Shown: piece by piece, positions 1 through 64,000 of the stretch
Numbering within the stretch: position 1 is the first letter of the stretch
Layout: the number at the start of each line of letters is the position of its first letter
NCBI GenBank assembly: GCA_026393865.1
Contig: JAPKZI010000234.1
Coordinates: forward strand, 288-64,287
Length of the DNA stretch: 64,000 bases
Reading direction: 5' to 3'
DNA from: Candidatus Aminicenantes bacterium
GTDB lineage: Bacteria > Acidobacteriota > Aminicenantia > Aminicenantales > UBA4085
Notes under the pieces: model-generated
The model's database searches: none
Told to the model about the DNA's origin: nothing
What the model saw: the letters and a program-made list of their open reading frames with translations, nothing else
Program-made: the position numbers and the translations under genes

Positions 1-1
1 C

Positions 2-109
2 AACAACGATTTCTACCCGCTGTCTTTCGATAAAATCCGGGCGATCATGCGAGAACGTCCCGATAATCCCAACTTGATCAAGAAGGGCCAACAACCGGGT
101 GGAGAGTGA
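2..109 (+). CDS. C-terminal fragment of an unidentified protein (gene begins upstream of the window)
   Basis: Frame 2 is open from the window edge to TGA at 107-109 (..NNDFYPLSFDKIRAIMRERPDNPNLIKKGQQPGGE*). It is convergent with the next gene. The fragment is too short to assign a family. Confidence 0.25.
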   Translation, partial: NNDFYPLSFDKIRAIMRERPDNPNLIKKGQQPGGE

Positions 110-136
110 CCGGTATTTCGCTGCACTCGATATTGA

Positions 137-1483
137 TCACAATGTCGGAGTCTCCCGGACTTTATGGATCCGGCGCATCAGCAGAAAAACGGGAAAGCCT
201 GTGGCGAACAGGGCCGCCCCGATCAAGGCCTGTTTTGTCTGGGTCAGGAGGACGTTCAGCGATATCCCCAGGAGGAAAAGGACGAAGATGGCCGGCAGAA
301 TGGGGTAGAACGGCGCCTTGTAGCCGTCATAGGACGCTTCGGTCCGGCGGGCTTTCCGCCGCAGAACGAAGATCGTCGACGCGACCAGGGCGATATTAGC
401 GCTGTCGAGGAACATGACGTAGTTGACGATGTTCTCGAACGTGCCCAGGAAAAAAATGGAGATGAGAATCACGGCGCCGAGAAAGAGAAGCCCGGGCGCC
501 TGGGCCTGGGTGCGCGGATGGACCCTCTTAAAGAACTCCGGCAGGGCCCGGTCCTCGGCCATGGCGTAGTAAATGCGCGGCATGTGCATCAGCGTGGCGT
601 TGAGGAATCCCAGGGCCGACAGGACGATGACGAAAGAGACGAAAAGATAGCCGAAGCCGCCGAAGACGACCTTGGCCGTCTCCGCCGCGACGAGCTTCGC
701 CCCGGCCACGCCGGCCAGGCCCAGCACTCTGACGTAGGCGAAGTTGATGGTCAGGTAGCAGGCGATGATGATCAGCACGCCGAGGACGATCGCGCGCGGC
801 ATGTTCCGCCGCGCGTTCCGGACGTCCGCGCCTAGGTTGATCGTGTGATGGTAGCCGCCGTGGGTGTAAAAAACGGAGATGAGGCCCGCGGCCAGGGCCA
901 GGACCCAGGACCCCGGGGAAGGCAGAGGGACGGCCGGGCCGGGGACCGCTCCGCCGCTATAGGAAAAAGCGGCCACGACGATCAGCCCGATCATGCCGAT
1001 CTTGAAGACCGTCAAAATATTCTGAGCCCAGGCCCCGGTCTTGATCCCGAGCAGATTGATGACGAGGAGGAGGAGGGTCAATGCCACCGCGGTCAGCTGG
1101 ACGGCCGTTTGGGTCTGCAGCCGCGGGGGGAGGATGATCGGATTGAGATATTCGGCCCCGATGATGGGGATGGCCGCGACGCCGGCGCCGTTGACGAGGA
1201 TGACGTTCGTCCAGTTGAGCATGAAAGCCGGAGCGCTGCCGTAGTGTTCGGCCACGACCTTGTAGAACGAACCGGGATGGGAATAGCGCGAGCCGATCTC
1301 GGCGAAGGTCAGGGCGCCGAGGAGGCTGATGAAGCCGCCGAGGATCCAGGCGGCGAAAAAAAGGACGGGCTTCCCCGTCCCCTGGGCGACCATGGCCGGA
1401 GTGCGGAAGATGCCGATCCCGATGACGAGGCTGACGACGACCATGGTCGTGTCGAACGTCGTCAGCTTCGCCTTGATGGCCAT
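137..1483 (-). CDS. APC-superfamily amino acid permease
   Basis: 448-aa ORF, hydrophobic throughout. The N-terminal region is typical of amino-acid/polyamine permeases (VVVSLVIGIGIFRTP...AWILGGFISLLGALTFAEIGS). Confidence 0.8.
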   Translation of the reverse strand: MAIKAKLTTFDTTMVVVSLVIGIGIFRTPAMVAQGTGKPVLFFAAWILGGFISLLGALTFAEIGSRYSHPGSFYKVVAEHYGSAPAFMLNWTNVILVNGAGVAAIPIIGAEYLNPIILPPRLQTQTAVQLTAVALTLLLLVINLLGIKTGAWAQNILTVFKIGMIGLIVVAAFSYSGGAVPGPAVPLPSPGSWVLALAAGLISVFYTHGGYHHTINLGADVRNARRNMPRAIVLGVLIIIACYLTINFAYVRVLGLAGVAGAKLVAAETAKVVFGGFGYLFVSFVIVLSALGFLNATLMHMPRIYYAMAEDRALPEFFKRVHPRTQAQAPGLLFLGAVILISIFFLGTFENIVNYVMFLDSANIALVASTIFVLRRKARRTEASYDGYKAPFYPILPAIFVLFLLGISLNVLLTQTKQALIGAALFATGFPVFLLMRRIHKVRETPTL

Positions 1484-1530
1484 TCTTCAGATCAGGCGCG
1501 TCCCTTTCTCGGCCGCCGCGTCGAGTTTAT

Positions 1531-3468
1531 TCACTTCTCCGTTTCGAAGCGCGACAGGATCTCCTGGTTGATCTGGAGGTAGAGGTCGTATTTGACCTTG
1601 ACGCCTATCTCGGTCCTCAGTTTCGCCACGTAGGACTGGAGGAACTTGTTCTTCTTCGACTCGAGGAGCGTGTTCTTTTCGGTCTCCTTGTCCTTTTCGA
1701 AGTCCGTCTTGGCCGCTTCCTTCCGGTCGAGAACCCGGATCAAGGCGTAGCCGTTCTCGAAAGCGATCGGCTCGCTGATCTGTTTGAGCGGCAGGCTGAA
1801 GGCCAGGGCATCGACCTCCTTGTTCTCGCCGATGATCCCGATGTACTGCTCCTTCTTGTGCTCGTCGACGGTCTTGATCTCGAGCTTGTACTTCTGGGCG
1901 ATGTCCTCCCAGTTCTTGTCCGTCAGCTTGGCCCGGGCTTCTTTGATCTTAGCCAGGGCGGCGTCCTTCTTCTTAGCCTCGGTCACGTCCTTCTCGACGT
2001 CGGTTTTCACTTCCTCGAACGTCGCCGCCCGGGGCGCTTCGCTTTTGTTCATCTGGGCGAGTCCCACCCCGCCGTACGTGTAGATCGGCCCGGAGATATC
2101 CTTTTCCTTGAGCTGGAAGAGGGCGGCGCTGATCGATCCCGAGGGGTCGAAATCGCCGAGCTCCTGGCCGCTCTTCAAGAGTCCGGTCGAGGCGACCTTG
2201 AAATTCGCCTTCTTCGCGGCCGCTTCCAGGCTTTTCTCGGCTTTGGCCTCTTTTTCGAGCCGGGTGATGCGCTCCGTGGCCAGCTGCCGGGCCTTTTGGT
2301 CCTGGAGCATGGAGCGGATCTGGGGTTTGGCCGAAGCGAGCGGAGTTGTCGCGGCCGCTTCCTTCTCCGTCACTTTGAGGAACGAGATGCCGCTGTCCTG
2401 GGTGAGCGGATCGGAGACCTTTCCGGCCGCCAGCTTGCCGATCGCGTCCTGCTCCGGCTGGGCCAGCGACCTCCAGTCGTAGAGGCCCCAATCGCCGCCG
2501 TCCTTGGCTTTGTCGTCCTTGGAATACGTCTTGGCCAGCGCGGCGAAGTCGCCGCCGGCCTTGATCTTGGTCTGCACGGCCTGGGCTTCGGCTTGGACGA
2601 GGGTCTTGTCCTTGCCGGCGAAGGGGAGGAAGATCCGGCTGACCTTGACCTTTTCCGGGACCTGGAACTGGGCCTGGTTGTCTTTGTAGTATTTCTCGAT
2701 CTCGGATTCGCTGAGCTCGACCTCTTTTTTCAGGTCGTCGTTCTTGAGGAAGACATAGGCGGCCTCCCTCTTTTCGGGGATCTTGTAGGTCTCTTTGGCC
2801 TTGTCGAAATAGGCGCGGACCTCGGCCGCCTCGGGTTTTTTGTCGAGCTCGACCTTGCTTTTTTCCAAGGCCAGGTATTCGATCTTGGCCGAGTCCTTCG
2901 ATTTCTTGTAGGCGTCCCAGACCTCGTCCGGCGTCGCCGTGACGCCCGCCGTCAGGATCTGGACGGTCTTGGTCAGGATGATCTCCTTGCGGAGGCTGTC
3001 CTCGAAATCGCCCAGATTGATCCGGTTGTATTGAAGCCGCCGCTTGTATTCCTGGAAGCCGATGAACCGGCCGTCCTGTTGGAGGCCCGGAAAGCTCATG
3101 ATCTTGGCGGCCACCTCCTCGTCCGAGGCGCGGATGCCCATCTCGCGGGCCAGGGAGAAGATGAGCGCCTGCTCGATCAGCTGCTGCAGGACCTGCTGCG
3201 GGACCTGGAGCTGTTCGATGAACCCCCGGTTGATCTCCTTGAACTCGGTCTTTAGCGATTCGATCCGGGACCGGAGAGCCTGGGTGTAGGCGGCGGCCGT
3301 GACGCGCTCCCGTCCCGCGGAGGCGAGAGCGCTGGTGGCGGCGCTCTTGCCGAAGAGGCCTTCGCCCGACAGCCCCCAGATGAAGAAGATGGACAGGATG
3401 AAGGTCGCGACGACGAGCCATAAGACCCATTTGAGCGATTGAACGTTCTTTCTCATGGTTTTAAGCAT
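1531..3468 (-). CDS. ppiD: PpiD-like periplasmic chaperone / parvulin-type peptidyl-prolyl isomerase
   Basis: 645 aa with a single N-terminal TM anchor (LKWVLWLVVATFILSIFFIWG), a long SurA-N-like helical region and an internal parvulin-like segment (VKVSRIFLPF...GGDFAALAKTYSKD...GGDWGLYD). Confidence 0.7.
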   Translation of the reverse strand: MLKTMRKNVQSLKWVLWLVVATFILSIFFIWGLSGEGLFGKSAATSALASAGRERVTAAAYTQALRSRIESLKTEFKEINRGFIEQLQVPQQVLQQLIEQALIFSLAREMGIRASDEEVAAKIMSFPGLQQDGRFIGFQEYKRRLQYNRINLGDFEDSLRKEIILTKTVQILTAGVTATPDEVWDAYKKSKDSAKIEYLALEKSKVELDKKPEAAEVRAYFDKAKETYKIPEKREAAYVFLKNDDLKKEVELSESEIEKYYKDNQAQFQVPEKVKVSRIFLPFAGKDKTLVQAEAQAVQTKIKAGGDFAALAKTYSKDDKAKDGGDWGLYDWRSLAQPEQDAIGKLAAGKVSDPLTQDSGISFLKVTEKEAAATTPLASAKPQIRSMLQDQKARQLATERITRLEKEAKAEKSLEAAAKKANFKVASTGLLKSGQELGDFDPSGSISAALFQLKEKDISGPIYTYGGVGLAQMNKSEAPRAATFEEVKTDVEKDVTEAKKKDAALAKIKEARAKLTDKNWEDIAQKYKLEIKTVDEHKKEQYIGIIGENKEVDALAFSLPLKQISEPIAFENGYALIRVLDRKEAAKTDFEKDKETEKNTLLESKKNKFLQSYVAKLRTEIGVKVKYDLYLQINQEILSRFETEK

Positions 3469-3501
3469 CGGTTCACCTCGGATGTCGTTTGTCGATAGCG
3501 T

Positions 3502-3999
3502 TTATCGCTTGCGTGCTTCTTTCTCGAACAGAGGCCGCAGCCGGGCGAAGGTCGCGTCGAGGTCCTCGAGCACGATCTTGGTTCCGCCGACGACGGGCAT
3601 GAAATTGGAGTCGCCCTGCCAGCGGGGAACGATATGCAGATGGAAATGGTCCACGACGCCGGCGCCGGCGCTCCGGCCCAGGTTCATGCCGACATTGAAC
3701 CCCTGCGGGTGATAGGCCTTTTTCAGGACCTTCAGGCTCATCTTCAGCAGGTCGGATATTTCGTCGCGGAGGACCTTGCCGACCCGGTCGAAGGCCGCCG
3801 TGTGGGCGTAGGGCGCGATCATCAGATGCCCGGGCTGATAGGGGAACTTGTTCATGATGACGAAGGCGCGCGCTCCCTGGTAAAGGATCCGGGAGCGCTT
3901 CTCGTCTCGGATGGTCTTGGCGCGGCAGAAGACGCAGCCGGTCATCTTATGGACGTTGCGGACGTAGGTCCCCCGCCACGGCGCGGCGATGTACTGCAT
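3502..3999 (-). CDS. HIT-family nucleotide hydrolase/transferase (Ap4A phosphorylase-like)
   Basis: 165 aa with the histidine-triad motif HFHLHIVPRW near the C-terminus and the NKFPYQPGHLMI nucleotide-binding segment. Confidence 0.8.
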   Translation of the reverse strand: MQYIAAPWRGTYVRNVHKMTGCVFCRAKTIRDEKRSRILYQGARAFVIMNKFPYQPGHLMIAPYAHTAAFDRVGKVLRDEISDLLKMSLKVLKKAYHPQGFNVGMNLGRSAGAGVVDHFHLHIVPRWQGDSNFMPVVGGTKIVLEDLDATFARLRPLFEKEARKR

Positions 4000-4274
4000 T
4001 ACTTGTTGATCAGCTCCTTGAGGAGCTTGCTGGGCTTGAAATAGAGGACCTTTTTCGGCGGGACCTTGACCGGATCGCCGGTCCGCGGATTTCGGCCGGA
4101 GCGCGAAGGCCGGTTCCGGAACCGGAAGCTGCCGAATCCCCGGACCTCGATCTCCTCGCCTTGGAGGATGGCCTCCTTGATCGTGTCAAAAAAGAGATTC
4201 ACCCCGATTTCCGCTTCCTGCTTGGGGATGTTCAATTCTTTGGAGATCTTATTGATCAGATCGGCTTTAATCAT
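3999..4274 (-). CDS. HU/IHF-family DNA-bending protein
   Basis: 91 aa with the HU/IHF beta-arm signature RGFGSFRFRNRPSRSGRNPRTGDPVKVPPKKVLYFKPSK. It overlaps the rpsA stop by 8 nt. Confidence 0.85.
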   Translation of the reverse strand: MIKADLINKISKELNIPKQEAEIGVNLFFDTIKEAILQGEEIEVRGFGSFRFRNRPSRSGRNPRTGDPVKVPPKKVLYFKPSKLLKELINK

Positions 4275-6018
4275 CGGTCTTGTCCTCCTTTTGGGTGGCT
4301 GTCTTTGGGATCTGAAACCTCGTCAGTTGTTCTTTCATCAGTTCGCCCAGCGTCATCCGGTCGTCCTGGCTGTCGACGTATTTCTGATAATCCTGCTTCT
4401 GGATGTCCATCTGGGCCAGGCGGAAGCTGAGCGAGATCTTCTTGTCCTTCGCGTTCAATTTTATGATCTTGGCCGTCTTCTCTTCGCCGACCTTGAACAC
4501 TTCGGCCGGATTGTCGATCTTCTTCTCGTCGAGCTCGGAGAGGAAGACGACGCCCTCGATGCCCGGCAGGATCTCGACGAAGAGGCCGAACTCGGCGATG
4601 CGGACGATCTTGACGTTGACCAGGGCTCCCGTCCGGTGCCGGGCGTAGAAATCCTCCCAGATGTCACCCTCGAGCTGCTTGATGCCCAGGGAGACCTTTT
4701 GCTTTTCTACATCGATGTTGAGGATGACGGCCTCCTGTTCCTGGCCGACCTTCAGCTTGGCCGAGGGGTGCTTGATCTTCTCCCAGGAGATGTCGGAGAT
4801 GTGAATGAGGCCTTCGATCCCGGGCTCGACCTCCAGGAACGCCCCGAAATCGGTGACGCTCGTGATCTTGCCCTTGATCCGGGTGCCCAGCGCGTATTTC
4901 TGCTTGAGGACTTCGAGCGGATGGGGGGAAGACTGCTTGAGGCCCAGGGAGATCCGCTTGGAGGTCGGATTGACTTCGAGGACGGTCACCACGACCTCGT
5001 CCCCGAGAGAGAGGAGCTTCTTGGGATGGATCATCTTCCGCGACCAGCTCAGGTCGGAAACGTGGACAAGGCCTTCCACGCCCTTCTCGAGTTCGACGAA
5101 GGCGCCGAAATCGGTCAAGCTCGTGACCTTGCCGGTCAGCCTCTGGCCGGCCGCGTATTTCTCGGCGATATTGGCCCAGGGGTCGGGCGTCAGCTGTTTG
5201 GCCCCCAGGGAGATCTTCTCGGCCTTCTCATTGAAGTCCAGGACGACGACCTCGACCTCCTGCCCCGGTTTGAAGAGCTCCGAAGGATGGATGGTCTTGC
5301 CCCAGGACATGTCGGACACGTGGAGGAGGCCCTCCACGCCGCCAAGGTCGACGAAGGCCCCGAAATTGGTCAGGGATTTCACCTGCCCTTTGATCCGCTG
5401 GCCTTTGGCCAGATGGCTGAAAACCTTCCGGCGTTTCTTTTCCCGCTCGTCCAGGAGGAAGAGCTTCCGGGAGACGACCGCGTTCTCGGTCTTCCGGTCG
5501 AACTTGATGACCTTGAACTTGAAGGTCTGGCCGATGAGCTTGTCCGGGTCCTTGACGATCCTGAGGTCGGCGTGGGAGTCCGGCATGAAGGCGTCGATGC
5601 CGACGTTCACCGTGAAGCCGTTCCTGTTCTTCTCGCTGACCCGGCCGCTGATGAAGGTGCCGTGGGCGAAGGCCTTCTCCAGGACGTCCAAAGCCCGTTG
5701 GACGTCGGCGCTCTTCTTGGACAGGATGAAGTACCCTTCCTTCGGGTCGGTCTTCTCCAGGACGGCCTCGACCTCGTCCCCCATCTTCGGCTTCACCGGC
5801 GGGACGCCCTCGGCGAACTCCTCGATGGGGATGACGCCTTCGGACTTGAGGCCGATGTCCACGAGCACGTGAGTGGGCGTGACCTTGATCACCCGGCCCT
5901 TGACGATATTGCCGGCGCTGACCTCCTTTGTGCTGTACTGATATTTGTCCAGCAGATTTTCATAATCCTCGGAAGTCATCTTTTCGTCTTTTTCGGGTCG
6001 TTTGGTTATCTCTGACAT
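4267..6018 (-). CDS. rpsA: 30S ribosomal protein S1
   Basis: 583 aa with six repeated S1 OB-fold units (G.V..V..FGAFV.L..G.EGL.H.S. pattern repeated along the protein). Confidence 0.9.
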   Translation of the reverse strand: MSEITKRPEKDEKMTSEDYENLLDKYQYSTKEVSAGNIVKGRVIKVTPTHVLVDIGLKSEGVIPIEEFAEGVPPVKPKMGDEVEAVLEKTDPKEGYFILSKKSADVQRALDVLEKAFAHGTFISGRVSEKNRNGFTVNVGIDAFMPDSHADLRIVKDPDKLIGQTFKFKVIKFDRKTENAVVSRKLFLLDEREKKRRKVFSHLAKGQRIKGQVKSLTNFGAFVDLGGVEGLLHVSDMSWGKTIHPSELFKPGQEVEVVVLDFNEKAEKISLGAKQLTPDPWANIAEKYAAGQRLTGKVTSLTDFGAFVELEKGVEGLVHVSDLSWSRKMIHPKKLLSLGDEVVVTVLEVNPTSKRISLGLKQSSPHPLEVLKQKYALGTRIKGKITSVTDFGAFLEVEPGIEGLIHISDISWEKIKHPSAKLKVGQEQEAVILNIDVEKQKVSLGIKQLEGDIWEDFYARHRTGALVNVKIVRIAEFGLFVEILPGIEGVVFLSELDEKKIDNPAEVFKVGEEKTAKIIKLNAKDKKISLSFRLAQMDIQKQDYQKYVDSQDDRMTLGELMKEQLTRFQIPKTATQKEDKTDD

Positions 6019-6884
6019 TGGACGCGACTCTCCTCTCGTGAATGGGGTTCGAAGATCTGCTGAATTTTCTCGACAGCGGCTTCGATGGCTTCGGGCGGCG
6101 TGGACGCCCCTCCCGATATCCCTATGGTTCTTGCTCCGCGGAGCATTTCCGTCGTGATCTGGCCGGCGCTCTCGATGAAGTAGGTCCGGGGCAGGATGCG
6201 CTTGGAGATCTGGTAGAGCTTGCGCGTGTTGGAGCTGTTCTTCCCGCCGACGATGAAGAGGGCTTCGACCCGGGTGGCCAGCTCGGACGCGGCCCGCTGG
6301 CGCGTCTGGGTCGACTTGCAGATGGTGTTGAAGACCTGGAGATCCTCGGTCTTCTCGATGAGCGAGGCGACGACCTTTTTGAACAGATACAGATCCTGGG
6401 TGGATTGGGCCAGTACGGCCCGCCTCTTCTTGAAGGAGAGGGCGGCCGTTTGGGTTTCGTTCTCGATGATGAGACCCCGTCCTCGGCTGTGGCCGATGAG
6501 GCCCTTGCTCTCGGGGTGATCCTTATTGCCGACGATGATGATCTCTTTGTTCTCCCGGGCCAGCCGGCCCACCAGCTCCTGGATCTTCTGGACGATCGGG
6601 CAGGTCGCGTCGACGACTTCGAGTTTTTTTCTTTTCAGGGCCTTGTAGATATCGGGCGAGACGCCGTGGCTGCGGATGATGACCGTGCCGTGCTCGATGT
6701 CCTTGACGTCTTCGATGGAGCCGACGCCCTTGGCTTTGAGGTCGGCGATGACCTGCGGATTGTGGATGAGGTCGCCGAGGGTCGAGACCTTTCCCTCCCG
6801 GCGGCGCCGGGTTTCCTGGGCGGTCTTCAAGGCTCGCTTGACGCCGTAGCACAATCCCGTGTTCTTGGCGATGATGATTTCCAT
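6006..6884 (-). CDS. ispH: 4-hydroxy-3-methylbut-2-enyl diphosphate reductase (IspH/LytB)
   Basis: The three [4Fe-4S] Cys contexts of LytB are present (GLCYGV, DATCPIV, NTICKST). The track ORF extends to 6905, but MEIIIAKNTGLCYGV (ATG at 6884) aligns with known IspH N-termini and the predicted promoter would start transcription downstream of 6905. Confidence 0.88.
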   Translation of the reverse strand: MEIIIAKNTGLCYGVKRALKTAQETRRRREGKVSTLGDLIHNPQVIADLKAKGVGSIEDVKDIEHGTVIIRSHGVSPDIYKALKRKKLEVVDATCPIVQKIQELVGRLARENKEIIIVGNKDHPESKGLIGHSRGRGLIIENETQTAALSFKKRRAVLAQSTQDLYLFKKVVASLIEKTEDLQVFNTICKSTQTRQRAASELATRVEALFIVGGKNSSNTRKLYQISKRILPRTYFIESAGQITTEMLRGARTIGISGGASTPPEAIEAAVEKIQQIFEPHSREESRVQCQR

Positions 6885-6906
6885 GGCCGGATAAAAATGA
6901 TGCATG

Positions 6907-6935
6907 ATTCTATCTTAACGGAGGCCGATTGTCAA
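6907..6935 (-). promoter_or_regulatory. Putative sigma70 promoter for ispH-rpsA-hu-hit (TTGACA-17-TAGAAT on minus strand)
   Basis: The plus strand reads attcta (6907-6912) and tgtcaa (6930-6935) with a 17-nt spacer, which on the minus strand is TTGACA-N17-TAGAAT. Confidence 0.45.
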
Positions 6936-6960
6936 TGCTAAGTATTGATGAAACCTTGAG

Positions 6961-8097
6961 TTAGCGTAAAAACGCGCCGATCCCCTCGACCCGGACCCGG
7001 TCGGCTGTCGGCAGATCCTCGACCTCCACGGCTTTCCCCGGATCGAGCTCCGTGAGGCCGGCCAGGATAGCCCTGAGCCCGGCCAGATGGCGGGCGACGC
7101 GGTCCCTGAGCGGGATGCCGTCGGGGCCGAACGGCACGAACAGGCGCCCGAGGCGGGCGGCCTTCTCGTAAAACTTATCCTTGCCGTCGATGATGAGCCC
7201 GATCGAGGGCTTCCCTTTGAGGCGGCCGTGGGAGGCGTTGGGGGTTTCCATCAGGATGGCCCGGATCCCGGCGGCGTCGCCCCATTCCCGATGGGACAGG
7301 CCGCGCAGGTTGGGCGGCGAGGCCTCGAGCCGGAACTCGAACCCTTCGGCCTGGAGTTCCATCTGGGCCGTCGCGGCCAGGTCGGCGCTGTTCTCGTGAA
7401 AGACGATGGCGTTGATGACGGGGTATTCGGGCGCCGATTCATGGAGATCGATCCCGAGGTCGATTCGTTCTTTTTTGATGAGTTCCATGATCCCGTAAGC
7501 GACCTTCTCGGTCAGGTTTCCGCCGGCCTTGCCGGGATAGGCCCGGTTGAGGTTCCGCGCTTCGATGCCGGCGAGCGTCTGACCCGTCGGAGTGACGTAG
7601 ATCGTCGGGTCCGGCCACTGATGGATGGGATTGGTGACCCGAGAGCCGAGCCTGAACCACCGTTCCCCGGATGCGGTGGCGATGGGAAAGCGCTGCGGGC
7701 TGCCTTCTTGGGGATCGCTATGGGTGAAGCCGCTGGCGTTCGCCCGGGGGACGATCACGACTTTGCCCCGGACGGCGCGGATATTTTCGGCGAGGACGAC
7801 GGCGGTGACGAAGCCGGCCGGTTCGTTGGGATGGGCGCCGCCGATGACGAGCACGTTTCCACCATCCTTCGGGCCGGCATAAACGTAAACCGGCGTGTCG
7901 CCGGGAGTGCCTTTGAGAGCGGGGAAATAATCGCTCAGGGCGCGGGCCGCCGTCAGGCCCGGGGAGGGATAGATCGCGTCCGCCGCGCGCATGCTCAGGA
8001 ATTCCCGTCCGGACAAAACGCAGACTAAGACGGTTAGCGCGAACAAGAGCGCCGCCCGAACGAACCTATTGAGACTCATCGTTTCGGTACCCGTCAT
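6961..8097 (-). CDS. Exported M14-like zinc carboxypeptidase / AstE-AspA-family deacylase
   Basis: 378 aa with an N-terminal signal/TM segment (AALLFALTVLVCVLSG) and zinc-ligand contexts GGAHPNEPAG (HxxE) and DLHESAP. Confidence 0.6.
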   Translation of the reverse strand: MTGTETMSLNRFVRAALLFALTVLVCVLSGREFLSMRAADAIYPSPGLTAARALSDYFPALKGTPGDTPVYVYAGPKDGGNVLVIGGAHPNEPAGFVTAVVLAENIRAVRGKVVIVPRANASGFTHSDPQEGSPQRFPIATASGERWFRLGSRVTNPIHQWPDPTIYVTPTGQTLAGIEARNLNRAYPGKAGGNLTEKVAYGIMELIKKERIDLGIDLHESAPEYPVINAIVFHENSADLAATAQMELQAEGFEFRLEASPPNLRGLSHREWGDAAGIRAILMETPNASHGRLKGKPSIGLIIDGKDKFYEKAARLGRLFVPFGPDGIPLRDRVARHLAGLRAILAGLTELDPGKAVEVEDLPTADRVRVEGIGAFLR

Positions 8098-8123
8098 CGT
8101 GTCGATTATTTGCTTTCATGATC

Positions 8124-8267
8124 CTATTCCACGAGGAACAATCTCAGAAGGAACATGATCAGGACCAGGACGATGCCGGCCTGCTTCCAGAACTTTTTCT
8201 CCCGGGCGAGATACCAGAGGAAATGGACCGTGAGATAAAGGACGATGAGATGATAAACGATGCGCAT
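8124..8267 (-). CDS. 47-aa small membrane protein (not in ORF track)
   Basis: Manual translation gives MRIVYHLIVLYLTVHFLWYLAREKKFWKQAGIVLVLIMFLLRLFLVE*. The ATG lies 5 nt after the stop of the DctM-like gene. It has two hydrophobic segments separated by a basic loop. Confidence 0.4.
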   Translation of the reverse strand: MRIVYHLIVLYLTVHFLWYLAREKKFWKQAGIVLVLIMFLLRLFLVE

Positions 8268-8271
8268 GTCT

Positions 8272-9540
8272 TCAGATGACCTTATCGAGAAGCGGGGCCA
8301 GCAGCAGAACGCCGATGCCCATGGCCAGGAGGAGAAGGGCCGGGACCAGACAGTAGCGGAGCACCTTGAAAAAACTCCTTTCGCCGACGACCTGGGCGGA
8401 GAAACGCGCGGCCATGGCCGCCGGAGGCATAAGGTCGCCGATCCCGACGATGGCCGAGAGAGCCGACGAGGTGATCAGGGCGTTCTTGTTGATCAGGGCC
8501 AGCAGGAACGGCACGCCGAGGACCGAAGCCGATCCGAACGCCGAAACGCCGCCGAAGAGCGGCAGGCTGACGCCGATGCTCGCGTACAACAGGGCCGGGG
8601 GCAGGGAGAGAAAGGTCATGACCGCCCAGCCCCGCGCTCCCGTCAGCGTCATCACCTGGATGAACATGCCGACCCCGGCCAGGATGGACAGGATCGGCAT
8701 AGCCTCCTCGACGGCCTTTTGGGTGGCCTTAATGAAATTGAAAGGCCGCCCGCAGAAAAGGCCGCTCAGGCTGCCGATGAAAAAGATCGCCGGCAGGCCG
8801 AGATCCCGGATGAGAGGGACGTTCAGGTTCTGGAGGATCATCAGGGCGAGGACCAGGAGAAGGGGAAGGTAGAGCCGGACGCCGTTCTTCTCAAACACGG
8901 ATTCGGGAAGGAGGGCCTTCATTTCGTCGGCGGAGACGGCCTTGAGGTCCTTGAGGCCGAGCCCCAGGGCGATGATGACGGCCAGGGGGACGACGATGAT
9001 CAGCAGCGGCAAGGTCAGCCCGGCATAGGGCATGTCCACGCCGCCGCCCATGATCATGACCAGGATATTGACGGGCGGGGCGATCATGCCCAGGATGGCG
9101 CCCATGGCCACGAAGGCGGCCGTCTTCAGCCGCGGCAGGCCGAGTTTCATCAGGACGGGGGCGACAAGGGGGCCGGTGCTCAGCACGGCCGCGAGCGAAG
9201 ACCCCGTGATCATGCCCGGGAACATCACCAGGAGCATGACGGCCAGAAGAAGGAGGACCTTGTTCCGGTAGAACGTCTTCAAAAGGACCGCCACCAGGCT
9301 GTCGAGAATGCCCGACTCCTGGAGGACCTTCATGAAGATCATGGCCGAGGCGATGATCAGGATGATGTCGAAGAAGCCGAAGGCCCCTTCGACCAGATGG
9401 CGGAGGGCGAATCCCTGGCCGCCGGCGAGCGCCCCGGCCAGGGCGGAGAGGGCGATGGCGAAGCCCATCGGCAGTTTGAGCGGGACGGCGAGGACGATGA
9501 ACACGCCGACCATCAGGAGAAGGATTAAATATTCCGGCAT
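8272..9540 (-). CDS. DctM-family (TRAP large permease-like) transporter
   Basis: 422 aa, polytopic. The segment FPGMITGSSLAAVLSTGPLVAPVLMKLGLP...GAILGMIAPPVNILVMI matches the conserved DctM core pattern (GSS.A.V..G....P.M...G....G.LG.LIPPS). Confidence 0.7.
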   Translation of the reverse strand: MPEYLILLLMVGVFIVLAVPLKLPMGFAIALSALAGALAGGQGFALRHLVEGAFGFFDIILIIASAMIFMKVLQESGILDSLVAVLLKTFYRNKVLLLLAVMLLVMFPGMITGSSLAAVLSTGPLVAPVLMKLGLPRLKTAAFVAMGAILGMIAPPVNILVMIMGGGVDMPYAGLTLPLLIIVVPLAVIIALGLGLKDLKAVSADEMKALLPESVFEKNGVRLYLPLLLVLALMILQNLNVPLIRDLGLPAIFFIGSLSGLFCGRPFNFIKATQKAVEEAMPILSILAGVGMFIQVMTLTGARGWAVMTFLSLPPALLYASIGVSLPLFGGVSAFGSASVLGVPFLLALINKNALITSSALSAIVGIGDLMPPAAMAARFSAQVVGERSFFKVLRYCLVPALLLLAMGIGVLLLAPLLDKVI

Positions 9541-9579
9541 AAATTTCTACTGGTCATCGTGCGGAGCGAAGCCGCCCCG

Positions 9580-10143
9580 TTATTTCTTAAAGATCTTCTT
9601 CAGCGGTTCGACGGCGTCGAGCGATTTGTCGACCTCGACGAGAGGGATGTCCGTGCTCTTGCAGATCTTCGTGAACAACCCGTCCTGATTGCCCGATCTG
9701 AGGATGATGGCCATTTTCGCCGCGGGGAGGAATTCGTTGATGATCTCGTCGGTCAGCTCGCCGCGCCGCTGTGCGCCGCCCAGGTGCATGGCCAGGATGG
9801 GAATGGCTTTCCGCTTGGCCTCGGCGACGAGCTCCCGGATCCGCTCCTTTTCCTTATTCGTGTCCAACCCGGCCGAACCCAGACCCTTCATGCTCGCGCC
9901 GAGGACGAGGACGAGAGTTTTCTGGTTCTCCAAGTCCTTGCTGGTGCCCGCCTTCGAAAGCGTGGCCGTCAAGGACGCTTTCTTGGTCAGCTGCAGGGCG
10001 ATCTGGGCGTCGCCCGAACTTTGGCCGGCCGAGGTGACGAGGAGCGGCTGCTCGAAGACCGCCGGCGGTGTTTGGGCGGGAAGAACCGAGGCGGCGATGA
10101 GGATGAAAAACGCTAGAAATAAAACAGATTGCTTTTTTGTCAT
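9580..10143 (-). CDS. Exported protein of unknown function (alpha/beta, Rossmann-like pattern)
   Basis: 187 aa with a signal peptide (VLFLAFFILIAASVLPAQ). The alternating beta-alpha pattern (TLVLVLGAS..., AIPILAMHLGG..., MAIILRSG...) shows no DctP/TAXI signature that I recognise. Confidence 0.55.
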   Translation of the reverse strand: MTKKQSVLFLAFFILIAASVLPAQTPPAVFEQPLLVTSAGQSSGDAQIALQLTKKASLTATLSKAGTSKDLENQKTLVLVLGASMKGLGSAGLDTNKEKERIRELVAEAKRKAIPILAMHLGGAQRRGELTDEIINEFLPAAKMAIILRSGNQDGLFTKICKSTDIPLVEVDKSLDAVEPLKKIFKK

Positions 10144-10176
10144 GAAAACCTCCGCGATGTGTTTATGAACATTCCC

Positions 10177-11895
10177 TCAATATCCGGCGCCGACGCCGTC
10201 GCGCCGCGAATCCGCTCCGCCGAGAAGGATCTTCTTGTCGCGCAGGATCATGATCCCCTGGGCCCCCCCGAAGTATTTGTCGTAGGGCTCCTTGAGGGCG
10301 ATCTTGTGGCCCAGCGCTCTGAGCGCGGCGAGCGTCGGCTCCGGGAGCCGGGGCTCGACGGAGAGGTCGCGGACCTTGCCGTCCACGGAATAGGAAAAAA
10401 AGCGTGGCGCTTCGATCGCCTCGTCGAGCGACATCCCGAAATCGACGATGTTGATGATGATCTGACCGAGCGAGGGGAAGATGCGGGTCCCTCCCGGAGA
10501 GCCGAGGGTCAGGAACGGCCGGCCGTCCTTGACCATGATCAGAGGGCCCATGTTGCTCACCGGCCGGCGGTCGGGCCGGGGCGCGTTGGGCGAATCGGGA
10601 TCGGTCGAGAAGTCGGCCATGTGATCGTTGAGCAGAAAGCCCGTCCCTTCGGGAACGATCCCCGTGCCGAAGAAGTCATTGATGGATTGGGTCAGGGCGA
10701 CGATGTTGCCGTCCTTGTCGATGACTCCGACGTGGGTGGTGTTCTCCTTTTTGTCCTGGACCGGATCGAACTTGCCGTAGCCATAGGCCCCGGCGGTTTT
10801 GTCGGGGCGGATCTTGTCCCGGACCTCCTTGGCGTAATCCTTGGCCAGGATCCGGGCGAGGGGCATGGCGACGAAGTCCGGATCGCCGTCGTAACGTTCC
10901 TTGTCGGCGAAGATGAAGCGCATGGCCTCGCTCAGATGATGGATATAGGCCGGCGAATTATGCCCCCAGTCCGCGAGCGGCCAGCTCTCGGCGATGTTGA
11001 GGAGTTGGAGGATATGGAGCCCGCCCGTGGCCGGGGGAGGCGGGGTGTAGATCGTATAACCTTTGTAGGTCCCCTGAAGGGGCTCGACCTCGGCCGGCCG
11101 ATAGGCCGCCAGGTCTTGGAGAGACATGATCCCGTCCTTGGCCCGGACGGCGGCCACGATTTTCGGGGCGATGTCGCCTTTATAAAAAACGTCGATCCCC
11201 TCGCGGCCGATCCTCCTCAGGGTCGCGGCCAGCTCGGGATTCTTGTAGACGTCACCCGGCTCATAAGGGACGCCGCCGTTCAAATAGCAGGTCCCTTCCC
11301 CCGCGTTCTTCAAGAGCTTCTCGTATTCGTCCTTGTTGATCTGGCTGAAAGTCGGACCGACCGGAAATCCCGTCTCGGCGATCTCGATCGCCCTCGCGGC
11401 CGCCTCGGACAGGCGTTTCGTCCCGTATTTGGCGAGGGCGTAATCCCAGCCGGCAAGCATCCCCGGCACGCCGACGGCCGTGCCGCGCTCCTGGCGCCAC
11501 TCGGCCTGCTTTTCGCCCTTGTCCCTGAACATCGCCGGCGTGGTCGCGGCCGGCGCTTTCTCCCGGAAATTGATGACCGTCACTTTTTTTGTGGCGGCCT
11601 GGTAGACGACCATGAACCCGCCTCCCCCGATGCCCGAAGCGAACGGCTCGGCGGCGTTCAAGGCAAATGCCGTGGCGACGGCGGCGTCCACGGCGTTGCC
11701 GCCGCTCTTGAGCATGGCCAGGCCGGCTTCGGCCGCCAGCGGATGGGCGGCGACGACCATCCCTTTCGCGCCGATATAATTGAAAGGAGCGTGCCGGTCC
11801 TGGGGCGGTCCGGGCAGCCGCGCTTTTTGCGGCCGGCAGGCGACGCCGAGGACCGCGGCCCAGACGACAAGCCCGATCGCAAAGGCCTGTTTCAC
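10177..11895 (-). CDS. ggt: Gamma-glutamyltranspeptidase
   Basis: 572 aa with a signal peptide. It carries the GGGGFMVV oxyanion region and an autoprocessing/catalytic Thr context ENTTHVGVIDKDGN, plus GSPGGTRI near the C-terminus. Confidence 0.9.
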   Translation of the reverse strand: MKQAFAIGLVVWAAVLGVACRPQKARLPGPPQDRHAPFNYIGAKGMVVAAHPLAAEAGLAMLKSGGNAVDAAVATAFALNAAEPFASGIGGGGFMVVYQAATKKVTVINFREKAPAATTPAMFRDKGEKQAEWRQERGTAVGVPGMLAGWDYALAKYGTKRLSEAAARAIEIAETGFPVGPTFSQINKDEYEKLLKNAGEGTCYLNGGVPYEPGDVYKNPELAATLRRIGREGIDVFYKGDIAPKIVAAVRAKDGIMSLQDLAAYRPAEVEPLQGTYKGYTIYTPPPPATGGLHILQLLNIAESWPLADWGHNSPAYIHHLSEAMRFIFADKERYDGDPDFVAMPLARILAKDYAKEVRDKIRPDKTAGAYGYGKFDPVQDKKENTTHVGVIDKDGNIVALTQSINDFFGTGIVPEGTGFLLNDHMADFSTDPDSPNAPRPDRRPVSNMGPLIMVKDGRPFLTLGSPGGTRIFPSLGQIIINIVDFGMSLDEAIEAPRFFSYSVDGKVRDLSVEPRLPEPTLAALRALGHKIALKEPYDKYFGGAQGIMILRDKKILLGGADSRRDGVGAGY

Positions 11896-12428
11896 GTGTT
11901 TTCCTCCTGCATGAGCTTTCTCAGCTCCTCTTCGGATGGGAGGTCCTCGATGGCGTTCAATCCGAAATAGGCCAGGAATTTCTCCGTGGTCCGGTACAGG
12001 AGGGGCCGTCCCGGCGCTTCTTTCCGCCCGACGATCTTGATCAGCTTGTTCTCGAGCAGCGTATGCAGGGCGTAGGTCGAATCGACGCCGCGGATCGCCG
12101 AGATCTCGGATTGCGTGACCGGCTGATGATAGGCCACGGCCGAGAGCGTCTCGAGCGCTTGGCTGGAGAGTTTCTTTTTCCGCTCGATCTGGAGCAGCCG
12201 CCGGACATGGGGATCGTAGGCCGGTTTCGTCGAAAAGACATAGCCGCCCGCCGTCTGGATGATGCGGATGGCGCCGTCCGCCGATTCATAGCGGGCCACG
12301 AGCTCTTGGAGGGCCTGAACGATGTCCGGCTCGGGGACGTCGGTCAGGACCTCCTTCATTTTTTCCGCCGTCAGCGGCTCGACCGAAATGAAAATGAGGG
12401 CTTCGATGATCTCTTTGAGATTATCCAT
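11892..12428 (-). CDS. scpB: Segregation and condensation protein B
   Basis: 178 aa with the ScpB N-terminus IEALIFISVEPLT and tandem winged-helix pattern. It lies directly downstream of scpA and has a 4-nt overlap with ggt. Confidence 0.85.
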   Translation of the reverse strand: MDNLKEIIEALIFISVEPLTAEKMKEVLTDVPEPDIVQALQELVARYESADGAIRIIQTAGGYVFSTKPAYDPHVRRLLQIERKKKLSSQALETLSAVAYHQPVTQSEISAIRGVDSTYALHTLLENKLIKIVGRKEAPGRPLLYRTTEKFLAYFGLNAIEDLPSEEELRKLMQEENT

Positions 12429-12438
12429 GGACCGTCCC

Positions 12439-13200
12439 TTACGCCGGCGCGGCGTCCTTTCTCGGCCAGACCTTGATCGTGTGGAAGAGCTGTTCCTGGA
12501 TGGCGATGATGAGGCGGGCCTTGATGAGCTCCAAGAGGCAGAAGAAGCTGATGAGCGCCTCCTCGAGCGTTTCCTGGGCGTCGAGGTAATCCAGGAAATC
12601 GAGGACGCCGCGGGCCTTGAGGACCGCGACGATCTCGTTCATCTTGTCGGCCATCGTGATCTCCTTGCCCTTGATGACCCGCTGGTTCTCGCTCTGTTTT
12701 CGCTTCATCAGGGTGAAGAAGGACTCGGCCAGGTCGAACAAAGAGACCTCGATCAGGTCGAGGTCCTCCTCCGGCAGCGGCGCGGTGAGGACCGTCCGTT
12801 TCCAGATATGGGACATCTCGTCCTCTTTCTCCCGGAGGAGCGTCGAAGCGGCCTTGATCTTCTGAAAGTCGACGAGCCGGTCGACGAGCTCTTTCCGCGG
12901 ATCGATATCGGGATCGAGGGGTTGTTCGCGGGGGAGCAGCATCTGGGATTTGATGTGGATGAGCAAAGCGGCCATAAGCAGGAACTCGGCCTCGCGGTCG
13001 AGGTTGAGGCGCTCTTTCCGGCTCAGGTAGTCCAGGTATTCCCGGGTGATGATGGCGATCGGGATGTCGCGGATGTCGATCTTCTTCTTTTTGATGAGGA
13101 AGAGGAGGAGGTCGAGGGGACCTTCGAAAACCTGAAGCTTGATCTGGTAGCCGTCCTCCGGGCCGGGAGTCGAGGAGGAATCCATTTCTGTCGCAATCAT
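12439..13200 (-). CDS. scpA: Segregation and condensation protein A (kleisin)
   Basis: 253 aa with the kleisin N-terminal motif FEGPLDLLLFLIKKKKIDIRDIPIAIIT.EYL. Confidence 0.85.
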   Translation of the reverse strand: MIATEMDSSSTPGPEDGYQIKLQVFEGPLDLLLFLIKKKKIDIRDIPIAIITREYLDYLSRKERLNLDREAEFLLMAALLIHIKSQMLLPREQPLDPDIDPRKELVDRLVDFQKIKAASTLLREKEDEMSHIWKRTVLTAPLPEEDLDLIEVSLFDLAESFFTLMKRKQSENQRVIKGKEITMADKMNEIVAVLKARGVLDFLDYLDAQETLEEALISFFCLLELIKARLIIAIQEQLFHTIKVWPRKDAAPA

Positions 13201-13209
13201 ACGCTTGAA

Positions 13210-14202
13210 TTAGAAGCCCAAGGCCGCCCGGACCGTGTCCATGGTCGCCTGGGCGACTCGGCGGGCCTTGCGGTTGCCTTCTTCGAGGATGTCCCGGACG
13301 CGGCCGGGATTCTTCTCGAACGCCCGGCGGCGTTCCTGGATGGGCTCGAGCGTCCGGATCAGGTATTCGAGCACGACCGCCTTGCAATCGCGGCAGCCGA
13401 TGCCGGCCGTCCGGCAGCCGTGGGCGGCCTCGTCCTGTTTCTCTTTGGGGACGAACGCCCGGTGCAGGGTAAAGACCGGGCAGTCGTTCGGCTCGCCCGG
13501 ATCGCTGCGACGCATCCGGCGCGTGTCGGTGATCATCGGCATGATCTTCTCCCGGATGAGCTCCGGCGGATCCTTGATCAGGATCGAGTTGCCGAAGGAC
13601 TTGCTCATCTTCCGGCCGTCCGTGCCGGCCAGCCGCGGGACCTCGGTGAGGAGAGTCTGCGGCTCGGGAAAGATCGGGCCGAAGATGCGGTTGAAACGCC
13701 GGACGATCTCGCGTGTCAGCTCGAGGTGAGCAGCCTGGTCCTCGCCGACGGGGACGAAATCGGCCTTATAAATGACGATGTCGGCGGCCTGGAGGACGGG
13801 GTAACCGAGGAACCCGTAGGTGTTGAGGTCCTTGTCCTGGAGCTCCTGCTGCATCTCCTTGAACGTGGGCACTCGCTCGAGCCAGGGCAGCGGTGTGACC
13901 ATGGACAGGATCAGGTGGAGCTCGGCGTGCTCTTTGACCTCGGACTGGAGGAACATGACGCACTTGTCCGGGTCGAGGCCGACGGCGAGCCAATCCAGGG
14001 CGACCTCGAAGATGTGGTCCTTGATGGCCTTTGAATTCATGTATTCCGAGCTCAGGGCATGCCAGCCGACGATGGTATAAAAGCACTGATAGACGTCCTG
14101 CAGCCTCAGCCAGTTGCGGAGCGCTCCGACGAAGTTGCCGAGGTGCTGGGGGCCCGTGGGCCGCACCCCGCTGAGGACGATCTTCTTTTGTTGTTCGCTC
14201 AT
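13210..14202 (-). CDS. trpS: Tryptophan--tRNA ligase
   Basis: 330 aa class I aaRS with a HIGH-like PTGPQHLGNFVGA segment and a KMSKS motif. Confidence 0.9.
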   Translation of the reverse strand: MSEQQKKIVLSGVRPTGPQHLGNFVGALRNWLRLQDVYQCFYTIVGWHALSSEYMNSKAIKDHIFEVALDWLAVGLDPDKCVMFLQSEVKEHAELHLILSMVTPLPWLERVPTFKEMQQELQDKDLNTYGFLGYPVLQAADIVIYKADFVPVGEDQAAHLELTREIVRRFNRIFGPIFPEPQTLLTEVPRLAGTDGRKMSKSFGNSILIKDPPELIREKIMPMITDTRRMRRSDPGEPNDCPVFTLHRAFVPKEKQDEAAHGCRTAGIGCRDCKAVVLEYLIRTLEPIQERRRAFEKNPGRVRDILEEGNRKARRVAQATMDTVRAALGF

Positions 14203-15011
14203 CCGAGGAAGATGAAGATCAGGAATTTCAGGGGTTCGATGATGAAGCTCAGGAAACCCATATAGACAAGAAAAATGACGATGATGAATCCATAGGGCCG
14301 GATCCGGTCGTAGCGCTGGGCCGCTTCGTCGGGGAGGATGCCCATTAGGACACCGCTCCCGTCCAGGGGCGGAATGGGGATGAGATTGAAGATGGCGAAA
14401 TAGCAGTTCATGATCAGGAACATGAACAGGAACAGCACCAGCCCTTCAGCCAGATGAAAACCCTGGGGCAGGATGGGGATCATGAAGCCGGCTTTGAGTT
14501 TGAGGATCTCGACCAGGTTCCGCAGGAAGAAGCCCGCTTCCGCGTTGGCCAGTTTCAGGATGAAGAGGAGGAGGAAGGCGGCGGCCGCGGCCATGAGGTT
14601 CGCGGCCGGGCCGGCGAAGGAGATCCAGATGTTGTCCCGCCGCGGATTTTTTAAATTATAGGGATTGACGGGGACGGGCTTGGCCCAGCCGAAGGCCGGC
14701 AGTCCGGCGATCGACATCAGCACGGGCAGCAGGATCGTGCCGATCGGATCGATATGGGCGATGGGATTCATCGTCACCCGCCCCAGTTTGAGGGCCGTCG
14801 GGTCGCCCATCCGGTTGGCCGCCCAGCCGTGGGAGGCCTCATGGATGGTGATGGCGAAGAGGACGATGAACAGCTGCATCACGATGAAGAGGATATTCAT
14901 GATAAACCAGGCCGTATTTATAGCATAAGCGGGAGCCTCAGGCAAGAATGATGCGGCCCGTTTGGGATTAAAGGAAACATTTACCCTTTCTGAGGGTGGG
15001 ATCTTGTCCAC
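14199..15011 (-). CDS. M50-family (site-2 protease-like) membrane zinc metalloprotease
   Basis: HEASHG (HExxH) sits in a TM helix and the protein is polytopic. The track start is 15011, but an internal ATG at 14900 (MNILFIVMQLF..) gives an N-terminus more typical of the family. There is a 4-nt overlap with trpS. Confidence 0.7.
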   Translation of the reverse strand: MDKIPPSERVNVSFNPKRAASFLPEAPAYAINTAWFIMNILFIVMQLFIVLFAITIHEASHGWAANRMGDPTALKLGRVTMNPIAHIDPIGTILLPVLMSIAGLPAFGWAKPVPVNPYNLKNPRRDNIWISFAGPAANLMAAAAAFLLLFILKLANAEAGFFLRNLVEILKLKAGFMIPILPQGFHLAEGLVLFLFMFLIMNCYFAIFNLIPIPPLDGSGVLMGILPDEAAQRYDRIRPYGFIIVIFLVYMGFLSFIIEPLKFLIFIFLG

Positions 15012-15050
15012 CCTCGGAAAGGGTCAAATCACCCCGTGGCTCTGTGCCGA

Positions 15051-15965
15051 TTAAATTTTAATGGCGGCTAGTATTGTGATGGCGTTATGCTTCATCGAGC
15101 CCGTGTCGTCGGAGCCCATCGATTTATTCAGCTTCGATAGGCCGAGCTGATAGGCCAACTTGATCAGGAAATTCATCCCGCTGAGGTTCATTTCGTAGCC
15201 GGCCCCCAAGGAAAGGCCGAAGTGGAATTTGTTGAGATCATCCATGATGTCCGTACTTCCGCCTTCACTTGTGACGGTTTTCGCCGAAAGGATAAGGCCA
15301 AAATAGGGCCCTCCGGCGACAAAGAGGCCGTTGAAACCGTATTTGACGTCCATGGGAATGATGAGGCCGCTCAGGGCGACCGTAGCTTTCCCGCCCTCCC
15401 CATTTAAAACGTTGCCGGCGGTCGAGAAGAGGAGCCCCGGCATGACCGCGAGATTTCCGCCCAAGGGGTATTCATAACCGGCTCCAATCTGAAATCCAAA
15501 CCTCATGCTTTTCGTGATTCCCATGGCCGACATCCCGCTGTCCGTGTTCGAGTCATATGATTGATTGGAGAGGACGGGCCCCAATCCGAAAAAGAAGCCG
15601 CCCGCTTTCGCGGCCGCTCTTGGGGCGGCATAGGCGGGAGCGGCGGCCGTTCTCTGCGGCTGGGCGGGCGCCCCGGGAGCGCCGATCTCCTCGACGACGT
15701 CGGCGTTGATGAAGCCGGTGACGGTCTTCCCGGTCGCATCCGTCACGGCGATCTCAAACCAGTTGCCCGTCTTCTTGATGACCTCGAAGAGCGTGCCGAG
15801 GGCGGCCCGGCTGATGACGGCCGATGTCGCGTCGGGCTGTTGACGGACATTGGCGGTCGTGACCTTGACCTTGATGACGGCGGCGTCGGCGAAAGCGGCC
15901 GCGGCCAAGAAAACAAAGATAACAAAAATCGCGAAAATTATTTTTTTCATCGGGTGTCCTTTCAA
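15051..15965 (-). CDS. Outer-membrane beta-barrel protein with N-terminal SH3b-like domain
   Basis: It has a signal peptide (IFVIFVFLAAAAFADA), an SH3b-like segment (ANVRQQPDATSAVISRAALGTLFEVIKKTGNWFEI), an Ala/Pro linker, and then alternating amphipathic strands (FGFQIGAGYEY, FGLSLGAGYEM) typical of small OMP barrels. Confidence 0.6.
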   Translation of the reverse strand: MKGHPMKKIIFAIFVIFVFLAAAAFADAAVIKVKVTTANVRQQPDATSAVISRAALGTLFEVIKKTGNWFEIAVTDATGKTVTGFINADVVEEIGAPGAPAQPQRTAAAPAYAAPRAAAKAGGFFFGLGPVLSNQSYDSNTDSGMSAMGITKSMRFGFQIGAGYEYPLGGNLAVMPGLLFSTAGNVLNGEGGKATVALSGLIIPMDVKYGFNGLFVAGGPYFGLILSAKTVTSEGGSTDIMDDLNKFHFGLSLGAGYEMNLSGMNFLIKLAYQLGLSKLNKSMGSDDTGSMKHNAITILAAIKI

Positions 15966-16122
15966 TTCATTTCATCTTATTGCTTTGCGAAGCGGCTGTC
16001 AAGCCCGTTTCTATTGAAACAACCGGAGGGATCGGGGAATTTTGAAAACGGGGAGGCGCGCCTTGGGGACACCGCAAAAGCGCTCTGTCCCCAACGCGCG
16101 CGTCTCCCTACAGGATCAAAGT

Positions 16123-17700
16123 CTATCCTTTAAGGATCTTGGCGACTTCGTCCTTGTCCACGTCCAGCACGTACGAAATGCCGCTGATCTCGGCCGCGGG
16201 CTTGGTCAGGGCTGCGATGTCGTCCCGGGTGATGTAGCTCAGGGCGAACTTGCGGTTTCCGGCCATGAGCTGGCGAAGACCCTGGCTCAAGCGGGTGAAG
16301 TAGCTGTACACTCCGATCGCGCCCGGAGGGAGCTCGGCGAACTTCTTGCCGTATTTCCTCTTGAGCTCGGGGGCCGTGACGAAGATCTCCTCGACGGAGC
16401 TGCCGAAACGCTCGACGTAGACCGGGATCTGACCTTCGTTGATGCGCTTGCCGATCGTTTTGCCGACCATGGCCGCGGCCAGGGGGCTGCGGGCCATGTC
16501 CACGGCTTTGACGTAGGGAGCGCCGAGGGCCAGGGCCTTGAAGATCTGGTCCTCGAAGGTGATCCCGCCGCCGTAGACGATGTCGGGCAGGTATTCGCCC
16601 TGCTTGGCCAATTGGTGGGCGAATTTATACGTCAGCGACCAGATCTCGACGCCCGGGACTCCCCATTCGTTCATCATCCGCCAGGGGCTCATGCCCGTCC
16701 CGCCGCCGGCTCCGTCTACGGTCAGCATGTCGAGCTTGGCCTTGGAGGAGAACTTGACCGCCCGGGCCAGGTCGGCCGGCCGGTAGGCGCCGGTCTTGAG
16801 GAAGACGTGCTTGGCTCCCGCCTTGCGGAGCTGTTCGACGCGCTTCATGAAGCTCTCTTCCTCGACCATGCCGAGGCGGGAGTGGCGCTCGAATTCCTTG
16901 AAGCTGCCTTTCTCGAAAGCGGCGATGACGTTCGGGTCCTCGGGGTCGGGGAGGACGATGTATCCGCGCTTCCGGAGCTCCTGGGCTTTCTTGAGGCTCT
17001 TGATCTTGACCTCGCCGCCGATGTCCTTGGCCCCTTGGCCCCACTTGAGCTCGACGGTGTCCACACCCAGTTTGCTCAAGGCATATTCCTGAGTGCCCAA
17101 GCGGGCGTCCTCGACGTTGGCCTGGACGACGACCGTACCGTAGCCGTCATACCATTTTTTGAACAGTCCGACCCTCATCTCCATGTCCGGGCTGCGGAGA
17201 ACCCGGCCGTTCTTGATTTCGGATTCGTCGTCCATGCCGCAGACGTTTTCTCCGACCGTCAGGATCGAGCCCGAGATGGCCGCCCCGATGGCCAGCCCTT
17301 CCCAGTTCTGCTTGGCCACGTTGGTCGAACCCATGCCGCCCATGACGAAGGGAACCTTGAGCTTGATCGATTTGTCCCGGCCGATCGTTTGTTCGATCGT
17401 GACTTTTTCGAAGGTCGCCTTGTCGCTGTCCGCCTCGCAGCCGTGGGCGCCGGCGGCGGTGCCCATGATGCTGAAGTGGGACAGGTCGTATGGGTATTCC
17501 TTTTCCGCCCCCGCGGTGATGATGCCGAACGGCTGGGGGTAGAGGACTTCGGCCGCCCGATAAGCGGACTTGCCGATCTCGCACATCCCGATGCAGCCGT
17601 CCACGCAAGTCACGCACATCCCGCTGATTTGACTGATCGATCCTTCGGTCCTGTTTTTGGTTAAAGTCGCCGCGCTCCGGTTCAGTCTCGTATAAGACAT
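16123..17700 (-). CDS. Glutamate synthase GltB FMN/2-oxoglutarate-domain protein (archaeal-type domain 2) with N-terminal Cys cluster
   Basis: 525 aa with an N-terminal CVTCVDGCIGMCEIG cluster. TIM-barrel FMN-domain hallmarks of GltB are present (GGTGMSPW, VYGGGITFEDQIFKALALGA). An AGGAGG RBS lies upstream. Confidence 0.8.
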   Translation of the reverse strand: MSYTRLNRSAATLTKNRTEGSISQISGMCVTCVDGCIGMCEIGKSAYRAAEVLYPQPFGIITAGAEKEYPYDLSHFSIMGTAAGAHGCEADSDKATFEKVTIEQTIGRDKSIKLKVPFVMGGMGSTNVAKQNWEGLAIGAAISGSILTVGENVCGMDDESEIKNGRVLRSPDMEMRVGLFKKWYDGYGTVVVQANVEDARLGTQEYALSKLGVDTVELKWGQGAKDIGGEVKIKSLKKAQELRKRGYIVLPDPEDPNVIAAFEKGSFKEFERHSRLGMVEEESFMKRVEQLRKAGAKHVFLKTGAYRPADLARAVKFSSKAKLDMLTVDGAGGGTGMSPWRMMNEWGVPGVEIWSLTYKFAHQLAKQGEYLPDIVYGGGITFEDQIFKALALGAPYVKAVDMARSPLAAAMVGKTIGKRINEGQIPVYVERFGSSVEEIFVTAPELKRKYGKKFAELPPGAIGVYSYFTRLSQGLRQLMAGNRKFALSYITRDDIAALTKPAAEISGISYVLDVDKDEVAKILKG

Positions 17701-17761
17701 GTTGATGACCTCCTTTGGGTTATCGTTTCAGATTTGGCCTTGGCCATTTATACGATCGTCC

Positions 17762-18445
17762 CTATTTCCGTTTTTCCTGGACGCAGGTCCCGCACCGGCC
17801 GGCGTCGTACATCCAACACTGCAGCTCGCCGTATTCCTCGAGGCAGGTCGGCTCCATGGTCAGACAGGCGTTGCAGATGTCCGTCTCCGCGGCCGGCCCC
17901 TGGCACCGGAGCTGGCAGGCCGGGCATATGTACATGCACGCGCCGCAGAGCCTGCAGACCTCCGAACGGGCGTCGAACGGCGTCGAGATCTTTCTTTTGT
18001 TGCCGCGATTCTGGAAGCCGATCGCCCGGGCGTCCATCTGCTCCTCGCAGATCCGGACGCACAGACCGCAATAGACGCATTCCTCGTCGCGCGGCTTGAA
18101 CCGCTGATGGGTCAGGCCGTATTTCGAGGCCAGATCCTGCAGCTTCTTGGATCCGGGCGCCGTAGAGAGCATGAGCTCGAGCATCATCCGCCGGGCCCGG
18201 ACGACCCGGGCCGTGTCGGTGTGGACGACGAGGCCCTCTTCGACCGGGTACGTGCAGGAGGAAACCAGCTTGGACCGCGGGCCTTCGCCGATCTCGACCA
18301 GGCATAGCCGGCACCCGCCGAATTCGGTCAGGCCGTCGTTGTGGCAGAGCGTCGGGATCTCGAGCCCATAGAAACGGGCGGCTTCGAGAAGGGTCCAACC
18401 CTCCTCCGCCTGGATCTCCAATCCGTTCATTTTCAGCTGGATCAT
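17762..18445 (-). CDS. NuoG/HydA N-terminal-type Fe-S subunit (2Fe-2S plus multiple 4Fe-4S, no catalytic domain)
   Basis: The start is trimmed to MIQLKMNGLEI (ATGA overlap with the upstream stop at 18442-18445). It has a plant-type 2Fe-2S region (CHNDGLTEFGGCRLCLVEIG) and ferredoxin motifs CVYCGLCVRICE and CRLCGACMYICPAC. It ends about 227 aa in, before any H-cluster or molybdopterin domain. Confidence 0.8.
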   Translation of the reverse strand: MIQLKMNGLEIQAEEGWTLLEAARFYGLEIPTLCHNDGLTEFGGCRLCLVEIGEGPRSKLVSSCTYPVEEGLVVHTDTARVVRARRMMLELMLSTAPGSKKLQDLASKYGLTHQRFKPRDEECVYCGLCVRICEEQMDARAIGFQNRGNKRKISTPFDARSEVCRLCGACMYICPACQLRCQGPAAETDICNACLTMEPTCLEEYGELQCWMYDAGRCGTCVQEKRK

Positions 18446-21400
18446 TTCTTGGCTCCTAGAGAGTTTTTGCCGTCCTCGGTCTCCAGATCGCAGCGGAGGC
18501 ATCGTCTCGCTTCATCGCAGGCCATCCGCTCGGTCAGCCCGAGCTCGACCTCTTTGAAGTTTTTCCGCCGCCTGGCGAGGGACAGATGAGGAGTCTTGGG
18601 ACGCCGGGCTTTGGCCGCTTCCTCAGGAGTCATCTCGGTCGGCCCGGCATAGACCGACGGCCGGGTGAGGCGATAGTCGTGCTCCATAGGCAAACCGCGG
18701 ATGTATTTCTCGATGCTGTCGGCGGCCAGCTTCCCGGCGGCCATGGCCTCGACGACCGTGTTTGGGCCCGTGACGGCGTCGCCTCCGGCGAATATGCCCG
18801 GGCGGGTGGTCGTCGCTAATTCGGGATCGGTGATGATGTTCTCACCGTGGCGCTGGACCTCGTCGCCTTCGCCGATATAGGAGGTGTCGGGCCGTTCGCT
18901 GATGGCCAGGATGAGGATGTCGAGCTTGTAAACGAAGTTCGAGCCCTCGATCGGAATAGGCTTCCTCCGGCCGCTGGCATCCTTATCTCCGAGCCGCATC
19001 CGCACGCACTCGATGGCGACCGCTCTCCCGTTCTTTGTCAGGACTTTGACCGGGGCCACGAGGAACTGGATGTCGATGCCTTCCTCGATGGCGGCGTCCA
19101 CTTCTTCAGCGAGAGCGGGCATCTCAGCCTTGGTCCGGCGGTAGAAGATCGAGACTTTTTCACACTCCTTCTGCCGGAGGGCGGCCCGGGCGGCGTCGAT
19201 GGCCGAGTTCCCCCCGCCCACGATGCATACTTTCTTACCGATCGGGACTTTTTTCCCGAGGTTCACATCGAGCAGATACTCCAGGGAATGGTGGACGCCC
19301 TGGGAGTCTTCACCCGGGATGCCCATGGCCAGCGATTGGCCGGCGCCGGTGGCGCAGAAGACGGCCTTGTAGCCGTCCTTGAACAGCTTGTCGAGGGTAA
19401 AGTCCTTGCCCAGGACCATGTTGGTCCGGATCTCGACGCCCGCGGCCTTGATCTCCTCGATATCCTTAGCCACGACTGACCGGGGAAGACGGTGGTCGGG
19501 GATGCCGACGCTCAGCATGCCTCCGGCCACGGGTAGGGCTTCGTAAATGGTCGGACAGAAACCTTTGCGGGCCAGATAATAAGCGGCCGTCAATCCAGCC
19601 GGGCCTGAGCCGATGACGGCGACCCTCTCCAATCCCTGCTTGACGGGTTCCGGCTCATAGCGCACGTTGTTCTTGGCCGCCCAATCCATGACGAAGCGCT
19701 TGATGGCCCGGATCGAAATGGGCTGGCCCGACTCGCCGGCGCGGCAGGCCTTTTCGCAGGGATGGCTACAGACCCGGGCGCAGACCGACGGCAGGGGATT
19801 GTCCTTCATAATGATGTCGAAGGCCTCTTTGTAATTCCCCTGGGCGACATGGGCGATATAGGTCGAAGCTTCCTGGCCGATGGGGCAGATATAATGGCAC
19901 GGCGAGGAGACGATCTCCTTGCAGACGAGCGCCGGGCATTTCTTGCGCTTGATGTGATATTCGTATTCCTTGCGGAAGTACTTCAGGGTCGATAGAACGG
20001 GATTGGCCGCGGTCTGGCCCAGCCCGCACATCGAGCTGTCCTTGACCGCTTGGGCCAGCTCCTCGAGGAGATCAAGATCGCTCTCTTCGCCCCTGCCGTC
20101 CGAGATCTTCTTGACGATCTCCCACATCCTCTGCGTCCCTTCACGGCAGGAGACGCACTTGCCGCAGGACTCGTCCCGGAGAAAGTTCAGAAAATACTTG
20201 GCGATGTCGACCATGCAGGTCTTGTCGTCCATGACGATCATCCCGCCCGAGCCCATGATTGCCCCGGCCGCCGTCAGGCTTTCGTAATCGATGGTGAGGT
20301 CAAGCTTGGAGCTGGGGAGACAGCCTCCGGACGGGCCTCCGATCTGAACCGCTTTGAACTCCCTCCCCTCGGGGATACCCCCCCCGATGCCGTAGACGAT
20401 GTCCCGGAGGGTGATGCCCATCGGGACCTCGACCAATCCCGTGTTGTTGATTTTTCCGACGAGGGAAAAGATCTTTGTTCCCTTGCTCGTTTCCGTTCCG
20501 AGGCCCGCGAACCAGGCCGCCCCACGCCGGATGATATTGGGCACGGTCGCCCAAGTCTCGACGTTGTTGATCACGGTCGGCATCCCCGCGTAGCCTTTTT
20601 GGGCCGGATAGGGTGGCCGTTGCCGGGGCATGGCGATCCTTCCCTCCACGGACGCGATCAGAGCGGTCTCTTCTCCGGAGACGAATGCTCCCGCTCCCTG
20701 CACGACCTCGACGTCGAAATGGAATCCAGTGTCGAGAATGTTCTTCCCGAGCAGCCCGTACTCTTTGGCTTGGGAGATGGCAATGTCCATTCTGTGCACG
20801 GCCAGCGGGTATTCATGCCGGATATAGATGAATCCTTTTTCAGCCCCGATCGCTTTCGCCCCGATCACCATCCCTTCGAGAACGGTATGAGGGTCGGCTT
20901 CAAGGACCGACCGGTCCATAAAGGCCCCCGGGTCCCCTTCGTCGCCGTTGCAAATGAGGTATTTAGGAGTCTTCTTTGCTTGGCGTCCGATGTCCCACTT
21001 CTTACCGGTCGGGAAGCCGGCGCCTCCCCGGCCCCGGAGGCCGGAGGCGCTGATCTCGGAGACGATCTCTTCGGGCGTCATCTTCGTCAACGCCTTGGCC
21101 AACGCTTCGTAACCGTCGAAAGCAATGTATTCCTCGACCTTTTCCGGGTCGATCCGGCCGCGGTTGCGAAGCACGATCAGGCGCTGGTGTTTGAAGAACT
21201 CGATGTCCTTCATTTTTGGGACCGGCTCTTTCTCGGCGGGCGGGACGTACATCAATTTTTTGACCGGCCGGCCCTTCAGCAGGTGTTCTTCGACGAGGTG
21301 CGGGACGTCTTCGACTGTGAGCCGCTGGTAGAAAATGCCGTCCGGCTGGACGAGGAGGATCGGCCCTCGCTCGCAGAATCCATTGCATCCTGTGGCGATC

Positions 21401-21528
21401 ACGAGGACCTCGTTCTGGAGTTTCCTCTTCTGAATCTCCTGTTCGAGGGCCTCTTTGATCTTAAAGGAGTTGCAGGAGACGCATCCCGTCCCGGCGCAAA
21501 CCAATAAATGAGCGCGATATTTTTTCAA
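18442..21528 (-). CDS. Fusion protein: Trx-like [2Fe-2S] + NuoF (NADH/FMN) core + GltD/NfnB-like NAD(P)H-FAD oxidoreductase
   Basis: 1028 aa. The N-terminus has CAGTGC..CNGFCERGP. The NuoF region has GLRGRGGAGFPTGKKW, CNGDEGDPGAF and ESCGKCVSCREG. The GltD-type helical Fe-S domain (CARVCSHPCEKAC) follows, with two dinucleotide folds VAVIGSGPAGLTAA and VCIVGGGNSAIDAA. Confidence 0.85.
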   Translation of the reverse strand: MKKYRAHLLVCAGTGCVSCNSFKIKEALEQEIQKRKLQNEVLVIATGCNGFCERGPILLVQPDGIFYQRLTVEDVPHLVEEHLLKGRPVKKLMYVPPAEKEPVPKMKDIEFFKHQRLIVLRNRGRIDPEKVEEYIAFDGYEALAKALTKMTPEEIVSEISASGLRGRGGAGFPTGKKWDIGRQAKKTPKYLICNGDEGDPGAFMDRSVLEADPHTVLEGMVIGAKAIGAEKGFIYIRHEYPLAVHRMDIAISQAKEYGLLGKNILDTGFHFDVEVVQGAGAFVSGEETALIASVEGRIAMPRQRPPYPAQKGYAGMPTVINNVETWATVPNIIRRGAAWFAGLGTETSKGTKIFSLVGKINNTGLVEVPMGITLRDIVYGIGGGIPEGREFKAVQIGGPSGGCLPSSKLDLTIDYESLTAAGAIMGSGGMIVMDDKTCMVDIAKYFLNFLRDESCGKCVSCREGTQRMWEIVKKISDGRGEESDLDLLEELAQAVKDSSMCGLGQTAANPVLSTLKYFRKEYEYHIKRKKCPALVCKEIVSSPCHYICPIGQEASTYIAHVAQGNYKEAFDIIMKDNPLPSVCARVCSHPCEKACRAGESGQPISIRAIKRFVMDWAAKNNVRYEPEPVKQGLERVAVIGSGPAGLTAAYYLARKGFCPTIYEALPVAGGMLSVGIPDHRLPRSVVAKDIEEIKAAGVEIRTNMVLGKDFTLDKLFKDGYKAVFCATGAGQSLAMGIPGEDSQGVHHSLEYLLDVNLGKKVPIGKKVCIVGGGNSAIDAARAALRQKECEKVSIFYRRTKAEMPALAEEVDAAIEEGIDIQFLVAPVKVLTKNGRAVAIECVRMRLGDKDASGRRKPIPIEGSNFVYKLDILILAISERPDTSYIGEGDEVQRHGENIITDPELATTTRPGIFAGGDAVTGPNTVVEAMAAGKLAADSIEKYIRGLPMEHDYRLTRPSVYAGPTEMTPEEAAKARRPKTPHLSLARRRKNFKEVELGLTERMACDEARRCLRCDLETEDGKNSLGAKK

Positions 21529-21537
21529 GGAATCCTC

Positions 21538-21954
21538 TCAGTAAGTGGTTTCACTTCCGATCGCTAAAGCATATTCGACGACGAGGTGGCCGCCCAGGAC
21601 ATGTTTCTTGACGATCTGACGGATTTTGGCCGGTGTCAGGTCGACGTATTTGACCGGCGGGTGGCCTTTGATCTCGACCGTCGCCATCGGCTCCCGTCTG
21701 CAGAATCCGGCGCAGCCCGAGGTCGTCACGATCACGTCCTTGACCTTGCTTTTACTCAGCTGGTCAAGAAGGGCGTTCATGATCTCGCGGGCGCCGGCCG
21801 CGATCCCGCACGTGCCCATATGGACCGTGACCCGGCCCCGGCCTTCACCATCCCGGATGGTCATAGTCGCCTTGGCTTTATCCCGGATTTTGGCTAAATC
21901 CTGGATCGTGAGTTTTTTCTGTTTCACTTCGGGCGTTCGCTTTTTTACCGTCAT
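21538..21954 (-). CDS. Thioredoxin-like [2Fe-2S] ferredoxin (HydD-like)
   Basis: 138 aa with Cys contexts HMGTCGIAAG and TSGCAGFCRREP, as in Trx-like 2Fe-2S ferredoxins of HydABC-type operons. Confidence 0.75.
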   Translation of the reverse strand: MTVKKRTPEVKQKKLTIQDLAKIRDKAKATMTIRDGEGRGRVTVHMGTCGIAAGAREIMNALLDQLSKSKVKDVIVTTSGCAGFCRREPMATVEIKGHPPVKYVDLTPAKIRQIVKKHVLGGHLVVEYALAIGSETTY

Positions 21955-21985
21955 ATTCTTTGGAACCTCCTACTGTAGCTCCGAA

Positions 21986-22016
21986 GTTGCCTGGCGATGA
22001 TTTCGCCTCAGGCAAC
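21986..22016. other. Intercistronic GC-rich hairpin (13-bp stem with one bulge)
   Basis: gttgcctggcga (21986-21997) pairs with tcgcc-t-caggcaac (22003-22016), with loop tgatt. It lies between the nuoE-like stop (22022) and the ferredoxin start (21954). Confidence 0.45.
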
Positions 22017-22021
22017 GCGGC

Positions 22022-22525
22022 CTAGGCGTGTTTCGCAACCCGCTTCGTAGCCTTCGGTTTATTTCCGCGTTGATACTTTTTCAGGATCGTGTTGACTCTC
22101 TGGATCGTCGTGTGTCCGTAGTAGTCCCGGTCCACGACGACGACGGGCCCGATGGCGCAGCAGCCCAAACAGGCCACGGTTTCCAGGGTGAACTGTTTGT
22201 CGGGTGTGGTTTCGCCGGGTTCGACGGCCAGCCTCTTCTCGAATTCCGAGAGTATCTTGGGTCCTCCGCGGACATGACAGGCGGTTCCCAGGCAGACCGT
22301 CACCAGATGCCGCCCCCGCGGCTTGAGGCTGAAGGCCCGGTAGAACGTGGCCAAGCCGACGATATCGATCAGCGGCACGGCCAGCTCGGACGCCACAGTA
22401 CGAAGAGCCTCCGGAGGAAGATACGCGTTCTCGGACTGGATATCCAAAAGGATGGCGATCAGATTTTTCTTCAAGCCTTCGTGCTTATGGATGATCGAAC
22501 GGATTTGTTCTTGCATGGCATTCAA
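22022..22525 (-). CDS. NuoE/HydC-like [2Fe-2S] subunit
   Basis: 167 aa with the NuoE pattern (VTVCLGTACHVRG...ACLGCCAIGP). The track start is TTG at 22525 with AGGAGG 7 nt upstream. The alternative is ATG at 22516. Confidence 0.85.
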   Translation of the reverse strand: MNAMQEQIRSIIHKHEGLKKNLIAILLDIQSENAYLPPEALRTVASELAVPLIDIVGLATFYRAFSLKPRGRHLVTVCLGTACHVRGGPKILSEFEKRLAVEPGETTPDKQFTLETVACLGCCAIGPVVVVDRDYYGHTTIQRVNTILKKYQRGNKPKATKRVAKHA

Positions 22526-22722
22526 GATCGTTCCTCCTGGCTGCGGGCTTTAGGACGATGCCGAAAAGCGTACCCGGGACGCCCCTCGTCGAGGACAGGC
22601 AGGGATGCCTTCCGCTTTGGGAGATAAAGGTCGAAGTTCCGTTGATAGAAAGGATCGCCACCGACGCGGATTCTTTATGACGATCGAAAAGCTGCTTGTC
22701 TTGCGCATTAAATAAGAGCAGA

Positions 22723-22752
22723 TTTATAGCAGATAAAATTTGCCTTTGTCAA
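22723..22752 (-). promoter_or_regulatory. Putative sigma70 promoter (TTGACA-18-TATAAA) for the nuoE-like operon
   Basis: The plus strand reads tttata (22723-22728) and tgtcaa (22747-22752) with an 18-nt spacer. This implies a leader of about 190 nt before the start at 22525. Confidence 0.4.
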
Positions 22753-22811
22753 GTCGTGCCGAAAAGTCGCGCCGAAAAGATCTCCGGCCTCGATTTTCCG
22801 CGGTCGAGTCC

Positions 22812-23357
22812 TTAGGTCCGACCTATTTTTTTGAGGCCGGTTTGAAGATTTTTTTTAGCCGCGCGGAAGATCGACGGGCACAGACAGGGCGTGCTTCGGG
22901 GGTCGCCGAGAAACTCGCGGCTGGCGAACCGGAAGACGAGGCCGTTTACTCGGTGGCCGTAGCGAAAATCGATCTCGGGATGGCCGAAAACAAGCGCCGT
23001 GATCGTTGCAACCATCGCCGTCAGGGGGGGGCGATCGATATGACGGTAGCGGAAGCGGGCGGCGACCTTGGTCCCTTGGTTGGGGACCGTCGTCAGGACC
23101 GCGCCGCCGCCACAGTGTTCCGCCGCTTGGGCGAGAAGCGGGAGGCCGAGGCCGGTCCGTTTTCCTTTGGTCGTGAAGAACGGGTCGAGGGCCCGCCGCG
23201 CGTCTTTTTTCGACATGCCCCGCCCGTTGTCCGAAATGCGGACCGTCAGGAGGTTCCGCCGCTCATTCTCATTGATCGTCACGGTGATCCGCGTCGCGTC
23301 CGCCGCGACCGCGTTTTCGACGATGTCGAGGATGTGGAGCGACAAATCCTCCATCAT
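22812..23357 (-). CDS. Stand-alone HATPase_c (GHKL ATPase) domain protein
   Basis: The start is trimmed to MMEDLSLHILDIVENA (ATGA overlap with the PHP gene stop). It has an N-box HILDIVENA, G1 DNGRGM and G2 GLGLPL, with no His-phosphotransfer or sensor domain. Confidence 0.75.
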   Translation of the reverse strand: MMEDLSLHILDIVENAVAADATRITVTINENERRNLLTVRISDNGRGMSKKDARRALDPFFTTKGKRTGLGLPLLAQAAEHCGGGAVLTTVPNQGTKVAARFRYRHIDRPPLTAMVATITALVFGHPEIDFRYGHRVNGLVFRFASREFLGDPRSTPCLCPSIFRAAKKNLQTGLKKIGRT

Positions 23358-24100
23358 GAGCTGCAGACCTTTCTTCCATTTTTGGACCGGAGCGCCATCC
23401 GAATCTCTTCGAACGAGGGGGCCGCAAGGAGGAAGTCCGTGGACGTCCGGCCGATGTCCTCGGGCCGATGGGCGTCGGAGAAACGGACGAGAGGGATCGA
23501 GGCGTTCATCGGGATGGCCGTCCGGGCTTCGGCGATGGTCATGAGAGGAGAGACCTCGAGGGCGTCGAGTTCGATGTCGGAGGGGATGAAGCCCAGTTGA
23601 GAGATGATGCTGAACGCGCCTTTGTCGATATGCGACGCGATCGCCAGGCCGCCGAAGCGGTGGATCAGGGCGACGATCTCGTGGACGTCCAGCCGCGTCG
23701 CGGCCAGGAGACACCGCGGGCTGAAGCCCATCACCTCGTCGTCCTTGTTGACGACCACCTGGTCTTGGACGAAGGCTTTTTTCGTGGGGACCTCGGGAAG
23801 GTTCCGAAAAACCTCGTCCTGGACGGGTCGAATGTCGTCCATGCTTTTGAAGACGCCGAGAATATGGACCTCCTCCTCGGAGGTCAGTTCCATGCCCGGA
23901 AGGACCGTCATTCCCGTCCCTTCCGCGGCCTGGAGCGCGGCCGCGGCGTTTTCCGCGGTGTTGTGGTCGCTGATGGCGATGATATCCAGCCCCGCTTCGA
24001 GCGCCCGGCGGACGATTCGGCGAGGATAATTCGTCAATTCACCGCAGGGGGAGAGGCAGGAGTGGATGTGGAGGTCGGCTCGAAAGCGCCTGAGCCCCAT
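23354..24100 (-). CDS. PHP-domain phosphoesterase
   Basis: 248 aa with N-terminal ADLHIHSCLSPCG and ISDHN metal-binding motifs typical of PHP domains. Confidence 0.8.
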   Translation of the reverse strand: MGLRRFRADLHIHSCLSPCGELTNYPRRIVRRALEAGLDIIAISDHNTAENAAAALQAAEGTGMTVLPGMELTSEEEVHILGVFKSMDDIRPVQDEVFRNLPEVPTKKAFVQDQVVVNKDDEVMGFSPRCLLAATRLDVHEIVALIHRFGGLAIASHIDKGAFSIISQLGFIPSDIELDALEVSPLMTIAEARTAIPMNASIPLVRFSDAHRPEDIGRTSTDFLLAAPSFEEIRMALRSKNGRKVCSS

Positions 24101-24441
24101 CAGGTTCCTTGAATCCCTAATCCATAGACCCTGCCGACGAATTCAAAGGCGGTCAAAGGCGTTCCGATAATGGACACCCGTTCTTTACGGGCCAGCTCGA
24201 CGGTTTCCGCGGCGGGTTCGCGGCCGTTGACAAGGACGATCGCCGCCAGTTCCTTGAAGGCGGCGACGGCGATGATGTTCGGATGGATCTGGAGGGTGAC
24301 CCAGAGTTGGTCTTTTTGGCCGTGGGCGAGGACATCGCTCAAAAGATCGCTGGCGTAGCCGCCGCTGATAGGGCGGGTCAGCTCATTCCGACCTGTATAG
24401 ACCTTGAGGTCCAGCTGTTCGATGAGTTTGGCCAGGGTCAT
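24100..24441 (-). CDS. DRTGG-domain protein
   Basis: The start is trimmed to MTLAKLIEQLDL (ATGA overlap with the upstream stop). It is 113 aa and paralogous in pattern to the 26149-26496 product (ASDLLSDVLA.. / IVLVNGREP.. / IIGT). Confidence 0.65.
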   Translation of the reverse strand: MTLAKLIEQLDLKVYTGRNELTRPISGGYASDLLSDVLAHGQKDQLWVTLQIHPNIIAVAAFKELAAIVLVNGREPAAETVELARKERVSIIGTPLTAFEFVGRVYGLGIQGT

Positions 24442-25712
24442 GTCTCCTCCTTTTTCGCAAACGGGCAGTCGTCGAGGGCCGCTAGGCCGCGAACGATGTC
24501 GTCGGCCAAGGTCCGGCAATCCGGAGCGCCGCAGGCTCCGCAATCCTTGCGCGGCAGCCGTTGGAAGATCTCGTTCCGGCGATTGGCTTTGGAGATCGCC
24601 TGGGCGGGGTCGGCGTCTAAAGGAGGCGACTCCAGGGGTGCGATGGGATGATGGAAGGACAGAAAATCCTTGTGATAGAGCAGGTTCATGTCGGAGCTGT
24701 CGACCACGGTCCGTTCTCCCATTATACTGACGAGACGCAGGATCCGGCTTTTCGCCAGGTAGCGGTTTTCGACCGTCAGGGGGCCCCCGATGCAGCCGTC
24801 CGGACAGACCGTGCATTCCAAGAGGTCCACGTCCTTGAGGAGGCCGAGTTCCACCTGGTTCAAAACGCGGATGGTGTCCCGAACTCCCGAGACGGCCACC
24901 GTTCGATGGTTTTTGAGCCCGCGCGTTTCGCCTCCCGAAAGGGCTGTGCCGACGCCGGTGCCGCTGAAGATAGTCTCCGGGAAGAGATGGGCCATGATCG
25001 TGTCTTCCTTGCTCTGCCGGAGGGTTTGGTAGATCGTTTTAAAAATATCCCTGATCGAAATCGCGCCGTCCAGATAGGATTTTTCCATCGAAGCGGGGTG
25101 GTTGATCGAGACCATTTTCGCCGGACAGGGGGTGATGTGGAAAATCCCGATGTTCGACGCGGGAACCTTGGTCATCCGGGGGAGGTTGGCCCGCAGGATC
25201 TTGGCCGCGTTCTCGCGCGGCGGTTCGATGGGGACGATATGTTCGCACAGCGAGGGAAAACGGCGTTGGATAAGACGGATCACCACGGGGCAAGTCGAGG
25301 AGATGAACGGCCGGGGCTTGGGGTGAGTGGCGAGATACATCTCGAGGGCGGTGTTGTTGAGCTCGCAGATCGTGCTGAGCTCATAGACGTAGTCAAACCC
25401 GACGCGGCGCAGGGCGAAGAGGATCTCGTTCGGCAGGGTTGTGTTGTCGAACTGGCCGTAGAGCACCGTTGCCGGAATAACGACCTTGTACGGGAACGCT
25501 TTGAGGTCCGAGAACGACGTCGTCATCGACTCGACGGCGTCCTGGGGACAAAACCGGAGACATTCCCCGCAGTCGATGCAGAGCTCGTCGATGATTAGCG
25601 CTTTCCCGTTTTTAATCCGGATCGCTTTGGTCGGACAGGCGATCATGCAATGGACACAACCGATGCATTTTTCGGGGTTGATCTGCACAGAATGACGGGT
25701 GTTGTCGGTCAT
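24438..25712 (-). CDS. [FeFe]-hydrogenase-like (putative sensory) Fe-S protein
   Basis: 424 aa with two N-terminal CxxCxxCxxxCP ferredoxin motifs. H-cluster motif equivalents are SSTCPVV (cf. TSCCP), TPCPAKMVS (cf. MPCxxKxxE) and ECTVCPDGCIGGP (cf. ExMxCxxGCxxG). There is a C-terminal CGACGAPDC..C cluster. Confidence 0.8.
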   Translation of the reverse strand: MTDNTRHSVQINPEKCIGCVHCMIACPTKAIRIKNGKALIIDELCIDCGECLRFCPQDAVESMTTSFSDLKAFPYKVVIPATVLYGQFDNTTLPNEILFALRRVGFDYVYELSTICELNNTALEMYLATHPKPRPFISSTCPVVIRLIQRRFPSLCEHIVPIEPPRENAAKILRANLPRMTKVPASNIGIFHITPCPAKMVSINHPASMEKSYLDGAISIRDIFKTIYQTLRQSKEDTIMAHLFPETIFSGTGVGTALSGGETRGLKNHRTVAVSGVRDTIRVLNQVELGLLKDVDLLECTVCPDGCIGGPLTVENRYLAKSRILRLVSIMGERTVVDSSDMNLLYHKDFLSFHHPIAPLESPPLDADPAQAISKANRRNEIFQRLPRKDCGACGAPDCRTLADDIVRGLAALDDCPFAKKEET

Positions 25713-26152
25713 GGCCGTTGTCCGTTGGTCAGGAACGTGAGCTCAAGCCGCGTTCCTCGGCCGACCTCCGAGGTGATCAGGAACGCGTCCGTGTTTTTTT
25801 TGATATTGGCGAGTCCCATGCCGGCGCCGAACCCGAGCTCGCGCATTTCGAGAGTGGCCGTGGAATAGCCTTCCGTCATGGCCAACTCGATGTCTTCGAT
25901 TCCGGGACCGGAGTCTTCGACGACGACGTGGACCCGGCCCGGCGTGACCGACAGAACCAGCCGGCCCTCCCAGGCGTACATGATGATGTTCAGCTCGGCC
26001 TCGTAGCTCGCGATCGCGGCGCGGAGCACGACCGGAGTGCTCAAGCCGAGCTCTTTCAGGAGGTTTTTGATCTCCCAGGAGACTTCGCCCGCCCGGGAAA
26101 AATCGCCGCCTTTGACCGGGAACTCTTGCCGAAAAACGGTGTCCTTCGTCAT
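25709..26152 (-). CDS. RsbW/SpoIIAB-like anti-sigma-type serine kinase (HATPase_c)
   Basis: 147 aa with EAELNIIMYA, DSGPGIEDIE and GFGAGMGLANI motifs of small GHKL Ser kinases. There is an ATGA overlap on both sides. Confidence 0.75.
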   Translation of the reverse strand: MTKDTVFRQEFPVKGGDFSRAGEVSWEIKNLLKELGLSTPVVLRAAIASYEAELNIIMYAWEGRLVLSVTPGRVHVVVEDSGPGIEDIELAMTEGYSTATLEMRELGFGAGMGLANIKKNTDAFLITSEVGRGTRLELTFLTNGQRP

Positions 26153-26496
26153 CGTCTTCCTTTAAGAAAGGACCCGGAGACCCTGGAGCACGCTTCAAAC
26201 ATGGAACATCCCGTGGCGATGATCGGGACGTTGTGTTCCCGGGCCTCGTCGATGACCTTCCGCTCCGGCCTCTTTCCTTGGACGATGACGATGGCCGCGA
26301 CTTCGACCAGGCGCGCGGTGCGGACGACATGCGTGTTCACCAACCCCGTCATGAGGATGGAGCCCGGTTGTATGAACGCCAGCACGTCGCTCATCAAATC
26401 CGAGGCGAAAAATTTCGCACATTCGGTCTCGAGATTCATCTCGGGCGTCAGGAGCTCTCCGTCCAATGCCGTCATCATCCCTTTCAAGGTCAACAT
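26149..26496 (-). CDS. DRTGG-domain protein
   Basis: 115 aa (ASDLMSDVLAF...IVIVQGKRP...IIATG). It is the first gene of the overlapped six-gene set. Confidence 0.65.
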   Translation of the reverse strand: MLTLKGMMTALDGELLTPEMNLETECAKFFASDLMSDVLAFIQPGSILMTGLVNTHVVRTARLVEVAAIVIVQGKRPERKVIDEAREHNVPIIATGCSMFEACSRVSGSFLKGRR

Positions 26497-26537
26497 GGCG
26501 GTCCTCAGAGAGAGCGTCCTTTATCCATCCACCTCTT

Positions 26538-26566
26538 ATTTTATAGGGGAAGAGCGTATTCGTCAA
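26538..26566 (-). promoter_or_regulatory. Putative sigma70 promoter (TTGACG-17-TAAAAT) for the signalling cassette
   Basis: The plus strand reads atttta (26538-26543) and cgtcaa (26561-26566) with a 17-nt spacer. A GAGGA RBS lies 5 nt before the ATG at 26496. Confidence 0.35.
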
Positions 26567-26638
26567 ACGGGGACGGGGCGAGGGGGAGGATTCCCCCGAG
26601 GGTCGACCCCGGACCGAAGGGTGTGGCTTCGCCTGTTT

Positions 26639-28045
26639 TCAGAGGAACGGCAGGTAGCGCCCGATCTCATAATCGCTGACCTGCTTGTCGAACTCCGAGC
26701 CGACGGTCTTCATGTAATCCGCGATCTCTTCCCGCTTGTTGGCGATGAACTTGGCGAAGATGTGTTCGCCGAGCGTCTCGCGGACGAGGACGCTTTTTTC
26801 GGCGAGCTTGACCGCCTCGTCCAGGTTCCGGGGGAGGGTCTGGATGCTGAACTTCTTCTGCCGGGCGTTGCTCATGTGATAGATGTTCTCTTCGACGGCG
26901 GGCGGCAGAGGGAATTTCTCCCGGATGCCCTCGAGACCGGCGGCGAGCATGACGGCGAAGGCGAGATAGATGTTGCAGCCGGGATCGGGCGAGCGCAGTT
27001 CGATGCGGGTCGCGTTTTCCTTGCCGGGTTGATAGCGGGGGACCCGGATGTAGGCCGACCGGTTCCTCTGCCCCCAGGCGATATAGACCGGGGCTTCGTA
27101 TCCTTCGATGAGCCGTTTGTAGGAGTTCACCCACTGGCTGAAGACCGCGGACGCTTCGCGGGCGTGTTTGATCAATCCCGAGATATAGGCCCGGGCCGTG
27201 TCGGACAGATGATGGGCCCCGGCGGGATCGAAGAAGGTGTTTTTGTCGTCCTTCCAAAGCGATTGATGGACGTGCATCCCGCTCCCGTTCTGGCCGTTGA
27301 TGGGCTTGGGCATGAACGTCGCGTACAGGCCGTGCATCCGGGCCACGCGCTTGACCATGTAGCGGAAGAGCATGCCGATATCGGCCATATCGAGAGCGCC
27401 GGTAAAACGGAGGTCGATCTCGTGCTGGCCGTGGGCGGCCTCGTGGTGATCGTATTCCGAAGGGATGCCCATCTTCTTCAGGAGAATCTGGATCTCCTTG
27501 CGAACCTCGCCGTGCCGGCCGGAGAAGAAATAGCCGCCCGAATCGAGCGGGACGGGCTCGTGGTCGTTGGCGAAAAGGAAAAACTCGAGTTCGGGCCCGA
27601 CCTTGAGATCGTCGAATCCGAAATCCTTGTTGGCTCGGAGGAGGACCTGTTTGAGACGGTAGCGCGAATCGCCTTCGTAATGCGTCCCGTCCGGCATCAG
27701 GATATCCCCGAACATCACCGCCTCGCGCCAGGATGTCTCCTCGGCGAACCCTCGGTATTCCCAGGGCAGGACCCGGAAGGTCTTGGCGTCGGGCTTGATG
27801 TTGAGATCGCTTTCTTCGATCCGGACGAATCCCTCGACCGAGGACCCGTCGAATCCCTTGCCGTCGCGGAAAGCCTTTTCGAGCTCCGCGCTGGGGAACG
27901 AGAAATCCATCGGCCGCCCCAGGATGTCGGGGAAAATGACCCGGACGAACTCGATCTTGCGGGCCGGGTCGAGGACTGCTTTCAGGACTTCTTCTTCGCT
28001 CGTAAATCCGAAATTCTTATGCGAAGGATCGCTCGGGTAATACAT
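26639..28045 (-). CDS. glnA: Glutamine synthetase, type I
   Basis: 468 aa with a beta-grasp N-domain (FVRVIFPDILGRPMDFSF) and catalytic-domain motifs (KPINGQNGSGMHVHQSLW, NRSAYIRVP, RIELRSPDPGCNIYL). Confidence 0.9.
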   Translation of the reverse strand: MYYPSDPSHKNFGFTSEEEVLKAVLDPARKIEFVRVIFPDILGRPMDFSFPSAELEKAFRDGKGFDGSSVEGFVRIEESDLNIKPDAKTFRVLPWEYRGFAEETSWREAVMFGDILMPDGTHYEGDSRYRLKQVLLRANKDFGFDDLKVGPELEFFLFANDHEPVPLDSGGYFFSGRHGEVRKEIQILLKKMGIPSEYDHHEAAHGQHEIDLRFTGALDMADIGMLFRYMVKRVARMHGLYATFMPKPINGQNGSGMHVHQSLWKDDKNTFFDPAGAHHLSDTARAYISGLIKHAREASAVFSQWVNSYKRLIEGYEAPVYIAWGQRNRSAYIRVPRYQPGKENATRIELRSPDPGCNIYLAFAVMLAAGLEGIREKFPLPPAVEENIYHMSNARQKKFSIQTLPRNLDEAVKLAEKSVLVRETLGEHIFAKFIANKREEIADYMKTVGSEFDKQVSDYEIGRYLPFL

Positions 28046-28078
28046 TCATGGCCTCCTCATCGGATGTTTATGAACTAT

Positions 28079-28155
28079 TAAATACAGATAAAAAAGATGA
28101 ATGTCAATAAATAATTAACTAAATATTGACAAATGTTGTTATTTATCAATAATAT
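28079..28155. promoter_or_regulatory. AT-rich divergent promoter region for glnA (minus) and lrp/asnC (plus) with palindrome TGTCAATA-N14-TATTGACA
   Basis: tgtcaata (28102-28109) and tattgaca (28124-28131) are exact inverted repeats, and each contains a TTGACA -35 box. On the plus strand, TTGACA (28126-28131) is followed after 18 nt by TAATAT (28150-28155). On the minus strand, TTGACA (28107-28102) is followed after 17 nt by TATTTA (28084-28079). Confidence 0.45.
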
Positions 28156-28175
28156 GAAAACATGGAGGATCGCCC

Positions 28176-28619
28176 ATGATTGACGAACTCGACAAAAAGA
28201 TCATCCGGGTCATGAACCAAAACGCGCGAAAAAGCTTTCGCGAAATCGCCAAGGAGGTGGGGACGTCCGTGACCGCGGTCATTCAGACCGTGAAAAAACT
28301 GGAGGATCTGGGAGCCATCAAGGGCTATGTTCCGATCATCGATCCGCGGCATTTCGGACTGGACATGACCGTCGCGATCGCCCTCCGCATCTCTCAAGGC
28401 AAGCTCATCGAGACCCAGAAAAAGATCGCCGAGGACCCCCACGTGGCCGCGGTATACGACATCACCGGCGAATGGGACTCGCTCGTCATCGCCCATTTCC
28501 GGGGCCGGGACGACCTGAACACGTTCCTCAAAAAGCTGAACACCCTGCCTTGCGTCGACCGGACCGTAACCCATCTCGTGCTCAACACGGTCAAGGACGA
28601 GCGGCGCCTGTTCGTCTAA
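28176..28619 (+). CDS. Lrp/AsnC-family transcriptional regulator
   Basis: 147 aa with an N-terminal HTH (LDKKIIRVMNQNARKSFREIAKEVGTSVTAVIQTVKKLEDLGAIKGY) and a C-terminal RAM/ACT-like domain. Confidence 0.85.
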   Translation: MIDELDKKIIRVMNQNARKSFREIAKEVGTSVTAVIQTVKKLEDLGAIKGYVPIIDPRHFGLDMTVAIALRISQGKLIETQKKIAEDPHVAAVYDITGEWDSLVIAHFRGRDDLNTFLKKLNTLPCVDRTVTHLVLNTVKDERRLFV

Positions 28620-28629
28620 AAAATCGTTC

Positions 28630-28657
28630 TTGACACCCCCCCCGTTTATGCCATAAT
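28630..28657 (+). promoter_or_regulatory. Putative sigma70 promoter (TTGACA-16-CATAAT) for the AdoMet decarboxylase gene
   Basis: ttgaca lies at 28630-28635 and cataat at 28652-28657. A GGAGG RBS precedes the ATG at 28681. Confidence 0.4.
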
Positions 28658-28680
28658 TGATTTTTTGAACGGAGGTCACC

Positions 28681-29127
28681 ATGCCCAAAAAAAAATACGT
28701 CCCCGTCGGACATCACTACATCGTCGAGGCGTCCGGATGCAATCCGAAGGTCATCCGCAGTGTCGAGAAGGTCCAGGACATCCTGGTGAAGGCCGCCGAG
28801 ATCTCCGGGGCCAAGGTCTGGGCGATCTCCTTCAGCAAGTTCCCGCCGAGCGGCGTGAGCGGCGTCGTGGTGATTTCCGAATCGCACATCTCGACCCATA
28901 CCTGGCCGGAGATGCGCTATGCCGCGCTGGACATCTACACCTGCGGCAGCCACGTCGATCCCGAAAAAGCTGTCGTTTATGCCGTCGAGAAGTTCGGCGC
29001 CTCCACGTCGCATATCACCGAGATCACGCGCGGTATCGACGAGGGCGACTGGAAATTCTATCATAGCTTCATCACCTGGGAGGAAAATTTCCAGGAGCAC
29101 TTGAATAACAAATCCGCTAAGAAATGA
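28681..29127 (+). CDS. speH: S-adenosylmethionine decarboxylase proenzyme (pyruvoyl, class 1)
   Basis: 148 aa with the self-cleavage/active-site motif VISESHISTHTWPE characteristic of bacterial/archaeal AdoMetDC. Confidence 0.85.
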   Translation: MPKKKYVPVGHHYIVEASGCNPKVIRSVEKVQDILVKAAEISGAKVWAISFSKFPPSGVSGVVVISESHISTHTWPEMRYAALDIYTCGSHVDPEKAVVYAVEKFGASTSHITEITRGIDEGDWKFYHSFITWEENFQEHLNNKSAKK

Positions 29128-29248
29128 CCGCCCGCCGGGTTCTTGTCGCCTGTAAAAAATAATTACAAAAAGTAAACCGCGGATTTTGATTCCCCGTCTC
29201 TTATCCGATCATTTTATCCGGCCGTCTCTGTCAGGCTCCGGCCATTTT

Positions 29249-29264
29249 TGGCACAAAATGTGCT
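29249..29264 (+). promoter_or_regulatory. Putative sigma54 (-24/-12) promoter TGGCAC-AAAAT-GTGCT
   Basis: tggcacaaaatgtgct has GG (29250-29251) and GC (29262-29263) separated by exactly 10 nt. It lies 24 nt upstream of the M1 peptidase start. Confidence 0.5.
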
Positions 29265-29287
29265 TTTCAATGAGGACGTGAGCCGGA

Positions 29288-31948
29288 GTGATGAAACTGA
29301 CGTCATGGTTCGTCATCTGTTATAATAATAAGGTGAAAGGAACCGTCCGTAACCTTTTATGGGCCTGCGCGGCGGCCGTCCTCCTGGGCCTTCCCCTTTC
29401 CGGACAGACCGTCGACGACCTCCTGACCGGCCTCCAAGGATCGTTCGCTTCCAAGGACGTGGCCGCGTATGCCGGCGTGTTCAGTCCTGAAATCCGGGAG
29501 CGGGAGAGCGCCGCCATGTCCACCTATCTGAACAAGTGGCGGATGAACCAGGTCCTGTTCCATCGGGCCACCCGCGACCCCGACAAGGAAGGTGAACCCG
29601 GGATCTTTCTTCAGGTCTTTTTCCAGAACGACGATTCGGCCGTGCTCGAGATCTGGCGCGTCACGTTCGCCAAGGCCGGGGATGGATGGCGGATCCGGAC
29701 CAAGGAAGTGATGGGGAATATCACCGCCCTGTACAAGATCCGCATCCCCTCCGGGCGCGTCGAACGGGCCGCCCGGGTCGAGATCCGGCATCAGGACATC
29801 CTCATCACCTTCCAAGACGCTTGGATCTTCCATGACAATATCGAGGACCAGGAGACGGCCCTTGTCGTCATCGGCCGGGGACAGTTCCATTTCTCGCCCT
29901 CGAGCGATACCGAGAAGCACCAGCTTGAGCTCCGCTACAGGAAGAATTTCATCCAGGACTCTCTCGAATACGGCTATTTCCGTTTTTCCGACTCCTTCTT
30001 CCGGAGCCATATCACGATCGACAAAGCCCCGCCGGAGAAGACCCCGACGCTCTCCCAAGCCGACTCCAACCGGGCCTATTCGTTGTTCACCCGCTATTAT
30101 CCCAACTCGTTCACGATCGAGAATTCGTTGACGGGCGGCCGCCTTTCGTTCATCCCGCGGGGCGACCAGGCCGTCTTCGAGTTGAAGGGCAAGAAGACGG
30201 GCGATGTGGCCTATATCTATTCGCCGTTCTCCGACGACGAGATCCACTTCGTCGGCCGCAATCCCGATCAGGTCATCAACCTCTATACGCCCGAGATCAA
30301 GGGCGAGGAAGGCCTGAAATCGTTTTTCGTCTCCTTCGGGGAGAAATTCGACGTCCGGCGCTGCGACGTGGAGGTGGATTTCCAGCCGGATAAGCGCTAT
30401 CTCTCGGCCCGGGCCCGGATCGAGGTCAGCGCTCAGATCGACGCCGTCGAAAACCTGAAATTCAACTTCCACCCTGACTTCGAGATCCTCCGGATCTACG
30501 ACCAGGACGGCCGCGAGCTCTTCTATACTTTGGACAAGCAGCGCAAGCTCCTCTATATCTATTTCATCAAGCCCCTCGAAAAGAACGCCACGGGCGCGAT
30601 CGAGATCTACTATCGCGGAGCGATCGAGCCGCCCGGACTGATCCAGGACGTCATCTCCGGCGGCCAGTACAACGAGACGATCTCCTTCACCGAACCCCGC
30701 TACGACACGTTCTTATACAGCCAGTCGGCCTATTGGTATCCCCAGCCGGCGGAGGAAGACTACTTCCTGGCCAGCCTCCATTTCAGCATTCCCCCGGGAT
30801 ACACCTGCATCGCCAACGGGGAACTGGTCGAACAGGGGCGGCTCGAGGCGGTCCGACGCGTCATGACCCTCGAAAAAGTCGGCAACGCCCTCTATCACTT
30901 CGAGACCAAATTCCCCGTCAAATACCTGTCCTTCCTCGTCGGACGGCTCGACCGGATATCCAACGGCAACGGAGGCGGTCCGATCGGCATCCAGGGCTAT
31001 GTGGCTTCGGAGATCCGCGCCCAACGAAAAGGCCTGGTCGAGGATGCTCGAGCGATTGTCCAGAACTACTCGGCCTGGTTCGGCCCGTTCCCCTATGAGA
31101 AGCTGGATATCGTCCAGCGTCTCTGGCCGACGACCGGAGGCCATAGCCCGGCCTCCTTCATCGTCTTGAACGAACTGCCCCGGATCCCCAACGCTCCTCC
31201 TCTGGTCACGGCGAACAGCCCGGTGGACATGCCCCGCTTTCGTGAATATTATCTCGCCCACGAGATCGCCCATCAATGGTGGGGTCAGGCCGTGACCTGG
31301 GAACGTTATCGGGACCAATGGCTCAGCGAGGGACTGTCCCAGTTCGCGGCCGCGCTTCATGTGAGGGCGAAGTTCGGCGAAGAGGCTTACGCGGGCATCC
31401 TCAAGAAATTCTCGCAGTGGACCGAGCGCCTGGCCGATTGGGGGCCGATCACTCTGGGGTCGCGTCTGAGCTACCTCAATTTCGACGCGTACCAGGCCAT
31501 CGTCTATGACAAGGCGACGGTCGCCCTCAACATGCTCCGCGACCTCATCGGCGAGGAGGCGTTTTTCAGGGGCCTGCGCGGCTTCTTCGAGAAATATAAA
31601 TATCGCCCGGCCCGGACGAACAATTTCATCCAGGCCATGGAGCAGACTTCGGGCCGGGACCTCCAAGCTTTTTTCAAAGGCTGGTTCGATACGCACGTCC
31701 TTCCCGAAATTGATACCGCGCACGAGATCTTGAAGCGGGGCGACGCTTACATCGTGAAAATCCGGGTCAACCAGACCCGGGGCAATTTTGTCTTTCCGCT
31801 CTGGGTCCAGTGGGAGGAGAACAAGAAGACGGTCCGGAAGATGATGGAGATCGGCGCGGCGACCCAGGAATTCGAATTTCCGGCGGCATTCCGCCCGGCC
31901 AAGATCAAGATCAATCCCGACAAGCTTGTCCCGGGCAACTTCAAATAA
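29288..31948 (+). CDS. Exported M1-family zinc aminopeptidase with long N-terminal extension
   Basis: 886 aa with HEIAHQWWG (HExxH) followed by WLSEGLSQF (third ligand Glu). It has a signal-like segment LLWACAAAVLLGLPLSG. The track start is GTG at 29288, with ATG at 29291; the true start is uncertain. Confidence 0.8.
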   Translation: MMKLTSWFVICYNNKVKGTVRNLLWACAAAVLLGLPLSGQTVDDLLTGLQGSFASKDVAAYAGVFSPEIRERESAAMSTYLNKWRMNQVLFHRATRDPDKEGEPGIFLQVFFQNDDSAVLEIWRVTFAKAGDGWRIRTKEVMGNITALYKIRIPSGRVERAARVEIRHQDILITFQDAWIFHDNIEDQETALVVIGRGQFHFSPSSDTEKHQLELRYRKNFIQDSLEYGYFRFSDSFFRSHITIDKAPPEKTPTLSQADSNRAYSLFTRYYPNSFTIENSLTGGRLSFIPRGDQAVFELKGKKTGDVAYIYSPFSDDEIHFVGRNPDQVINLYTPEIKGEEGLKSFFVSFGEKFDVRRCDVEVDFQPDKRYLSARARIEVSAQIDAVENLKFNFHPDFEILRIYDQDGRELFYTLDKQRKLLYIYFIKPLEKNATGAIEIYYRGAIEPPGLIQDVISGGQYNETISFTEPRYDTFLYSQSAYWYPQPAEEDYFLASLHFSIPPGYTCIANGELVEQGRLEAVRRVMTLEKVGNALYHFETKFPVKYLSFLVGRLDRISNGNGGGPIGIQGYVASEIRAQRKGLVEDARAIVQNYSAWFGPFPYEKLDIVQRLWPTTGGHSPASFIVLNELPRIPNAPPLVTANSPVDMPRFREYYLAHEIAHQWWGQAVTWERYRDQWLSEGLSQFAAALHVRAKFGEEAYAGILKKFSQWTERLADWGPITLGSRLSYLNFDAYQAIVYDKATVALNMLRDLIGEEAFFRGLRGFFEKYKYRPARTNNFIQAMEQTSGRDLQAFFKGWFDTHVLPEIDTAHEILKRGDAYIVKIRVNQTRGNFVFPLWVQWEENKKTVRKMMEIGAATQEFEFPAAFRPAKIKINPDKLVPGNFK

Positions 31949-32022
31949 ACTCCGCCGGATTTTGCCGCCCTTCCGTCCTTGCCTTACAATAAAAAGCACG
32001 GCCTGTGGTATTAAAGGCTGGC

Positions 32023-32129
32023 CTCGTCAAGGGACGAGCCTTCGGCTCGCCACTCGCCCGTGGTTTGTATCCACGGGCGAGTACGGCGGAAGTGGACGCC
32101 CGGGCAATGCCCGGGGCCCCCGCCGCCGT
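32023..32129 (+). other. Cluster of GC-rich stem-loops in an intergenic region (possible terminator stack or structured RNA)
   Basis: H1 is ctcgtc/gacgag (32023-32038). H2 is cgagcc/ggctcg (32035-32049) and shares its 5' arm with the 3' arm of H1. H3 is an 11-bp stem ctcgcccgtgg/ccacgggcgag (32053-32081). H4 is cccgggc/gcccggg (32099-32115), nested inside H5 acggcgg/ccgccgt (32083-32129). Confidence 0.5.
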
Positions 32130-32132
32130 GGA

Positions 32133-32162
32133 TTGACAGGGATTCGGCCCGAGGACTATAGT
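32133..32162 (+). promoter_or_regulatory. Putative sigma70 promoter (TTGACA-18-TATAGT) for the sigma54 response-regulator gene
   Basis: ttgaca lies at 32133-32138 and tatagt at 32157-32162. The ATG is at 32182. Confidence 0.4.
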
Positions 32163-32181
32163 CTTTTTAGGGAATGCGAGG

Positions 32182-33573
32182 ATGCCGGCAGCGACAATAA
32201 AAGAAGATCGGGCGGATGGCCATGAGATCGTTTCGCCGGCCTCTCTGCGCGTTCTCGTGGTCGATGATGAGCTCAACATCCGCAGGACCCTCACGATCTG
32301 CCTCGAATCGGACGGCCATCGGGTCACGTCCGTCGCCAACGTCCAAGACGCCCTGGCGGAGGCCTCGCGACGGAGCTTCGATTTGGCCTTCGTGGATATC
32401 CGGCTGGGGACGGAGGACGGCCTCGATCTGATCCCGGCCCTGCGGGCGACGGCGCCCTGGCTGAAGATCATCATCATCACCGCGTACGCCTCCATCGATT
32501 CGGCCATCGAAGCCATGCGGCGCGGCGCGACCGATTACATCCCGAAGCCGTTCACACCCGCTCAGATCCAACTGGCCGTCCGAAAGGCCTTCGAGATGCG
32601 GACGCTCGAACAGCGGGTGGCCAGCCTTCAGGAGGATCTCGGCCGGGCCCATCCCGAGATCGATTTTTCGAGCGCTTGTCCGGCCATGCAGCGGGCGGTG
32701 AATCTCGCCCGCCAGGCGGCCGCGTCCGACGCGACGATCCTTCTGCGCGGGGAGAGCGGGACCGGAAAAACCTTCCTGGCCAGGGCGATCCATGCATGGA
32801 GCCGCCGGGCGGAGAAGACCCTTGGGGTCGTTTCCTGTCCCTCCTTTTCCCGGGAGCTCTTGGAAAGCGAGCTTTTCGGGCATGTGAAAGGGGCCTTTAC
32901 CGGCGCCGTCCGCGACAATCCCGGCCGCCTCGCCGCCTGCGAGGGCGGGACGCTGTTCCTGGACGAGATCAGCGACCTTCCTCTAGCCTTGCAACCGAAA
33001 CTGCTTCGCTTCGTCCAGGACAAGGAATACGAGCGCGTCGGCGAGGCCGTGCCGCGCAAGGCCGAGGTGAGACTGATCGCCGCCACGAATATCGTCCTGG
33101 AGAAAGCGGTCAAGGAAGGCCGGTTCCGGGAGGACTTGTATTATCGGATCAACGTGATCCAGATCGAGATCCCGCCCCTGCGCGAGCGTCCAGAGGATGT
33201 GGTCACCCTGGCCGGGCGTTTGCTGGCCTTTCACGGCCGGAACAATCACCGGCTGGACCTGGCCTTCACGAACGAGGCGCTCGAAGCGCTCCGCCGGCAT
33301 GCTTGGCCGGGAAACGTGCGCGAACTGAGCAACGTAGTGGAACGGGCGGCCATCCTGTGCCGGACAAACCGGATCGGAATCGAAAGCCTCCCCGCCGTTC
33401 TTGTGCCCGGCGACGCCGCGCCGAAGATCGGCGATCCGGTGACGCTCGAGCGGATCGAGGAAGAGCACGTCCGTCGCGTCCTGGCCGGCGCGAGATCGCT
33501 TCAAGAAGCGGCGGACATCCTCGGCATCGACCAAGCCACCCTCTGGCGGCGCCGAAAAAAATACGGCCTCTGA
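32182..33573 (+). CDS. Sigma54-dependent response regulator (REC + AAA+ EBP + Fis-type HTH)
   Basis: 463 aa with a REC domain (VLVVDDE...DLAFVDIRL), Walker A GESGTGKT, the GAFTGA sigma54-contact motif, and a C-terminal HTH (AADILGIDQATLWRRRKKYG). Confidence 0.9.
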   Translation: MPAATIKEDRADGHEIVSPASLRVLVVDDELNIRRTLTICLESDGHRVTSVANVQDALAEASRRSFDLAFVDIRLGTEDGLDLIPALRATAPWLKIIIITAYASIDSAIEAMRRGATDYIPKPFTPAQIQLAVRKAFEMRTLEQRVASLQEDLGRAHPEIDFSSACPAMQRAVNLARQAAASDATILLRGESGTGKTFLARAIHAWSRRAEKTLGVVSCPSFSRELLESELFGHVKGAFTGAVRDNPGRLAACEGGTLFLDEISDLPLALQPKLLRFVQDKEYERVGEAVPRKAEVRLIAATNIVLEKAVKEGRFREDLYYRINVIQIEIPPLRERPEDVVTLAGRLLAFHGRNNHRLDLAFTNEALEALRRHAWPGNVRELSNVVERAAILCRTNRIGIESLPAVLVPGDAAPKIGDPVTLERIEEEHVRRVLAGARSLQEAADILGIDQATLWRRRKKYGL

Positions 33574-33701
33574 GCGTTTCTCTACCTCCTATCTTGCAAG
33601 ATGAAAGGGTCTTTTTTCCAGTTCTTGCGATTTTCAAGGCGCGGATTTTGAATATAAACTGTAATCTATTTATTATCAATAGGATAAGATGAATTTCTAA
33701 T

Positions 33702-33717
33702 TGGCATAATTCGTGCA
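33702..33717 (+). promoter_or_regulatory. Putative sigma54 (-24/-12) promoter TGGCAT-AATTC-GTGCA upstream of the kinase-kdp operon
   Basis: tggcataattcgtgca has GG (33703-33704) and GC (33715-33716) separated by 10 nt, 25 nt upstream of the ATG at 33742. A perfect 12-bp palindrome ATCTTGCAAGAT (33591-33602) and a related TTCTTGCGATTTTCAAG lie about 80-110 bp upstream, where EBP sites are expected. Confidence 0.55.
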
Positions 33718-33741
33718 AAGAATCCGGCCAGGGAGAAAAAA

Positions 33742-35583
33742 ATGTTCGGACTCCGACAAAAATTGGCTTTGGGATTCGGTGTTCTTTTTCTCATCATGGT
33801 CGCCATCGGCGTGCAAAGCATCCTCAATCTTACGAAATTGGGGGAATCGATCGACGTCATCCTTCGGGAGAACTATCGCAGCGTCATCGCCTGCCAGCAG
33901 ATGAAAGAAGCCTTGGAACGGATCGACAGCGGACTCCTCTTCGTCCTCCTAGGAGACGGCCGGAGCGGTGAAGAGATGATCCTTAAAAATCAAGGGATCT
34001 TCGAAAAGGCTCTCCAGGTTGAGCTGAACACCATCACCTTGCCCGGCGAAGGCGAGAAGGCCGCGAATCTCAGGGACCTTTACGAGCGGTACAAAAATTC
34101 GCTGGCCGCCGTCAGGGATCCGGCGGCCTCGGCGCTGCAGCGCCACGACGCTTATTTTCTGATCCTCCTTCCCCTCTTCGGGCAGATCAAAGCGGTATCG
34201 GACGAGATCCTCCAGATGAATCAGCAAAACATGAGCGATGCCAACAACGAGGCTCGCGACAGCGCGGCCAGGGCTCGACAGCAGATGTACGGCCTCCTGC
34301 TGATCGGGACGATCGCCGCGGCAGCGTTAATGGCCTTCGCCGGACGATGGATCCTGCGTCCCATCCGGCGCCTGATCCGTTCCACGGACGAAATCCGGCG
34401 GGGCAATCTCGATCTGGTTGTTCCCGCCGGCGCCCGGGACGAGATCGGCCATCTGTCCGAGTCCTTCAACGCTATGACGGCGAGCCTGCGGGAATTCCGC
34501 CGGACCGATCAGGCCAAGCTCTTGCGGGTCCAGCAGGCTACTCAGCAGGCGTTCGACAGCCTTCCCGACGTTGTCGCCGTGATTGACCCGGAGGGAAAAG
34601 TGGAAGTGGCGACGGCATCGGCTAAAAACATCTTCGGCTTATGGCCCGAGGCGACGATCATGGACCTGCCGTTCCCGTGGATCACGGACCTCTTCCGCGG
34701 CGCTTTCACGGAAGGACGCCGCATAACGCCCAAGGACCAGCCCCTGATCCAGCAATTCGTGCAGGGCGATGAGCGCTATTACCGGCCGGAAGCGGCGCCT
34801 ATCCTGAACAAGGAACGGGGAGTGACGGGCGTGATCCTGGTCTTCCAGGACGTCACCCAGCTCCGCCAGCAGGATGAGCTCAAACGGGACGTCATCCGGA
34901 CGGTCTCGCATCAACTTAAAACCCCTCTGACATCCATCCGCATGGCCATCCACCTCCTGCTCGAAGAGCGGGTCGGCGGCTTGACCGAAAAACAGGCCGA
35001 GCTCCTTGTCGCGGCCCGGGAGGACAGCGATCGCCTCTCCGGCATCCTCAACAATCTTCTCGATCTCAGCCGTATGGAATCCGGGAAAGGCCGGCTCGAA
35101 TTCCGGGCCGCTTCACCGCAGTCGATCGCCATGGACGCGCTGGAATCCGTCCGGCGAACCGCCCAGGACCAAGGCTTGAATCTCGGCGCCGAACTGAGGG
35201 GCGATCTGCCGGATGTCTGGGTCGATCCGAGCCGGATCAGCCATGTCTTCGGCAACCTGCTCTCCAACGCGCTCAAGCACACCTCTCCCGGCGGTCGGAT
35301 CACCCTCTCCGCTCGGGCGGAAGAAGAGTTAGTCCGTTTTTCGATCTCCGACACCGGAGCTGGTATTCCGGCCGAATGCCTGACGAAAGTGTTCGAGCCG
35401 TTCTTCCGCGTCCCCGGCCGCGGCAACGAGCAGGGCGCGGGACTCGGCCTGACCATCGCCAAGGAGATCGTCGAGGCTCATGGCGGAACGATCGGCGTGG
35501 AAAGCCGCGAAGGCCAGGGCGCCGTTTTCACCTTCACTCTGCGGCGGGCCGACCGCATCGGGAACGCGGAGCGTCCCTCATGA
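33742..35583 (+). CDS. Sensor histidine kinase (periplasmic four-helix-bundle-like + HAMP + PAS + HisKA/HATPase)
   Basis: 613 aa with two TM segments flanking a helical periplasmic region and a HAMP domain (WILRPIRRLIRST...LSESFNAMTASL). It has H-box VSHQLKTPLTSI and ATPase boxes LSNALKHT, DTGAGIP and GAGLGLTIAKEIV. Confidence 0.85.
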   Translation: MFGLRQKLALGFGVLFLIMVAIGVQSILNLTKLGESIDVILRENYRSVIACQQMKEALERIDSGLLFVLLGDGRSGEEMILKNQGIFEKALQVELNTITLPGEGEKAANLRDLYERYKNSLAAVRDPAASALQRHDAYFLILLPLFGQIKAVSDEILQMNQQNMSDANNEARDSAARARQQMYGLLLIGTIAAAALMAFAGRWILRPIRRLIRSTDEIRRGNLDLVVPAGARDEIGHLSESFNAMTASLREFRRTDQAKLLRVQQATQQAFDSLPDVVAVIDPEGKVEVATASAKNIFGLWPEATIMDLPFPWITDLFRGAFTEGRRITPKDQPLIQQFVQGDERYYRPEAAPILNKERGVTGVILVFQDVTQLRQQDELKRDVIRTVSHQLKTPLTSIRMAIHLLLEERVGGLTEKQAELLVAAREDSDRLSGILNNLLDLSRMESGKGRLEFRAASPQSIAMDALESVRRTAQDQGLNLGAELRGDLPDVWVDPSRISHVFGNLLSNALKHTSPGGRITLSARAEEELVRFSISDTGAGIPAECLTKVFEPFFRVPGRGNEQGAGLGLTIAKEIVEAHGGTIGVESREGQGAVFTFTLRRADRIGNAERPS

Positions 35584-35663
35584 CCGACCTCATCTATATC
35601 GCCCTGGCGGTTCTTTTTTTCGGCCTCTGCGGCCTGTACGCGCGGGCCTGCGAAAGGCTGTGA
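35580..35663 (+). CDS. 27-aa hydrophobic peptide (not in ORF track), possible KdpF-like accessory
   Basis: The sequence is MTDLIYIALAVLFFGLCGLYARACERL*. Its ATG overlaps the kinase stop (ATGA at 35580-35583) and it lies immediately upstream of kdpF. Confidence 0.35.
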   Translation: MTDLIYIALAVLFFGLCGLYARACERL

Positions 35664-35666
35664 CCC

Positions 35667-35750
35667 ATGGGAGATCTGCTCGGGATCATCGTTGCGCTTC
35701 TCTTGATCGTTTATCTGTTCGCCTCGATCCTGCGGCCGGAGAAATTCTAG
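35667..35750 (+). CDS. kdpF: K+-transporting ATPase subunit F
   Basis: The 27-aa sequence MGDLLGIIVALLLIVYLFASILRPEKF* is a single TM helix ending in the KdpF-typical LLRPE(K/R)F tail. It lies 7 nt upstream of kdpA. Confidence 0.7.
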   Translation: MGDLLGIIVALLLIVYLFASILRPEKF

Positions 35751-35757
35751 GAGGCGT

Positions 35758-37509
35758 TTGAACATGGACCTTTACGGGTGGATTCAGCTGGCCCTTTTCC
35801 TCGGCCTCCTTGGTCTTCTGGCCAAACCCGTCGGCCTTTATCTTGTCCGGGTTCTGGACGCCCAGGGAAAAACATTTTTAGACCGCGTTCTTAAGCCCGT
35901 CGAACGGAGGCTATACCGTTTTATGGGGGTTGACCCGCGGAAAGAGCAGGATTGGATACACTATACGGTCTCCTTATTGGCCTTCAGCCTGGCCGGGCTT
36001 TTGTTCACGTTTGCCGTTCTCCGGCTCCAGCACTTCCTTCCGTTGAATCCCCAAAAACTGGGTCCGGTCGGTCCGCACCTCGCCTTTAACACCGCGGTCA
36101 GTTTCACGACCAACACGAACTGGCAAAACTATGCCGGCGAGACCACCTTATCCTATTTTTCCCAGATGGTCGGTCTCGTCTTCCACAATTTCGTCTCTGC
36201 GGCCGCCGGGATCGCCGCCGCGGCGGTCCTCGTCCGCGGGATCGCCCGTCATTCGACGAGGGCCCTCGGCCATTTCTGGGTCGATCTCGTCCGGGTGAAT
36301 CTCTACCTGTTGCTGCCGGCCAGCCTGATCTTCTCGATCTTTCTAGGATCGCAGGGCGTCGTCCAGAATTTCAATCCCGCCGTCATAGCCGCGGCCGTTG
36401 AAACCGCGTCTCCTCGAGATTCAAGAACGGAGGCCGGCGCCCAGACTATCGCCCAAGGCCCTGCGGCCTCGCAAGTGGCGATCAAAATGCTGGGGACGAA
36501 CGGAGGAGGCTTTTTCAACGCCAACGCCGCCCATCCGTACGAGAACCCGACGCCCCTGTCCAACTTCATCCAGATGCTTTCCATCTTGTTGATTTCGAGC
36601 GGCTTGACTTATTATCTGGGACGGACCGTCCGGAACCAAGGCCACGGCTGGGCCGTCTGGTCGGCCATGGCCCTGCTCTTCCTTGCTTCGGTCCTGATCT
36701 GCTGGCGGGCGGAAAGCGGGGGCAATCCCCGCTGGACGGCGCTCGGCGTGGACCCGGCCGCCGGGAACATGGAGGGTAAAGAGGTCCGTTTCGGGGCTTT
36801 CGATTCCGCCCTCTTCGCCTCCGTCACCACGGCCGCCTCCTGCGGCGCGGTGAATTCCATGCATGATTCGTTCACGCCGCTCGGAGGGCTCATTCCGCTT
36901 TTCAACATCCAATTGGGGGAGGTCGTGTTCGGCGGCGTGGGCGCCGGTCTTTACGGGATGTTGGTCTTCGTCGTGCTGGCCGTATTCCTGACAGGGCTGA
37001 TGGTCGGCCGATCGCCCGAATATCTAGGCAAGAAAATCGAAGCGTATGACGTCAAGATCAGCGTCCTCGCCGTCGTCATCCTCTTTTTCAGCATTCTCGG
37101 CTTTTCGGCCTGGGCGGCCGTCACCCAATGGGGAACGTCCGCCCTGCACAACGCCGGGCCGCACGGCCTGAGCGAGATCCTCTACGCGTATTCGTCCGGA
37201 ACTGGCAACAACGGGAGCGCTTTCGCCGGGCTGAACGGAGACAGCCCGTCCTACAACGTCACGTTGGCTTTGGCCATGCTTGCCGGTCGCTTCCTGATGC
37301 TGGTCCCCGTGATGGCCTTGGCCGGGAGCTTGGCGACCAAGAAAAGAATACCCCCCTCCGGGGCGAGCTTTCCCGTCGCCGGATGGATGTTCACCATTAT
37401 CCTTGTCGCCACGGTTCTGATCGTCGGAGCGCTGACATTCCTTCCGGCCCTCGGCCTCGGCCCGATCGTCGAGCACTTCGTCATGACGGGGTCGTCGCTT
37501 CTCTATTAG
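35758..37509 (+). CDS. kdpA: K+-transporting ATPase subunit A
   Basis: 583 aa, polytopic. KdpA selectivity-filter-like segments are present ([39 protein letters not shown]). The track start is TTG at 35758, with an in-frame ATG at 35764. Confidence 0.9.
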
Positions 37510-37519
37510 CGGGGAAAAC

Positions 37520-39541
37520 ATGGCCGCCATCCACCATTCCCTCTTTGACCGGCGCATTGTCGGCCGGGCGATGCTTGATTCCTTCAAGAAACTGAACCCG
37601 CTGTCGCTCCGGAAAAATCCGGTCATGTTCGTAACCGCGGTCGGCGCCGTCATGACGACGCTCGGCCTCGTCGTCCGCTCCGGGAAGGAATCCGCCGGCT
37701 TCGTCTTTCAGATCAGCCTCTGGCTGTGGTTCACGGTGCTCTTCGCGAATTTCGCCGAAGCCATGGCCGAAGGGCGCGGCAAGGCCCAGGCGCGGGAGCT
37801 GCGCAAGACCCGCACTTCGACCATCGCCAACCGCCTTCGGGAGGACGGAACGATCGAGGCGGTCCCGGCGGAACGCCTGCGGAAGGCCGACCTCGTTCTC
37901 GTCGTCGCCGGCGAGATCATCCCGGCGGACGGTGAGATTATCGAGGGCGCTGCTTCTGTGGATGAATCCGCCATCACGGGCGAGTCCGCCCCCGTCATCC
38001 GGGAAGCGGGCGGAGACCGGAGCGCGGTCACCGGCGGGACGCGGGTCCTTTCCGACCGGATTAAAGTCCGCGTCACGGCCGACCCGGGAGAGAGCTTTTT
38101 GGACCGGATGATCAATCTCGTCGAAGGCGCCGAGCGCCGCAAAACGCCGAACGAGATCGCCCTGACGATCCTCCTCTCGGCGCTGACGATCATTTTCCTG
38201 GCAGTCATACTCACCTTGGGACCGCTCGGCCGTTATTCCGGCGTGTCGTTCACGATCACGAGTCTCGTCGCGCTCCTCGTCTGCCTCATCCCGACCACGA
38301 TCGGCGGCCTCCTCAATGCCATCGGCATCGCCGGCATCGATCGCATGGTCCAGAAAAACGTCCTAGCCATGAGCGGCCGGGCGGTCGAAGCGGCAGGGGA
38401 TGTGGATGTCCTTCTTCTCGATAAGACCGGGACCATCACCCTGGGCAACCGCCAGGCCGCCGCCTTTCTCCCGGCGGCCGGCGTGACCATCGACGAATTG
38501 GCCAACGCCGCCCAGCTCGCCTCGCTGGCCGATGAAACGCCCGAGGGACGGAGCATCGTTGTCCTGGCGAAGACATACGGCTTCCGCGGCCGGGCCCTGT
38601 CCGAGCTGCCCGAAGCGAAATTCATCCCTTTTTCGGCCCAAACGCGGATGAGCGGCGTGGATATCGACGGCCGGCGGATCAGGAAGGGCGCTCCCGATGC
38701 CGTCCGGGCGTTCATCGGGCAGAACGTTCCCGCCGAAGTCCTGGATTCGATCAGCGTCATCTCGTTTTCCGGCGGGACCCCGCTTCTCGTGGCCGAGGGA
38801 AGCCGGGTCCTTGGCGCCGTTCATTTGAAGGACATCGTCAAGGGAGGGCTCAGAGACCGCTTCGAGAGGTTCCGGGCCATGGGTATCAAGACGGTGATGA
38901 TCACCGGCGACAACCCGCTCACTGCGGCGGCCATCGCCCGGGAAGCGGGCATGGATGATTTCGTCGCCGAGGCCAAGCCGGAGGACAAATTGAGATTGAT
39001 CCGGAGCGAACAGGCGGCCGGGCACCTCGTGGCGATGACCGGGGACGGGACCAATGATGCCCCCGCTTTGGCCCAGGCCGACGTGGGCGTGGCTATGAAC
39101 ACAGGGACGCAGGCCGCCAAGGAGGCCGGGAACATGGTCGACCTCGATTCGAACCCGACCAAGCTGATCGAGGTCGTCGAGATCGGCAAGCAGATGCTCA
39201 TAACCCGGGGGGCCTTGACGACATTCAGCATCGCCAATGATGTGGCCAAATACTTCGCCATCATCCCGGCCATGCTGGTCGGCGCCTTCCCGGTCATCGC
39301 CCCTCTGAACATCATGGGCCTCCGGTCGCCGGCGAGCGCTATCCTGAGCGCCGTCATTTTCAACGCCCTTATCATTATCGCCCTGATCCCACTGGCCCTG
39401 CGCGGGGTGCGCTTCCGTCCCCTGGGCGCGACGGCGCTGCTCAAACGGAATCTCCTGATTTACGGCCTCGGCGGTCTCCTTGCTCCATTTGCCGGGATCA
39501 AACTGGTGGACATGGTAGTGAATGCGCTCCATCTTATATAA
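37520..39541 (+). CDS. kdpB: K+-transporting P-type ATPase subunit B
   Basis: 673 aa with the phosphorylation motif DKTGTIT, the hinge [17 protein letters not shown], and TGES in the actuator domain. Confidence 0.95.
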
Positions 39542-39562
39542 AATGGAAAGAGGCCCTGGATA

Positions 39563-40156
39563 ATGAAGGACTGGATATCGGAGATACGGACCTCGGCGGC
39601 GGCGGTCATTTCCTTGGCCGTCCTGTTGGGCGGCTTCTATCCTCTTGCCGTCTGGGTCTTGAACCAGGGATTGTTCCCGGCCAAGGCCAATGGTTCGCTG
39701 GTCCTTCGGCAGGGACAGGTCGTGGGATCGAGCCTCATCGGCCGGGATTTCTCGGGTCCAGCCTATTTTCATCCGCGGCCTTCGGCCGCCGGCCGGGGTT
39801 ATGACGCCCTTCGTTCCGGTGGCAGCAATCTCGGTCCCACGTCGCGGGAATTGATCGAGGCGGTCCGCCGGCGCGTCGCGGCATACCGGGCCGAAAACAA
39901 TCTTGCCGCGGACGTCCTCGTGCCCGCCGACGCGGTCACCGCTTCGGCAAGCGGACTCGACCCCCACATTTCCTTGGCGAATGCGTTCTTGCAGGCTCCT
40001 CGAGTGGTTGCAGCGCGGGGCCTGTCCGAAGAAGCTGTGCGCAAGCGGATCGAAGCCTGCGCCGAAGGCCGGGACCTGGGCTTCCTGGGACAGCCTCGGG
40101 TGAATGTCCTGAAATTAAACCTAGCCCTGGACGGAGTTCATGATGGCGGACGATAG
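39563..40156 (+). CDS. kdpC: K+-transporting ATPase subunit C
   Basis: 197 aa with an N-terminal TM anchor. The KdpC pattern is present (GSSLIGRDF..PAYFHPRPSA...SGGSNLGPTS...VPADAVTASASGLDPHIS). Confidence 0.9.
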   Translation: MKDWISEIRTSAAAVISLAVLLGGFYPLAVWVLNQGLFPAKANGSLVLRQGQVVGSSLIGRDFSGPAYFHPRPSAAGRGYDALRSGGSNLGPTSRELIEAVRRRVAAYRAENNLAADVLVPADAVTASASGLDPHISLANAFLQAPRVVAARGLSEEAVRKRIEACAEGRDLGFLGQPRVNVLKLNLALDGVHDGGR

Positions 40157-41843
40157 GGCCGGCGCCTTTCTCCAGATGATTCGCCGCTCGCAGCGCGGGC
40201 GGCTGAAAGTCTATCTCGGGTACTGCGCCGGCGTGGGCAAGACCTATCAAATGCTTCAAGAAGGCCATCGGCTGAAGAACGAAGGCATCGATGTCGTCAT
40301 CGGGCTGCTCGAGACGCACGGCCGGTCCGCTATCGCCGGTTTGGCTGAAGGCCTGGAGGTCGTTCCTCGCCGCCGGCAGGAATATCACGGCATAGCCGTG
40401 GACGAAATGGACATAGAGGCTGTGTTGGCCCGCAAACCGCAGGTGGCTCTTATCGACGAGCTCGCCCATCCCAACGTTCCGGGCAGCCGGAACGCGAAAC
40501 GATACGAGGATGTTCAAGATATTCTGGCAACGGGAATCCATGTCATCACCACGCTGAACGTCCAGCATCTGGAGAGCCTCTACAACGTCGTGGAACAGGC
40601 TGTGGGCGTCAAAGTCCGCGAGCGCCTGCCGGATTCGGTCCTGGCCGAGGCGGACCAGATCGTCGATGTCGATCTGGCGACCGAGGACCTCCGGAAACGG
40701 TTGGAGGAGGGCAAGATCTACTCGGCCGACCGCATCGGGACCGCCCTGGCTCATTTCTTCGTCCCCTCCAATCTGGAAAAGCTCAGGGAGCTCACCCTCC
40801 GCGAACTCGCCTCGCAGATCGATCTCCGGCGGCGCGAGACGCAGGACGATGGGCAGAGCACGGCGGACCAGATCATGGTCTGCTTGAGCGCGCACGGTCC
40901 CAACAGCGAGAAACTGCTGCGCTACGGATCGCGCTTGGCCGGGAAGCTCAACCGGAATTGGTATGCCGTTTATGTCCAGACACCGTCGGAAGAAGCCACG
41001 GTCATCGACGCTCAAACCCAACGCTTCCTCTCGGACGCGCTAACCCTGGCCAAGCAGCTGGGCGCCGTCGTGTTCACGTACAAGGGCGAGGATATCGCCG
41101 ATACCGTCCTTCGCTTCGCCCAGGAATATCGCGTGGGTCATATCGTCGCCGGGAGGTCCCGGCCGAAGCCGTTCTGGAAAAGGTTCGGCCGGAACAAGGC
41201 CGTCGTCGAGACGCTCCTCAAGAACGCCGAAGGAATGACGGTGATCGTTCTCGATACGTGCGGGGATATGCCTCCGCCCTCCACCCGGACGGCCATGGAG
41301 ATGCCGGATAACGAGGGTCCGGCGGAGCCGGATAGAACCCGCGGGAGCCCGTTCGCAGAGGTTCTTCGCCTGAGCGCCTGCCTATCCGCGCGCCGCATCG
41401 TGATCTGGGATGGACCGATCCGCAAAGAGGACGTCCTGAGAACACTGGCGGCGGCCGCCGTGGACGAGAACCGGATCGAGGACGCGGAGGGCTTGTTCGG
41501 CGATATCATGAAAAGAGAGGCCCAGGGGTCGACCTTTTTCAACGAGGGAGCGGCGTTCCCGCACGTCCGCGTCGCGGGCTTGTCCGCGCCGGTCGTCGCC
41601 GTGGGATTGACGAAACGGGGCGTATCCGACGTCTCGACGGAAAAGCCGATCGAGATCGTCTTTCTCATTCTCTCGCCGGCCGATACTCCAGATATGCAGG
41701 TCAAACTTTTAGGCTGGGCCAGCCGGGCCGCCCAAAACCGACAACTCTTCCAGACGCTTAAAGCCGGCCGATCTCCCCAGGATGTTTTAACGGCCATCCT
41801 CCGCTGGGAAAATCCGACGGTCTTTGTGCGTCCGAAGGATTGA
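40140..41843 (+). CDS. Kinase-less KdpD N-terminal sensor + Usp domain fused to a PTS EIIA(Ntr)-type domain
   Basis: 567 aa with the KdpD N-domain (GRLKVYLGYCAGVGKTYQML...VITTLNVQHLESL) and a Usp-like domain (IMVCLSAHGPNSEKLLRYGSRLA). The C-terminal PtsN-like EIIA domain has GAAFPHVRV (phospho-His context) and IEIVFLILSP. There is no TM, HisKA or HATPase region. Confidence 0.85.
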   Translation: MMADDRAGAFLQMIRRSQRGRLKVYLGYCAGVGKTYQMLQEGHRLKNEGIDVVIGLLETHGRSAIAGLAEGLEVVPRRRQEYHGIAVDEMDIEAVLARKPQVALIDELAHPNVPGSRNAKRYEDVQDILATGIHVITTLNVQHLESLYNVVEQAVGVKVRERLPDSVLAEADQIVDVDLATEDLRKRLEEGKIYSADRIGTALAHFFVPSNLEKLRELTLRELASQIDLRRRETQDDGQSTADQIMVCLSAHGPNSEKLLRYGSRLAGKLNRNWYAVYVQTPSEEATVIDAQTQRFLSDALTLAKQLGAVVFTYKGEDIADTVLRFAQEYRVGHIVAGRSRPKPFWKRFGRNKAVVETLLKNAEGMTVIVLDTCGDMPPPSTRTAMEMPDNEGPAEPDRTRGSPFAEVLRLSACLSARRIVIWDGPIRKEDVLRTLAAAAVDENRIEDAEGLFGDIMKREAQGSTFFNEGAAFPHVRVAGLSAPVVAVGLTKRGVSDVSTEKPIEIVFLILSPADTPDMQVKLLGWASRAAQNRQLFQTLKAGRSPQDVLTAILRWENPTVFVRPKD

Positions 41844-41876
41844 ACGGGAGTCGCGGACCAGACTTCAAACGGATGA

Positions 41877-42941
41877 TCAGCGGCGATCCAGGACCAGGGT
41901 CTGGCCGAACTTCATGACCAGGAACTCCTCCGGCCGCAAGCCCGCCTCCTTTACCGCCCGGCGCAGATAGAGCGGCGGCTCGCCGAGAGGTTCCTCGGTC
42001 TGCTTGAATGTTCCCCAATGCATACCGATGGAAAGGGCTGAGCCGAGATCCCGGTGGGCGAGCACCGCCTCCACCGGATCCATGTGCATGGGGCGCATGA
42101 ACCACCGCGGGCGATAGGCGCCCAGAGGGAGGAGAGCCAATCGGATTGGGCCGAATCGGCTCCCGATCTCCTTGAAATGGGGGGCGTACCCCGAGTCCCC
42201 GGCGAAGCAGATATTTCCCTGTTTTGTTTCGATCACCCACCCTGCCCACAGCTCATGGTCGAACGAGAACGGCCCGCGGCCGGAGAAATGCTGGGCGGCG
42301 ACGGCGTGAAAGAGGACATCGTCTATGAAAGAGGTCTGTCCCCAATCCAGCTGGGAGACCCGGCTGATCCTCAGCGCCGCGAACCAGCCTTGGAGCCCGA
42401 GCGGGACGAAATAGCGGGGTTTGTTCCCCAAATTCTTTATCGTCGACTTGTCCAGGTGGTCGTAGTGGTTATGGCTGATGAGAACCGCGTCGATACGCGG
42501 CAGATCGTGGAAGGGGATGCCCGGCGGCGCTTTCCGCTTGGGCCCGGCGAAAGACACGGGCGAGATCCGGTCGCTGAAGACGGGATCGGTCAGGATGTTG
42601 AGCCCGCCGACTTGGATCAAAAAGCACGAGTGGCCGATCCAGGTGAGTTGGATCTTCGCCGGATCCGGATGGCGGATAAGGTTCAGATCGGGAGGGACGA
42701 TCTCCGGCGCATAGGGCGGAACCTGGTCCGGAGGGATGGGCGGGATCTCCTTGGGCCCAAAACCCAACAGCCAGCGGAGAACGCTGCCGAAGCCGCGGCG
42801 CTCGGGCACCTCGTAGAGATTCTTGAATCCGTTCTTCGTGTGATGGAGCGGCCGGTCCGATAGAGAGACGGGCGTCTGGGACACGAAGCAGGCCAGGACC
42901 GAGAAGGAGAGGACGACGGTCAGGATCGTCATTGTTCTCAT
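41877..42941 (-). CDS. Exported MBL-fold metallo-hydrolase (NAPE-PLD-like)
   Basis: 354 aa with a signal peptide and the metallo-beta-lactamase motif LISHNHYDHLD. WIGHSCFLIQ is present in the N-terminal part. Confidence 0.8.
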   Translation of the reverse strand: MRTMTILTVVLSFSVLACFVSQTPVSLSDRPLHHTKNGFKNLYEVPERRGFGSVLRWLLGFGPKEIPPIPPDQVPPYAPEIVPPDLNLIRHPDPAKIQLTWIGHSCFLIQVGGLNILTDPVFSDRISPVSFAGPKRKAPPGIPFHDLPRIDAVLISHNHYDHLDKSTIKNLGNKPRYFVPLGLQGWFAALRISRVSQLDWGQTSFIDDVLFHAVAAQHFSGRGPFSFDHELWAGWVIETKQGNICFAGDSGYAPHFKEIGSRFGPIRLALLPLGAYRPRWFMRPMHMDPVEAVLAHRDLGSALSIGMHWGTFKQTEEPLGEPPLYLRRAVKEAGLRPEEFLVMKFGQTLVLDRR

Positions 42942-42989
42942 CTCACCCCGGCCGATTCTCCAGGAATCGAAAATCCCTCGAGCCTCGGC

Positions 42990-44366
42990 CTAGAATTCGC
43001 CGGCGTCGATCCCGAGCCGTTTGATCATCTCGTTGAGCGTCGTCGGCTTCACGTCCAGCATCAGGGCCGCAGTCTTCTGGATCCCCTTGGCCTTCTTGAG
43101 GGCCGTTTCGATGAGCCGCTTCTGGAAGGCGAGCGTCTGATCGCGCAGGTTCAATCCCTCGCCGGCGATATCGCCCTCTTTCTTCGCCGGCGACAACAGG
43201 ATCTCGGGCAGGTTGTCGCGCGTGATCGTCCTGGACTTGGCGAACACGACGGCCCGCTCGATGAGGTTCTCCAGCTCGCGGACGTTCCCGGGCCAGGCGT
43301 TCTTCTCCAGGATCTCCAGGACGTCCTCGGAGACGCCGTCGATCTCCTTTTCGTTCTCCTTGGCGTAGATCGCCAGGAAATGCTTGACGAGGAGGGGGAT
43401 GTCCTCCTTCCTCTCGCGCAGAGGAGGGAGCTCGATCTTGATGACGTTCAACCGATAGTAGAGGTCCTTGCGGAACGCCTTCTGCCGAATGAGCTCCTCG
43501 AGATCGGTGTTGGTCGCGGCGATGATCCGGACGTCGACCCTGAGGGTCTTGATCCCGCCCAGGCGCATGAACTCCCGGTCCTGCATGACCCGCAGGAGCT
43601 TGGCCTGCGTCTCCAGCCCGATCGAGGAGATCTCGTCGAAGAAGATCGTCCCTTTGTCGGCCGCCTCGAACAGGCCCTGCTTCTCGCTCACCGCGCCGGT
43701 GAAGGCGCCCTTGACGTGGCCGAAGAGGTGGCTCTCGAGCAGGTCGGGCGGGAGCGACCCGCTGTTGACGACGATGAACGGGAAGCCGGCCCGGTTCGAG
43801 TTCTCGTGGATGGCCCGGGCGACGAGCTCCTTGCCCGTTCCGCTCTCTCCCTGGACGAGGATCGTGCTTCGCGTCGGCGCGGCGGCCTTGACCAGATCGA
43901 AAACGTTTATCATGACCTGGCTCTTGCCGATGATGTTCCCGAAGCTGAACTTTCGCTTGAGCTCGTCGCGGAGGCGGAGGTTCTCCTCCCGGAGGTTCTT
44001 GTGCTCGAGGGCCCGGGCGACGATCAGCAGGAGCTCCTCGTGTTTGAAGGGCTTTTGGACGTAATCGAAGGCGCCGATCTTCATGGCCTCGATGGCCGAT
44101 TCGACCGAGGCATAGGCGGTGATGATGACGACGACCGCCTGGGGCTGGATTCGTTTGATGGCCCGGAGCACCTCGATGCCGTCCATGCCCGGCATCAGCA
44201 GGTCGAGGAGGACGAGGTCGAACCGCTGAGAGGCGTATTTCTCGAGCGCCTCCTCGCCCGAGGCGGAGATCTCGACATCGTATCCCTCCGAGGTCAGGAG
44301 CTGGGTGAGGATGTCGTGGATGACGGGTTCGTCGTCGATGATATGGATCAAACCTTGGCTGCTCAT
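42990..44366 (-). CDS. Sigma54-dependent response regulator (REC + AAA+ EBP + HTH), PilR/AtoC-like
   Basis: 458 aa with a REC domain (IHIIDDE...DLVLLDLLMPGMDG), Walker A GESGTGKE, GAFTGA, and a C-terminal HTH (AALMLDVKPTTLNEMIKRLGI). Confidence 0.9.
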   Translation of the reverse strand: MSSQGLIHIIDDEPVIHDILTQLLTSEGYDVEISASGEEALEKYASQRFDLVLLDLLMPGMDGIEVLRAIKRIQPQAVVVIITAYASVESAIEAMKIGAFDYVQKPFKHEELLLIVARALEHKNLREENLRLRDELKRKFSFGNIIGKSQVMINVFDLVKAAAPTRSTILVQGESGTGKELVARAIHENSNRAGFPFIVVNSGSLPPDLLESHLFGHVKGAFTGAVSEKQGLFEAADKGTIFFDEISSIGLETQAKLLRVMQDREFMRLGGIKTLRVDVRIIAATNTDLEELIRQKAFRKDLYYRLNVIKIELPPLRERKEDIPLLVKHFLAIYAKENEKEIDGVSEDVLEILEKNAWPGNVRELENLIERAVVFAKSRTITRDNLPEILLSPAKKEGDIAGEGLNLRDQTLAFQKRLIETALKKAKGIQKTAALMLDVKPTTLNEMIKRLGIDAGEF

Positions 44367-44379
44367 GGGTCCCGCTTTC

Positions 44380-47229
44380 TCAGGATTTGGTTTTCTCGGC
44401 TTTGGCCTGGCCGAGCTTCCGGTCGTCGAGGTCCTCGGGAATGACGATGATGAAACTCGTGCCCTTGCCCACCTCGCTCTCGACGCTGAGGCGGCCCTCG
44501 TGCTCCTTGACGATGGCGTAGCTGATGGACAGCCCCAGGCCCGTCCCTTTTCCCACGCCCTTGGTCGTGAAGAACGGGTCGAAGATGTGAGGCAGATGCT
44601 GTTCCTTGATCCCGTGACCGGTGTCCGAGATCCGGATCACGGCGTCGATGCCGATCTCGGCCAGCTCGATCCTGAGCGTGCCGCCCTGGGGCATGGCGTC
44701 GATGGCGTTCAGGATGATGTTGATGAACACCTGCTGGAGCCGCTCACCCTGGGCCCAGATGGGCTTCACAGGCGCCAGGACCAGCTCCAGGCGGATGTTC
44801 ATGGTCTTCAATTTGTAATCGATGAGGGAGATGATCTCCTGGAGGTTCTCCTTGAGGTTGACGCGGTGGAAGGCGAGGTCGGAGGGATTGCGGGCGAAGC
44901 TCAGCAGGTTCTTGATGATCCGGGAGACGCGGTCGGTCTGCGTCTCGATCTTCTCCAGGATCCGGGCGAAATGGACGTCGGTGATCTTTTTTTGGAGTAT
45001 CTGGACGTAGCTCGAGATGCCCGTCAGCGGCGTGTTGATCTCGTGGGCCACGCCGGCCGAGAGCAGCCCGATGGAGGCCAGCTTCTCGGAGGTGACGAGC
45101 TGCTGCTGGAGGTTGATCTTGTCCGTGATGTCCTCGAAGACAATGACCGTGCCGTACGGATTGAGGCGATTGTCCAGGAGGGGCGTCTTGGCGATGTCGA
45201 AGATCCTCTTGTCTCCCGAAGGCAGGTCGAGGCGGATCTCGCTCATGAGATGAAAATCCTGCTGGGTATCGGGCGGGTAGACGGCGGCGAAATTCTCGGG
45301 CCCCAGGATCCTGAGCAGGGTCTCGCCGAGGATGTCCTCCTTTTTCTTGGCGAACGCCTCTTCGAGGACCCGGTTCCAGCCGATGACCCGGCCTTTCTGA
45401 TCGAGGACGGCCACCCCGACGGGCAGGCTCTCGATGATATTCTCGCTGTAGTCCTTCAACCGCTCGAGCTCCTGGGCGCGGAGGCCGGCCTGATTATATA
45501 GGGTGGCGTTCTCCAGGGCCAGGGCCAGGGGCGAGGAGATCGTTGTCAGCAGCTCCCAGTCCTCCCTGGTGAGGAACGTGGCGTCTGTTTTCTTGCCCAT
45601 GGCCAGACAGCCGGTCATCTTGTCCTCGACCTTAAGGGCGAGGATGTGCTCGAATCCCAGTGTCCTGAGGTCCTCGAACTTTTCCTGAAGCTCCCGTTTC
45701 TCGCTCAGGGAATACAGGGAGAGCGAGTTGTTGGTCGTCAGGTCTTCGAAGAGCTCCGGGGAGATGGCCAATCGGCCGGGCAGGGCGGCGAATTCCCCCC
45801 GGGAGCTGAAGATGGAGAAGGCGCGGGGCTCGTTCTCGACGGGCAGGAGCAGGGCGATGTTCCGCAGCGAGAGAGCGTTGGCGGTGAGCTCCAGCATCGA
45901 TTTGGACAGGTTCTCCAGGTTCCGCTCGCGGCTGAGCTCCTTGCTGATCGAGAGAAGGGTCTTCCGGTATTGATAGCTGCGCTTATAGAAAACGCGGTCG
46001 AAGAGCGATTGGAACAGCTTCTTGATCGGCGTGAACAGCGTCGCGCCCAGGACGATGGCCAGAATCCAGAGCAGAAGCGGCTTCAGCTTGTTCTCCGAGA
46101 AGAACCTGATCTGGGTCCCGACGGCGAGATAGAGGAGGGCCAGGACGAAATACGAAACGATGAGTGTCGCGGCCTTTTTGAGGATGACCTCGATGTCCAT
46201 CAGCTTGTAGCGGGAGATGGAATAGGCGAACGAGATGGGGATGAAGGCCTGGAGCAGGACGGTCAGTTCGGCCACCTGGGTCGGGGCGCTCCCGACCAGA
46301 AAGGGGATCACGTAGAGCAGGGTGAAGGGAATAACGCCGGCGCCGAGGCCGTAGACGATCCACTTGAGCTGCTTGCGGACCAGGAAACTGGAATGGCGGA
46401 AGTAGCTGTCCGAGATCGTGGCCAGGGTGATGAAGGTGAACAGAGCGAAATGGAAGAGGTCCGCTTTCTCCAGCGTCCCGTAGGCCCGGAGGATAAGGTT
46501 GTTGTCCAGGCCGCTGAGATACGGCAGGTGCAGGAGGACCTTGGCCAGGAGGAGAAGGACGGCCGGCGCGTAGAACAGATAGATGGCGGTCGGCCGGTCT
46601 TTCAGGAACTTCTTGCGCTGGGGAAAGATCAGAAAATAGTGTAGCAGGAGCGGGGGGAAGGCGAGGAACGAGACCTTGTCCAGCCAGAAGAAGACGCTGT
46701 CGAGGAGGTCGAGCTCGCCCGTCGGTGAGAAGATGTAGAAGGAATAGAGGATGATCGAAAGGAAATAGAAAAAGATATTGGGGACGGCATAGGGTTTGGC
46801 CGAATTGAAAAAGACGATCAGGCCGATGATGAGCGTCGTCAGCCCGATCAAGGCCAGGTAAAAGTAGTAGAGGCTGACGCCCTTCTGGATCAAGGTCAGG
46901 GACGGGAAGAAGATCTCGCCCTGACGGTTGATCTGGTAAGCGACCATCTGGCCGGAGTTCGCCGCCTCCCAGAGGTTCTTGACCAGCTCGATTTCATTGC
47001 TGATCCGGTTGTTGTTGATGGAGAAGAGGACGTCGCCCTTCTTGATCCCCGCATAGATATAGGCCGGCCCGTTGGGGTCGACCTTGACCGCCGTCAGGCC
47101 GCCCGCCTTGCTCTCCCAGACGACGCCGTCCGTCGGCTCCTTCCAGCCGATCTTGCGATAGATATTGAGCCCCCCCAGGACGAAAAGGGCCGTCAAGGGG
47201 ACCAGGAGCCAGGCTGCCTTTTTTCTCAT
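44380..47229 (-). CDS. Sensor histidine kinase: N-terminal PDZ-like domain + multi-TM block + GAF-like + PAS + HisKA/HATPase
   Basis: 949 aa with a PDZ-like segment (GLTAVKVDPNGPAYIYAGIKKGDVLFSINNNRIS...GQMVAYQINRQGE) after the first TM, followed by about 8-10 hydrophobic helices. It has H-box SAGVAHEINTPL and ATPase boxes NIILNAIDAM, DTGHGI and GTGLGLSISY. Confidence 0.85.
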   Translation of the reverse strand: MRKKAAWLLVPLTALFVLGGLNIYRKIGWKEPTDGVVWESKAGGLTAVKVDPNGPAYIYAGIKKGDVLFSINNNRISNEIELVKNLWEAANSGQMVAYQINRQGEIFFPSLTLIQKGVSLYYFYLALIGLTTLIIGLIVFFNSAKPYAVPNIFFYFLSIILYSFYIFSPTGELDLLDSVFFWLDKVSFLAFPPLLLHYFLIFPQRKKFLKDRPTAIYLFYAPAVLLLLAKVLLHLPYLSGLDNNLILRAYGTLEKADLFHFALFTFITLATISDSYFRHSSFLVRKQLKWIVYGLGAGVIPFTLLYVIPFLVGSAPTQVAELTVLLQAFIPISFAYSISRYKLMDIEVILKKAATLIVSYFVLALLYLAVGTQIRFFSENKLKPLLLWILAIVLGATLFTPIKKLFQSLFDRVFYKRSYQYRKTLLSISKELSRERNLENLSKSMLELTANALSLRNIALLLPVENEPRAFSIFSSRGEFAALPGRLAISPELFEDLTTNNSLSLYSLSEKRELQEKFEDLRTLGFEHILALKVEDKMTGCLAMGKKTDATFLTREDWELLTTISSPLALALENATLYNQAGLRAQELERLKDYSENIIESLPVGVAVLDQKGRVIGWNRVLEEAFAKKKEDILGETLLRILGPENFAAVYPPDTQQDFHLMSEIRLDLPSGDKRIFDIAKTPLLDNRLNPYGTVIVFEDITDKINLQQQLVTSEKLASIGLLSAGVAHEINTPLTGISSYVQILQKKITDVHFARILEKIETQTDRVSRIIKNLLSFARNPSDLAFHRVNLKENLQEIISLIDYKLKTMNIRLELVLAPVKPIWAQGERLQQVFINIILNAIDAMPQGGTLRIELAEIGIDAVIRISDTGHGIKEQHLPHIFDPFFTTKGVGKGTGLGLSISYAIVKEHEGRLSVESEVGKGTSFIIVIPEDLDDRKLGQAKAEKTKS

Positions 47230-47238
47230 GAAAAGCTT

Positions 47239-47267
47239 ATTATAAGACCTTTACGCCGGGAATCCAA
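47239..47267 (-). promoter_or_regulatory. Putative sigma70 promoter (TTGGAT-17-TATAAT) giving a near-leaderless kinase mRNA
   Basis: The plus strand reads attata (47239-47244) and atccaa (47262-47267). The -10 box ends only 9 nt before the ATG at 47229, and no SD is visible. Confidence 0.4.
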
Positions 47268-47307
47268 AAAATTGAATCCTCTTCGCAAAAAATATATGTC
47301 CTTGGGC

Positions 47308-47568
47308 TCAGTCAAGGATATGCCGGGCGACCGCCCGGACGGCCCAGCTGATGCGGGGTTGTTTGTTGAGACGGGTCAAGATCGGATTGTCTTTTAGACC
47401 CAGCGGTTTCGTGTTCCTCTGGATGATCGCGTTCATATAATCGGATACGGCCTTTTTCGGAGGTTCGCTCTGAGGGAGGGGATGGAGGCCCGGCGAATTT
47501 AAGGAGAAAGCGAGAAAAAGGAACGACAGGCTCAGGAATCTCCTCCGCCCGGTTCTTTGATCCTTCAT
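47308..47568 (-). CDS. Small exported hypothetical protein
   Basis: 86 aa with an RRRFLSLSFLFLAFSL signal-like N-terminus. It lies in a locally lower-GC region. No family was recognised, and an alternative overlapping frame exists (47312-47605). Confidence 0.3.
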   Translation of the reverse strand: MKDQRTGRRRFLSLSFLFLAFSLNSPGLHPLPQSEPPKKAVSDYMNAIIQRNTKPLGLKDNPILTRLNKQPRISWAVRAVARHILD

Positions 47569-47639
47569 TTTTCTTAAACATATATCGCCCCTCCCCGTTT
47601 GTCAATCTCCTCTCCCTTTTCTAACCTTCCTTAACCTAT

Positions 47640-47668
47640 TTGACAAAATTTCGATAATACCCTATATA
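47640..47668 (+). promoter_or_regulatory. Putative sigma70 promoter (TTGACA-17-TATATA) for the pilus/secretion cluster
   Basis: ttgaca lies at 47640-47645 and tatata at 47663-47668, about 80 nt upstream of the ATG at 47752. Confidence 0.4.
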
Positions 47669-47751
47669 GATGGCCCATACTCAGCGAAGATTTTCAGCGG
47701 GGACATGACGCGGCTGAGGATGGATCATGAGGCGAGGACAGAAGCGAGGCC

Positions 47752-48960
47752 ATGCCCTATTATTTCTGCCGCTTGGCCGCCGAAGACGGCCGCGTTGTGA
47801 CCGAATCCTATTTGGCCACGACGCTCGACGAATGCCGCCGGCATTTCGAAGCCGAGGGCTTCTGCGTCCTGTCCGTCAAAAAAGATTGGAGGAAGCAGCG
47901 GCTGTCCTCGCTGTCCTCGAAAAAGAAGATCAAGGACCGCGATTTCATCATGTTCAACCAGGAGCTCATGGCCCTGATCCGGGCGGGGTATCCGGTCCTG
48001 CGCAGCATCGAGGTCATCGCCAACCGGGTCAAGAACCTCTATCTCAAGGAAGTCCTGCGCAAGGTCGAAAACGATATCCGCCACGGCAAGTCTCTCTCGG
48101 AATCATTCGCCCCGTTCGAAAAGCGGTTCTCGAAGATTTACACGGCCGCCCTCATGGCCGGTGAACAGAGCGGCAACTTGCCCGAAACCATCAGCCAGTT
48201 CAATCAGTACGCCAAGGTCGTCGCCCGGACGAAGGCCCGGATCCGTTCGGCGCTCACCTACCCGACCATGCTCCTGGTCTTCTCCCTTGCGCTGCTGGCC
48301 ATCCTGATCAATTTTGTCCTGCCCAATTTCGCCGATTTTTACCGCGATTTCGAGGCGCAGCTGCCGCTCCTCACGACGATGCTGATGGACTTTTCGAAGT
48401 TCATCCGGGGTCACTGGTCGCTCTGGATCGCCCTGACCGCCCTGCTCGTCCTCGGTTATATCCAGATGAGAAGGAACGAGCGGGCCCACCTTTGGCTTGA
48501 GGAGAAGAAGCTCAAGATCCCCCTCGGCCGCGTCATCTGGACCGAGTCGGCCGTCTCTCTCTTCTCCCGCACCCTGTCGCTCCTTCTCCAGGCCGGCGTC
48601 CCCCTCTTGAGCGGCGTCGGGCTGGCCTCGCAGGCCATGCCCAACAAGTTCCTCACGGCCCGGACGGCGACGCTTCCGGCCAGCATCAAGAACGGCGAAA
48701 GCCTGTCCGAAGCGCTGACGAAAACCGGCATCTTCCCACCCCTGTCGCTCGACATGGTCCGGATCGGCGAGACCTCGGCCAATCTCGGGGGCATGCTGAA
48801 GGAAGTGGCCGACGTCTACGACGAAAGCATCCAGAGCCGGATCGACACGTTCGTCTCGCTCATCGAGCCCATTACCATCATCTTTATGGGGGTGCTCGTG
48901 GCGCTCATGCTTCTCTCCGTCTACGTGCCCATCTTCAATATCATCAAGGTCGCCCGATAA
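47752..48960 (+). CDS. GspF/PilC-family inner-membrane platform protein
   Basis: 402 aa with a duplicated T2SSF domain pattern (FTRQLATLL-type repeats: FNQELMALIRAGYPVLRSIE and LFSRTLSLLLQAGVPLLSGV) and three TM segments. Confidence 0.9.
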   Translation: MPYYFCRLAAEDGRVVTESYLATTLDECRRHFEAEGFCVLSVKKDWRKQRLSSLSSKKKIKDRDFIMFNQELMALIRAGYPVLRSIEVIANRVKNLYLKEVLRKVENDIRHGKSLSESFAPFEKRFSKIYTAALMAGEQSGNLPETISQFNQYAKVVARTKARIRSALTYPTMLLVFSLALLAILINFVLPNFADFYRDFEAQLPLLTTMLMDFSKFIRGHWSLWIALTALLVLGYIQMRRNERAHLWLEEKKLKIPLGRVIWTESAVSLFSRTLSLLLQAGVPLLSGVGLASQAMPNKFLTARTATLPASIKNGESLSEALTKTGIFPPLSLDMVRIGETSANLGGMLKEVADVYDESIQSRIDTFVSLIEPITIIFMGVLVALMLLSVYVPIFNIIKVAR

Positions 48961-48961
48961 C

Positions 48962-50572
<1,611 letters not shown>

Positions 50573-50575
50573 ACG

Positions 50576-51514
50576 ATGGCCGCGCTGTTCGACCGCTTGG
50601 CGAATTTTTTCCACGAGCCGATCTACCCGCCGGACGCCTACCAGCTGGCCCGGACCTATCTCAGCGGCGTTCATTACTCGAAGAAAGAGAAAAAGATCAC
50701 CTCCCATATCGTCCGGCCGCTCCCGGCCGGCGTCCTCGATCCCTCCTTCGACAAGACCAACATCACCGATCCGGCCGGGCTGGAAAAGGCCGTCCGCGAG
50801 GCGGCCTTCAAGCTCGGCCCGGTCGGCGGCGCCGTCTCCCTGCTCCTTCCCGAAGCCTGCCTCCGGGTGTTCATCCTGACGTTCGAAGGGCTTCCATCGT
50901 CGATGGCCGAACGCGAGGAGATCCTGCGCTGGAGGCTCAACAAGCTCGTCCCGTTCAAGCCCGGGGACATGCGGCTCTCCTACGACGTCCTCAGATCGAA
51001 CGGCCAGGCCAAGGTCCTTCTCGCCCTGGCCCGGACGGACGTGGTCCGGGAATACGAAAGCCTGTTCGGCCGTCTCGGGCTGAAGATCAGGACCGTCGGC
51101 GTTCCCGTGCTCAATCTTCTGAGCCTTGTCCGCCTCGAGCCGCCCGGCCACGCCATAATCGTCAACATCGAAGAGGACGCCCTCGGCCTGCTCGCCGTCC
51201 TCGACGGAGAGGTCTCTCTTTACCGGTTCAAACCGTTCCTCCAGGACGCCCAGAGTCCGATGAGCTCCGACCGGAAGATGGACCAGGTGGCCAACGAGAT
51301 CGACAATACGGTCCGTTTCCTCGAAGACCGGGAGAAGAAAGGGATCTCCTCGGTCTGGGTCCGGTCGGCCGTCGAAGGCACGGAGGATGAAACCCTGGCC
51401 GCTCTGAAAGAGCGCCTGTCGCCCCTGGCCTTCGCCGAATTCTCGAGCCCCTGGCCGCTGACCTTCCGGGACCGGCAGGTTCTTTCTCCTTTGATCGGGC
51501 AGGTGCTGCGATGA
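50576..51514 (+). CDS. PilM/GspL-like cytoplasmic assembly protein
   Basis: 312 aa. The position (after the ATPase, before the PilN-like gene, 4-nt overlap) and an actin-like repeat pattern support the call, but no clear ATP-binding motifs were recognised. Confidence 0.5.
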   Translation: MAALFDRLANFFHEPIYPPDAYQLARTYLSGVHYSKKEKKITSHIVRPLPAGVLDPSFDKTNITDPAGLEKAVREAAFKLGPVGGAVSLLLPEACLRVFILTFEGLPSSMAEREEILRWRLNKLVPFKPGDMRLSYDVLRSNGQAKVLLALARTDVVREYESLFGRLGLKIRTVGVPVLNLLSLVRLEPPGHAIIVNIEEDALGLLAVLDGEVSLYRFKPFLQDAQSPMSSDRKMDQVANEIDNTVRFLEDREKKGISSVWVRSAVEGTEDETLAALKERLSPLAFAEFSSPWPLTFRDRQVLSPLIGQVLR

Positions 51515-52071
51515 ACGGCAAGAAGGCGAAGGTGAACCTGGCCAGCCATCCCCTCCGCAACCGCCGTTTCTTTTTCGCCCTCCTGGCCTCGGCCGCCGGG
51601 ATTTTTCTGCTCGTGGCCGCCCTGACGCTGCTGTCCGCAGCCAAAAGCCGCTCGCGGGAAGCGGCCCTCCGCGACTCCCTGGACCGGATGACGGGTTTGA
51701 CCCGGACGGCGCAGAAGGAAAAGGACGACTGGAGCCTGCAGGTCCGCGATCTCTCGAAAAAAAATAAGGACCTGCTCGGCTCGATCAACGGCATCATCCT
51801 GGCCAAGACGTTTTCCTGGGTCGATTTCTTCTCGAGGCTCGAGGAGGCCCTTCCGGCCGGGAGTTTCATTTCGTCGATCATCCCGGTCCAGGCCGTCGAG
51901 GGGAAGATCGAACTGCGATTCAAGGTCGTCTCCCAAAACCTCAACGATCTTCTCGCCCTTATCCAGAAACTGAACGCCCTGGGCTTCAAGAACATCTCGG
52001 TGAAGAACGAGTCCTCCCAGGACGGGCAATTGATTTCGGAGATCCTTCTGACCCATGAAAGAGCTATTTAA
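51511..52071 (+). CDS. PilN-like bitopic assembly protein
   Basis: 186 aa with the conserved N-terminal VNLASHPLRNRR (PilN-type INLLP-like motif), followed by a single TM and a periplasmic coiled-coil/ferredoxin-like region. Confidence 0.6.
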   Translation: MNGKKAKVNLASHPLRNRRFFFALLASAAGIFLLVAALTLLSAAKSRSREAALRDSLDRMTGLTRTAQKEKDDWSLQVRDLSKKNKDLLGSINGIILAKTFSWVDFFSRLEEALPAGSFISSIIPVQAVEGKIELRFKVVSQNLNDLLALIQKLNALGFKNISVKNESSQDGQLISEILLTHERAI

Positions 52072-52615
52072 CCTGTTGAACCTGAAGGAGCGCCGGGCGG
52101 CGGCCGTGGTCGGCGCCGTCCTTGGAGCGGGGGCTCTCCTGCTCCTCTTCGCCTCCATCCGGGAACATCGCTCGGCGAGCCGGGCCGCGGCCGAACTCCA
52201 GACGATGGAACAGGCCTACCAAATCCTCAGCCGGACCCGGAACGAGGTCAGGAAGGAATGGCAGGGCTGGATGGACGCCCAGAAGGACATGGCCGCGCTT
52301 CGGGCCGGCCGTTTTTTCGAGGGCAAGAAGATCACTCAGGATCTGCGCCTGACACTCCAACAGATCTTCGACGAGGCGGGGATCCCCGTCTCGGATATCG
52401 CTTACGGCTATACCGAGTTCGTCAAGGACAGTATCCAGAAGGTCTCCGTCGATTTCCGTTTCACGGGCAACTACATGATGCTCAAACGGCTGCTGGACAC
52501 GATCGAGCGGCATCCCCGGTTCCTCCATGTGGAGAAGATCGATTTTCAAAGCATCGGGAAGCAGCCCGGCCTGCTCGAGGTCAAGATCAGCTTGGCGGGA
52601 TACTATGAAAACTAG
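52055..52615 (+). CDS. PilO/GspM-like bitopic assembly protein
   Basis: 186 aa with one TM (AAAVVGAVLGAGALLLLFA), a coiled coil and then an alpha/beta C-domain. The call rests on gene order. Confidence 0.5.
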   Translation: MKELFNLLNLKERRAAAVVGAVLGAGALLLLFASIREHRSASRAAAELQTMEQAYQILSRTRNEVRKEWQGWMDAQKDMAALRAGRFFEGKKITQDLRLTLQQIFDEAGIPVSDIAYGYTEFVKDSIQKVSVDFRFTGNYMMLKRLLDTIERHPRFLHVEKIDFQSIGKQPGLLEVKISLAGYYEN

Positions 52616-53102
52616 GAACATCTCATGGCTTTTGGCCTTTGCCGTGGTCGCGGCGGCCGCCTCGCCGGCCCAGGACAAAGCGGGCCCGGCCGACAAAAAA
52701 GCCGCCCCGACGATCTCGTTGATCCGGATGGACTTGCTTCAAAACAAGGAGCGGCCAAGTGCCGCGGTGAAGCGGGATATTTTCATCCCGCAGAGTCAGT
52801 CCGGCCCGATGGGAATGCCGATGGGGACCATGATGGACAAGCGGCCCCCGCTCCCAACTGTGGCCGAGGCCGCGGCCATGGAATCGCAGGAAGCGTCGTT
52901 CAACGCGCGCTACGTCGGATACATCCGGGGCAAGAAAAGGATCACCGCCATCATTCTTTATGAGAACCAGGCCGTGGCCTTGGAGGAAGGGGACATGCTC
53001 GGCCCGATCTGGAAGGTCGTCAAGATCACGGCCGAGGGGGTCGAAATCCAGGGATCGGACGGGGCCTCGCGGACGCTCCCCCTAGAAGGAGAACGGAAAT
53101 GA
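52605..53102 (+). CDS. PilP-like periplasmic protein
   Basis: The start is trimmed to MKTRNISWLLAFAVVAAAASPAQ (signal peptide). The C-terminal beta-domain pattern (YVGYIRGKKRITAIILYENQAVALEEGDMLG..WKVVKITAEGVEI) resembles PilP/GspC HR domains. Confidence 0.45.
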   Translation: MKTRNISWLLAFAVVAAAASPAQDKAGPADKKAAPTISLIRMDLLQNKERPSAAVKRDIFIPQSQSGPMGMPMGTMMDKRPPLPTVAEAAAMESQEASFNARYVGYIRGKKRITAIILYENQAVALEEGDMLGPIWKVVKITAEGVEIQGSDGASRTLPLEGERK

Positions 53103-55270
53103 AGAAGATCGCTCTCGTGATTGTCCTAGCCCTGGGGGCGTGGGCTTGCGCGGGCCTCAGCTCGCAGTACCGGTTGGGCACGCAGTCCGAGATGAACAAG
53201 AAGTGGGACGAGGCCATCCAGTATTACGAAAAGGCCAGCCTGGAGAACCCCAAGGAGTCTGTCTACCGTCTGGCCTTGGACCGGGCCAAATTCTCGGCCA
53301 GCCTCTATCATCTCCAGGAGGGGCGCCGGTACGCCGCCCTCGGCAAGAAGGAAGAGGCCAAGGCCGCCTACGCCAAAGCCGTTTTCTACAATCCGCGGGA
53401 CACGGCCATCGTCAGGGAGGCCCAGGCGGCGGTCGCGGAAGCCCCCAAAGAGGCGGCGCCCAAGTCGGAGAAGATCGAGTTCCCCATCAAGCTCAAATCC
53501 AAGGAAGAGAGCCTGATGCTCAAGTTCCCCGTCGAGACAAGCCTCAAGTCGATCTTCCTCGCTCTCGGAAAAACGGCCGGCATCAGCCTCGTCTTCGACG
53601 AGCAGTTCCGCGACATCCCCTTCACCACGGACCTGACCAACATGACAGTCGAGAAAGCCATCCGCTCTCTCTGCGTGGCGACGAAGAACTTCTACCGGAT
53701 CCTCGACGAGCGGACGGTGATGATCATCCCCGACCAGCAGATGAAGAGGATGCAGTACGAGGTCAACTGCATCAGGACCTTCTATATCTCCAATGTCGGC
53801 GCCCAGGAGATGCTGGGCTCGCTCTCGACGATGCTTCGCTCGGCGACCAAGGTCCCCTCCATCATCGCCGACAAGACCCTCAACACCCTGACCATCCGGG
53901 GGACGCCGCAGGAGGTGGAACTGGCCGAAAAGCTCATCCGGCTCTGGGACAAGCCCAAGGGCGAGGTCGTCATCGACCTGGAGATCATGGAGGTCTCGCG
54001 GCTCAAGCTCAGGCAGCTGGGGGTCAGCTTCGACCAGAACACGATCGGCCTCCGATACGGCGCTCCGCCGACGTCGACCGGTACGACCACGGACACGACC
54101 TCGACCTCGGGCTGGTTCAACCTGAAAGGCCTCGATTTCTCCAAAGCCGAAAATTTTTCGATCAGCCTGCCCGTCTCGTTCCTCCAGTTCCTGGAGTCGG
54201 ACACGGACACCAAGGTCATCGCCCAGCCGCGCCTCCGCGGCCTCTCGGACGAGGACATGCGGCACCTCGTCGGTCAGAAGATCCCCATCCCGCGGACGAC
54301 GTTCTCGCCGTTCGCGGCGGGCGGCTACGCCTCGCAGCCGCTGACGAACTTCGAACAGCAGGACGTCGGCATCGAGATCAAGATCAAGCCGACGGTCCAT
54401 CAAGAGAGGGAAGTGACGCTCGAACTCGAGCTGAAGGTCACCTCGATCGGGGGCAAGGGCTACGCCGACATTCCGATCATCAACACCCGGGAGGTCAAGA
54501 ACAAACTCCGCCTCCGGGACGGCGAGACGAACCTCATCGCCGGGTTGCTGCGGGACGAAGAGAGAAAAGCCCTCAAGGGCATCCCCTGGCTCAAGGACCT
54601 TCCTTTGCTGGGCCGGCTCTTCGGCGCGGAAGACTCGTCCCTCGAGCAGACCGATGTCATCCTCATGATCACGCCCTATATCATCCGCAGCATCCCCATG
54701 AGCCCGGACGACAGCAAGCCTCTCTGGGTGGATGTGGATGAGCCGGTGGCGGCCGCCGGCGTGGGAGGCATGTTCGAAGCGGACATCCTCGACCGCGAGC
54801 TCGACATGCGGGGCGCGGAGCGGGCGCTGCAGTCGATGCGGCCGCAGGCGAGGGGGGCGAACCAGGTCTCGCTCAGCCCGGTCAATTTCGAGCTGCGGCC
54901 CAAAATCGAATTCCGGATCTCGGTCAATCTCAACACCGACCAGGAGATCGGCAACATGTCCCTGGTCATCAATTACAATTCCAAGCTGATGAACCTCAAG
55001 GACGTGGCCGAGGGCGGGCTGACGCGGCAGTCCGGCGAGAAGGCGCCGTTCCTCAAGAACATCGACAACGCCTCGGGCGCTTGCACAATCGGGTTCTCCA
55101 GCCCGGGGACCGGAAAAGGCATCAAGGGCGGAGGGACCCTGGCGACTCTTCTCTTCGAATCGATGGAGCCGGGCGAAGGTTTTATCACCGTCTCCAGCGT
55201 GATGGCCACGGGCGCTACCGGCGGGAGCGTCAACCTGACCACCGGCCAATCCCGAATCGTCATCAGGTAA
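53099..55270 (+). CDS. Secretin (GspD/PilQ family) with N-terminal TPR region and C-terminal cohesin-like domain
   Basis: 723 aa with a lipoprotein-like signal (LALGAWAC) and TPR-like helices (WDEAIQYYEKA..., KEEAKAAYAKAVFYNP). It has N0/N1 secretin_N domains and a secretin core (LRDGETNLIAGLLRDEERKALKGIPWLKDLPLLGRLFG). The C-terminal ~150 aa is a beta-rich segment (VINYNSKLMNLKDVAEGG...GTLATLLFESMEPGEGFITVSS). Confidence 0.85.
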   Translation: MKKIALVIVLALGAWACAGLSSQYRLGTQSEMNKKWDEAIQYYEKASLENPKESVYRLALDRAKFSASLYHLQEGRRYAALGKKEEAKAAYAKAVFYNPRDTAIVREAQAAVAEAPKEAAPKSEKIEFPIKLKSKEESLMLKFPVETSLKSIFLALGKTAGISLVFDEQFRDIPFTTDLTNMTVEKAIRSLCVATKNFYRILDERTVMIIPDQQMKRMQYEVNCIRTFYISNVGAQEMLGSLSTMLRSATKVPSIIADKTLNTLTIRGTPQEVELAEKLIRLWDKPKGEVVIDLEIMEVSRLKLRQLGVSFDQNTIGLRYGAPPTSTGTTTDTTSTSGWFNLKGLDFSKAENFSISLPVSFLQFLESDTDTKVIAQPRLRGLSDEDMRHLVGQKIPIPRTTFSPFAAGGYASQPLTNFEQQDVGIEIKIKPTVHQEREVTLELELKVTSIGGKGYADIPIINTREVKNKLRLRDGETNLIAGLLRDEERKALKGIPWLKDLPLLGRLFGAEDSSLEQTDVILMITPYIIRSIPMSPDDSKPLWVDVDEPVAAAGVGGMFEADILDRELDMRGAERALQSMRPQARGANQVSLSPVNFELRPKIEFRISVNLNTDQEIGNMSLVINYNSKLMNLKDVAEGGLTRQSGEKAPFLKNIDNASGACTIGFSSPGTGKGIKGGGTLATLLFESMEPGEGFITVSSVMATGATGGSVNLTTGQSRIVIR

Positions 55271-55297
55271 GCTTGGACAAAGGAAAGGCCGCGGCGA

Positions 55298-55316
55298 CGG
55301 GGTCGGCCCCGGTTTT
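55298..55316 (+). terminator. Possible intrinsic terminator after the secretin gene
   Basis: cgggg-tcgg-ccccg (55298-55311) is followed by gtttt. The stem is short (5 bp), so support is modest. Confidence 0.35.
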
Positions 55317-55349
55317 GACTTTCGCTTCGTCCTCCCGTATCTTTAATTC

Positions 55350-56135
55350 ATGATCTTCATCTTGACGGGAGCGGTTGGGTCCGGGAAAACGACGTTCCTC
55401 CGCGGACTGGTCGATGAACTGCGCGCCTCGGGCATGCCTCTCGACGGATTTCTGAGCCTGAGAGTGATGATGGGCGGAGAAATCGGGGGATATGATCTGT
55501 TCGGAATTCGAGACGGTCAGTCCCAGCCGTTCCTCCGGCGGACGGGTCCCGGAGAGGCCCAGAGGGTCGGACCTTACGTCATGCTTCCCGCAGGGTTGGC
55601 CAAGGCGAACGAGATCATCCGGCGGAGCCGGGCCGGCGAACTTCTGATCGTGGACGAGATCGGCCTTCTCGAGCTCGAAGGCCGGGGTTTCTGGCACGCT
55701 CTCAAAGACGTGCTGTTCGATGAACAGCGGAGGTCTTTGGTCGTCGTCAGGGAAAGCCTGTTAGAGCAATTCCGGATCCTCTTCGCCCGGGTTCAGGTGA
55801 GTGTCTTTGAAAAGAAGGACTGGCCGGAGCTTTCGAATCTTCTGCGGGGCGCAGGCGGGTTCTCCGTCAAGATCAAATTCTTCGCCTATTTCCGGGAGAT
55901 GTTCGGGACAAAAGAAAAAGATCTGAACGCGCCCCCCGGTTCGTCCCTCCGCTCGGTTCTCGAGATCCTGGCTGATACGCCCGCCCGCCGGGCCGGGATC
56001 TTCGCCGGCGACGAGCTCCAACCTCACCTCGTGGTCATGATCAACGGAGCGGCCCTCCAGGCTTCGACCGGCTTGGAGACCGCGCTCAAGGGCGGCGATG
56101 TCGTGGCCATATTCCCCCTCATGGGCGGCGGATGA
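55350..56135 (+). CDS. Fusion of a P-loop NTPase (THEP1/DUF2478-like) with a MoaD/ThiS-type beta-grasp sulfur-carrier domain
   Basis: 261 aa with Walker A GAVGSGKTT at residues 7-15 and Walker B LLIVDEIG. The C-terminal ~85 aa (VKIKFFAYFREMFG...GDVVAIFPLMGGG*) ends in Gly-Gly like MoaD. Confidence 0.7.
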   Translation: MIFILTGAVGSGKTTFLRGLVDELRASGMPLDGFLSLRVMMGGEIGGYDLFGIRDGQSQPFLRRTGPGEAQRVGPYVMLPAGLAKANEIIRRSRAGELLIVDEIGLLELEGRGFWHALKDVLFDEQRRSLVVVRESLLEQFRILFARVQVSVFEKKDWPELSNLLRGAGGFSVKIKFFAYFREMFGTKEKDLNAPPGSSLRSVLEILADTPARRAGIFAGDELQPHLVVMINGAALQASTGLETALKGGDVVAIFPLMGGG

Positions 56136-56424
56136 GGCTCGCTCGAAGCGGGCGAACGCTCTCCTTGTCGCGGGTCCTGTTGACAAGATCGGAAAACGGC
56201 TTCGCTCCCGACTCGGGTTCTTAACGCCGTTTCCTCACCGTCCTTCTCGGCGACGAAGTCTTTGGTCGCCGCGTCGACCATTTGTATCAGCCGCCGATAA
56301 AACCGAACGATGCAGGCGGCAAGATTTCCGCCAGGGAGCGAGCTTCTTCCCCGAGCCCTCCTCCTTGTCAATAGGCCGCTGATTTAGTATCCTTTTAAAT
56401 CGAAGATTAAAGTAAGAAGCCAAG

Positions 56425-58278
56425 ATGCCTGAACCCCTCTACGGCTTTCACGGCCGCTATCTCGAGATCGATCTGACGAGGGGTGAATCCCGCGTCCGGC
56501 CGCTCGCGGCCGGCCTCATCGCCGATTATTTGGGGGGTCGCGGCCTGGCCACGCGTCTCTTCTATGACGCCGTCGATCCGCTCGTCGATCCCCTTGGCCC
56601 CGAGAATGTCTTCGTCATCGCCGCGTCGCCTTTGATCGGGACGAACGCCCCGACCGCCGGCCGCGGCCACATGGTCTTCAAATCCCCGCTCACTGGCGTC
56701 ATCGGGACCTCTAACTCGGGTGGGACGTGGGGCGCCGCGTTCAAGGCCACGGGCTATGACGCAGTCCTGGTCAAAGGACGCGCCCCGTCGCCCGTGTTCA
56801 TCGACATCACGCCCGAGCGGACGGAAATCGTGCCGGCGGACCGGCTTTGGGGTCTTGACGCCCACCAGACGACGGACGCCCTGACCGCGGATGTCGAGTC
56901 CGGCGTCCGGCCTAAAGTGCTGTGCATCGGCCCGGCCGGCGAGAACCTCGTCCGGATCGCCGCCGTCGTCAACGACAGGAACCGGGTCTACGGCCGCTGC
57001 GGCCCCGGGGCGGTCTGGGGAAGCAAGAACCTCAAGGCCATCCGCGTCGCGGGCAAGGCCAAGATCCAGGTCCACGATAAGGAGCGCTATCAGTCCGGCT
57101 ACGACCAGGCGCTCTACCTGATGAAGCAGGCGCCCGTGACCAAGCGCCTTTTACGCGAGCTCGGGACGTCGGGGCTCGTCGAATTGATCAACGTCATCAA
57201 CATGCTCCCGCACCGGAACTTCCAGGACAGCCTGCACGTCGAGGAGAACCTGGAGGCCATCTCCGGCGAGAGGCTGGCCAAGACCTTGCTCGAACGCGCC
57301 GGCGGTTGTTTCCTGTGTCCGATCGGCTGCCAGCGGCACACGCGGATCGAGTCGGAGGACGGCACGAGCGAGAAGGGCGAGGGCCCGGAGTATGAGACCG
57401 TGGTCATGATGGGCGCCGTCTGCGACATCTATGACCTCGAAGCGATCACCCGGGCGAACTACCGCTGCAACGAGCTCGGCCTCGACACGATGAGCTTCGG
57501 CGGCACGGTCGCCTGCGCCATGGAGCTTTTCGAGAGCGGCCGTCTGCGGCCCGAGGAGGCCGGCGGCTTGGACCTCCGCTTCGGGAACGCCGCCCTGCTG
57601 GAGCCGCTCGCCCGCGAGACGGCCGTCCGCCGGGGCGCCGGCGCGCTCATCGCCGAGGGCTCCTTCCGCCTGGCCGAACGGTGCGGACGGCCCGACCTGT
57701 CCATGTCCGTGAAAAGGCTCGAGATCCCCGGCTACGACCCTCGTGCCTCGTTCACCCAGGCCCTCGGCTACATGACCTCGCCGAGCGGCGCCTGCCATCT
57801 GCGCGGCGGTTACGCGGTCTCGCTGGCCTTCTTCGGCGGGACCAAGGAGATCCCCCGCTTCAGCCTCCTCCAGTCCCCCCTGTCGGTTCGCGCCATGCAA
57901 AACAAGGGCATCCTCCAGGACAGCCTGGGCGTCTGCCGCTTCACCGGCTTCGCTTTCGATGTCGGGCCCTGGGCCCGGATGATGACCGGGGTGACAGGCC
58001 TGGATTTCTCCGAAGCGAGGCTCGAAGAGATCGCCAATCGCATCGCGACGCTGGAGCGTTTGTTCAACGTCGAGGCGGGCGTGAGCGTCGAGGACGATCT
58101 CCTCCCGCCGCGGTTCAGCGAGATCCCGATCGTCGTCGCCGGCGAGGAACGGGTCGTTTCGCGCGACGCCCAGGAACGGATGCGGCGGGATTACTATATC
58201 GTCCGAGGCTGGGATGCGGATGGGCGGCCGACGGAGAGCACGCTCAGGGAGCTAGGGATCAGGAGGGGAAGATCATGA
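56425..58278 (+). CDS. aor: Aldehyde:ferredoxin oxidoreductase family (tungstopterin) enzyme
   Basis: 617 aa with the AFOR N-domain (GFHGRYLEIDLT...GGRGLA) and the [4Fe-4S]/pterin region (GGCFLCPIGC...GPEYETV). Confidence 0.9.
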   Translation: MPEPLYGFHGRYLEIDLTRGESRVRPLAAGLIADYLGGRGLATRLFYDAVDPLVDPLGPENVFVIAASPLIGTNAPTAGRGHMVFKSPLTGVIGTSNSGGTWGAAFKATGYDAVLVKGRAPSPVFIDITPERTEIVPADRLWGLDAHQTTDALTADVESGVRPKVLCIGPAGENLVRIAAVVNDRNRVYGRCGPGAVWGSKNLKAIRVAGKAKIQVHDKERYQSGYDQALYLMKQAPVTKRLLRELGTSGLVELINVINMLPHRNFQDSLHVEENLEAISGERLAKTLLERAGGCFLCPIGCQRHTRIESEDGTSEKGEGPEYETVVMMGAVCDIYDLEAITRANYRCNELGLDTMSFGGTVACAMELFESGRLRPEEAGGLDLRFGNAALLEPLARETAVRRGAGALIAEGSFRLAERCGRPDLSMSVKRLEIPGYDPRASFTQALGYMTSPSGACHLRGGYAVSLAFFGGTKEIPRFSLLQSPLSVRAMQNKGILQDSLGVCRFTGFAFDVGPWARMMTGVTGLDFSEARLEEIANRIATLERLFNVEAGVSVEDDLLPPRFSEIPIVVAGEERVVSRDAQERMRRDYYIVRGWDADGRPTESTLRELGIRRGRS

Positions 58279-59597
58279 TCCACCGCTCTTGGACGGTCCG
58301 AGAGGACATTCTTGAATTGTTCCGGTCCATCGGCCGGGCCTCGATGACTTACGACATCCAGGACAGCCACAGCGGCAACATGGCCATCCGTCTCCTGGAT
58401 GCGTCGGGCGGGGACCAGATCATCATCACCGCCACGGGATCGCAGAAGGGCGACCTCGATCCGAGCCAGATCTGTGTTCTCTCGGCGACGGAGACGGATT
58501 ACGGCTATTACAAGGCTTCCTCCGAGACCGACATCCATCAGCGCATCTTGAGCATCGAGGGCGTCCGCGCCTCGATCCATGCCCATACCAAAGACTTGAC
58601 CATCGCCACTCTCGACGACGCCGACAAGCCCAACCGTCCGCCGGATTTCGTGCCCATCGATCCTCTCGGTTTTCATCATCTCGGCGATCACGTCCACGTG
58701 GATTGGATCGCCGTGCCGAGCGGTTCGCCCGAGATGGCCGATCTCATCCCCAAGCGCCTGGCCGATCATCCGGCGACCGTCATTCAGGCTCACGGGACGT
58801 TTGCCCGGGGCCGGACTCTGAAGGAGGCCTTCTTCCTCCAGTGCGTCGCCAATAACGCCGGCGCGGTCATCAGGGCGGCGAAAACGCTGGATGTGAACGT
58901 CGAAGAGCTCCGGCGCCGGATGAAGGCCGACGCCGGCGCGTTCTTCGCTTATCCACCCGTTCCCTATGCCGTCGAAGGCGACGAATTCAGCGAATTTCCC
59001 GAGGAGTCCGAGATCCTCAAAGAATTCCACAAAACGGGGGCCCGCGTCTTCGAGTCGTGGCTGTCGCCGTTCCATACGGGGTCGATGTCGGTCCGCGGCG
59101 TAAGCGATCTGCTGTACGCTCCCAAGGCGTCCATGCCCCGCGACGTCGGCGGCCCGCTGCTTAAGGTCCCGCTGCGGCCCGACTCTTCAGATCCCCCCGA
59201 GCTTGCCCTGCACAAGACGATCTACGCCGAGACCGACTTTCAGACCGTGATGCACTGCTACCTGCCGGAGGCCGAGGCCTATGCCCATTTCCGCTATCCG
59301 GGGGAGGACGCGCCGGCGGACCGGATCGTGCCGATCGACGCCGAAGGGAGCTTCCTATACCTGGTCATTCCCGTTGTTCCGCCCAAGACCGACGCGGAAA
59401 CGCTCATCCGGCTGCTTCACGATTACAAGCTCGTGGTCGTCCGGGGCGGAGGGGTGTGGTCGGTCGGGAGCCAATCGCTGTCCGAGGTCCTTCACCATCC
59501 GTCCTCGCTGCGCGAGATCTGCCTTTATCGGATCGGCGCTTTCGAGCAGGGACTCGACCTGCGGAAGATGGAACCCAAGAAAGCGAAGAAGTGGTAA
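58275..59597 (+). CDS. Tandem class II aldolase/adducin-fold protein (second copy degenerate)
   Basis: The start is trimmed to MIHRSW (ATGA overlap with the aor stop). Domain 1 keeps FucA-type motifs SGNMA, TGSQKG, SSETDIH, IHAHT and AHGTF. Domain 2 has TGSMS, ELALH, MHCY and RGGGVW, so it lacks two metal-binding His. Confidence 0.75.
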   Translation: MIHRSWTVREDILELFRSIGRASMTYDIQDSHSGNMAIRLLDASGGDQIIITATGSQKGDLDPSQICVLSATETDYGYYKASSETDIHQRILSIEGVRASIHAHTKDLTIATLDDADKPNRPPDFVPIDPLGFHHLGDHVHVDWIAVPSGSPEMADLIPKRLADHPATVIQAHGTFARGRTLKEAFFLQCVANNAGAVIRAAKTLDVNVEELRRRMKADAGAFFAYPPVPYAVEGDEFSEFPEESEILKEFHKTGARVFESWLSPFHTGSMSVRGVSDLLYAPKASMPRDVGGPLLKVPLRPDSSDPPELALHKTIYAETDFQTVMHCYLPEAEAYAHFRYPGEDAPADRIVPIDAEGSFLYLVIPVVPPKTDAETLIRLLHDYKLVVVRGGGVWSVGSQSLSEVLHHPSSLREICLYRIGAFEQGLDLRKMEPKKAKKW

Positions 59598-59625
59598 GGA
59601 TTAAGGAACGCGGCGCGGGTCCTGC

Positions 59626-59708
59626 CACCGATCAGCCCCAGCGTTCTCGCTCCTCACCCACCTTCGGGGGGTCCCATCCGCTTCGAACGCTGGGGCGCCC
59701 GATCGGTG
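59626..59708. repeat. Long imperfect inverted repeat / hairpin in the aldolase-lutC spacer
   Basis: caccgatc-a-gccccagcgttc (59626-59646) pairs with gaacgctggggc-gcc-cgatcggtg (59685-59708). This gives 12 + 8 bp of pairing around a 38-nt loop. Confidence 0.5.
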
Positions 59709-59730
59709 TCACCCCCGCCGCATTTACTTA

Positions 59731-60264
59731 ATGATGATGAGTGCAAACGTAGAAAATTTCATCGCCAAGGCTCAGCTGGCCGGGGCTGAGGTCGAACAAT
59801 TCTGCACGATCCAAGACGCGGCGGATTTCCTCCAAACTTTTTTTCGGGAGAATAAGATCGAAACGGGGCTCATCTCCTCCGGCCTGAAAGCGGCCGGCCC
59901 ATTCGCCGAAGCGTTCCCCCATTTCGAGACGCGGCTGGCGCCGGAGTCCCTTTGGATCGAGGCCGGCCTGGTCGCCGCGGACCACGGCGTCGCCGAGACC
60001 GGCACGCTCGTCCATTTCGATCTGGGGGACGACGAAAAGAACGTCTGGACCCTTCCCGAGATCTGCCTCTGCCTTCTCGAGAAGGCGAAAATCGTTCCCG
60101 ACCTGGAAGCGCTTGCGCCGCGGATCGCCGGACACCTGTCCCGGACCGGCCTTCCCTCGCCGCAAGTCTCGCTCGTCACCGGGCCGAGCCGGACCGCCGA
60201 CATCGAATGTCAGCTGACCATCGGCGTCCACGGTCCCTCCAGATTGATCATTTTGCTCATATGA
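59731..60264 (+). CDS. lutC: LutC/YkgG-like LUD-domain protein
   Basis: 177 aa with the LUD-domain pattern (AADHGVAETGTLVH...PSRTADIE). It lies immediately upstream of, and overlapping, the LutB-like gene. Confidence 0.75.
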   Translation: MMMSANVENFIAKAQLAGAEVEQFCTIQDAADFLQTFFRENKIETGLISSGLKAAGPFAEAFPHFETRLAPESLWIEAGLVAADHGVAETGTLVHFDLGDDEKNVWTLPEICLCLLEKAKIVPDLEALAPRIAGHLSRTGLPSPQVSLVTGPSRTADIECQLTIGVHGPSRLIILLI

Positions 60265-62345
60265 AAAAGATCGACCCCGGCCTCAAAAAAATCCTGCAGG
60301 ACTTCTCTAAAAGCTACCGGGCCAAGCGGCGGATCGTTCTTGAAGGATATGACTTCGAGGACCTGCGGACGGCGCTTGCGGAACTGAAAGACCGCTCGCT
60401 CGACCAAAATGCCGAACTTCTCGACCGGTTCGCGGACCGGGCCCGTGCCCACGGGGGGATCGTCCTCCGCGCGCGGGACGGCGGCGAGGCAAACGCCATG
60501 GTCTTCAAGATCTGCCGGGACCACGGCGTCCGGACAATGGTCAAGAGCAAGTCCATGGTCAGCGAGGAGACCGGTCTGAACGGCTTCCTCGCCGGCCATG
60601 GCATCGAGGCGCGGGAGACCGACCTCGGCGAATGGATCGTCCAGCTCGCCGCCGAGCGGCCGACGCACATGGTCATGCCGGCCATTCACCTGACCCGGCG
60701 CGACGTGGCTGCGCTTTTTATGGCGAGGACCGGCCGGCCCGTCCCTGACGACATCCCCGCGCTCGTCCGCATCGCCCGCGCCGAAATCCGCAAGGAGATC
60801 TTCGCCGCCCAGGCCGGCCTGACCGGGGCGAACGCCCTCATCGCCGAGAACGGGGTGATCATGCTGGTGACCAACGAGGGCAACGGGCGGCTGGTGACAT
60901 CCATCCCGCCGGTCCACATCGTCCTGGCCAGCATCGAAAAGGTCCTGCCGACCGTCGTCGATGCGCTGACCCTTCTCCGGCTCCTGCCGCGGAACGCCAC
61001 CGGCCAGACGATCACGAGCTATGTCTCGTTCATCGCCGGGCCGCACCGCGGTCCGCAATACGTCATCCTCCTCGATAATCACCGCTCGGAGATGCTGGCC
61101 GATCCGCGGTTCCGCGAGGCTCTGCGCTGTGTCAAATGCTCGGCCTGCCTCAACGTCTGTCCCGTCTATCAGATCATCGGCGGCGAGGAATATTCGCACA
61201 TTTACATGGGTGGCATCGGGACGCTGTTCACGGCCTGGATCCATGGACTTAAAGCCTCCCGGGACCTGGCCAAGGTCTGCCTGCGCTGCCACCGCTGCGA
61301 AGACTACTGCGCGACGAAGATCCCGATCGCCGACCTGATTACGGCGTTGGCCGGGCGGATTCGGGACAAAGGCGGGGCGCCGCTCTGGAAACGTTTCGCC
61401 TTCGACGGAGTGATGGCCAGCCCGCGGCTCCAGCGGACCGCTTTCAAAGCGGCCCGGTCGGCCCGGAAGATTATTTCCAAGAAGGACGGATTTTCGCGGA
61501 ACCTTCCGGCCCGGATGAAGAAATACGACCGCTTTCGGGCCCTGCCCGCGCCGGCGGCCGCGGCCTTCTCGAAGCTGTTCAAGGCGGAGTTTGGGGCGCG
61601 GCGGGCGGCGGCGAAGCCGGCCAAAGGACCGGTGACGATCTTCGGCGGCTGCCTGGTCGAGCATTTTTATCCCGAGATCGGCCTGGCCGCGGGGCGCGTT
61701 CTGTCGAAGCTCGGCTATGAGGTGAGGATCGCGCCCGGGATGTGCTGCGGATTTCCGCCCTCGAACGCGGGTTTCGAAAAAGCGGCCGGCGAGGCCTTCG
61801 CCGCGCTGGTGAAGAAGATCAAGATCGCCGGGCCGCTCATCACCGTTTGTCCGACCTGCACGACCATGCTGGCGAAGCGCGGGGCGGAGATCGCCGGTTC
61901 CGAGAAGGCGAAAGACCTGGCCGCGCGGGTCGTTCCGTTCAGCCGGTTCGTGGCCGAGAACGAGATGGATTCGCTCGCCCGGCTCTTGACGAAGGAGCGG
62001 CCGGCGCTCTCGGCGACCTATCATGACTCCTGCCATCACAAGAACCTGCTCAAGGCCGAACGGGCTTCGCGAACGCTCGTCGAAGCCGCGACGCGGAGCG
62101 GGATCCGGGAGATGGACGAGCCGGACGTCTGCTGCGGGTTCGCCGGGACCTTCAGCCTCGACAATCCCGAGATCTCGGCCGAGCTTCTCGCCGACAAGCT
62201 CGGCGCGATCGAACGGACCGGCGCCGACGTCGTGGCGATGGACTGCCCCGGGTGTCTTCTTCAGATCCGCGGGGGTTATCAGCGGAAAGGCCTGGCCGTC
62301 CGGTCCGCTCACACGGCCGAGCTTTTGGACGAAGCCATGGAATAA
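60261..62345 (+). CDS. LutB-LutA fusion: LUD domain + 2x[4Fe-4S] + two CCG cysteine-rich domains
   Basis: The start is trimmed to MKKIDPGLKK (ATGA overlap). The LutB part has CVKCSACLNVCPVY and CLRCHRCEDYCATKIP. The LutA part has two CCG motifs (PGMCCGFP and PDVCCGFAG) with CPTC/CPGC partners. Confidence 0.85.
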   Translation: MKKIDPGLKKILQDFSKSYRAKRRIVLEGYDFEDLRTALAELKDRSLDQNAELLDRFADRARAHGGIVLRARDGGEANAMVFKICRDHGVRTMVKSKSMVSEETGLNGFLAGHGIEARETDLGEWIVQLAAERPTHMVMPAIHLTRRDVAALFMARTGRPVPDDIPALVRIARAEIRKEIFAAQAGLTGANALIAENGVIMLVTNEGNGRLVTSIPPVHIVLASIEKVLPTVVDALTLLRLLPRNATGQTITSYVSFIAGPHRGPQYVILLDNHRSEMLADPRFREALRCVKCSACLNVCPVYQIIGGEEYSHIYMGGIGTLFTAWIHGLKASRDLAKVCLRCHRCEDYCATKIPIADLITALAGRIRDKGGAPLWKRFAFDGVMASPRLQRTAFKAARSARKIISKKDGFSRNLPARMKKYDRFRALPAPAAAAFSKLFKAEFGARRAAAKPAKGPVTIFGGCLVEHFYPEIGLAAGRVLSKLGYEVRIAPGMCCGFPPSNAGFEKAAGEAFAALVKKIKIAGPLITVCPTCTTMLAKRGAEIAGSEKAKDLAARVVPFSRFVAENEMDSLARLLTKERPALSATYHDSCHHKNLLKAERASRTLVEAATRSGIREMDEPDVCCGFAGTFSLDNPEISAELLADKLGAIERTGADVVAMDCPGCLLQIRGGYQRKGLAVRSAHTAELLDEAME

Positions 62346-62348
62346 TCA

Positions 62349-62492
62349 GGTCCATATTCCGAATTGCGCAGGGATCATTTAACATTATATGATTAGCGGC
62401 GGTTCAATATATCGGGTACACATACCGAATTGCAAATGAGTATTATAAGCTTGTGCGAATATTAATCGGCGTGTAATTCGGTATGTGTACCC
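62349..62492. repeat. Three copies of a ~20-nt motif (CAyATwCCGAATTrC), two forming a 21-bp inverted repeat
   Basis: ggtccatattccgaattgcgca lies at 62349-62370. gggtacacataccgaattgca (62414-62434) is the reverse complement of tgtaattcggtatgtgtaccc (62472-62492) with one mismatch. The loop is 37 nt and AT-rich. Confidence 0.6.
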
Positions 62493-62514
62493 TATTTATT
62501 GTAAGGAGGTCCGT

Positions 62515-64000
62515 ATGGAAAAAAAGATCGTGGCGGCCTTGGTTTTGATGGCTCTGCTCGTGCTTCCCGCCTGCAAGAAGGCTGAAAACATCGTTTACCC
62601 CGTGACCGCGAAAGGCGCTCAGGTCGACGACTATTTCGGAATGAAGGTCGCCGATCCCTACCGCTGGCTGGAGGACGACAAGTCGGCCGAGACGGCCAAA
62701 TGGGTCGAAGCGCAGAACGCCGTGACCTTCGGCTATCTCCAGAAGATCCCTTATCGCGATAAGATCAAAAAACGCCTGACCGATATCTTCAACTATCCCC
62801 GCTATTCCTCGCCCTTCCGCGTCGGCGAATATTATCTCTTTTCCAAGAACGACGGGCTGCAGAACCAGGCCGTGATCTATATCCAGAAGGGGCTGGAGGG
62901 GCCGCCCGAAGTCCTGATCGATCCCAACCAGCTCTCGCCCGACGGCACGATCCGGATCGGGCTGATCGGTTTCTCGGGCGACAAGAAGTACGCGGCCATT
63001 TCGCGGAGCGAGTCCGGCTCGGACTGGTCCGAGATCCGCGTCCTCGAGCTCTCCGCGAAAAAGGAGTTGCCCGACCGCATCCAGTGGAACAAGTTCTCGG
63101 GCGCGGCCTGGAAAGGGAACGGATTCTATTACAGCGGCTACGACAAGCCGGCTCCCGGTACCGAGCTGACCGCCAAGAATGAGTTTCAAAAGGTTTTCTA
63201 CCACAAGCTGGGCGATCCGCAGGACAAGGACGCGCTCGTGTATGAGGACAAGAAGAATCCGCTGCTCTATTTCGGATTGGGCGTCAGCGAGGACGAGAGG
63301 TTCGCCTTCCTCAGCGTCTCTAAGGGGACGTCCGGGACCGAGCTTTATTATAAGGATCTGGCCAAACCGGCTATGGCTTTCGCGCCCCTGATCCAGGGAT
63401 TCGACTTCGACAGCGCGGCGATCGACAATGTCGGGGACAAATTCCTCGTCTACACCAACGTCTACGCGCCCAATTTCAAGGTCGTCCTCATCGACCCGAA
63501 AAAACCGGCCAAGGAAAACTGGACGACGGTCATCGCCGAGAAACCGGAAGTCCTGAGCTCGGCCAACACGGCCGGCGGGCGGCTGTTCGCCGGCTATCTC
63601 AAGGACGCCAACACCAAGGTCTATCAGCACGACCTCGACGGCAAGCTCGACCGGGAGATCGCCCTTCCGGCGCTGGGGACCGCGAGCGGGTTCGGCGGCT
63701 GGAAGGACGACAAGGTCCTTTTCTTCACGTTCACATCGTTCACCTTCCCGCCGACGATCTATAAGTATGATATCGCCGCCGGCGCGTCCGAGATCTTCCG
63801 CAAGGCCGAGGTGAAGTTCAATCCTGAGGACTATGAGGTCAAACAGGTCTTTTTCGAGAGCAAGGACAAGACCAAGGTCCCGATGTTCATCGTTCATAAG
63901 AAGGGGTTGGCCCTCGACGGCGGGAATCCCTGCTTTTTGACGTCTTACGGCGGCTTCAACATCAGCCTCCAGCCGGCCTTCAGCCCGGCGTCCATCGTTC
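62515..64000 (+). CDS. Prolyl oligopeptidase (S9A) lipoprotein, N-terminal part (runs off the window)
   Basis: The frame is open from ATG 62515 (GGAGG RBS) to the window end. It begins MEKKIVAALVLMALLVLPAC (lipobox), followed by VDDYFGMKVADPYRWLEDD..TAKWVEAQN, the hallmark N-terminus of prolyl endopeptidases. It is missing from the track because no stop lies within the window. Confidence 0.85.
   Translation, partial: MEKKIVAALVLMALLVLPACKKAENIVYPVTAKGAQVDDYFGMKVADPYRWLEDDKSAETAKWVEAQNAVTFGYLQKIPYRDKIKKRLTDIFNYPRYSSPFRVGEYYLFSKNDGLQNQAVIYIQKGLEGPPEVLIDPNQLSPDGTIRIGLIGFSGDKKYAAISRSESGSDWSEIRVLELSAKKELPDRIQWNKFSGAAWKGNGFYYSGYDKPAPGTELTAKNEFQKVFYHKLGDPQDKDALVYEDKKNPLLYFGLGVSEDERFAFLSVSKGTSGTELYYKDLAKPAMAFAPLIQGFDFDSAAIDNVGDKFLVYTNVYAPNFKVVLIDPKKPAKENWTTVIAEKPEVLSSANTAGGRLFAGYLKDANTKVYQHDLDGKLDREIALPALGTASGFGGWKDDKVLFFTFTSFTFPPTIYKYDIAAGASEIFRKAEVKFNPEDYEVKQVFFESKDKTKVPMFIVHKKGLALDGGNPCFLTSYGGFNISLQPAFSPASIV

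Follow-up and report, generated by a model that had tools for sequence, protein, structure and literature searches.

The 64-kb window analysed here (by which we mean the whole stretch of DNA examined) comes from a 3.2-Mb Aminicenantes MAG that is 86% complete, and carries on its forward strand a kdp locus, which encodes a high-affinity potassium pump. Domain searches recovered, position for position, the gene set that a preliminary description of this DNA had listed. It starts with an NtrC-type sigma-54 enhancer-binding response regulator containing the GAFTGA motif (the activator; 32182–33573, 463 aa; Response_reg, Sigma54_activat, AAA_lid_14 and HTH_8 domains), which is separated by a 168-bp spacer (33574–33741) from a membrane histidine kinase (33742–35583) with the layout TM, periplasmic 4HB, TM, HAMP, PAS, HisKA and HATPase. 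A 27-codon ORF (35580–35663) follows, encoding the hydrophobic peptide MTDLIYIALAVLFFGLCGLYARACERL, a predicted small membrane protein. Next come kdpF (35667–35750), kdpA (35764–37509), the P-type ATPase subunit gene kdpB (37520–39541) and kdpC (39563–40156), each of which matches Pfam and NCBIfam models. The gene order given in the preliminary description holds as far as kdpC, but it leaves out the last gene of the operon (40140–41843, + strand; counted as the ninth), which encodes a fusion of a KdpD N-domain bearing Walker A and B motifs, a Usp region and a PtsN-like EIIA domain, without a kinase core.

The genes are tightly packed. The stop codon of the kinase gene overlaps the peptide ORF (ATGA at 35580–35583, as reported earlier), gaps of 3 and then 13 nt lead on to kdpA, and kdpC overlaps the fusion gene by 17 nt; the gene beyond the fusion gene is convergent. 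Since neighbouring genes in the stretch between kinase and fusion either overlap or are separated by 3–21 nt, the whole stretch appears to form one transcription unit, in support of the earlier proposal that the kinase and kdp genes are transcribed together.

The activator gene lies behind a candidate sigma-70-type promoter of its own (32133–32162, + strand; TTGACA-18-TATAGT, 11 of 12), and a TTGACA-18-TATAKT element is likewise found ~50 nt 5’ of the inferred activator start in loci L004, L015, L019 and L024. The best NCBIfam matches of the protein, AtoC (368 bits, cut-off 714) and NtrC (364 bits, cut-off 559), both fall short of their equivalog cut-offs. Most related loci that have a syntenic gene encode a protein 64–79% identical to it, and its HTH is strongly conserved. 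The kinase comprises the Pfam domains 4HB_MCP_1, HAMP, PAS_4, HisKA and HATPase_c, and its periplasmic domain is as conserved as its cytoplasmic parts. The KdpD model is absent from its 25 best NCBIfam matches, and the kinase does not represent the C-terminal half of a KdpD. The label “non-KdpD”, which the preliminary description gave to the kinase, is only partly apt, as the last gene of the operon provides the N-terminal/Usp half of KdpD fused to a PtsN-like domain.

The spacer contains the predicted sigma-54 promoter that had been proposed for it, a -24/-12 element (TGGCATAATTCGTGCA, 33702–33717, + strand) ending 24 nt 5’ of the kinase ATG. The pattern TGGCAY-N5-KTGCW is rare, with two matches in the 64-kb window against 0.08 expected, and the position is kept in relatives: 40 of 52 related loci carry an equivalent element 24–36 nt ahead of the start of the kinase gene. 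The -12 region of the window reads GTGCA, where the consensus is TTGCA. Two predicted upstream activating sites, neither assigned to a strand, precede this element. Measured upstream from the -24 GG, the centre of the distal one (TTGCAAGATGAAA, 33594–33606) lies at 103 nt, against a median of 102 among relatives, and that of the proximal one (TTGCGATTTTCAA, 33625–33637) at 72 nt, which puts the two 31 bp apart. When 47 related loci were compared with the window, the conserved unit proved to be TTGCA-N3-TGCAA, from which each of the window sites departs by 1–2 mismatches. At least two such palindromic sites occur in 42 of the 48 loci (0.085 in shuffles), with a spacing of 30–33 bp in 39 of those 42. 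The palindromes of the enhancer-binding type noted earlier are both present, and the second includes the conserved proximal site; the perfect palindrome emphasized at the time, ATCTTGCAAGAT, overlaps the distal site but in a register that is absent from the relatives.

Between the sites and the promoter lies a possible IHF-type bending site (TATCAATAGGATA, 33674–33686, no strand assigned), a weak candidate in that the TTR part is missing from the window copy. Of 48 loci, 8 have a full WATCAA-N4-TTR here (shuffles give 0.23), and 19 have the WATCAA core somewhere within the same 65-nt stretch. Across the 3.2-Mb host assembly the clean pair of activator sites is unique to kdp, with one further candidate at a contig edge showing a 35-bp spacing, which suggests that the regulon of the activator consists of a single operon.

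The fusion protein contains a Walker A motif, GYCAGVGKT (G-X5-GKT), and a Walker B DE within IDELAH, following the definitions given for the atypical serine kinase of KdpD N-domains (Silberberg et al. 2024, PMC11018627), and at least 98% of 80 homologues retain the key residues of both motifs. Its C-terminal domain matches Pfam PTS_EIIA_2 with 66 bits, and its four best PDB sequence matches are all PtsN proteins. As it scores below the NCBIfam PtsN cut-off, we regard it as PtsN-like and not as an equivalog. His475 aligns with the histidine of the PtsN AIPH motif (PtsN His73) and is conserved in at least 98% of the 80 fusion proteins. The host assembly also encodes rpoN, in a cluster that includes a regulatory PTS (PtsN, HPr/NPr and EI), and a diadenylate cyclase is encoded in the host and in six related genomes.

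A survey of related genomes for linkage between kdp and the activator, suggested in the preliminary description, showed that the linkage recurs in most related loci, as does the order of the cassette. These loci come from MAGs labelled Aminicenantes, Krumholzibacteria, Syntrophales, Syntrophobacterales, Planctomycetota, Hydrogenedentes and others, and dozens of loci, spread over several phyla, have the activator-kinase-kdpFABC cassette, the -24/-12 element and the two palindromes in the same fixed places. The 27-aa peptide accompanies kdp and not the regulators across loci, and matches no Pfam or NCBIfam family.

Searches for the classical regulators returned neither partner. The sole KdpD-domain gene of the host assembly encodes 567 aa without TM, HisKA or HATPase segments, and hence no full-length KdpD was found there; in each of eight related genomes, of which six are single-chromosome records, there is again one KdpD-domain gene, whose frame is too short for a full-length KdpD. 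No KdpE was found in the 86% complete host assembly, where the two OmpR-type regulators reach 138 and 148 bits, below the KdpE cut-off of 325, and fit other families better. Both are encoded on other contigs, in agreement with the earlier statement that the window lacks a KdpE-like gene. A kdpDE pair elsewhere in the genome that controls this operon was named in the preliminary description as one of the findings that would refute its idea; as far as sequence can tell, such a pair was detected neither in the host assembly nor in the eight related genomes.

The arrangement is not new, having been mapped in D. vulgaris and noted in Syntrophobacter in 2011. DAP-chip showed that D. vulgaris DVU3334 binds its own kdp promoter, at the half-site-N3-half-site palindrome CGTTACATTTTGTAACG (Rajeev et al. 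2011, PMC3333781), and Kazakov et al. (2015, PMC4641369) list the protein among GAFTGA regulators and assign it to potassium uptake. The same study by Rajeev et al. pointed out a counterpart in Syntrophobacter fumaroxidans, Sfum_2622, with 46% identity to DVU3334, interpreted the D. vulgaris pair as a KdpD split in two and described DVU3336 as a K+ sensor plus UspA only; it also found two further regulators on the D. vulgaris kdp promoter (PMC3333781), so control by the activator may not be exclusive. The published 18-mer site of Sfum_2621 was found in one of 96 genomes of the order, a 4.99-Mb genome that, as the sole holder of this site, we presume to be S. fumaroxidans. The activator encoded beside the site is 65% identical over 443 aa to that of the window, and the order of activator, sites plus promoter, kinase, small peptide and kdpF onwards is the same.

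Common to all three systems, and encoded with kdpFABC, are a GAFTGA regulator of the NtrC type, a histidine kinase with a PAS domain and a KdpD-N/Usp protein that lacks a kinase part, and in each the sigma-54 promoter stands behind a palindrome of the form TTNCA-N3-TGNAA (TTACA-N3-TGTAA in D. vulgaris, TTTCA-N3-TGAAA in S. fumaroxidans and TTGCA-N3-TGCAA here). They differ in several respects. The D. vulgaris regulators lie downstream of kdpFABC and its promoter before kdpF (operon DVU3339.1–DVU3334). The KdpD-N/Usp protein of the presumed S. fumaroxidans has 388 aa and no EIIA domain. One site per promoter has been published for those species, in contrast to the two conserved sites ~32 bp apart described here, and the present host is an Aminicenantes MAG. 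The window motif resembles the DVU3305 motif of the literature (GTTGCA-N3-TGCAAC) no less closely than it does the DVU3334 site.

Compared with the E. coli system, in which KdpD/KdpE are assisted by the accessory activator PtsN (EIIA-Ntr), the target is again kdpFABC, the locus likewise includes a Usp region and a KdpD N-domain that carries Walker A/B motifs, and a PtsN-type domain is tied to Kdp control. Free PtsN of E. coli binds the transmitter domain of KdpD, whereas the PtsN-like domain here is covalently fused to KdpD-N/Usp. Also unlike E. coli, no OmpR-type KdpE and no TM/GAF/DHp-CA half of KdpD were found in the host, and the promoter is of the sigma-54 type, for which an AAA+ activator is needed. 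The fusion protein further recalls short KdpD/Usp serine kinases such as DgKdpD of Deinococcus geothermalis (PMC11018627) in that it combines a Walker A/B KdpD N-domain with Usp, has no histidine-kinase core and comes from a genome with a diadenylate cyclase but no detectable KdpE; a separate sigma-54 two-component system for transcription and an appended EIIA domain set the present locus apart. With NtrBC, ZraSR and AtoSC it shares the regulator architecture, a possible IHF site and a -24/-12 promoter preceded by tandem palindromes, but its target is a K+ pump and no NCBIfam equivalog cut-off is reached.

Taken together, the comparative evidence supports the earlier proposal that kdpFABC is placed under a sigma-54 enhancer-binding regulator and a non-KdpD kinase, and we conclude, with a probability of roughly 0.85, that this is a sigma-54-dependent kdp operon of the DVU3334/Sfum_2622 type and not one controlled by KdpD/KdpE. 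Weighing against this reading are the non-consensus -12 region, the mismatches in both activator sites, the incompleteness of the assembly, the two further regulators on the D. vulgaris kdp promoter and the likeness of the window motif to that of DVU3305. The activator gene would be transcribed separately, probably from its own sigma-70-type promoter. A signal, most likely K+ limitation or an ionic or osmotic stress, would be perceived through the conserved periplasmic 4HB and/or the PAS domain of the kinase and lead to phosphorylation of the receiver domain of the activator, its presumed partner. Bound to the two TTGCA-N3-TGCAA palindromes, whose centres precede the -24 GG by ~70 and 102 nt, the activated regulator would remodel sigma-54 holoenzyme at TGGCAT-N5-GTGCA, possibly aided by an IHF-type bend, and transcription would start at this promoter. 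A single transcript would then run from the kinase gene through the 27-aa peptide ORF and kdpFABC to the KdpD-N/Usp/EIIA gene; as this includes the kinase, we propose that the level of the sensor rises on induction, a positive feedback. The KdpD N-domain serine kinase is known to phosphorylate KdpB at Ser162 and shut the pump off, and in KdpE-less species post-translational pump control has been taken as the sole role of KdpD (PMC11018627). By analogy, the product of the last gene is most likely a serine kinase that shuts off KdpB, and its EIIA domain would bring in input from the regulatory PTS of the rpoN cluster.

Two alternatives concern whether the sigma-54 element controls kdp at all. 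A chance origin of the -24/-12 match and the palindromes might be suspected in a spacer of ~45% GC between genes of ~63%, all the more with the 12-nt palindrome ATCTTGCAAGAT lying in a register that relatives do not have, but conservation at specific positions in at least 40 loci despite diverged surroundings, together with the low shuffle expectations, contradicts it, and we consider its probability negligible. Nor do we find it at all probable that a canonical KdpD/KdpE drives kdpFABC from an internal promoter while the sigma-54 element serves the kinase gene only. The 14% of the host genome that was not recovered leaves formal room for a distant KdpDE, yet the kinase/peptide overlap and the short gaps up to kdpA offer no non-coding space for a promoter, the eight related genomes hold only one short KdpD-domain gene each, and most related loci keep the order of the cassette.

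Within the sigma-54-dependent reading, the signal and the role of the fusion protein admit further views. It is possible, although we hold it at clearly below even odds, that the KdpD-N/Usp/EIIA protein is an integral third component of the transcriptional switch, binding the kinase and relaying intracellular K+, c-di-AMP or PTS phosphorylation to it, such that the kinase alone would not be the K+ sensor; this would add to the main explanation and is compatible with it. In loci L055 and L062 the activator, kinase and fusion genes are adjacent with no kdpABC between them, in MAGs in which no KdpA was found, and in L055 a KimA-type K+ transporter gene follows the trio. The conserved His475, the PTS genes of the rpoN cluster, the published reading of the D. 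vulgaris pair as a split KdpD (PMC3333781) and the PtsN-KdpD interaction established in proteobacteria (PMC13104625) point the same way. Against this, the kinase is no KdpD C-terminal half, KdpD N-domains have another demonstrated job in KdpB phosphorylation (PMC11018627), and the presumed S. fumaroxidans cassette combines the same activator and kinase with a 388-aa KdpD-N/Usp protein, which makes the EIIA domain dispensable for the circuit. That the kinase and activator sense general envelope, osmotic or energy stress, leaving K+-specific control to the KdpD-N serine kinase and c-di-AMP at the post-translational level, strikes us as unlikely. Kinases of the 4HB-HAMP-PAS type are generic sensors without a recognizable K+ site, short KdpD/Usp proteins are c-di-AMP-responsive, a diadenylate cyclase is encoded in these genomes, and in D. 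vulgaris a general-stress regulator likewise binds the kdp promoter, with kdp expression not simply tracking DVU3334 (PMC3333781). However, the regulatory pair is linked across phyla to K+ uptake genes, be it kdp or KimA, and the paired sites are essentially confined to kdp in the host genome; a regulator dedicated to a single operon argues for a K+-related signal.

More speculatively, the KdpD-N/Usp(-EIIA) protein might, together with the activator and the 4HB-HAMP-PAS kinase, constitute a portable three-part controller of K+ homeostasis that has moved between phyla and transporters, an idea that we put forward only tentatively. If it were true, the EIIA-fused form would wire rpoN-linked PTS phosphorylation directly into both the transcription and the post-translational shut-off of K+ uptake, and the controller could be a major, unstudied alternative to KdpDE outside Proteobacteria. 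In most loci the trio accompanies KdpFABC, and in a Planctomycetota MAG, where searches found no KdpA, it stands with a KimA-type K+ transporter.

Upstream of the kdp genes lies a gene for an NtrC-type response regulator (32182–33573, + strand) composed of a REC domain, a sigma-54 interaction domain carrying the GAFTGA motif and a Fis-type HTH, itself preceded by a gene for an M1-family peptidase (29288–31948, +). An AT-rich spacer of 168 bp separates this activator gene from that of a histidine kinase with 4HB_MCP, HAMP, PAS, HisKA and HATPase domains (33742–35583, +), whose stop codon overlaps the ATG of a 27-codon ORF (ATGA; 35580–35663, +). The genes kdpF (35667–35750, +), kdpA (35764–37509, +), kdpB (37520–39541, +) and kdpC (39563–40156, +) follow, the last overlapping by 17 nt a gene for a 567-residue fusion protein (40140–41843, +), beyond which the next gene is convergent. 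Control of Kdp is classically ascribed to the KdpD/KdpE pair. The preliminary description instead placed kdpFABC under a sigma-54 activator and a non-KdpD kinase; we confirm the observation, and gene content and comparative data support its interpretation. The genes that it listed stand in the order given, but the list omitted the fusion gene, which had been filed as a separate finding. On the evidence of the sequence, we consider it probable (about 0.85) that the operon running from the kinase to the fusion gene is transcribed from a sigma-54 promoter at 33702–33717 and controlled by the adjacent activator bound at two palindromes. The signal would be K+ limitation, which the kinase would detect through its conserved periplasmic 4HB domain.

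To place the locus among its relatives, we compared 80 loci encoding homologues of the last gene. Most of those that extend far enough upstream contain the same cassette of activator, kinase, kdpFABC and fusion genes, with activators 64–79% and kinases 52–74% identical to those of the window among the loci carrying each gene. The record titles name Aminicenantes, Acidobacteria, Krumholzibacteria, Syntrophales and Syntrophorhabdus, as well as Desulfomonile, Deferrimicrobium, Planctomycetota and Hydrogenedentes. Transcription of kdp would thus be governed by a dedicated sigma-54 two-component system in a broad set of mostly uncultured anaerobes, spanning Aminicenantes and other Acidobacteriota, Desulfobacterota, Planctomycetota, Hydrogenedentes and Krumholzibacteria. 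Within the phylum, the KdpD N-terminal domain was matched in 148 of 401 sampled genomes, and query coverage together with the length of the open frame indicates that fused, short and full-length forms are all among them. Around 18 sampled short-form loci, a tblastn search of the 5.5–20 kb fetched gave no homologue of the activator.

The predicted promoter, TGGCATAATTCGTGCA (33702–33717), shows the GG-N10-GC spacing typical of such elements, and 24 nt separate its end from the ATG of the kinase gene. Its pattern, TGGCAY-N5-KTGCW, occurs twice in the 64-kb window, each time just 5' of a + strand gene, against 0.08 copies expected from shuffles, so that the putative element is in excess of chance. 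Of the 52 loci with a delimitable activator–kinase spacer, 40 have an equivalent -24/-12 element (at most three mismatches to TGGCAC-N5-TTGCA) that precedes the kinase start by 24–36 nt; the surrounding sequence is not alignable among related loci. Both results bear out the sigma-54 promoter that the preliminary description had located in the spacer. The four terminator-like matches inside the operon (4.8 expected from shuffles) were not taken as real. An Rfam scan of 31800–42100 at E values up to 0.1 returned no RNA element, which makes a c-di-AMP riboswitch or other known RNA element before kdp unlikely.

Alignment of the upstream regions of the related loci on this promoter revealed a pair of TTGCA-N3-TGCAA sites, whose centres lie at median distances of 102 and 70.5 nt upstream of the -24 GG. 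Two or more such sites (two mismatches or fewer) are present in 42 of the 48 loci, where shuffled sequences give 0.085 on average, and in 39 of these 42 the spacing is 30–33 bp, most commonly 32 bp (28 loci), or about three helical turns. The predicted window copies are TTGCAAGATGAAA (33594–33606, distal) and TTGCGATTTTCAA (33625–33637, proximal). Of two palindromic elements noticed earlier, the second corresponds to the conserved proximal site; the first, ATCTTGCAAGAT, does overlap the distal site, but its centre is about 3 nt off the conserved dyad, and we rejected it as the binding unit because its register is not common to the relatives. Between sites and promoter, an IHF-like motif (WATCAA-N4-TTR) recurs at a fixed place in 8 of the 48 loci, where 0.23 would be expected; the window copy retains the core only. 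Elsewhere in the window's assembly there is a single other candidate pair, at a contig edge and with 35-bp spacing; clean paired sites occur only at kdp, which fits an activator whose predicted regulon is a single operon. The activator gene has a candidate sigma-70-type element of its own (TTGACA-18-TATAGT, 32133–32162), similar to elements about 50 nt 5' of the inferred activator start in four related loci, and no activator sites were found near it.

Sigma-54 control of kdp has a published precedent. In D. vulgaris the sigma-54-dependent regulator DVU3334 binds its own kdp operon, as shown by DAP-chip (Rajeev et al. 2011, PMC3333781), and is listed as a GAFTGA regulator of potassium uptake (Kazakov et al. 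2015, PMC4641369); the gene order there is kdpFABC, DVU3336 (K+-sensor domain plus Usp), the kinase DVU3335 and DVU3334 (PMC3333781). The reported sites are CGTTACATTTTGTAACG in D. vulgaris and CGTTTCATTTTGAAATG upstream of the kinase gene Sfum_2621 in S. fumaroxidans (Table S9, PMC3333781), the latter sharing the half-site-N3-half-site form of the window sites. The exact S. fumaroxidans 18-mer was found in one of 96 genomes of that order (4.99 Mb), which we take to be this species. Its locus reads as the window does: activator, sites, promoter (GGCAC-N5-TTGC), kinase, small peptide, kdpF, kdpA, kdpB and KdpD-N/Usp, with an activator 65% and a kinase 43% identical to ours. The shared order and related activator make the window a member of the published family. 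The KdpD-N/Usp protein of the presumed S. fumaroxidans locus has 388 residues and lacks the EIIA domain, whereas the window and its closest relatives have EIIA appended. In D. vulgaris the kdp promoter is bound as well by DVU3305, a paralogous stress regulator (PMC3333781). The window motif likewise matches the published DVU3305 motif, GTTGCA-N3-TGCAAC, and other regulators may converge on the window's kdp promoter. The principle has thus been known since 2011 and this is no new kind of system, so the value of the locus lies in its details: a precise layout of promoter and enhancer that lends itself to testing, the wide distribution of such loci, and the link to an undescribed KdpD-N/EIIA fusion and a conserved 27-residue Kdp-associated peptide.

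The classical pair appears to be missing from these genomes. The window's assembly (3.2 Mb, 240 contigs, 86% complete) contains one KdpD-domain gene, the fusion, and each of eight related genomes (six of them single-chromosome records) has one KdpD-domain match, in an open frame of 560–619 aa. By predicted length these frames fit the fusion and fall short of a full-length KdpD, which has about 900 residues. The two OmpR-family regulators of the assembly, on other contigs, score 138 and 148 bits where the KdpE cut-off is 325, and heavy-metal or MtrA/YycF types suit them better. For the survey of linkage and of kdpE proposed in the preliminary description, the comparison gives a cassette common to most loci and no canonical KdpDE found in this assembly or in the eight related genomes. 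We also rejected the idea that the kinase is the C-terminal half of a split KdpD, since in NCBIfam it is matched best by models of the WalK, PnpS, PhoR and AtoS types and the 25 best matches do not include KdpD.

The fusion protein joins a KdpD N-terminal domain and a Usp-like region to a PTS EIIA_2 domain. Its KdpD N-terminal domain matches the Pfam model over its whole length (298 bits). By sequence, the PDB entries closest to its EIIA domain, the best four, are all PtsN proteins, and His475 aligns with their phospho-acceptor His. His475, Walker A (GKT) and Walker B (DE) are each conserved in at least 98% of 80 homologues, as is a Gln that replaces the first His of the E. coli PtsN THLH motif. 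Related proteins number thousands in metagenomes, and we found no paper describing the KdpD-N/Usp/EIIA architecture. Silberberg et al. 2024 (PMC11018627) showed that KdpB is switched off by the KdpD N-domain, which acts as an atypical serine kinase, and the same survey assigns the short KdpD of KdpE-less species the sole role of post-translational pump control (PMC11018627). By analogy, the job of the last gene product is most likely that of a serine kinase switching off KdpB.

An alternative makes the fusion protein an integral third component of the transcriptional switch, alongside kinase and activator. It draws on a Planctomycetota MAG locus (L055:4451–12289) that has the activator, its sites, the sigma-54 promoter, the kinase and the KdpD-N/EIIA gene as in the window; downstream of these come genes for a REC-TPR protein and for a KimA-type K+ transporter (E = 4.7e-62 to PDB 6S3K). 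KdpA was not found in that genome. Provided that this MAG is reasonably complete, the three regulatory genes can work with a K+ uptake system other than Kdp, in which case the fusion protein would do more than phosphorylate KdpB. The assembly could supply suitable inputs: one cluster (G000 contig C42:3209–10362) encodes rpoN, a 175-aa ORF presumed to be hpf, ptsN, a short HPr kinase, rapZ, EIIA-Man, HPr/NPr and EI, by gene content a complete regulatory PTS adjoining sigma-54 in an Aminicenantes genome, and a diadenylate cyclase is encoded as well, so that PTS input and c-di-AMP input are both possible. Only if this fused, PTS-linked reading were true would the importance of the locus rise. We rejected the EIIA fusion as an obligatory partner of the activator/kinase pair, since the link is frequent but has exceptions. 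The presumed S. fumaroxidans has the pair with a short KdpD-N/Usp, and in an Acidobacteriota locus (L103; G313:C5:536103–556102) an EIIA-fused KdpD-N gene adjoins kdpA-C-B with no activator match within the 20 kb fetched, which indicates that the fusion is not strictly tied to the sigma-54 system.

The 27-codon ORF encodes a hydrophobic peptide, MTDLIYIALAVLFFGLCGLYARACERL (35580–35663), which most cassettes have in conserved form at this position ahead of kdpF and behind the kinase gene, with a consensus of approximately M-x-D-L-x-F/Y...FFGLC..Y.R.CERL; the presumed S. fumaroxidans has a similar, CEKI-ended peptide. It matches no Pfam or NCBIfam family, and its profile has exactly one match in the window's own assembly. 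Kinase-specific partners of this kind exist, as MgrB is for PhoQ, but we rejected such a role because the profile also matches just upstream of kdpA in Acidobacteriota loci in which tblastn found no activator homologue. This distribution places the peptide with the pump rather than with the regulators, and it may represent a small membrane protein of the Kdp system that has so far gone undescribed.

Further variation was seen at the edges of the comparison. The second sigma-54-type element of the window, TGGCACAAAATGTGCT (29249–29264), precedes the M1 peptidase ORF by 24 nt and lacks the TTGCA-N3-TGCAA pair, so a different activator would be needed there. In a subgroup of loci (L059, L060, L061, L067, L074, L079 and the presumed S. 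fumaroxidans, L106) the pump is divergent, with KdpA only 36–42% and KdpB about 58–61% identical, and some 0.9–1.9 kb of extra sequence separates kdpC (or kdpB) from the KdpD-N gene, a pattern suggesting that two Kdp lineages have been paired with the regulatory module. In Deferrimicrobium-type loci (L062, and similarly L063 and L070) about 800 bp separate the activator and kinase genes; in L062 this gap holds a 165-aa ORF without a Pfam match (L062:3476–3973), and the sigma-54 element lies upstream of that ORF.

Follow-up and report, generated by a model that had tools for sequence, protein, structure and literature searches.

The 64,000-nucleotide stretch of Candidatus Aminicenantes DNA analysed here (the window) carries a kdpFABC operon whose final gene encodes a 567-residue protein, in a frame that stays open over 567 codons (Table 1). 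As the first-pass annotation stated, this last kdp gene overlaps kdpC; the ORF coordinates place its ATG 17 nt within the kdpC frame, with a GGAG 5 nt upstream of the start, and the overlap suggests translational coupling. The protein comprises, in order, a KdpD N-terminal domain (KdpD-N), a Usp domain, a disordered linker of about 30 residues and a PTS_EIIA_2 domain. A Pfam scan of the protein gave no match to HisKA, HATPase, GAF or DUF4118, and its top 19-residue Kyte-Doolittle mean is just 1.37, so that no membrane helix is present. Pfam, fold matches and hydropathy thus uphold the earlier description of a KdpD sensor half that continues into an EIIA domain in place of the transmembrane, HisKA and HATPase parts, and all four motifs quoted for it (GVGKTYQML, NVQHLESL, GAAFPH and IEIVFLILSP) are found in the protein. 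Against the KdpD sensor histidine kinase model NF007793 the protein scores 356 bits (cut-off 1123) and covers only model positions 13–373 of 895. With neither a HisKA and HATPase transmitter nor a DUF4118/GAF sensor, it is not a sensor histidine kinase of the KdpD class. It carries the sole KdpD-N domain of the source genome, and a tblastn search of that genome, which is 86% complete, found no TM-GAF piece of KdpD.

Table 1. Features of the kdp operon, its upstream region and the KdpD-N/Usp/EIIA fusion (positions in the window).
Feature	Position	Strand	Basis or remark
NtrC-type response regulator / sigma54 enhancer-binding protein	32182–33573	+	3′ end seen upstream of the kinase in related loci
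Sigma54-type −24/−12 element TGGCATAATTCGTGCA, 25 nt before the start of the kinase gene	33702–33717	+	conserved position
Histidine kinase (4HB_MCP-HAMP-PAS-HisKA-HATPase) that opens the operon	33742–35583	+	transmitter at residues ~380–613
Hydrophobic mini-ORF (27 aa, MTDLIYIALAVLFFGLCGLYARACERL), coupled through ATGA to the stop codon of the kinase	35580–35663	+	conserved
kdpF, 27 aa, ends LRPEKF	35667–35750	+	ORF reading
kdpA	35758–37509	+	PF03814, E 5e-225
kdpB, proposed substrate; E155-S156 (= E. coli E161/S162)	37520–39541	+	alignment with E. coli KdpB
kdpC; final 17 nt shared with the fusion gene	39563–40156	+	ORF coordinates
KdpD-N/Usp/EIIA fusion gene	40140–41843	+	soluble, without kinase transmitter; same-length homologues
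KdpD N-terminal domain, residues 18–227, Walker A/B atypical serine-kinase module	40191–40820	+	PF02702, 2r8r
Walker A-like G27-x5-G33-K34-T35 (= E. coli G36/K37/T38), then Y36 (= W39)	40218–40244	+	alignment with E. coli KdpD
Walker B D106-E107 (= E. coli D109/E110), predicted catalytic pair for Ser phosphorylation	40455–40460	+	alignment with E. coli KdpD
Usp domain, residues ~244–372; part of c-di-AMP motif kept	40869–41255	+	Pfam Usp, Foldseek 7ji4
Flexible linker, residues 377–406, Pro/Glu-rich	41268–41357	+	pLDDT ~30; gapped, unconserved alignment columns
PTS EIIA (Mtl/Fru/Ntr-type) domain, residues ~410–557	41367–41810	+	PF00359, pLDDT 85–94, Foldseek 1a6j
His475 codon in G-A-A-F-P-H, predicted phospho-acceptor	41562–41564	+	aligns with E. 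coli PtsN His73

The N-terminal module matches the KdpD family along the entire profile (PF02702, E 4.3e-89, profile positions 1–210 of 210) and the PDB entry 2r8r (E 1e-60), and residues 10–391 of the fusion share 42% pairwise identity with residues 13–388 of E. coli KdpD. In 2024 the N-terminal domain of KdpD was shown by experiment to be the kinase of KdpB Ser162, and the KdpD residues needed for this serine phosphorylation were established (PMC11018627). Judged from the alignment, the fusion keeps the residues that E. coli KdpD requires, with Tyr36 in place of W39, a conservative change that P. syringae KdpD also carries; W39 and R190 are the aromatic and arginine partners that bind adenine in E. 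coli KdpD. The Walker A-like residues are invariant among 34 family members, as are D106, E107 and R187 (E. coli R190), and the catalytic set as a whole (G33/K34/T35, Y36, D106/E107 and R187) varies little or not at all within the family. The candidate substrate is equally well preserved: KdpB is 64% identical to its E. coli counterpart and retains the Glu-Ser target of the E. coli TGES site. KdpD-N of the fusion is accordingly a predicted kinase of KdpB Ser156, which agrees with the suggestion of the first-pass annotation that the protein might act directly on KdpB (PMC11018627).

The Usp domain scores 19.9 bits at residues 244–348, slightly below the Pfam cut-off of 24, and is confirmed by its fold, which matches the S. 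aureus KdpD-USP structure 7ji4 (Foldseek TM 0.82). That structure contains bound c-di-AMP, and the source genome encodes a diadenylate cyclase. The c-di-AMP motif of KdpD Usp domains, (A/G/C)xSxSxxN(Y/F) (PMC8214093), is matched in the fusion at C248, S250 and N255 and departs from it at positions 252 and 256. The linker that follows varies in both length and sequence across the fusion family. The full-length AlphaFold model (mean pLDDT 65.9, pTM 0.34, with KdpD-N poorly modelled from a 34-sequence alignment) was used solely for fold comparison domain by domain, and it yields no reliable inter-domain contacts, including any docking of EIIA on KdpD-N/Usp.

The C-terminal domain is an EIIA domain of the PTS_EIIA_2 family. 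PF00359 matches residues 429–554 at 66 bits (cut-off 27, E 4.8e-18), and the best structural match found by Foldseek is E. coli EIIA-Ntr (1a6j, TM 0.86, rmsd 2.1 A). Among the EIIA paralogues of the genome it lies closest to PtsN (59.7 bits, 28% identity; the other two score 37 and 28 bits). The PtsN likeness claimed in the first reading holds for the fold and the nearest paralogue but does not extend to orthology. The PtsN equivalog models give 32.6 bits for TIGR01419 (cut-off 138.7) and 27 bits for NF008145 (cut-off 221), while the Fru-IIA model TIGR00848 gives 53.4 bits, above the PtsN models yet below its own cut-off. Because the TIGR01419 score falls far under its cut-off and the genome has a separate ptsN, the domain is not a PtsN orthologue. 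That ptsN lies on another contig (C42) in a lptB-rpoN-hpf-ptsN-hprK-rapZ-EIIAman-HPr-EI cluster, in keeping with the classical rpoN association that the first reading had mentioned. In all, the genome encodes EI, HPr, HprK and PtsN, plus a second HPr-EI-EIIA protein.

The histidine of the FPH motif is present as His475. It is invariant in 34/34 family members and occurs in 14 of the 15 representatives at 50% identity, one distant representative having Cys at this position. The surrounding signature, R459-E460...S464-T465...P474-H475, is conserved down to 35% identity across the family. These features point to an EIIA_2-fold domain with a phospho-histidine motif, in which His475 would be phosphorylated by HPr~P. 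Co-occurrence of HPr was tried as a further sign of phosphorylation and rejected, since HPr is found in 7/8 fusion genomes and in 28/32 Acidobacteriota genomes that lack the fusion, and so does not discriminate between them. Alternatively, the EIIA domain could be a non-phosphorylated relic that serves in dimerisation, as a scaffold or in binding a small ligand, and the protein an ordinary short KdpD controlled by c-di-AMP. The scores beneath the PtsN and Fru-IIA equivalog cut-offs and the Cys-bearing representative are compatible with such a relic, as are the diadenylate cyclase, the 7ji4-like Usp fold and the replacement by Gln, in the clade of the fusion, of the second active-site His of EIIA-Ntr and EIIA-Mtl. 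Without phosphotransfer, however, conservation of the signature to this depth would be difficult to account for. The genome also encodes EI and HPr, the proteins needed to charge His475, and the c-di-AMP motif is incomplete; we consider the relic improbable.

The fusion is no one-off. It belongs to a large family of 578 clusters at 90% identity, distributed over Aminicenantes, Thermodesulfobacteriota, Hydrogenedentota and Krumholzibacteria and common in uncultured anaerobes. The 120 best homologues all have both Pfam domains and lengths of 555–577 aa. In the protein tree the phyla are intermixed, a pattern that fits spread by horizontal transfer. The fusion is linked to kdp genes and the kinase in 20/20 loci from several phyla, as part of a near-constant module of sigma54 activator, 4HB-HAMP-PAS kinase, 27-aa peptide, kdpFABC and fusion. 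Hundreds of homologous sequences bear the database labels ‘PTS sugar transporter subunit IIA’ or ‘sensor histidine kinase KdpD’, both of which are misleading. Full-text searches of openly accessible literature, together with the survey of KdpD variants (PMC11018627) and a 2026 review of PTS-Ntr (PMC13104625), brought up no mention of a KdpD-EIIA fusion.

The NCBI name of the homologues, together with some EIIA-only matches of 313–323 aa, might suggest that the fusion is an artefact of annotation or assembly, or else a subunit of a sugar-PTS transporter. The gene nevertheless reads through as one uninterrupted frame, both in the window and at 19 of 20 loci from independent genome assemblies, the exception (L015) being broken by a frameshift. 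The short EIIA-only proteins do not stand as a separate architecture: the one inspected is a frameshift fragment on an indel-rich contig. As for a transporter, the operon is without EIIB or EIIC and contains solely kdp and regulator genes, and the only EIIB/EIIC of the genome sits on a different contig (C71) beside its own HPr-EI-EIIA protein. The intact frames, the 578 clusters and the fragmentary nature of the short matches refute this reading, to which we assign next to no probability.

Transcription of the operon appears to be under sigma54 control, as the first-pass annotation had proposed. A −24/−12 element precedes the kinase-kdp operon, and the pattern TGGCAY-N5-TTGCW recurs at the equivalent place in 10/16 related loci. 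Matches to the sigma54 pattern are not enriched across the window (22 against 40 expected), so the backing for this site comes from its position and its conservation across loci. The mini-ORF between the kinase and kdpF has an equivalent in 15/15 related loci examined. A full-length orthologue of the kinase occurs in all eight other Acidobacteriota genomes with the fusion, adjoining the fusion in seven and lying on a separate contig in G270, and it stands beside the fusion wherever a related locus extends upstream to that point. Full-length relatives of the kinase (31–38% identity) also adjoin plain short KdpD-N/Usp genes without EIIA in four Acidobacteriota genomes (G137, G221, G050 and G045), which indicates that the kinase pairing is older than the addition of EIIA. 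For the same reason, co-occurrence with the kinase was rejected as evidence of contact between EIIA and the kinase. The idea of a K+/nitrogen-PTS node that acts on a different kinase has to be corrected in that the companion kinase is not specific to the version with EIIA.

These neighbourhoods bear on the possibility that the fusion is mainly a transcriptional co-sensor. Its EIIA would bind the DHp of the kinase encoded in the operon or, in genomes that have a separate TM-GAF protein, the GAF of that protein. The outcome would be a rebuilt, non-covalent ‘KdpD’ whose KdpD-N/Usp part informs the kinase about ATP, c-di-AMP or the state of the pump, phosphorylation of KdpB being secondary or absent. 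Free PtsN activates KdpD through binding to HisKA in E. coli and to GAF in S. fredii (PMC9239096), and the long disordered linker would let EIIA reach such a partner. The constant company of the kinase also speaks for a co-sensor. The fusion stays with it in three loci (L014, L015 and L026) where the kdp genes are differently placed, and a Usp-DUF4118-GAF gene lies directly upstream of the fusion in four (L012, L014, L015 and L032). On the other side, the pairing of the kinase with EIIA-less short KdpD is independent of EIIA, the source genome is without the TM-GAF protein, and a preserved kinase function is favoured by the strict conservation of the serine-kinase residues and of the KdpB target. 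We regard the co-sensor as unlikely, though less so than the relic.

On balance, the fusion is probably a soluble ‘short KdpD’ that acts as a serine kinase of KdpB, with phosphorylation of its EIIA domain by the PTS governing either its activity or its binding of partners. KdpD-N would phosphorylate KdpB Ser156 and thereby switch off KdpFABC pumps that have already been made, as the KdpD proteins of E. coli and D. geothermalis do, while phosphorylation of His475 by HPr~P on the tethered EIIA would determine the activity of the fusion or its choice of partner. The ATP-driven K+ pump would in this way be tied to the PEP and carbon-nitrogen state of the cell, with c-di-AMP at the Usp domain as a possible second input. 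Control of operon transcription would lie elsewhere, with the NtrC-type activator, the 4HB-HAMP-PAS kinase and the sigma54 promoter taking the place of KdpE and the KdpD transmitter; EIIA may perhaps also dock on the transmitter of the companion kinase, as free PtsN does on KdpD. A more specific proposal is that PTS state directly gates a P-type ATPase, phosphorylated His475 toggling the kinase activity of KdpD-N toward KdpB, or toggling the protein between binding to KdpB and binding to the kinase transmitter (or the GAF of the TM-GAF protein), or both. This we put forward tentatively, as something that may well prove wrong.

The closest described relatives are the short KdpD proteins, which consist of KdpD-N and Usp only; that of Deinococcus geothermalis (DgKdpD, Q1J2K3) is an active kinase of KdpB Ser162, and c-di-AMP stimulates it (PMC11018627). 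Like them, the fusion is soluble, has KdpD-N and Usp without TM, GAF or DHp-CA, shows the same Walker A/B catalytic residues and is encoded with kdpFABC in organisms without KdpE. It differs in its linker of about 30 residues and C-terminal EIIA of about 150, in the partly kept c-di-AMP motif, and in the control of its operon by a sigma54 activator with a kinase other than KdpD. An EIIA version is not among the variants in the KdpD survey (PMC11018627). The model NF038185, ‘KdpD-like non-kinase potassium sensor’, matches at 350 bits (cut-off 550) over model positions 8–368 of 373; the sub-cut-off score reflects a domain pair that is present end to end, too divergent for the model, with an extra EIIA. 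With full-length E. coli KdpD (b0695), a tandem serine/histidine kinase, the fusion shares the residues of the atypical serine kinase (W39 being Tyr) and a gene that comes immediately after kdpC and overlaps it. Unlike E. coli KdpD, it is without the four-helix membrane domain, GAF, DHp and CA and thus has no histidine-kinase or K+-sensing part, and in place of KdpE the locus has an NtrC-type activator with another kinase.

In proteobacteria, PTS-Ntr is an established regulator of Kdp (PMC13104625, PMC9239096), and in rhizobia a ptsN2 gene already lies within the kdp cluster (PMC13104625). The fusion resembles the PtsN proteins of E. coli, P. putida, R. leguminosarum and S. fredii in its EIIA_2 fold, its phospho-histidine motif and its tie to Kdp. 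PtsN, however, is a free protein of about 160 aa that binds HisKA or GAF of full-length KdpD and alters transcription. The EIIA of the fusion is covalently attached to the N-terminal half of KdpD, which is without those sites, and it is encoded in the kdp operon rather than as a free protein of about 150–180 aa in a rpoN-hpf-ptsN cluster. The Rosetta-stone argument made in the first reading consequently stands in that the two partners are joined covalently, and is weakened because the HisKA and GAF parts to which free PtsN binds (PMC9239096) are missing from the fusion.

The fusion family hard-wires EIIA to the KdpD module identified in 2024 as the serine kinase of KdpB, and so offers independent genomic evidence that the link between PTS and Kdp is ancient or recurrent. 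To our knowledge, coupling of PTS and Kdp is known only from Proteobacteria, and KdpFABC-dependent K+ homeostasis and its nitrogen-PTS link have been studied almost only there. The proteobacterial link is a transient contact between PtsN and KdpD, the physiological logic of which is debated. With the fusion, a new target for the link comes into view, namely post-translational inhibition of the pump and not transcription, and the protein is a simple, soluble two-input system suited to in vitro reconstitution of the control of a partner by EIIA. If the proposed mechanism is correct, a single phospho-switch would coordinate the post-translational and the sigma54-dependent transcriptional control of K+ uptake, and the mobile module of enhancer-binding protein, kinase, 27-aa peptide, kdpFABC and fusion would be a complete alternative to KdpDE. 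The coupling of PTS to Kdp would then reach beyond Proteobacteria into Acidobacteriota, Thermodesulfobacteriota and further phyla.

The 567-codon open frame that closes the kdp operon is real, and it encodes what the first-pass annotation had claimed, a KdpD N-terminal domain joined to an EIIA domain without a kinase module. Pfam matches the KdpD N-terminal domain at residues 18–227 (E 4.3e-89) and PTS_EIIA_2 at residues 429–554 (66 bits against a cut-off of 27), with a sub-threshold Usp match at residues 244–348. Domain searches found no DUF4118, GAF, HisKA or HATPase in the fusion protein, and it contains no hydrophobic stretch of membrane-helix length. The NCBIfam models for full-length KdpD and for a “KdpD-like non-kinase potassium sensor” match only its first ~370 positions, while EIIA models match weakly. 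All three folds are backed by a structure model that is reliable within domains only (pLDDT 85–94 for residues 410–560, about 30 for the linker 377–406). Foldseek with this model returned the KdpD N-terminal domain of P. syringae (2r8r) first, followed by E. coli EIIA-Ntr (1a6j; TM 0.86, rmsd 2.1 Å). The ATG lies 17 nt inside kdpC (39563–40156), with GGAG five bases 5′ of it.

The KdpD residues required to phosphorylate Ser162 of KdpB have been identified (Silberberg et al., PMC11018627). E. coli K-12 KdpD, with which the fusion shares 42% identity over residues 10–391, served as the alignment reference. Walker A residues G36/K37/T38 correspond to G33/K34/T35 of the fusion, Walker B D109/E110 to D106/E107, and R190 to R187; W39 corresponds to Tyr36, a tyrosine also found in P. 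syringae KdpD. The target is kept in the KdpB of the window (64% identity with that of E. coli), where E161/S162 are E155/S156. The EIIA domain carries the family signature R459-E460...S464-T465...P474-H475, whose His475 falls opposite the phosphorylated His73 when aligned with PtsN. In an alignment of 34 family members reaching down to 56% identity, the Walker residues, R187, Pro474 and His475 never vary. Of 15 representatives reaching down to 35% identity, 14 retain His475; the exception, P0166, a distant, N-terminally truncated member of 521 aa, has Cys at the phospho-acceptor position (FPC for FPH).

Among characterised proteins, the short KdpD of D. geothermalis (KdpD-N and Usp) is the nearest relative; it phosphorylates KdpB Ser162, is stimulated by c-di-AMP and lacks the K+-sensing TM/GAF domains (PMC11018627). 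Given this same architecture plus a tethered EIIA, the fusion is best explained as a putative KdpB serine kinase under PTS-dependent control, whose activity or choice of partner would depend on PTS phosphorylation of His475. The data show the domains, the residues, the target motif, the existence of phosphodonors and the conserved linkage of the operon, and from these we infer the kinase activity, the His phosphorylation, the coupling of the two and the sign of that coupling.

Regulatory and transport PTS genes both occur in the window's genome (3.2 Mb, 86% complete), and phosphodonors for the fused EIIA thus exist. One contig (C42) carries lptB-rpoN-hpf-ptsN-hprK-rapZ-EIIA(Man)-HPr-EI. Another (C71:18786–22640, − strand) encodes an 840-aa HPr-EI-EIIA multiphosphoryl protein adjoining EIIB and a 344-aa EIIC, so the organism has a transport PTS besides the rpoN-linked regulatory one, and cross-talk between these branches could feed the fused EIIA. 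The fused domain is the fourth EIIA_2 paralogue of the genome, nearest to its PtsN (28% identity, 59.7 bits) yet clearly distinct. The third EIIA_2 protein (C150:20732–21553, − strand; 273 aa) is another unusual EIIA fusion, in which PTS_EIIA_2 with a phospho-His motif (GVAVPH) is linked to a coiled stretch and to a zinc ribbon of C4 type (Zn_ribbon_9). KdpD-N occurs in the genome only in the fusion, and no separate TM-GAF piece was found at this completeness. There is one diadenylate cyclase. Of the c-di-AMP motif described in the USP domains of KdpD (PMC8214093), the fusion keeps only part: C248, S250 and N255 match, and positions 252 and 256 do not.

From the kinase gene through the fusion, no gap hints at an internal promoter or terminator. 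The number of terminator-like sites does not exceed that in shuffled sequence. A convergent metallo-beta-lactamase-fold gene lies 33 nt past the fusion. Of 16 loci, 10 have a TGGCAY-N5-TTGCW element 25–45 nt 5′ of the point where the kinase gene starts. The sigma54 activator together with the kinase would run transcription, separately from the proposed KdpB phosphorylation. A near-consensus sigma70-type promoter (32133–32162; TTGACA, 18-nt spacer, TATAGT; 11/12 matches) lies 20 nt 5′ of the activator gene, so the regulator may be transcribed apart from the sigma54-driven kinase-kdp operon. Elsewhere in the window, TGGCACAAAATGTGC (29249–29263), a sigma54-like −24/−12 element that deviates at a single position, is located 25 nt 5′ of an M1-peptidase ORF (29288–31948). 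The 27-aa mini-ORF was found in all 15 related loci examined, always between the kinase stop and kdpF (consensus M-x-D-L-[IV]-[YF]-I...FFGLC...[CF]-E-R-L; window and L011–L030), and thus has the look of a genuine small membrane protein that is conserved in this module.

Features of the fusion operon in the window and of the gene upstream of the fusion in related loci
Feature	Position	Strand	Remark
NtrC-type response regulator/sigma54 activator	32182–33573	+	
Spacer, activator to kinase	TGGCATAATTCGTGCA at 33702	+	168 bp
4HB_MCP-HAMP-PAS-HisKA-HATPase kinase	33742–35583	+	
27-codon hydrophobic ORF	35580–35663	+	start within kinase stop codon
kdpF, kdpA, kdpB, kdpC, fusion		+	in this order downstream of 27-codon ORF
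Fusion gene	40140–41843	+	567-codon open frame
Usp-DUF4118-GAF gene, L014	5485–6738		
Usp-DUF4118-GAF gene, L012	5526–6770		
Usp-DUF4118-GAF gene, L015	about 5924–6727		
Usp-DUF4118-GAF gene, L032	5997–7256		

The best 120 full-length homologues all measure 555–577 aa and carry both Pfam domains; most belong to Aminicenantes metagenome bins and go under the name “PTS sugar transporter subunit IIA” or “sensor histidine kinase KdpD”. The EIIA part queried alone gave 578 clusters at 90% identity, with KdpD-N in nearly all of the top 120 matches, Krumholzibacteria among them; scanning 1.8 billion representatives without a profile gave, at 50% identity, about a dozen clusters of full length. The three-domain protein is encoded in all 20 loci taken from species genomes of Aminicenantes, Thermodesulfobacteriota/Syntrophobacterales, Hydrogenedentota and bins labelled Clostridia (frameshifted in L015). 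All loci with sufficient upstream sequence are colinear for kinase-kdpA-kdpB-kdpC-fusion apart from L014, L015 and L026, in which the kinase still adjoins the fusion and the kdp genes follow another arrangement. Of 301 Acidobacteriota species genomes sampled evenly, 9 encode the fusion; the remainder encode a KdpD of ~900 aa, a short KdpD of ~380 aa, or neither. Maximum-likelihood analysis of the fusion proteins splits the Aminicenantes into two clades, both well supported and both containing Thermodesulfobacteriota as well, which fits horizontal transfer of the module, bearing in mind that bin labels can be wrong. Several library proteins of about 740–780 aa (P0132, P0139, P0141, P0142, P0145, P0146 and others) match KdpD-N/Usp twice (e.g., 20–360 and 400–750) and appear, from these matches, to be tandem duplicated short KdpDs. 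In some Thermodesulfobacteriota-type loci, the gene directly upstream of the fusion encodes a separate protein of 417 aa, Usp(partial)-DUF4118-GAF. It corresponds to the middle part of KdpD, with the membrane and GAF regions but no kinase, and KdpD thus appears split into at least three polypeptides in L012, L014, L015 and L032.

The first-pass annotation had also taken the fusion as a Rosetta-stone-type link between PTS and Kdp. As a lead this is reasonable, since several proteobacteria are known to couple PtsN to Kdp, and in rhizobia the kdp cluster even includes a ptsN2 gene (PMC13104625). However, the parts of KdpD to which free PtsN binds are HisKA in E. coli and GAF in S. fredii (PMC9239096), and the fusion has neither, so that the EIIA may either also act on the N-terminal half or dock on a separate partner. 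In the second case the domain would be an arm that docks on a separate transmitter or GAF protein. The constant company of the same kinase and the Usp-DUF4118-GAF gene in four loci speak for this, but the pairing of related kinases with plain short KdpD genes and the strictly kept serine-kinase residues argue against docking as its sole role. Our main reading is that the EIIA may also act on the N-terminal half.

In the openly accessible full-text literature that was searched, no KdpD-N/Usp/EIIA protein is described, and the EIIA version is absent from a survey of KdpD variants (PMC11018627) and from a 2026 review of PTS-Ntr (PMC13104625). All three domains and both pathways are already known. 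What is unstudied is their combination, a widespread form of short KdpD with a predicted PTS input that is at present mis-labelled.
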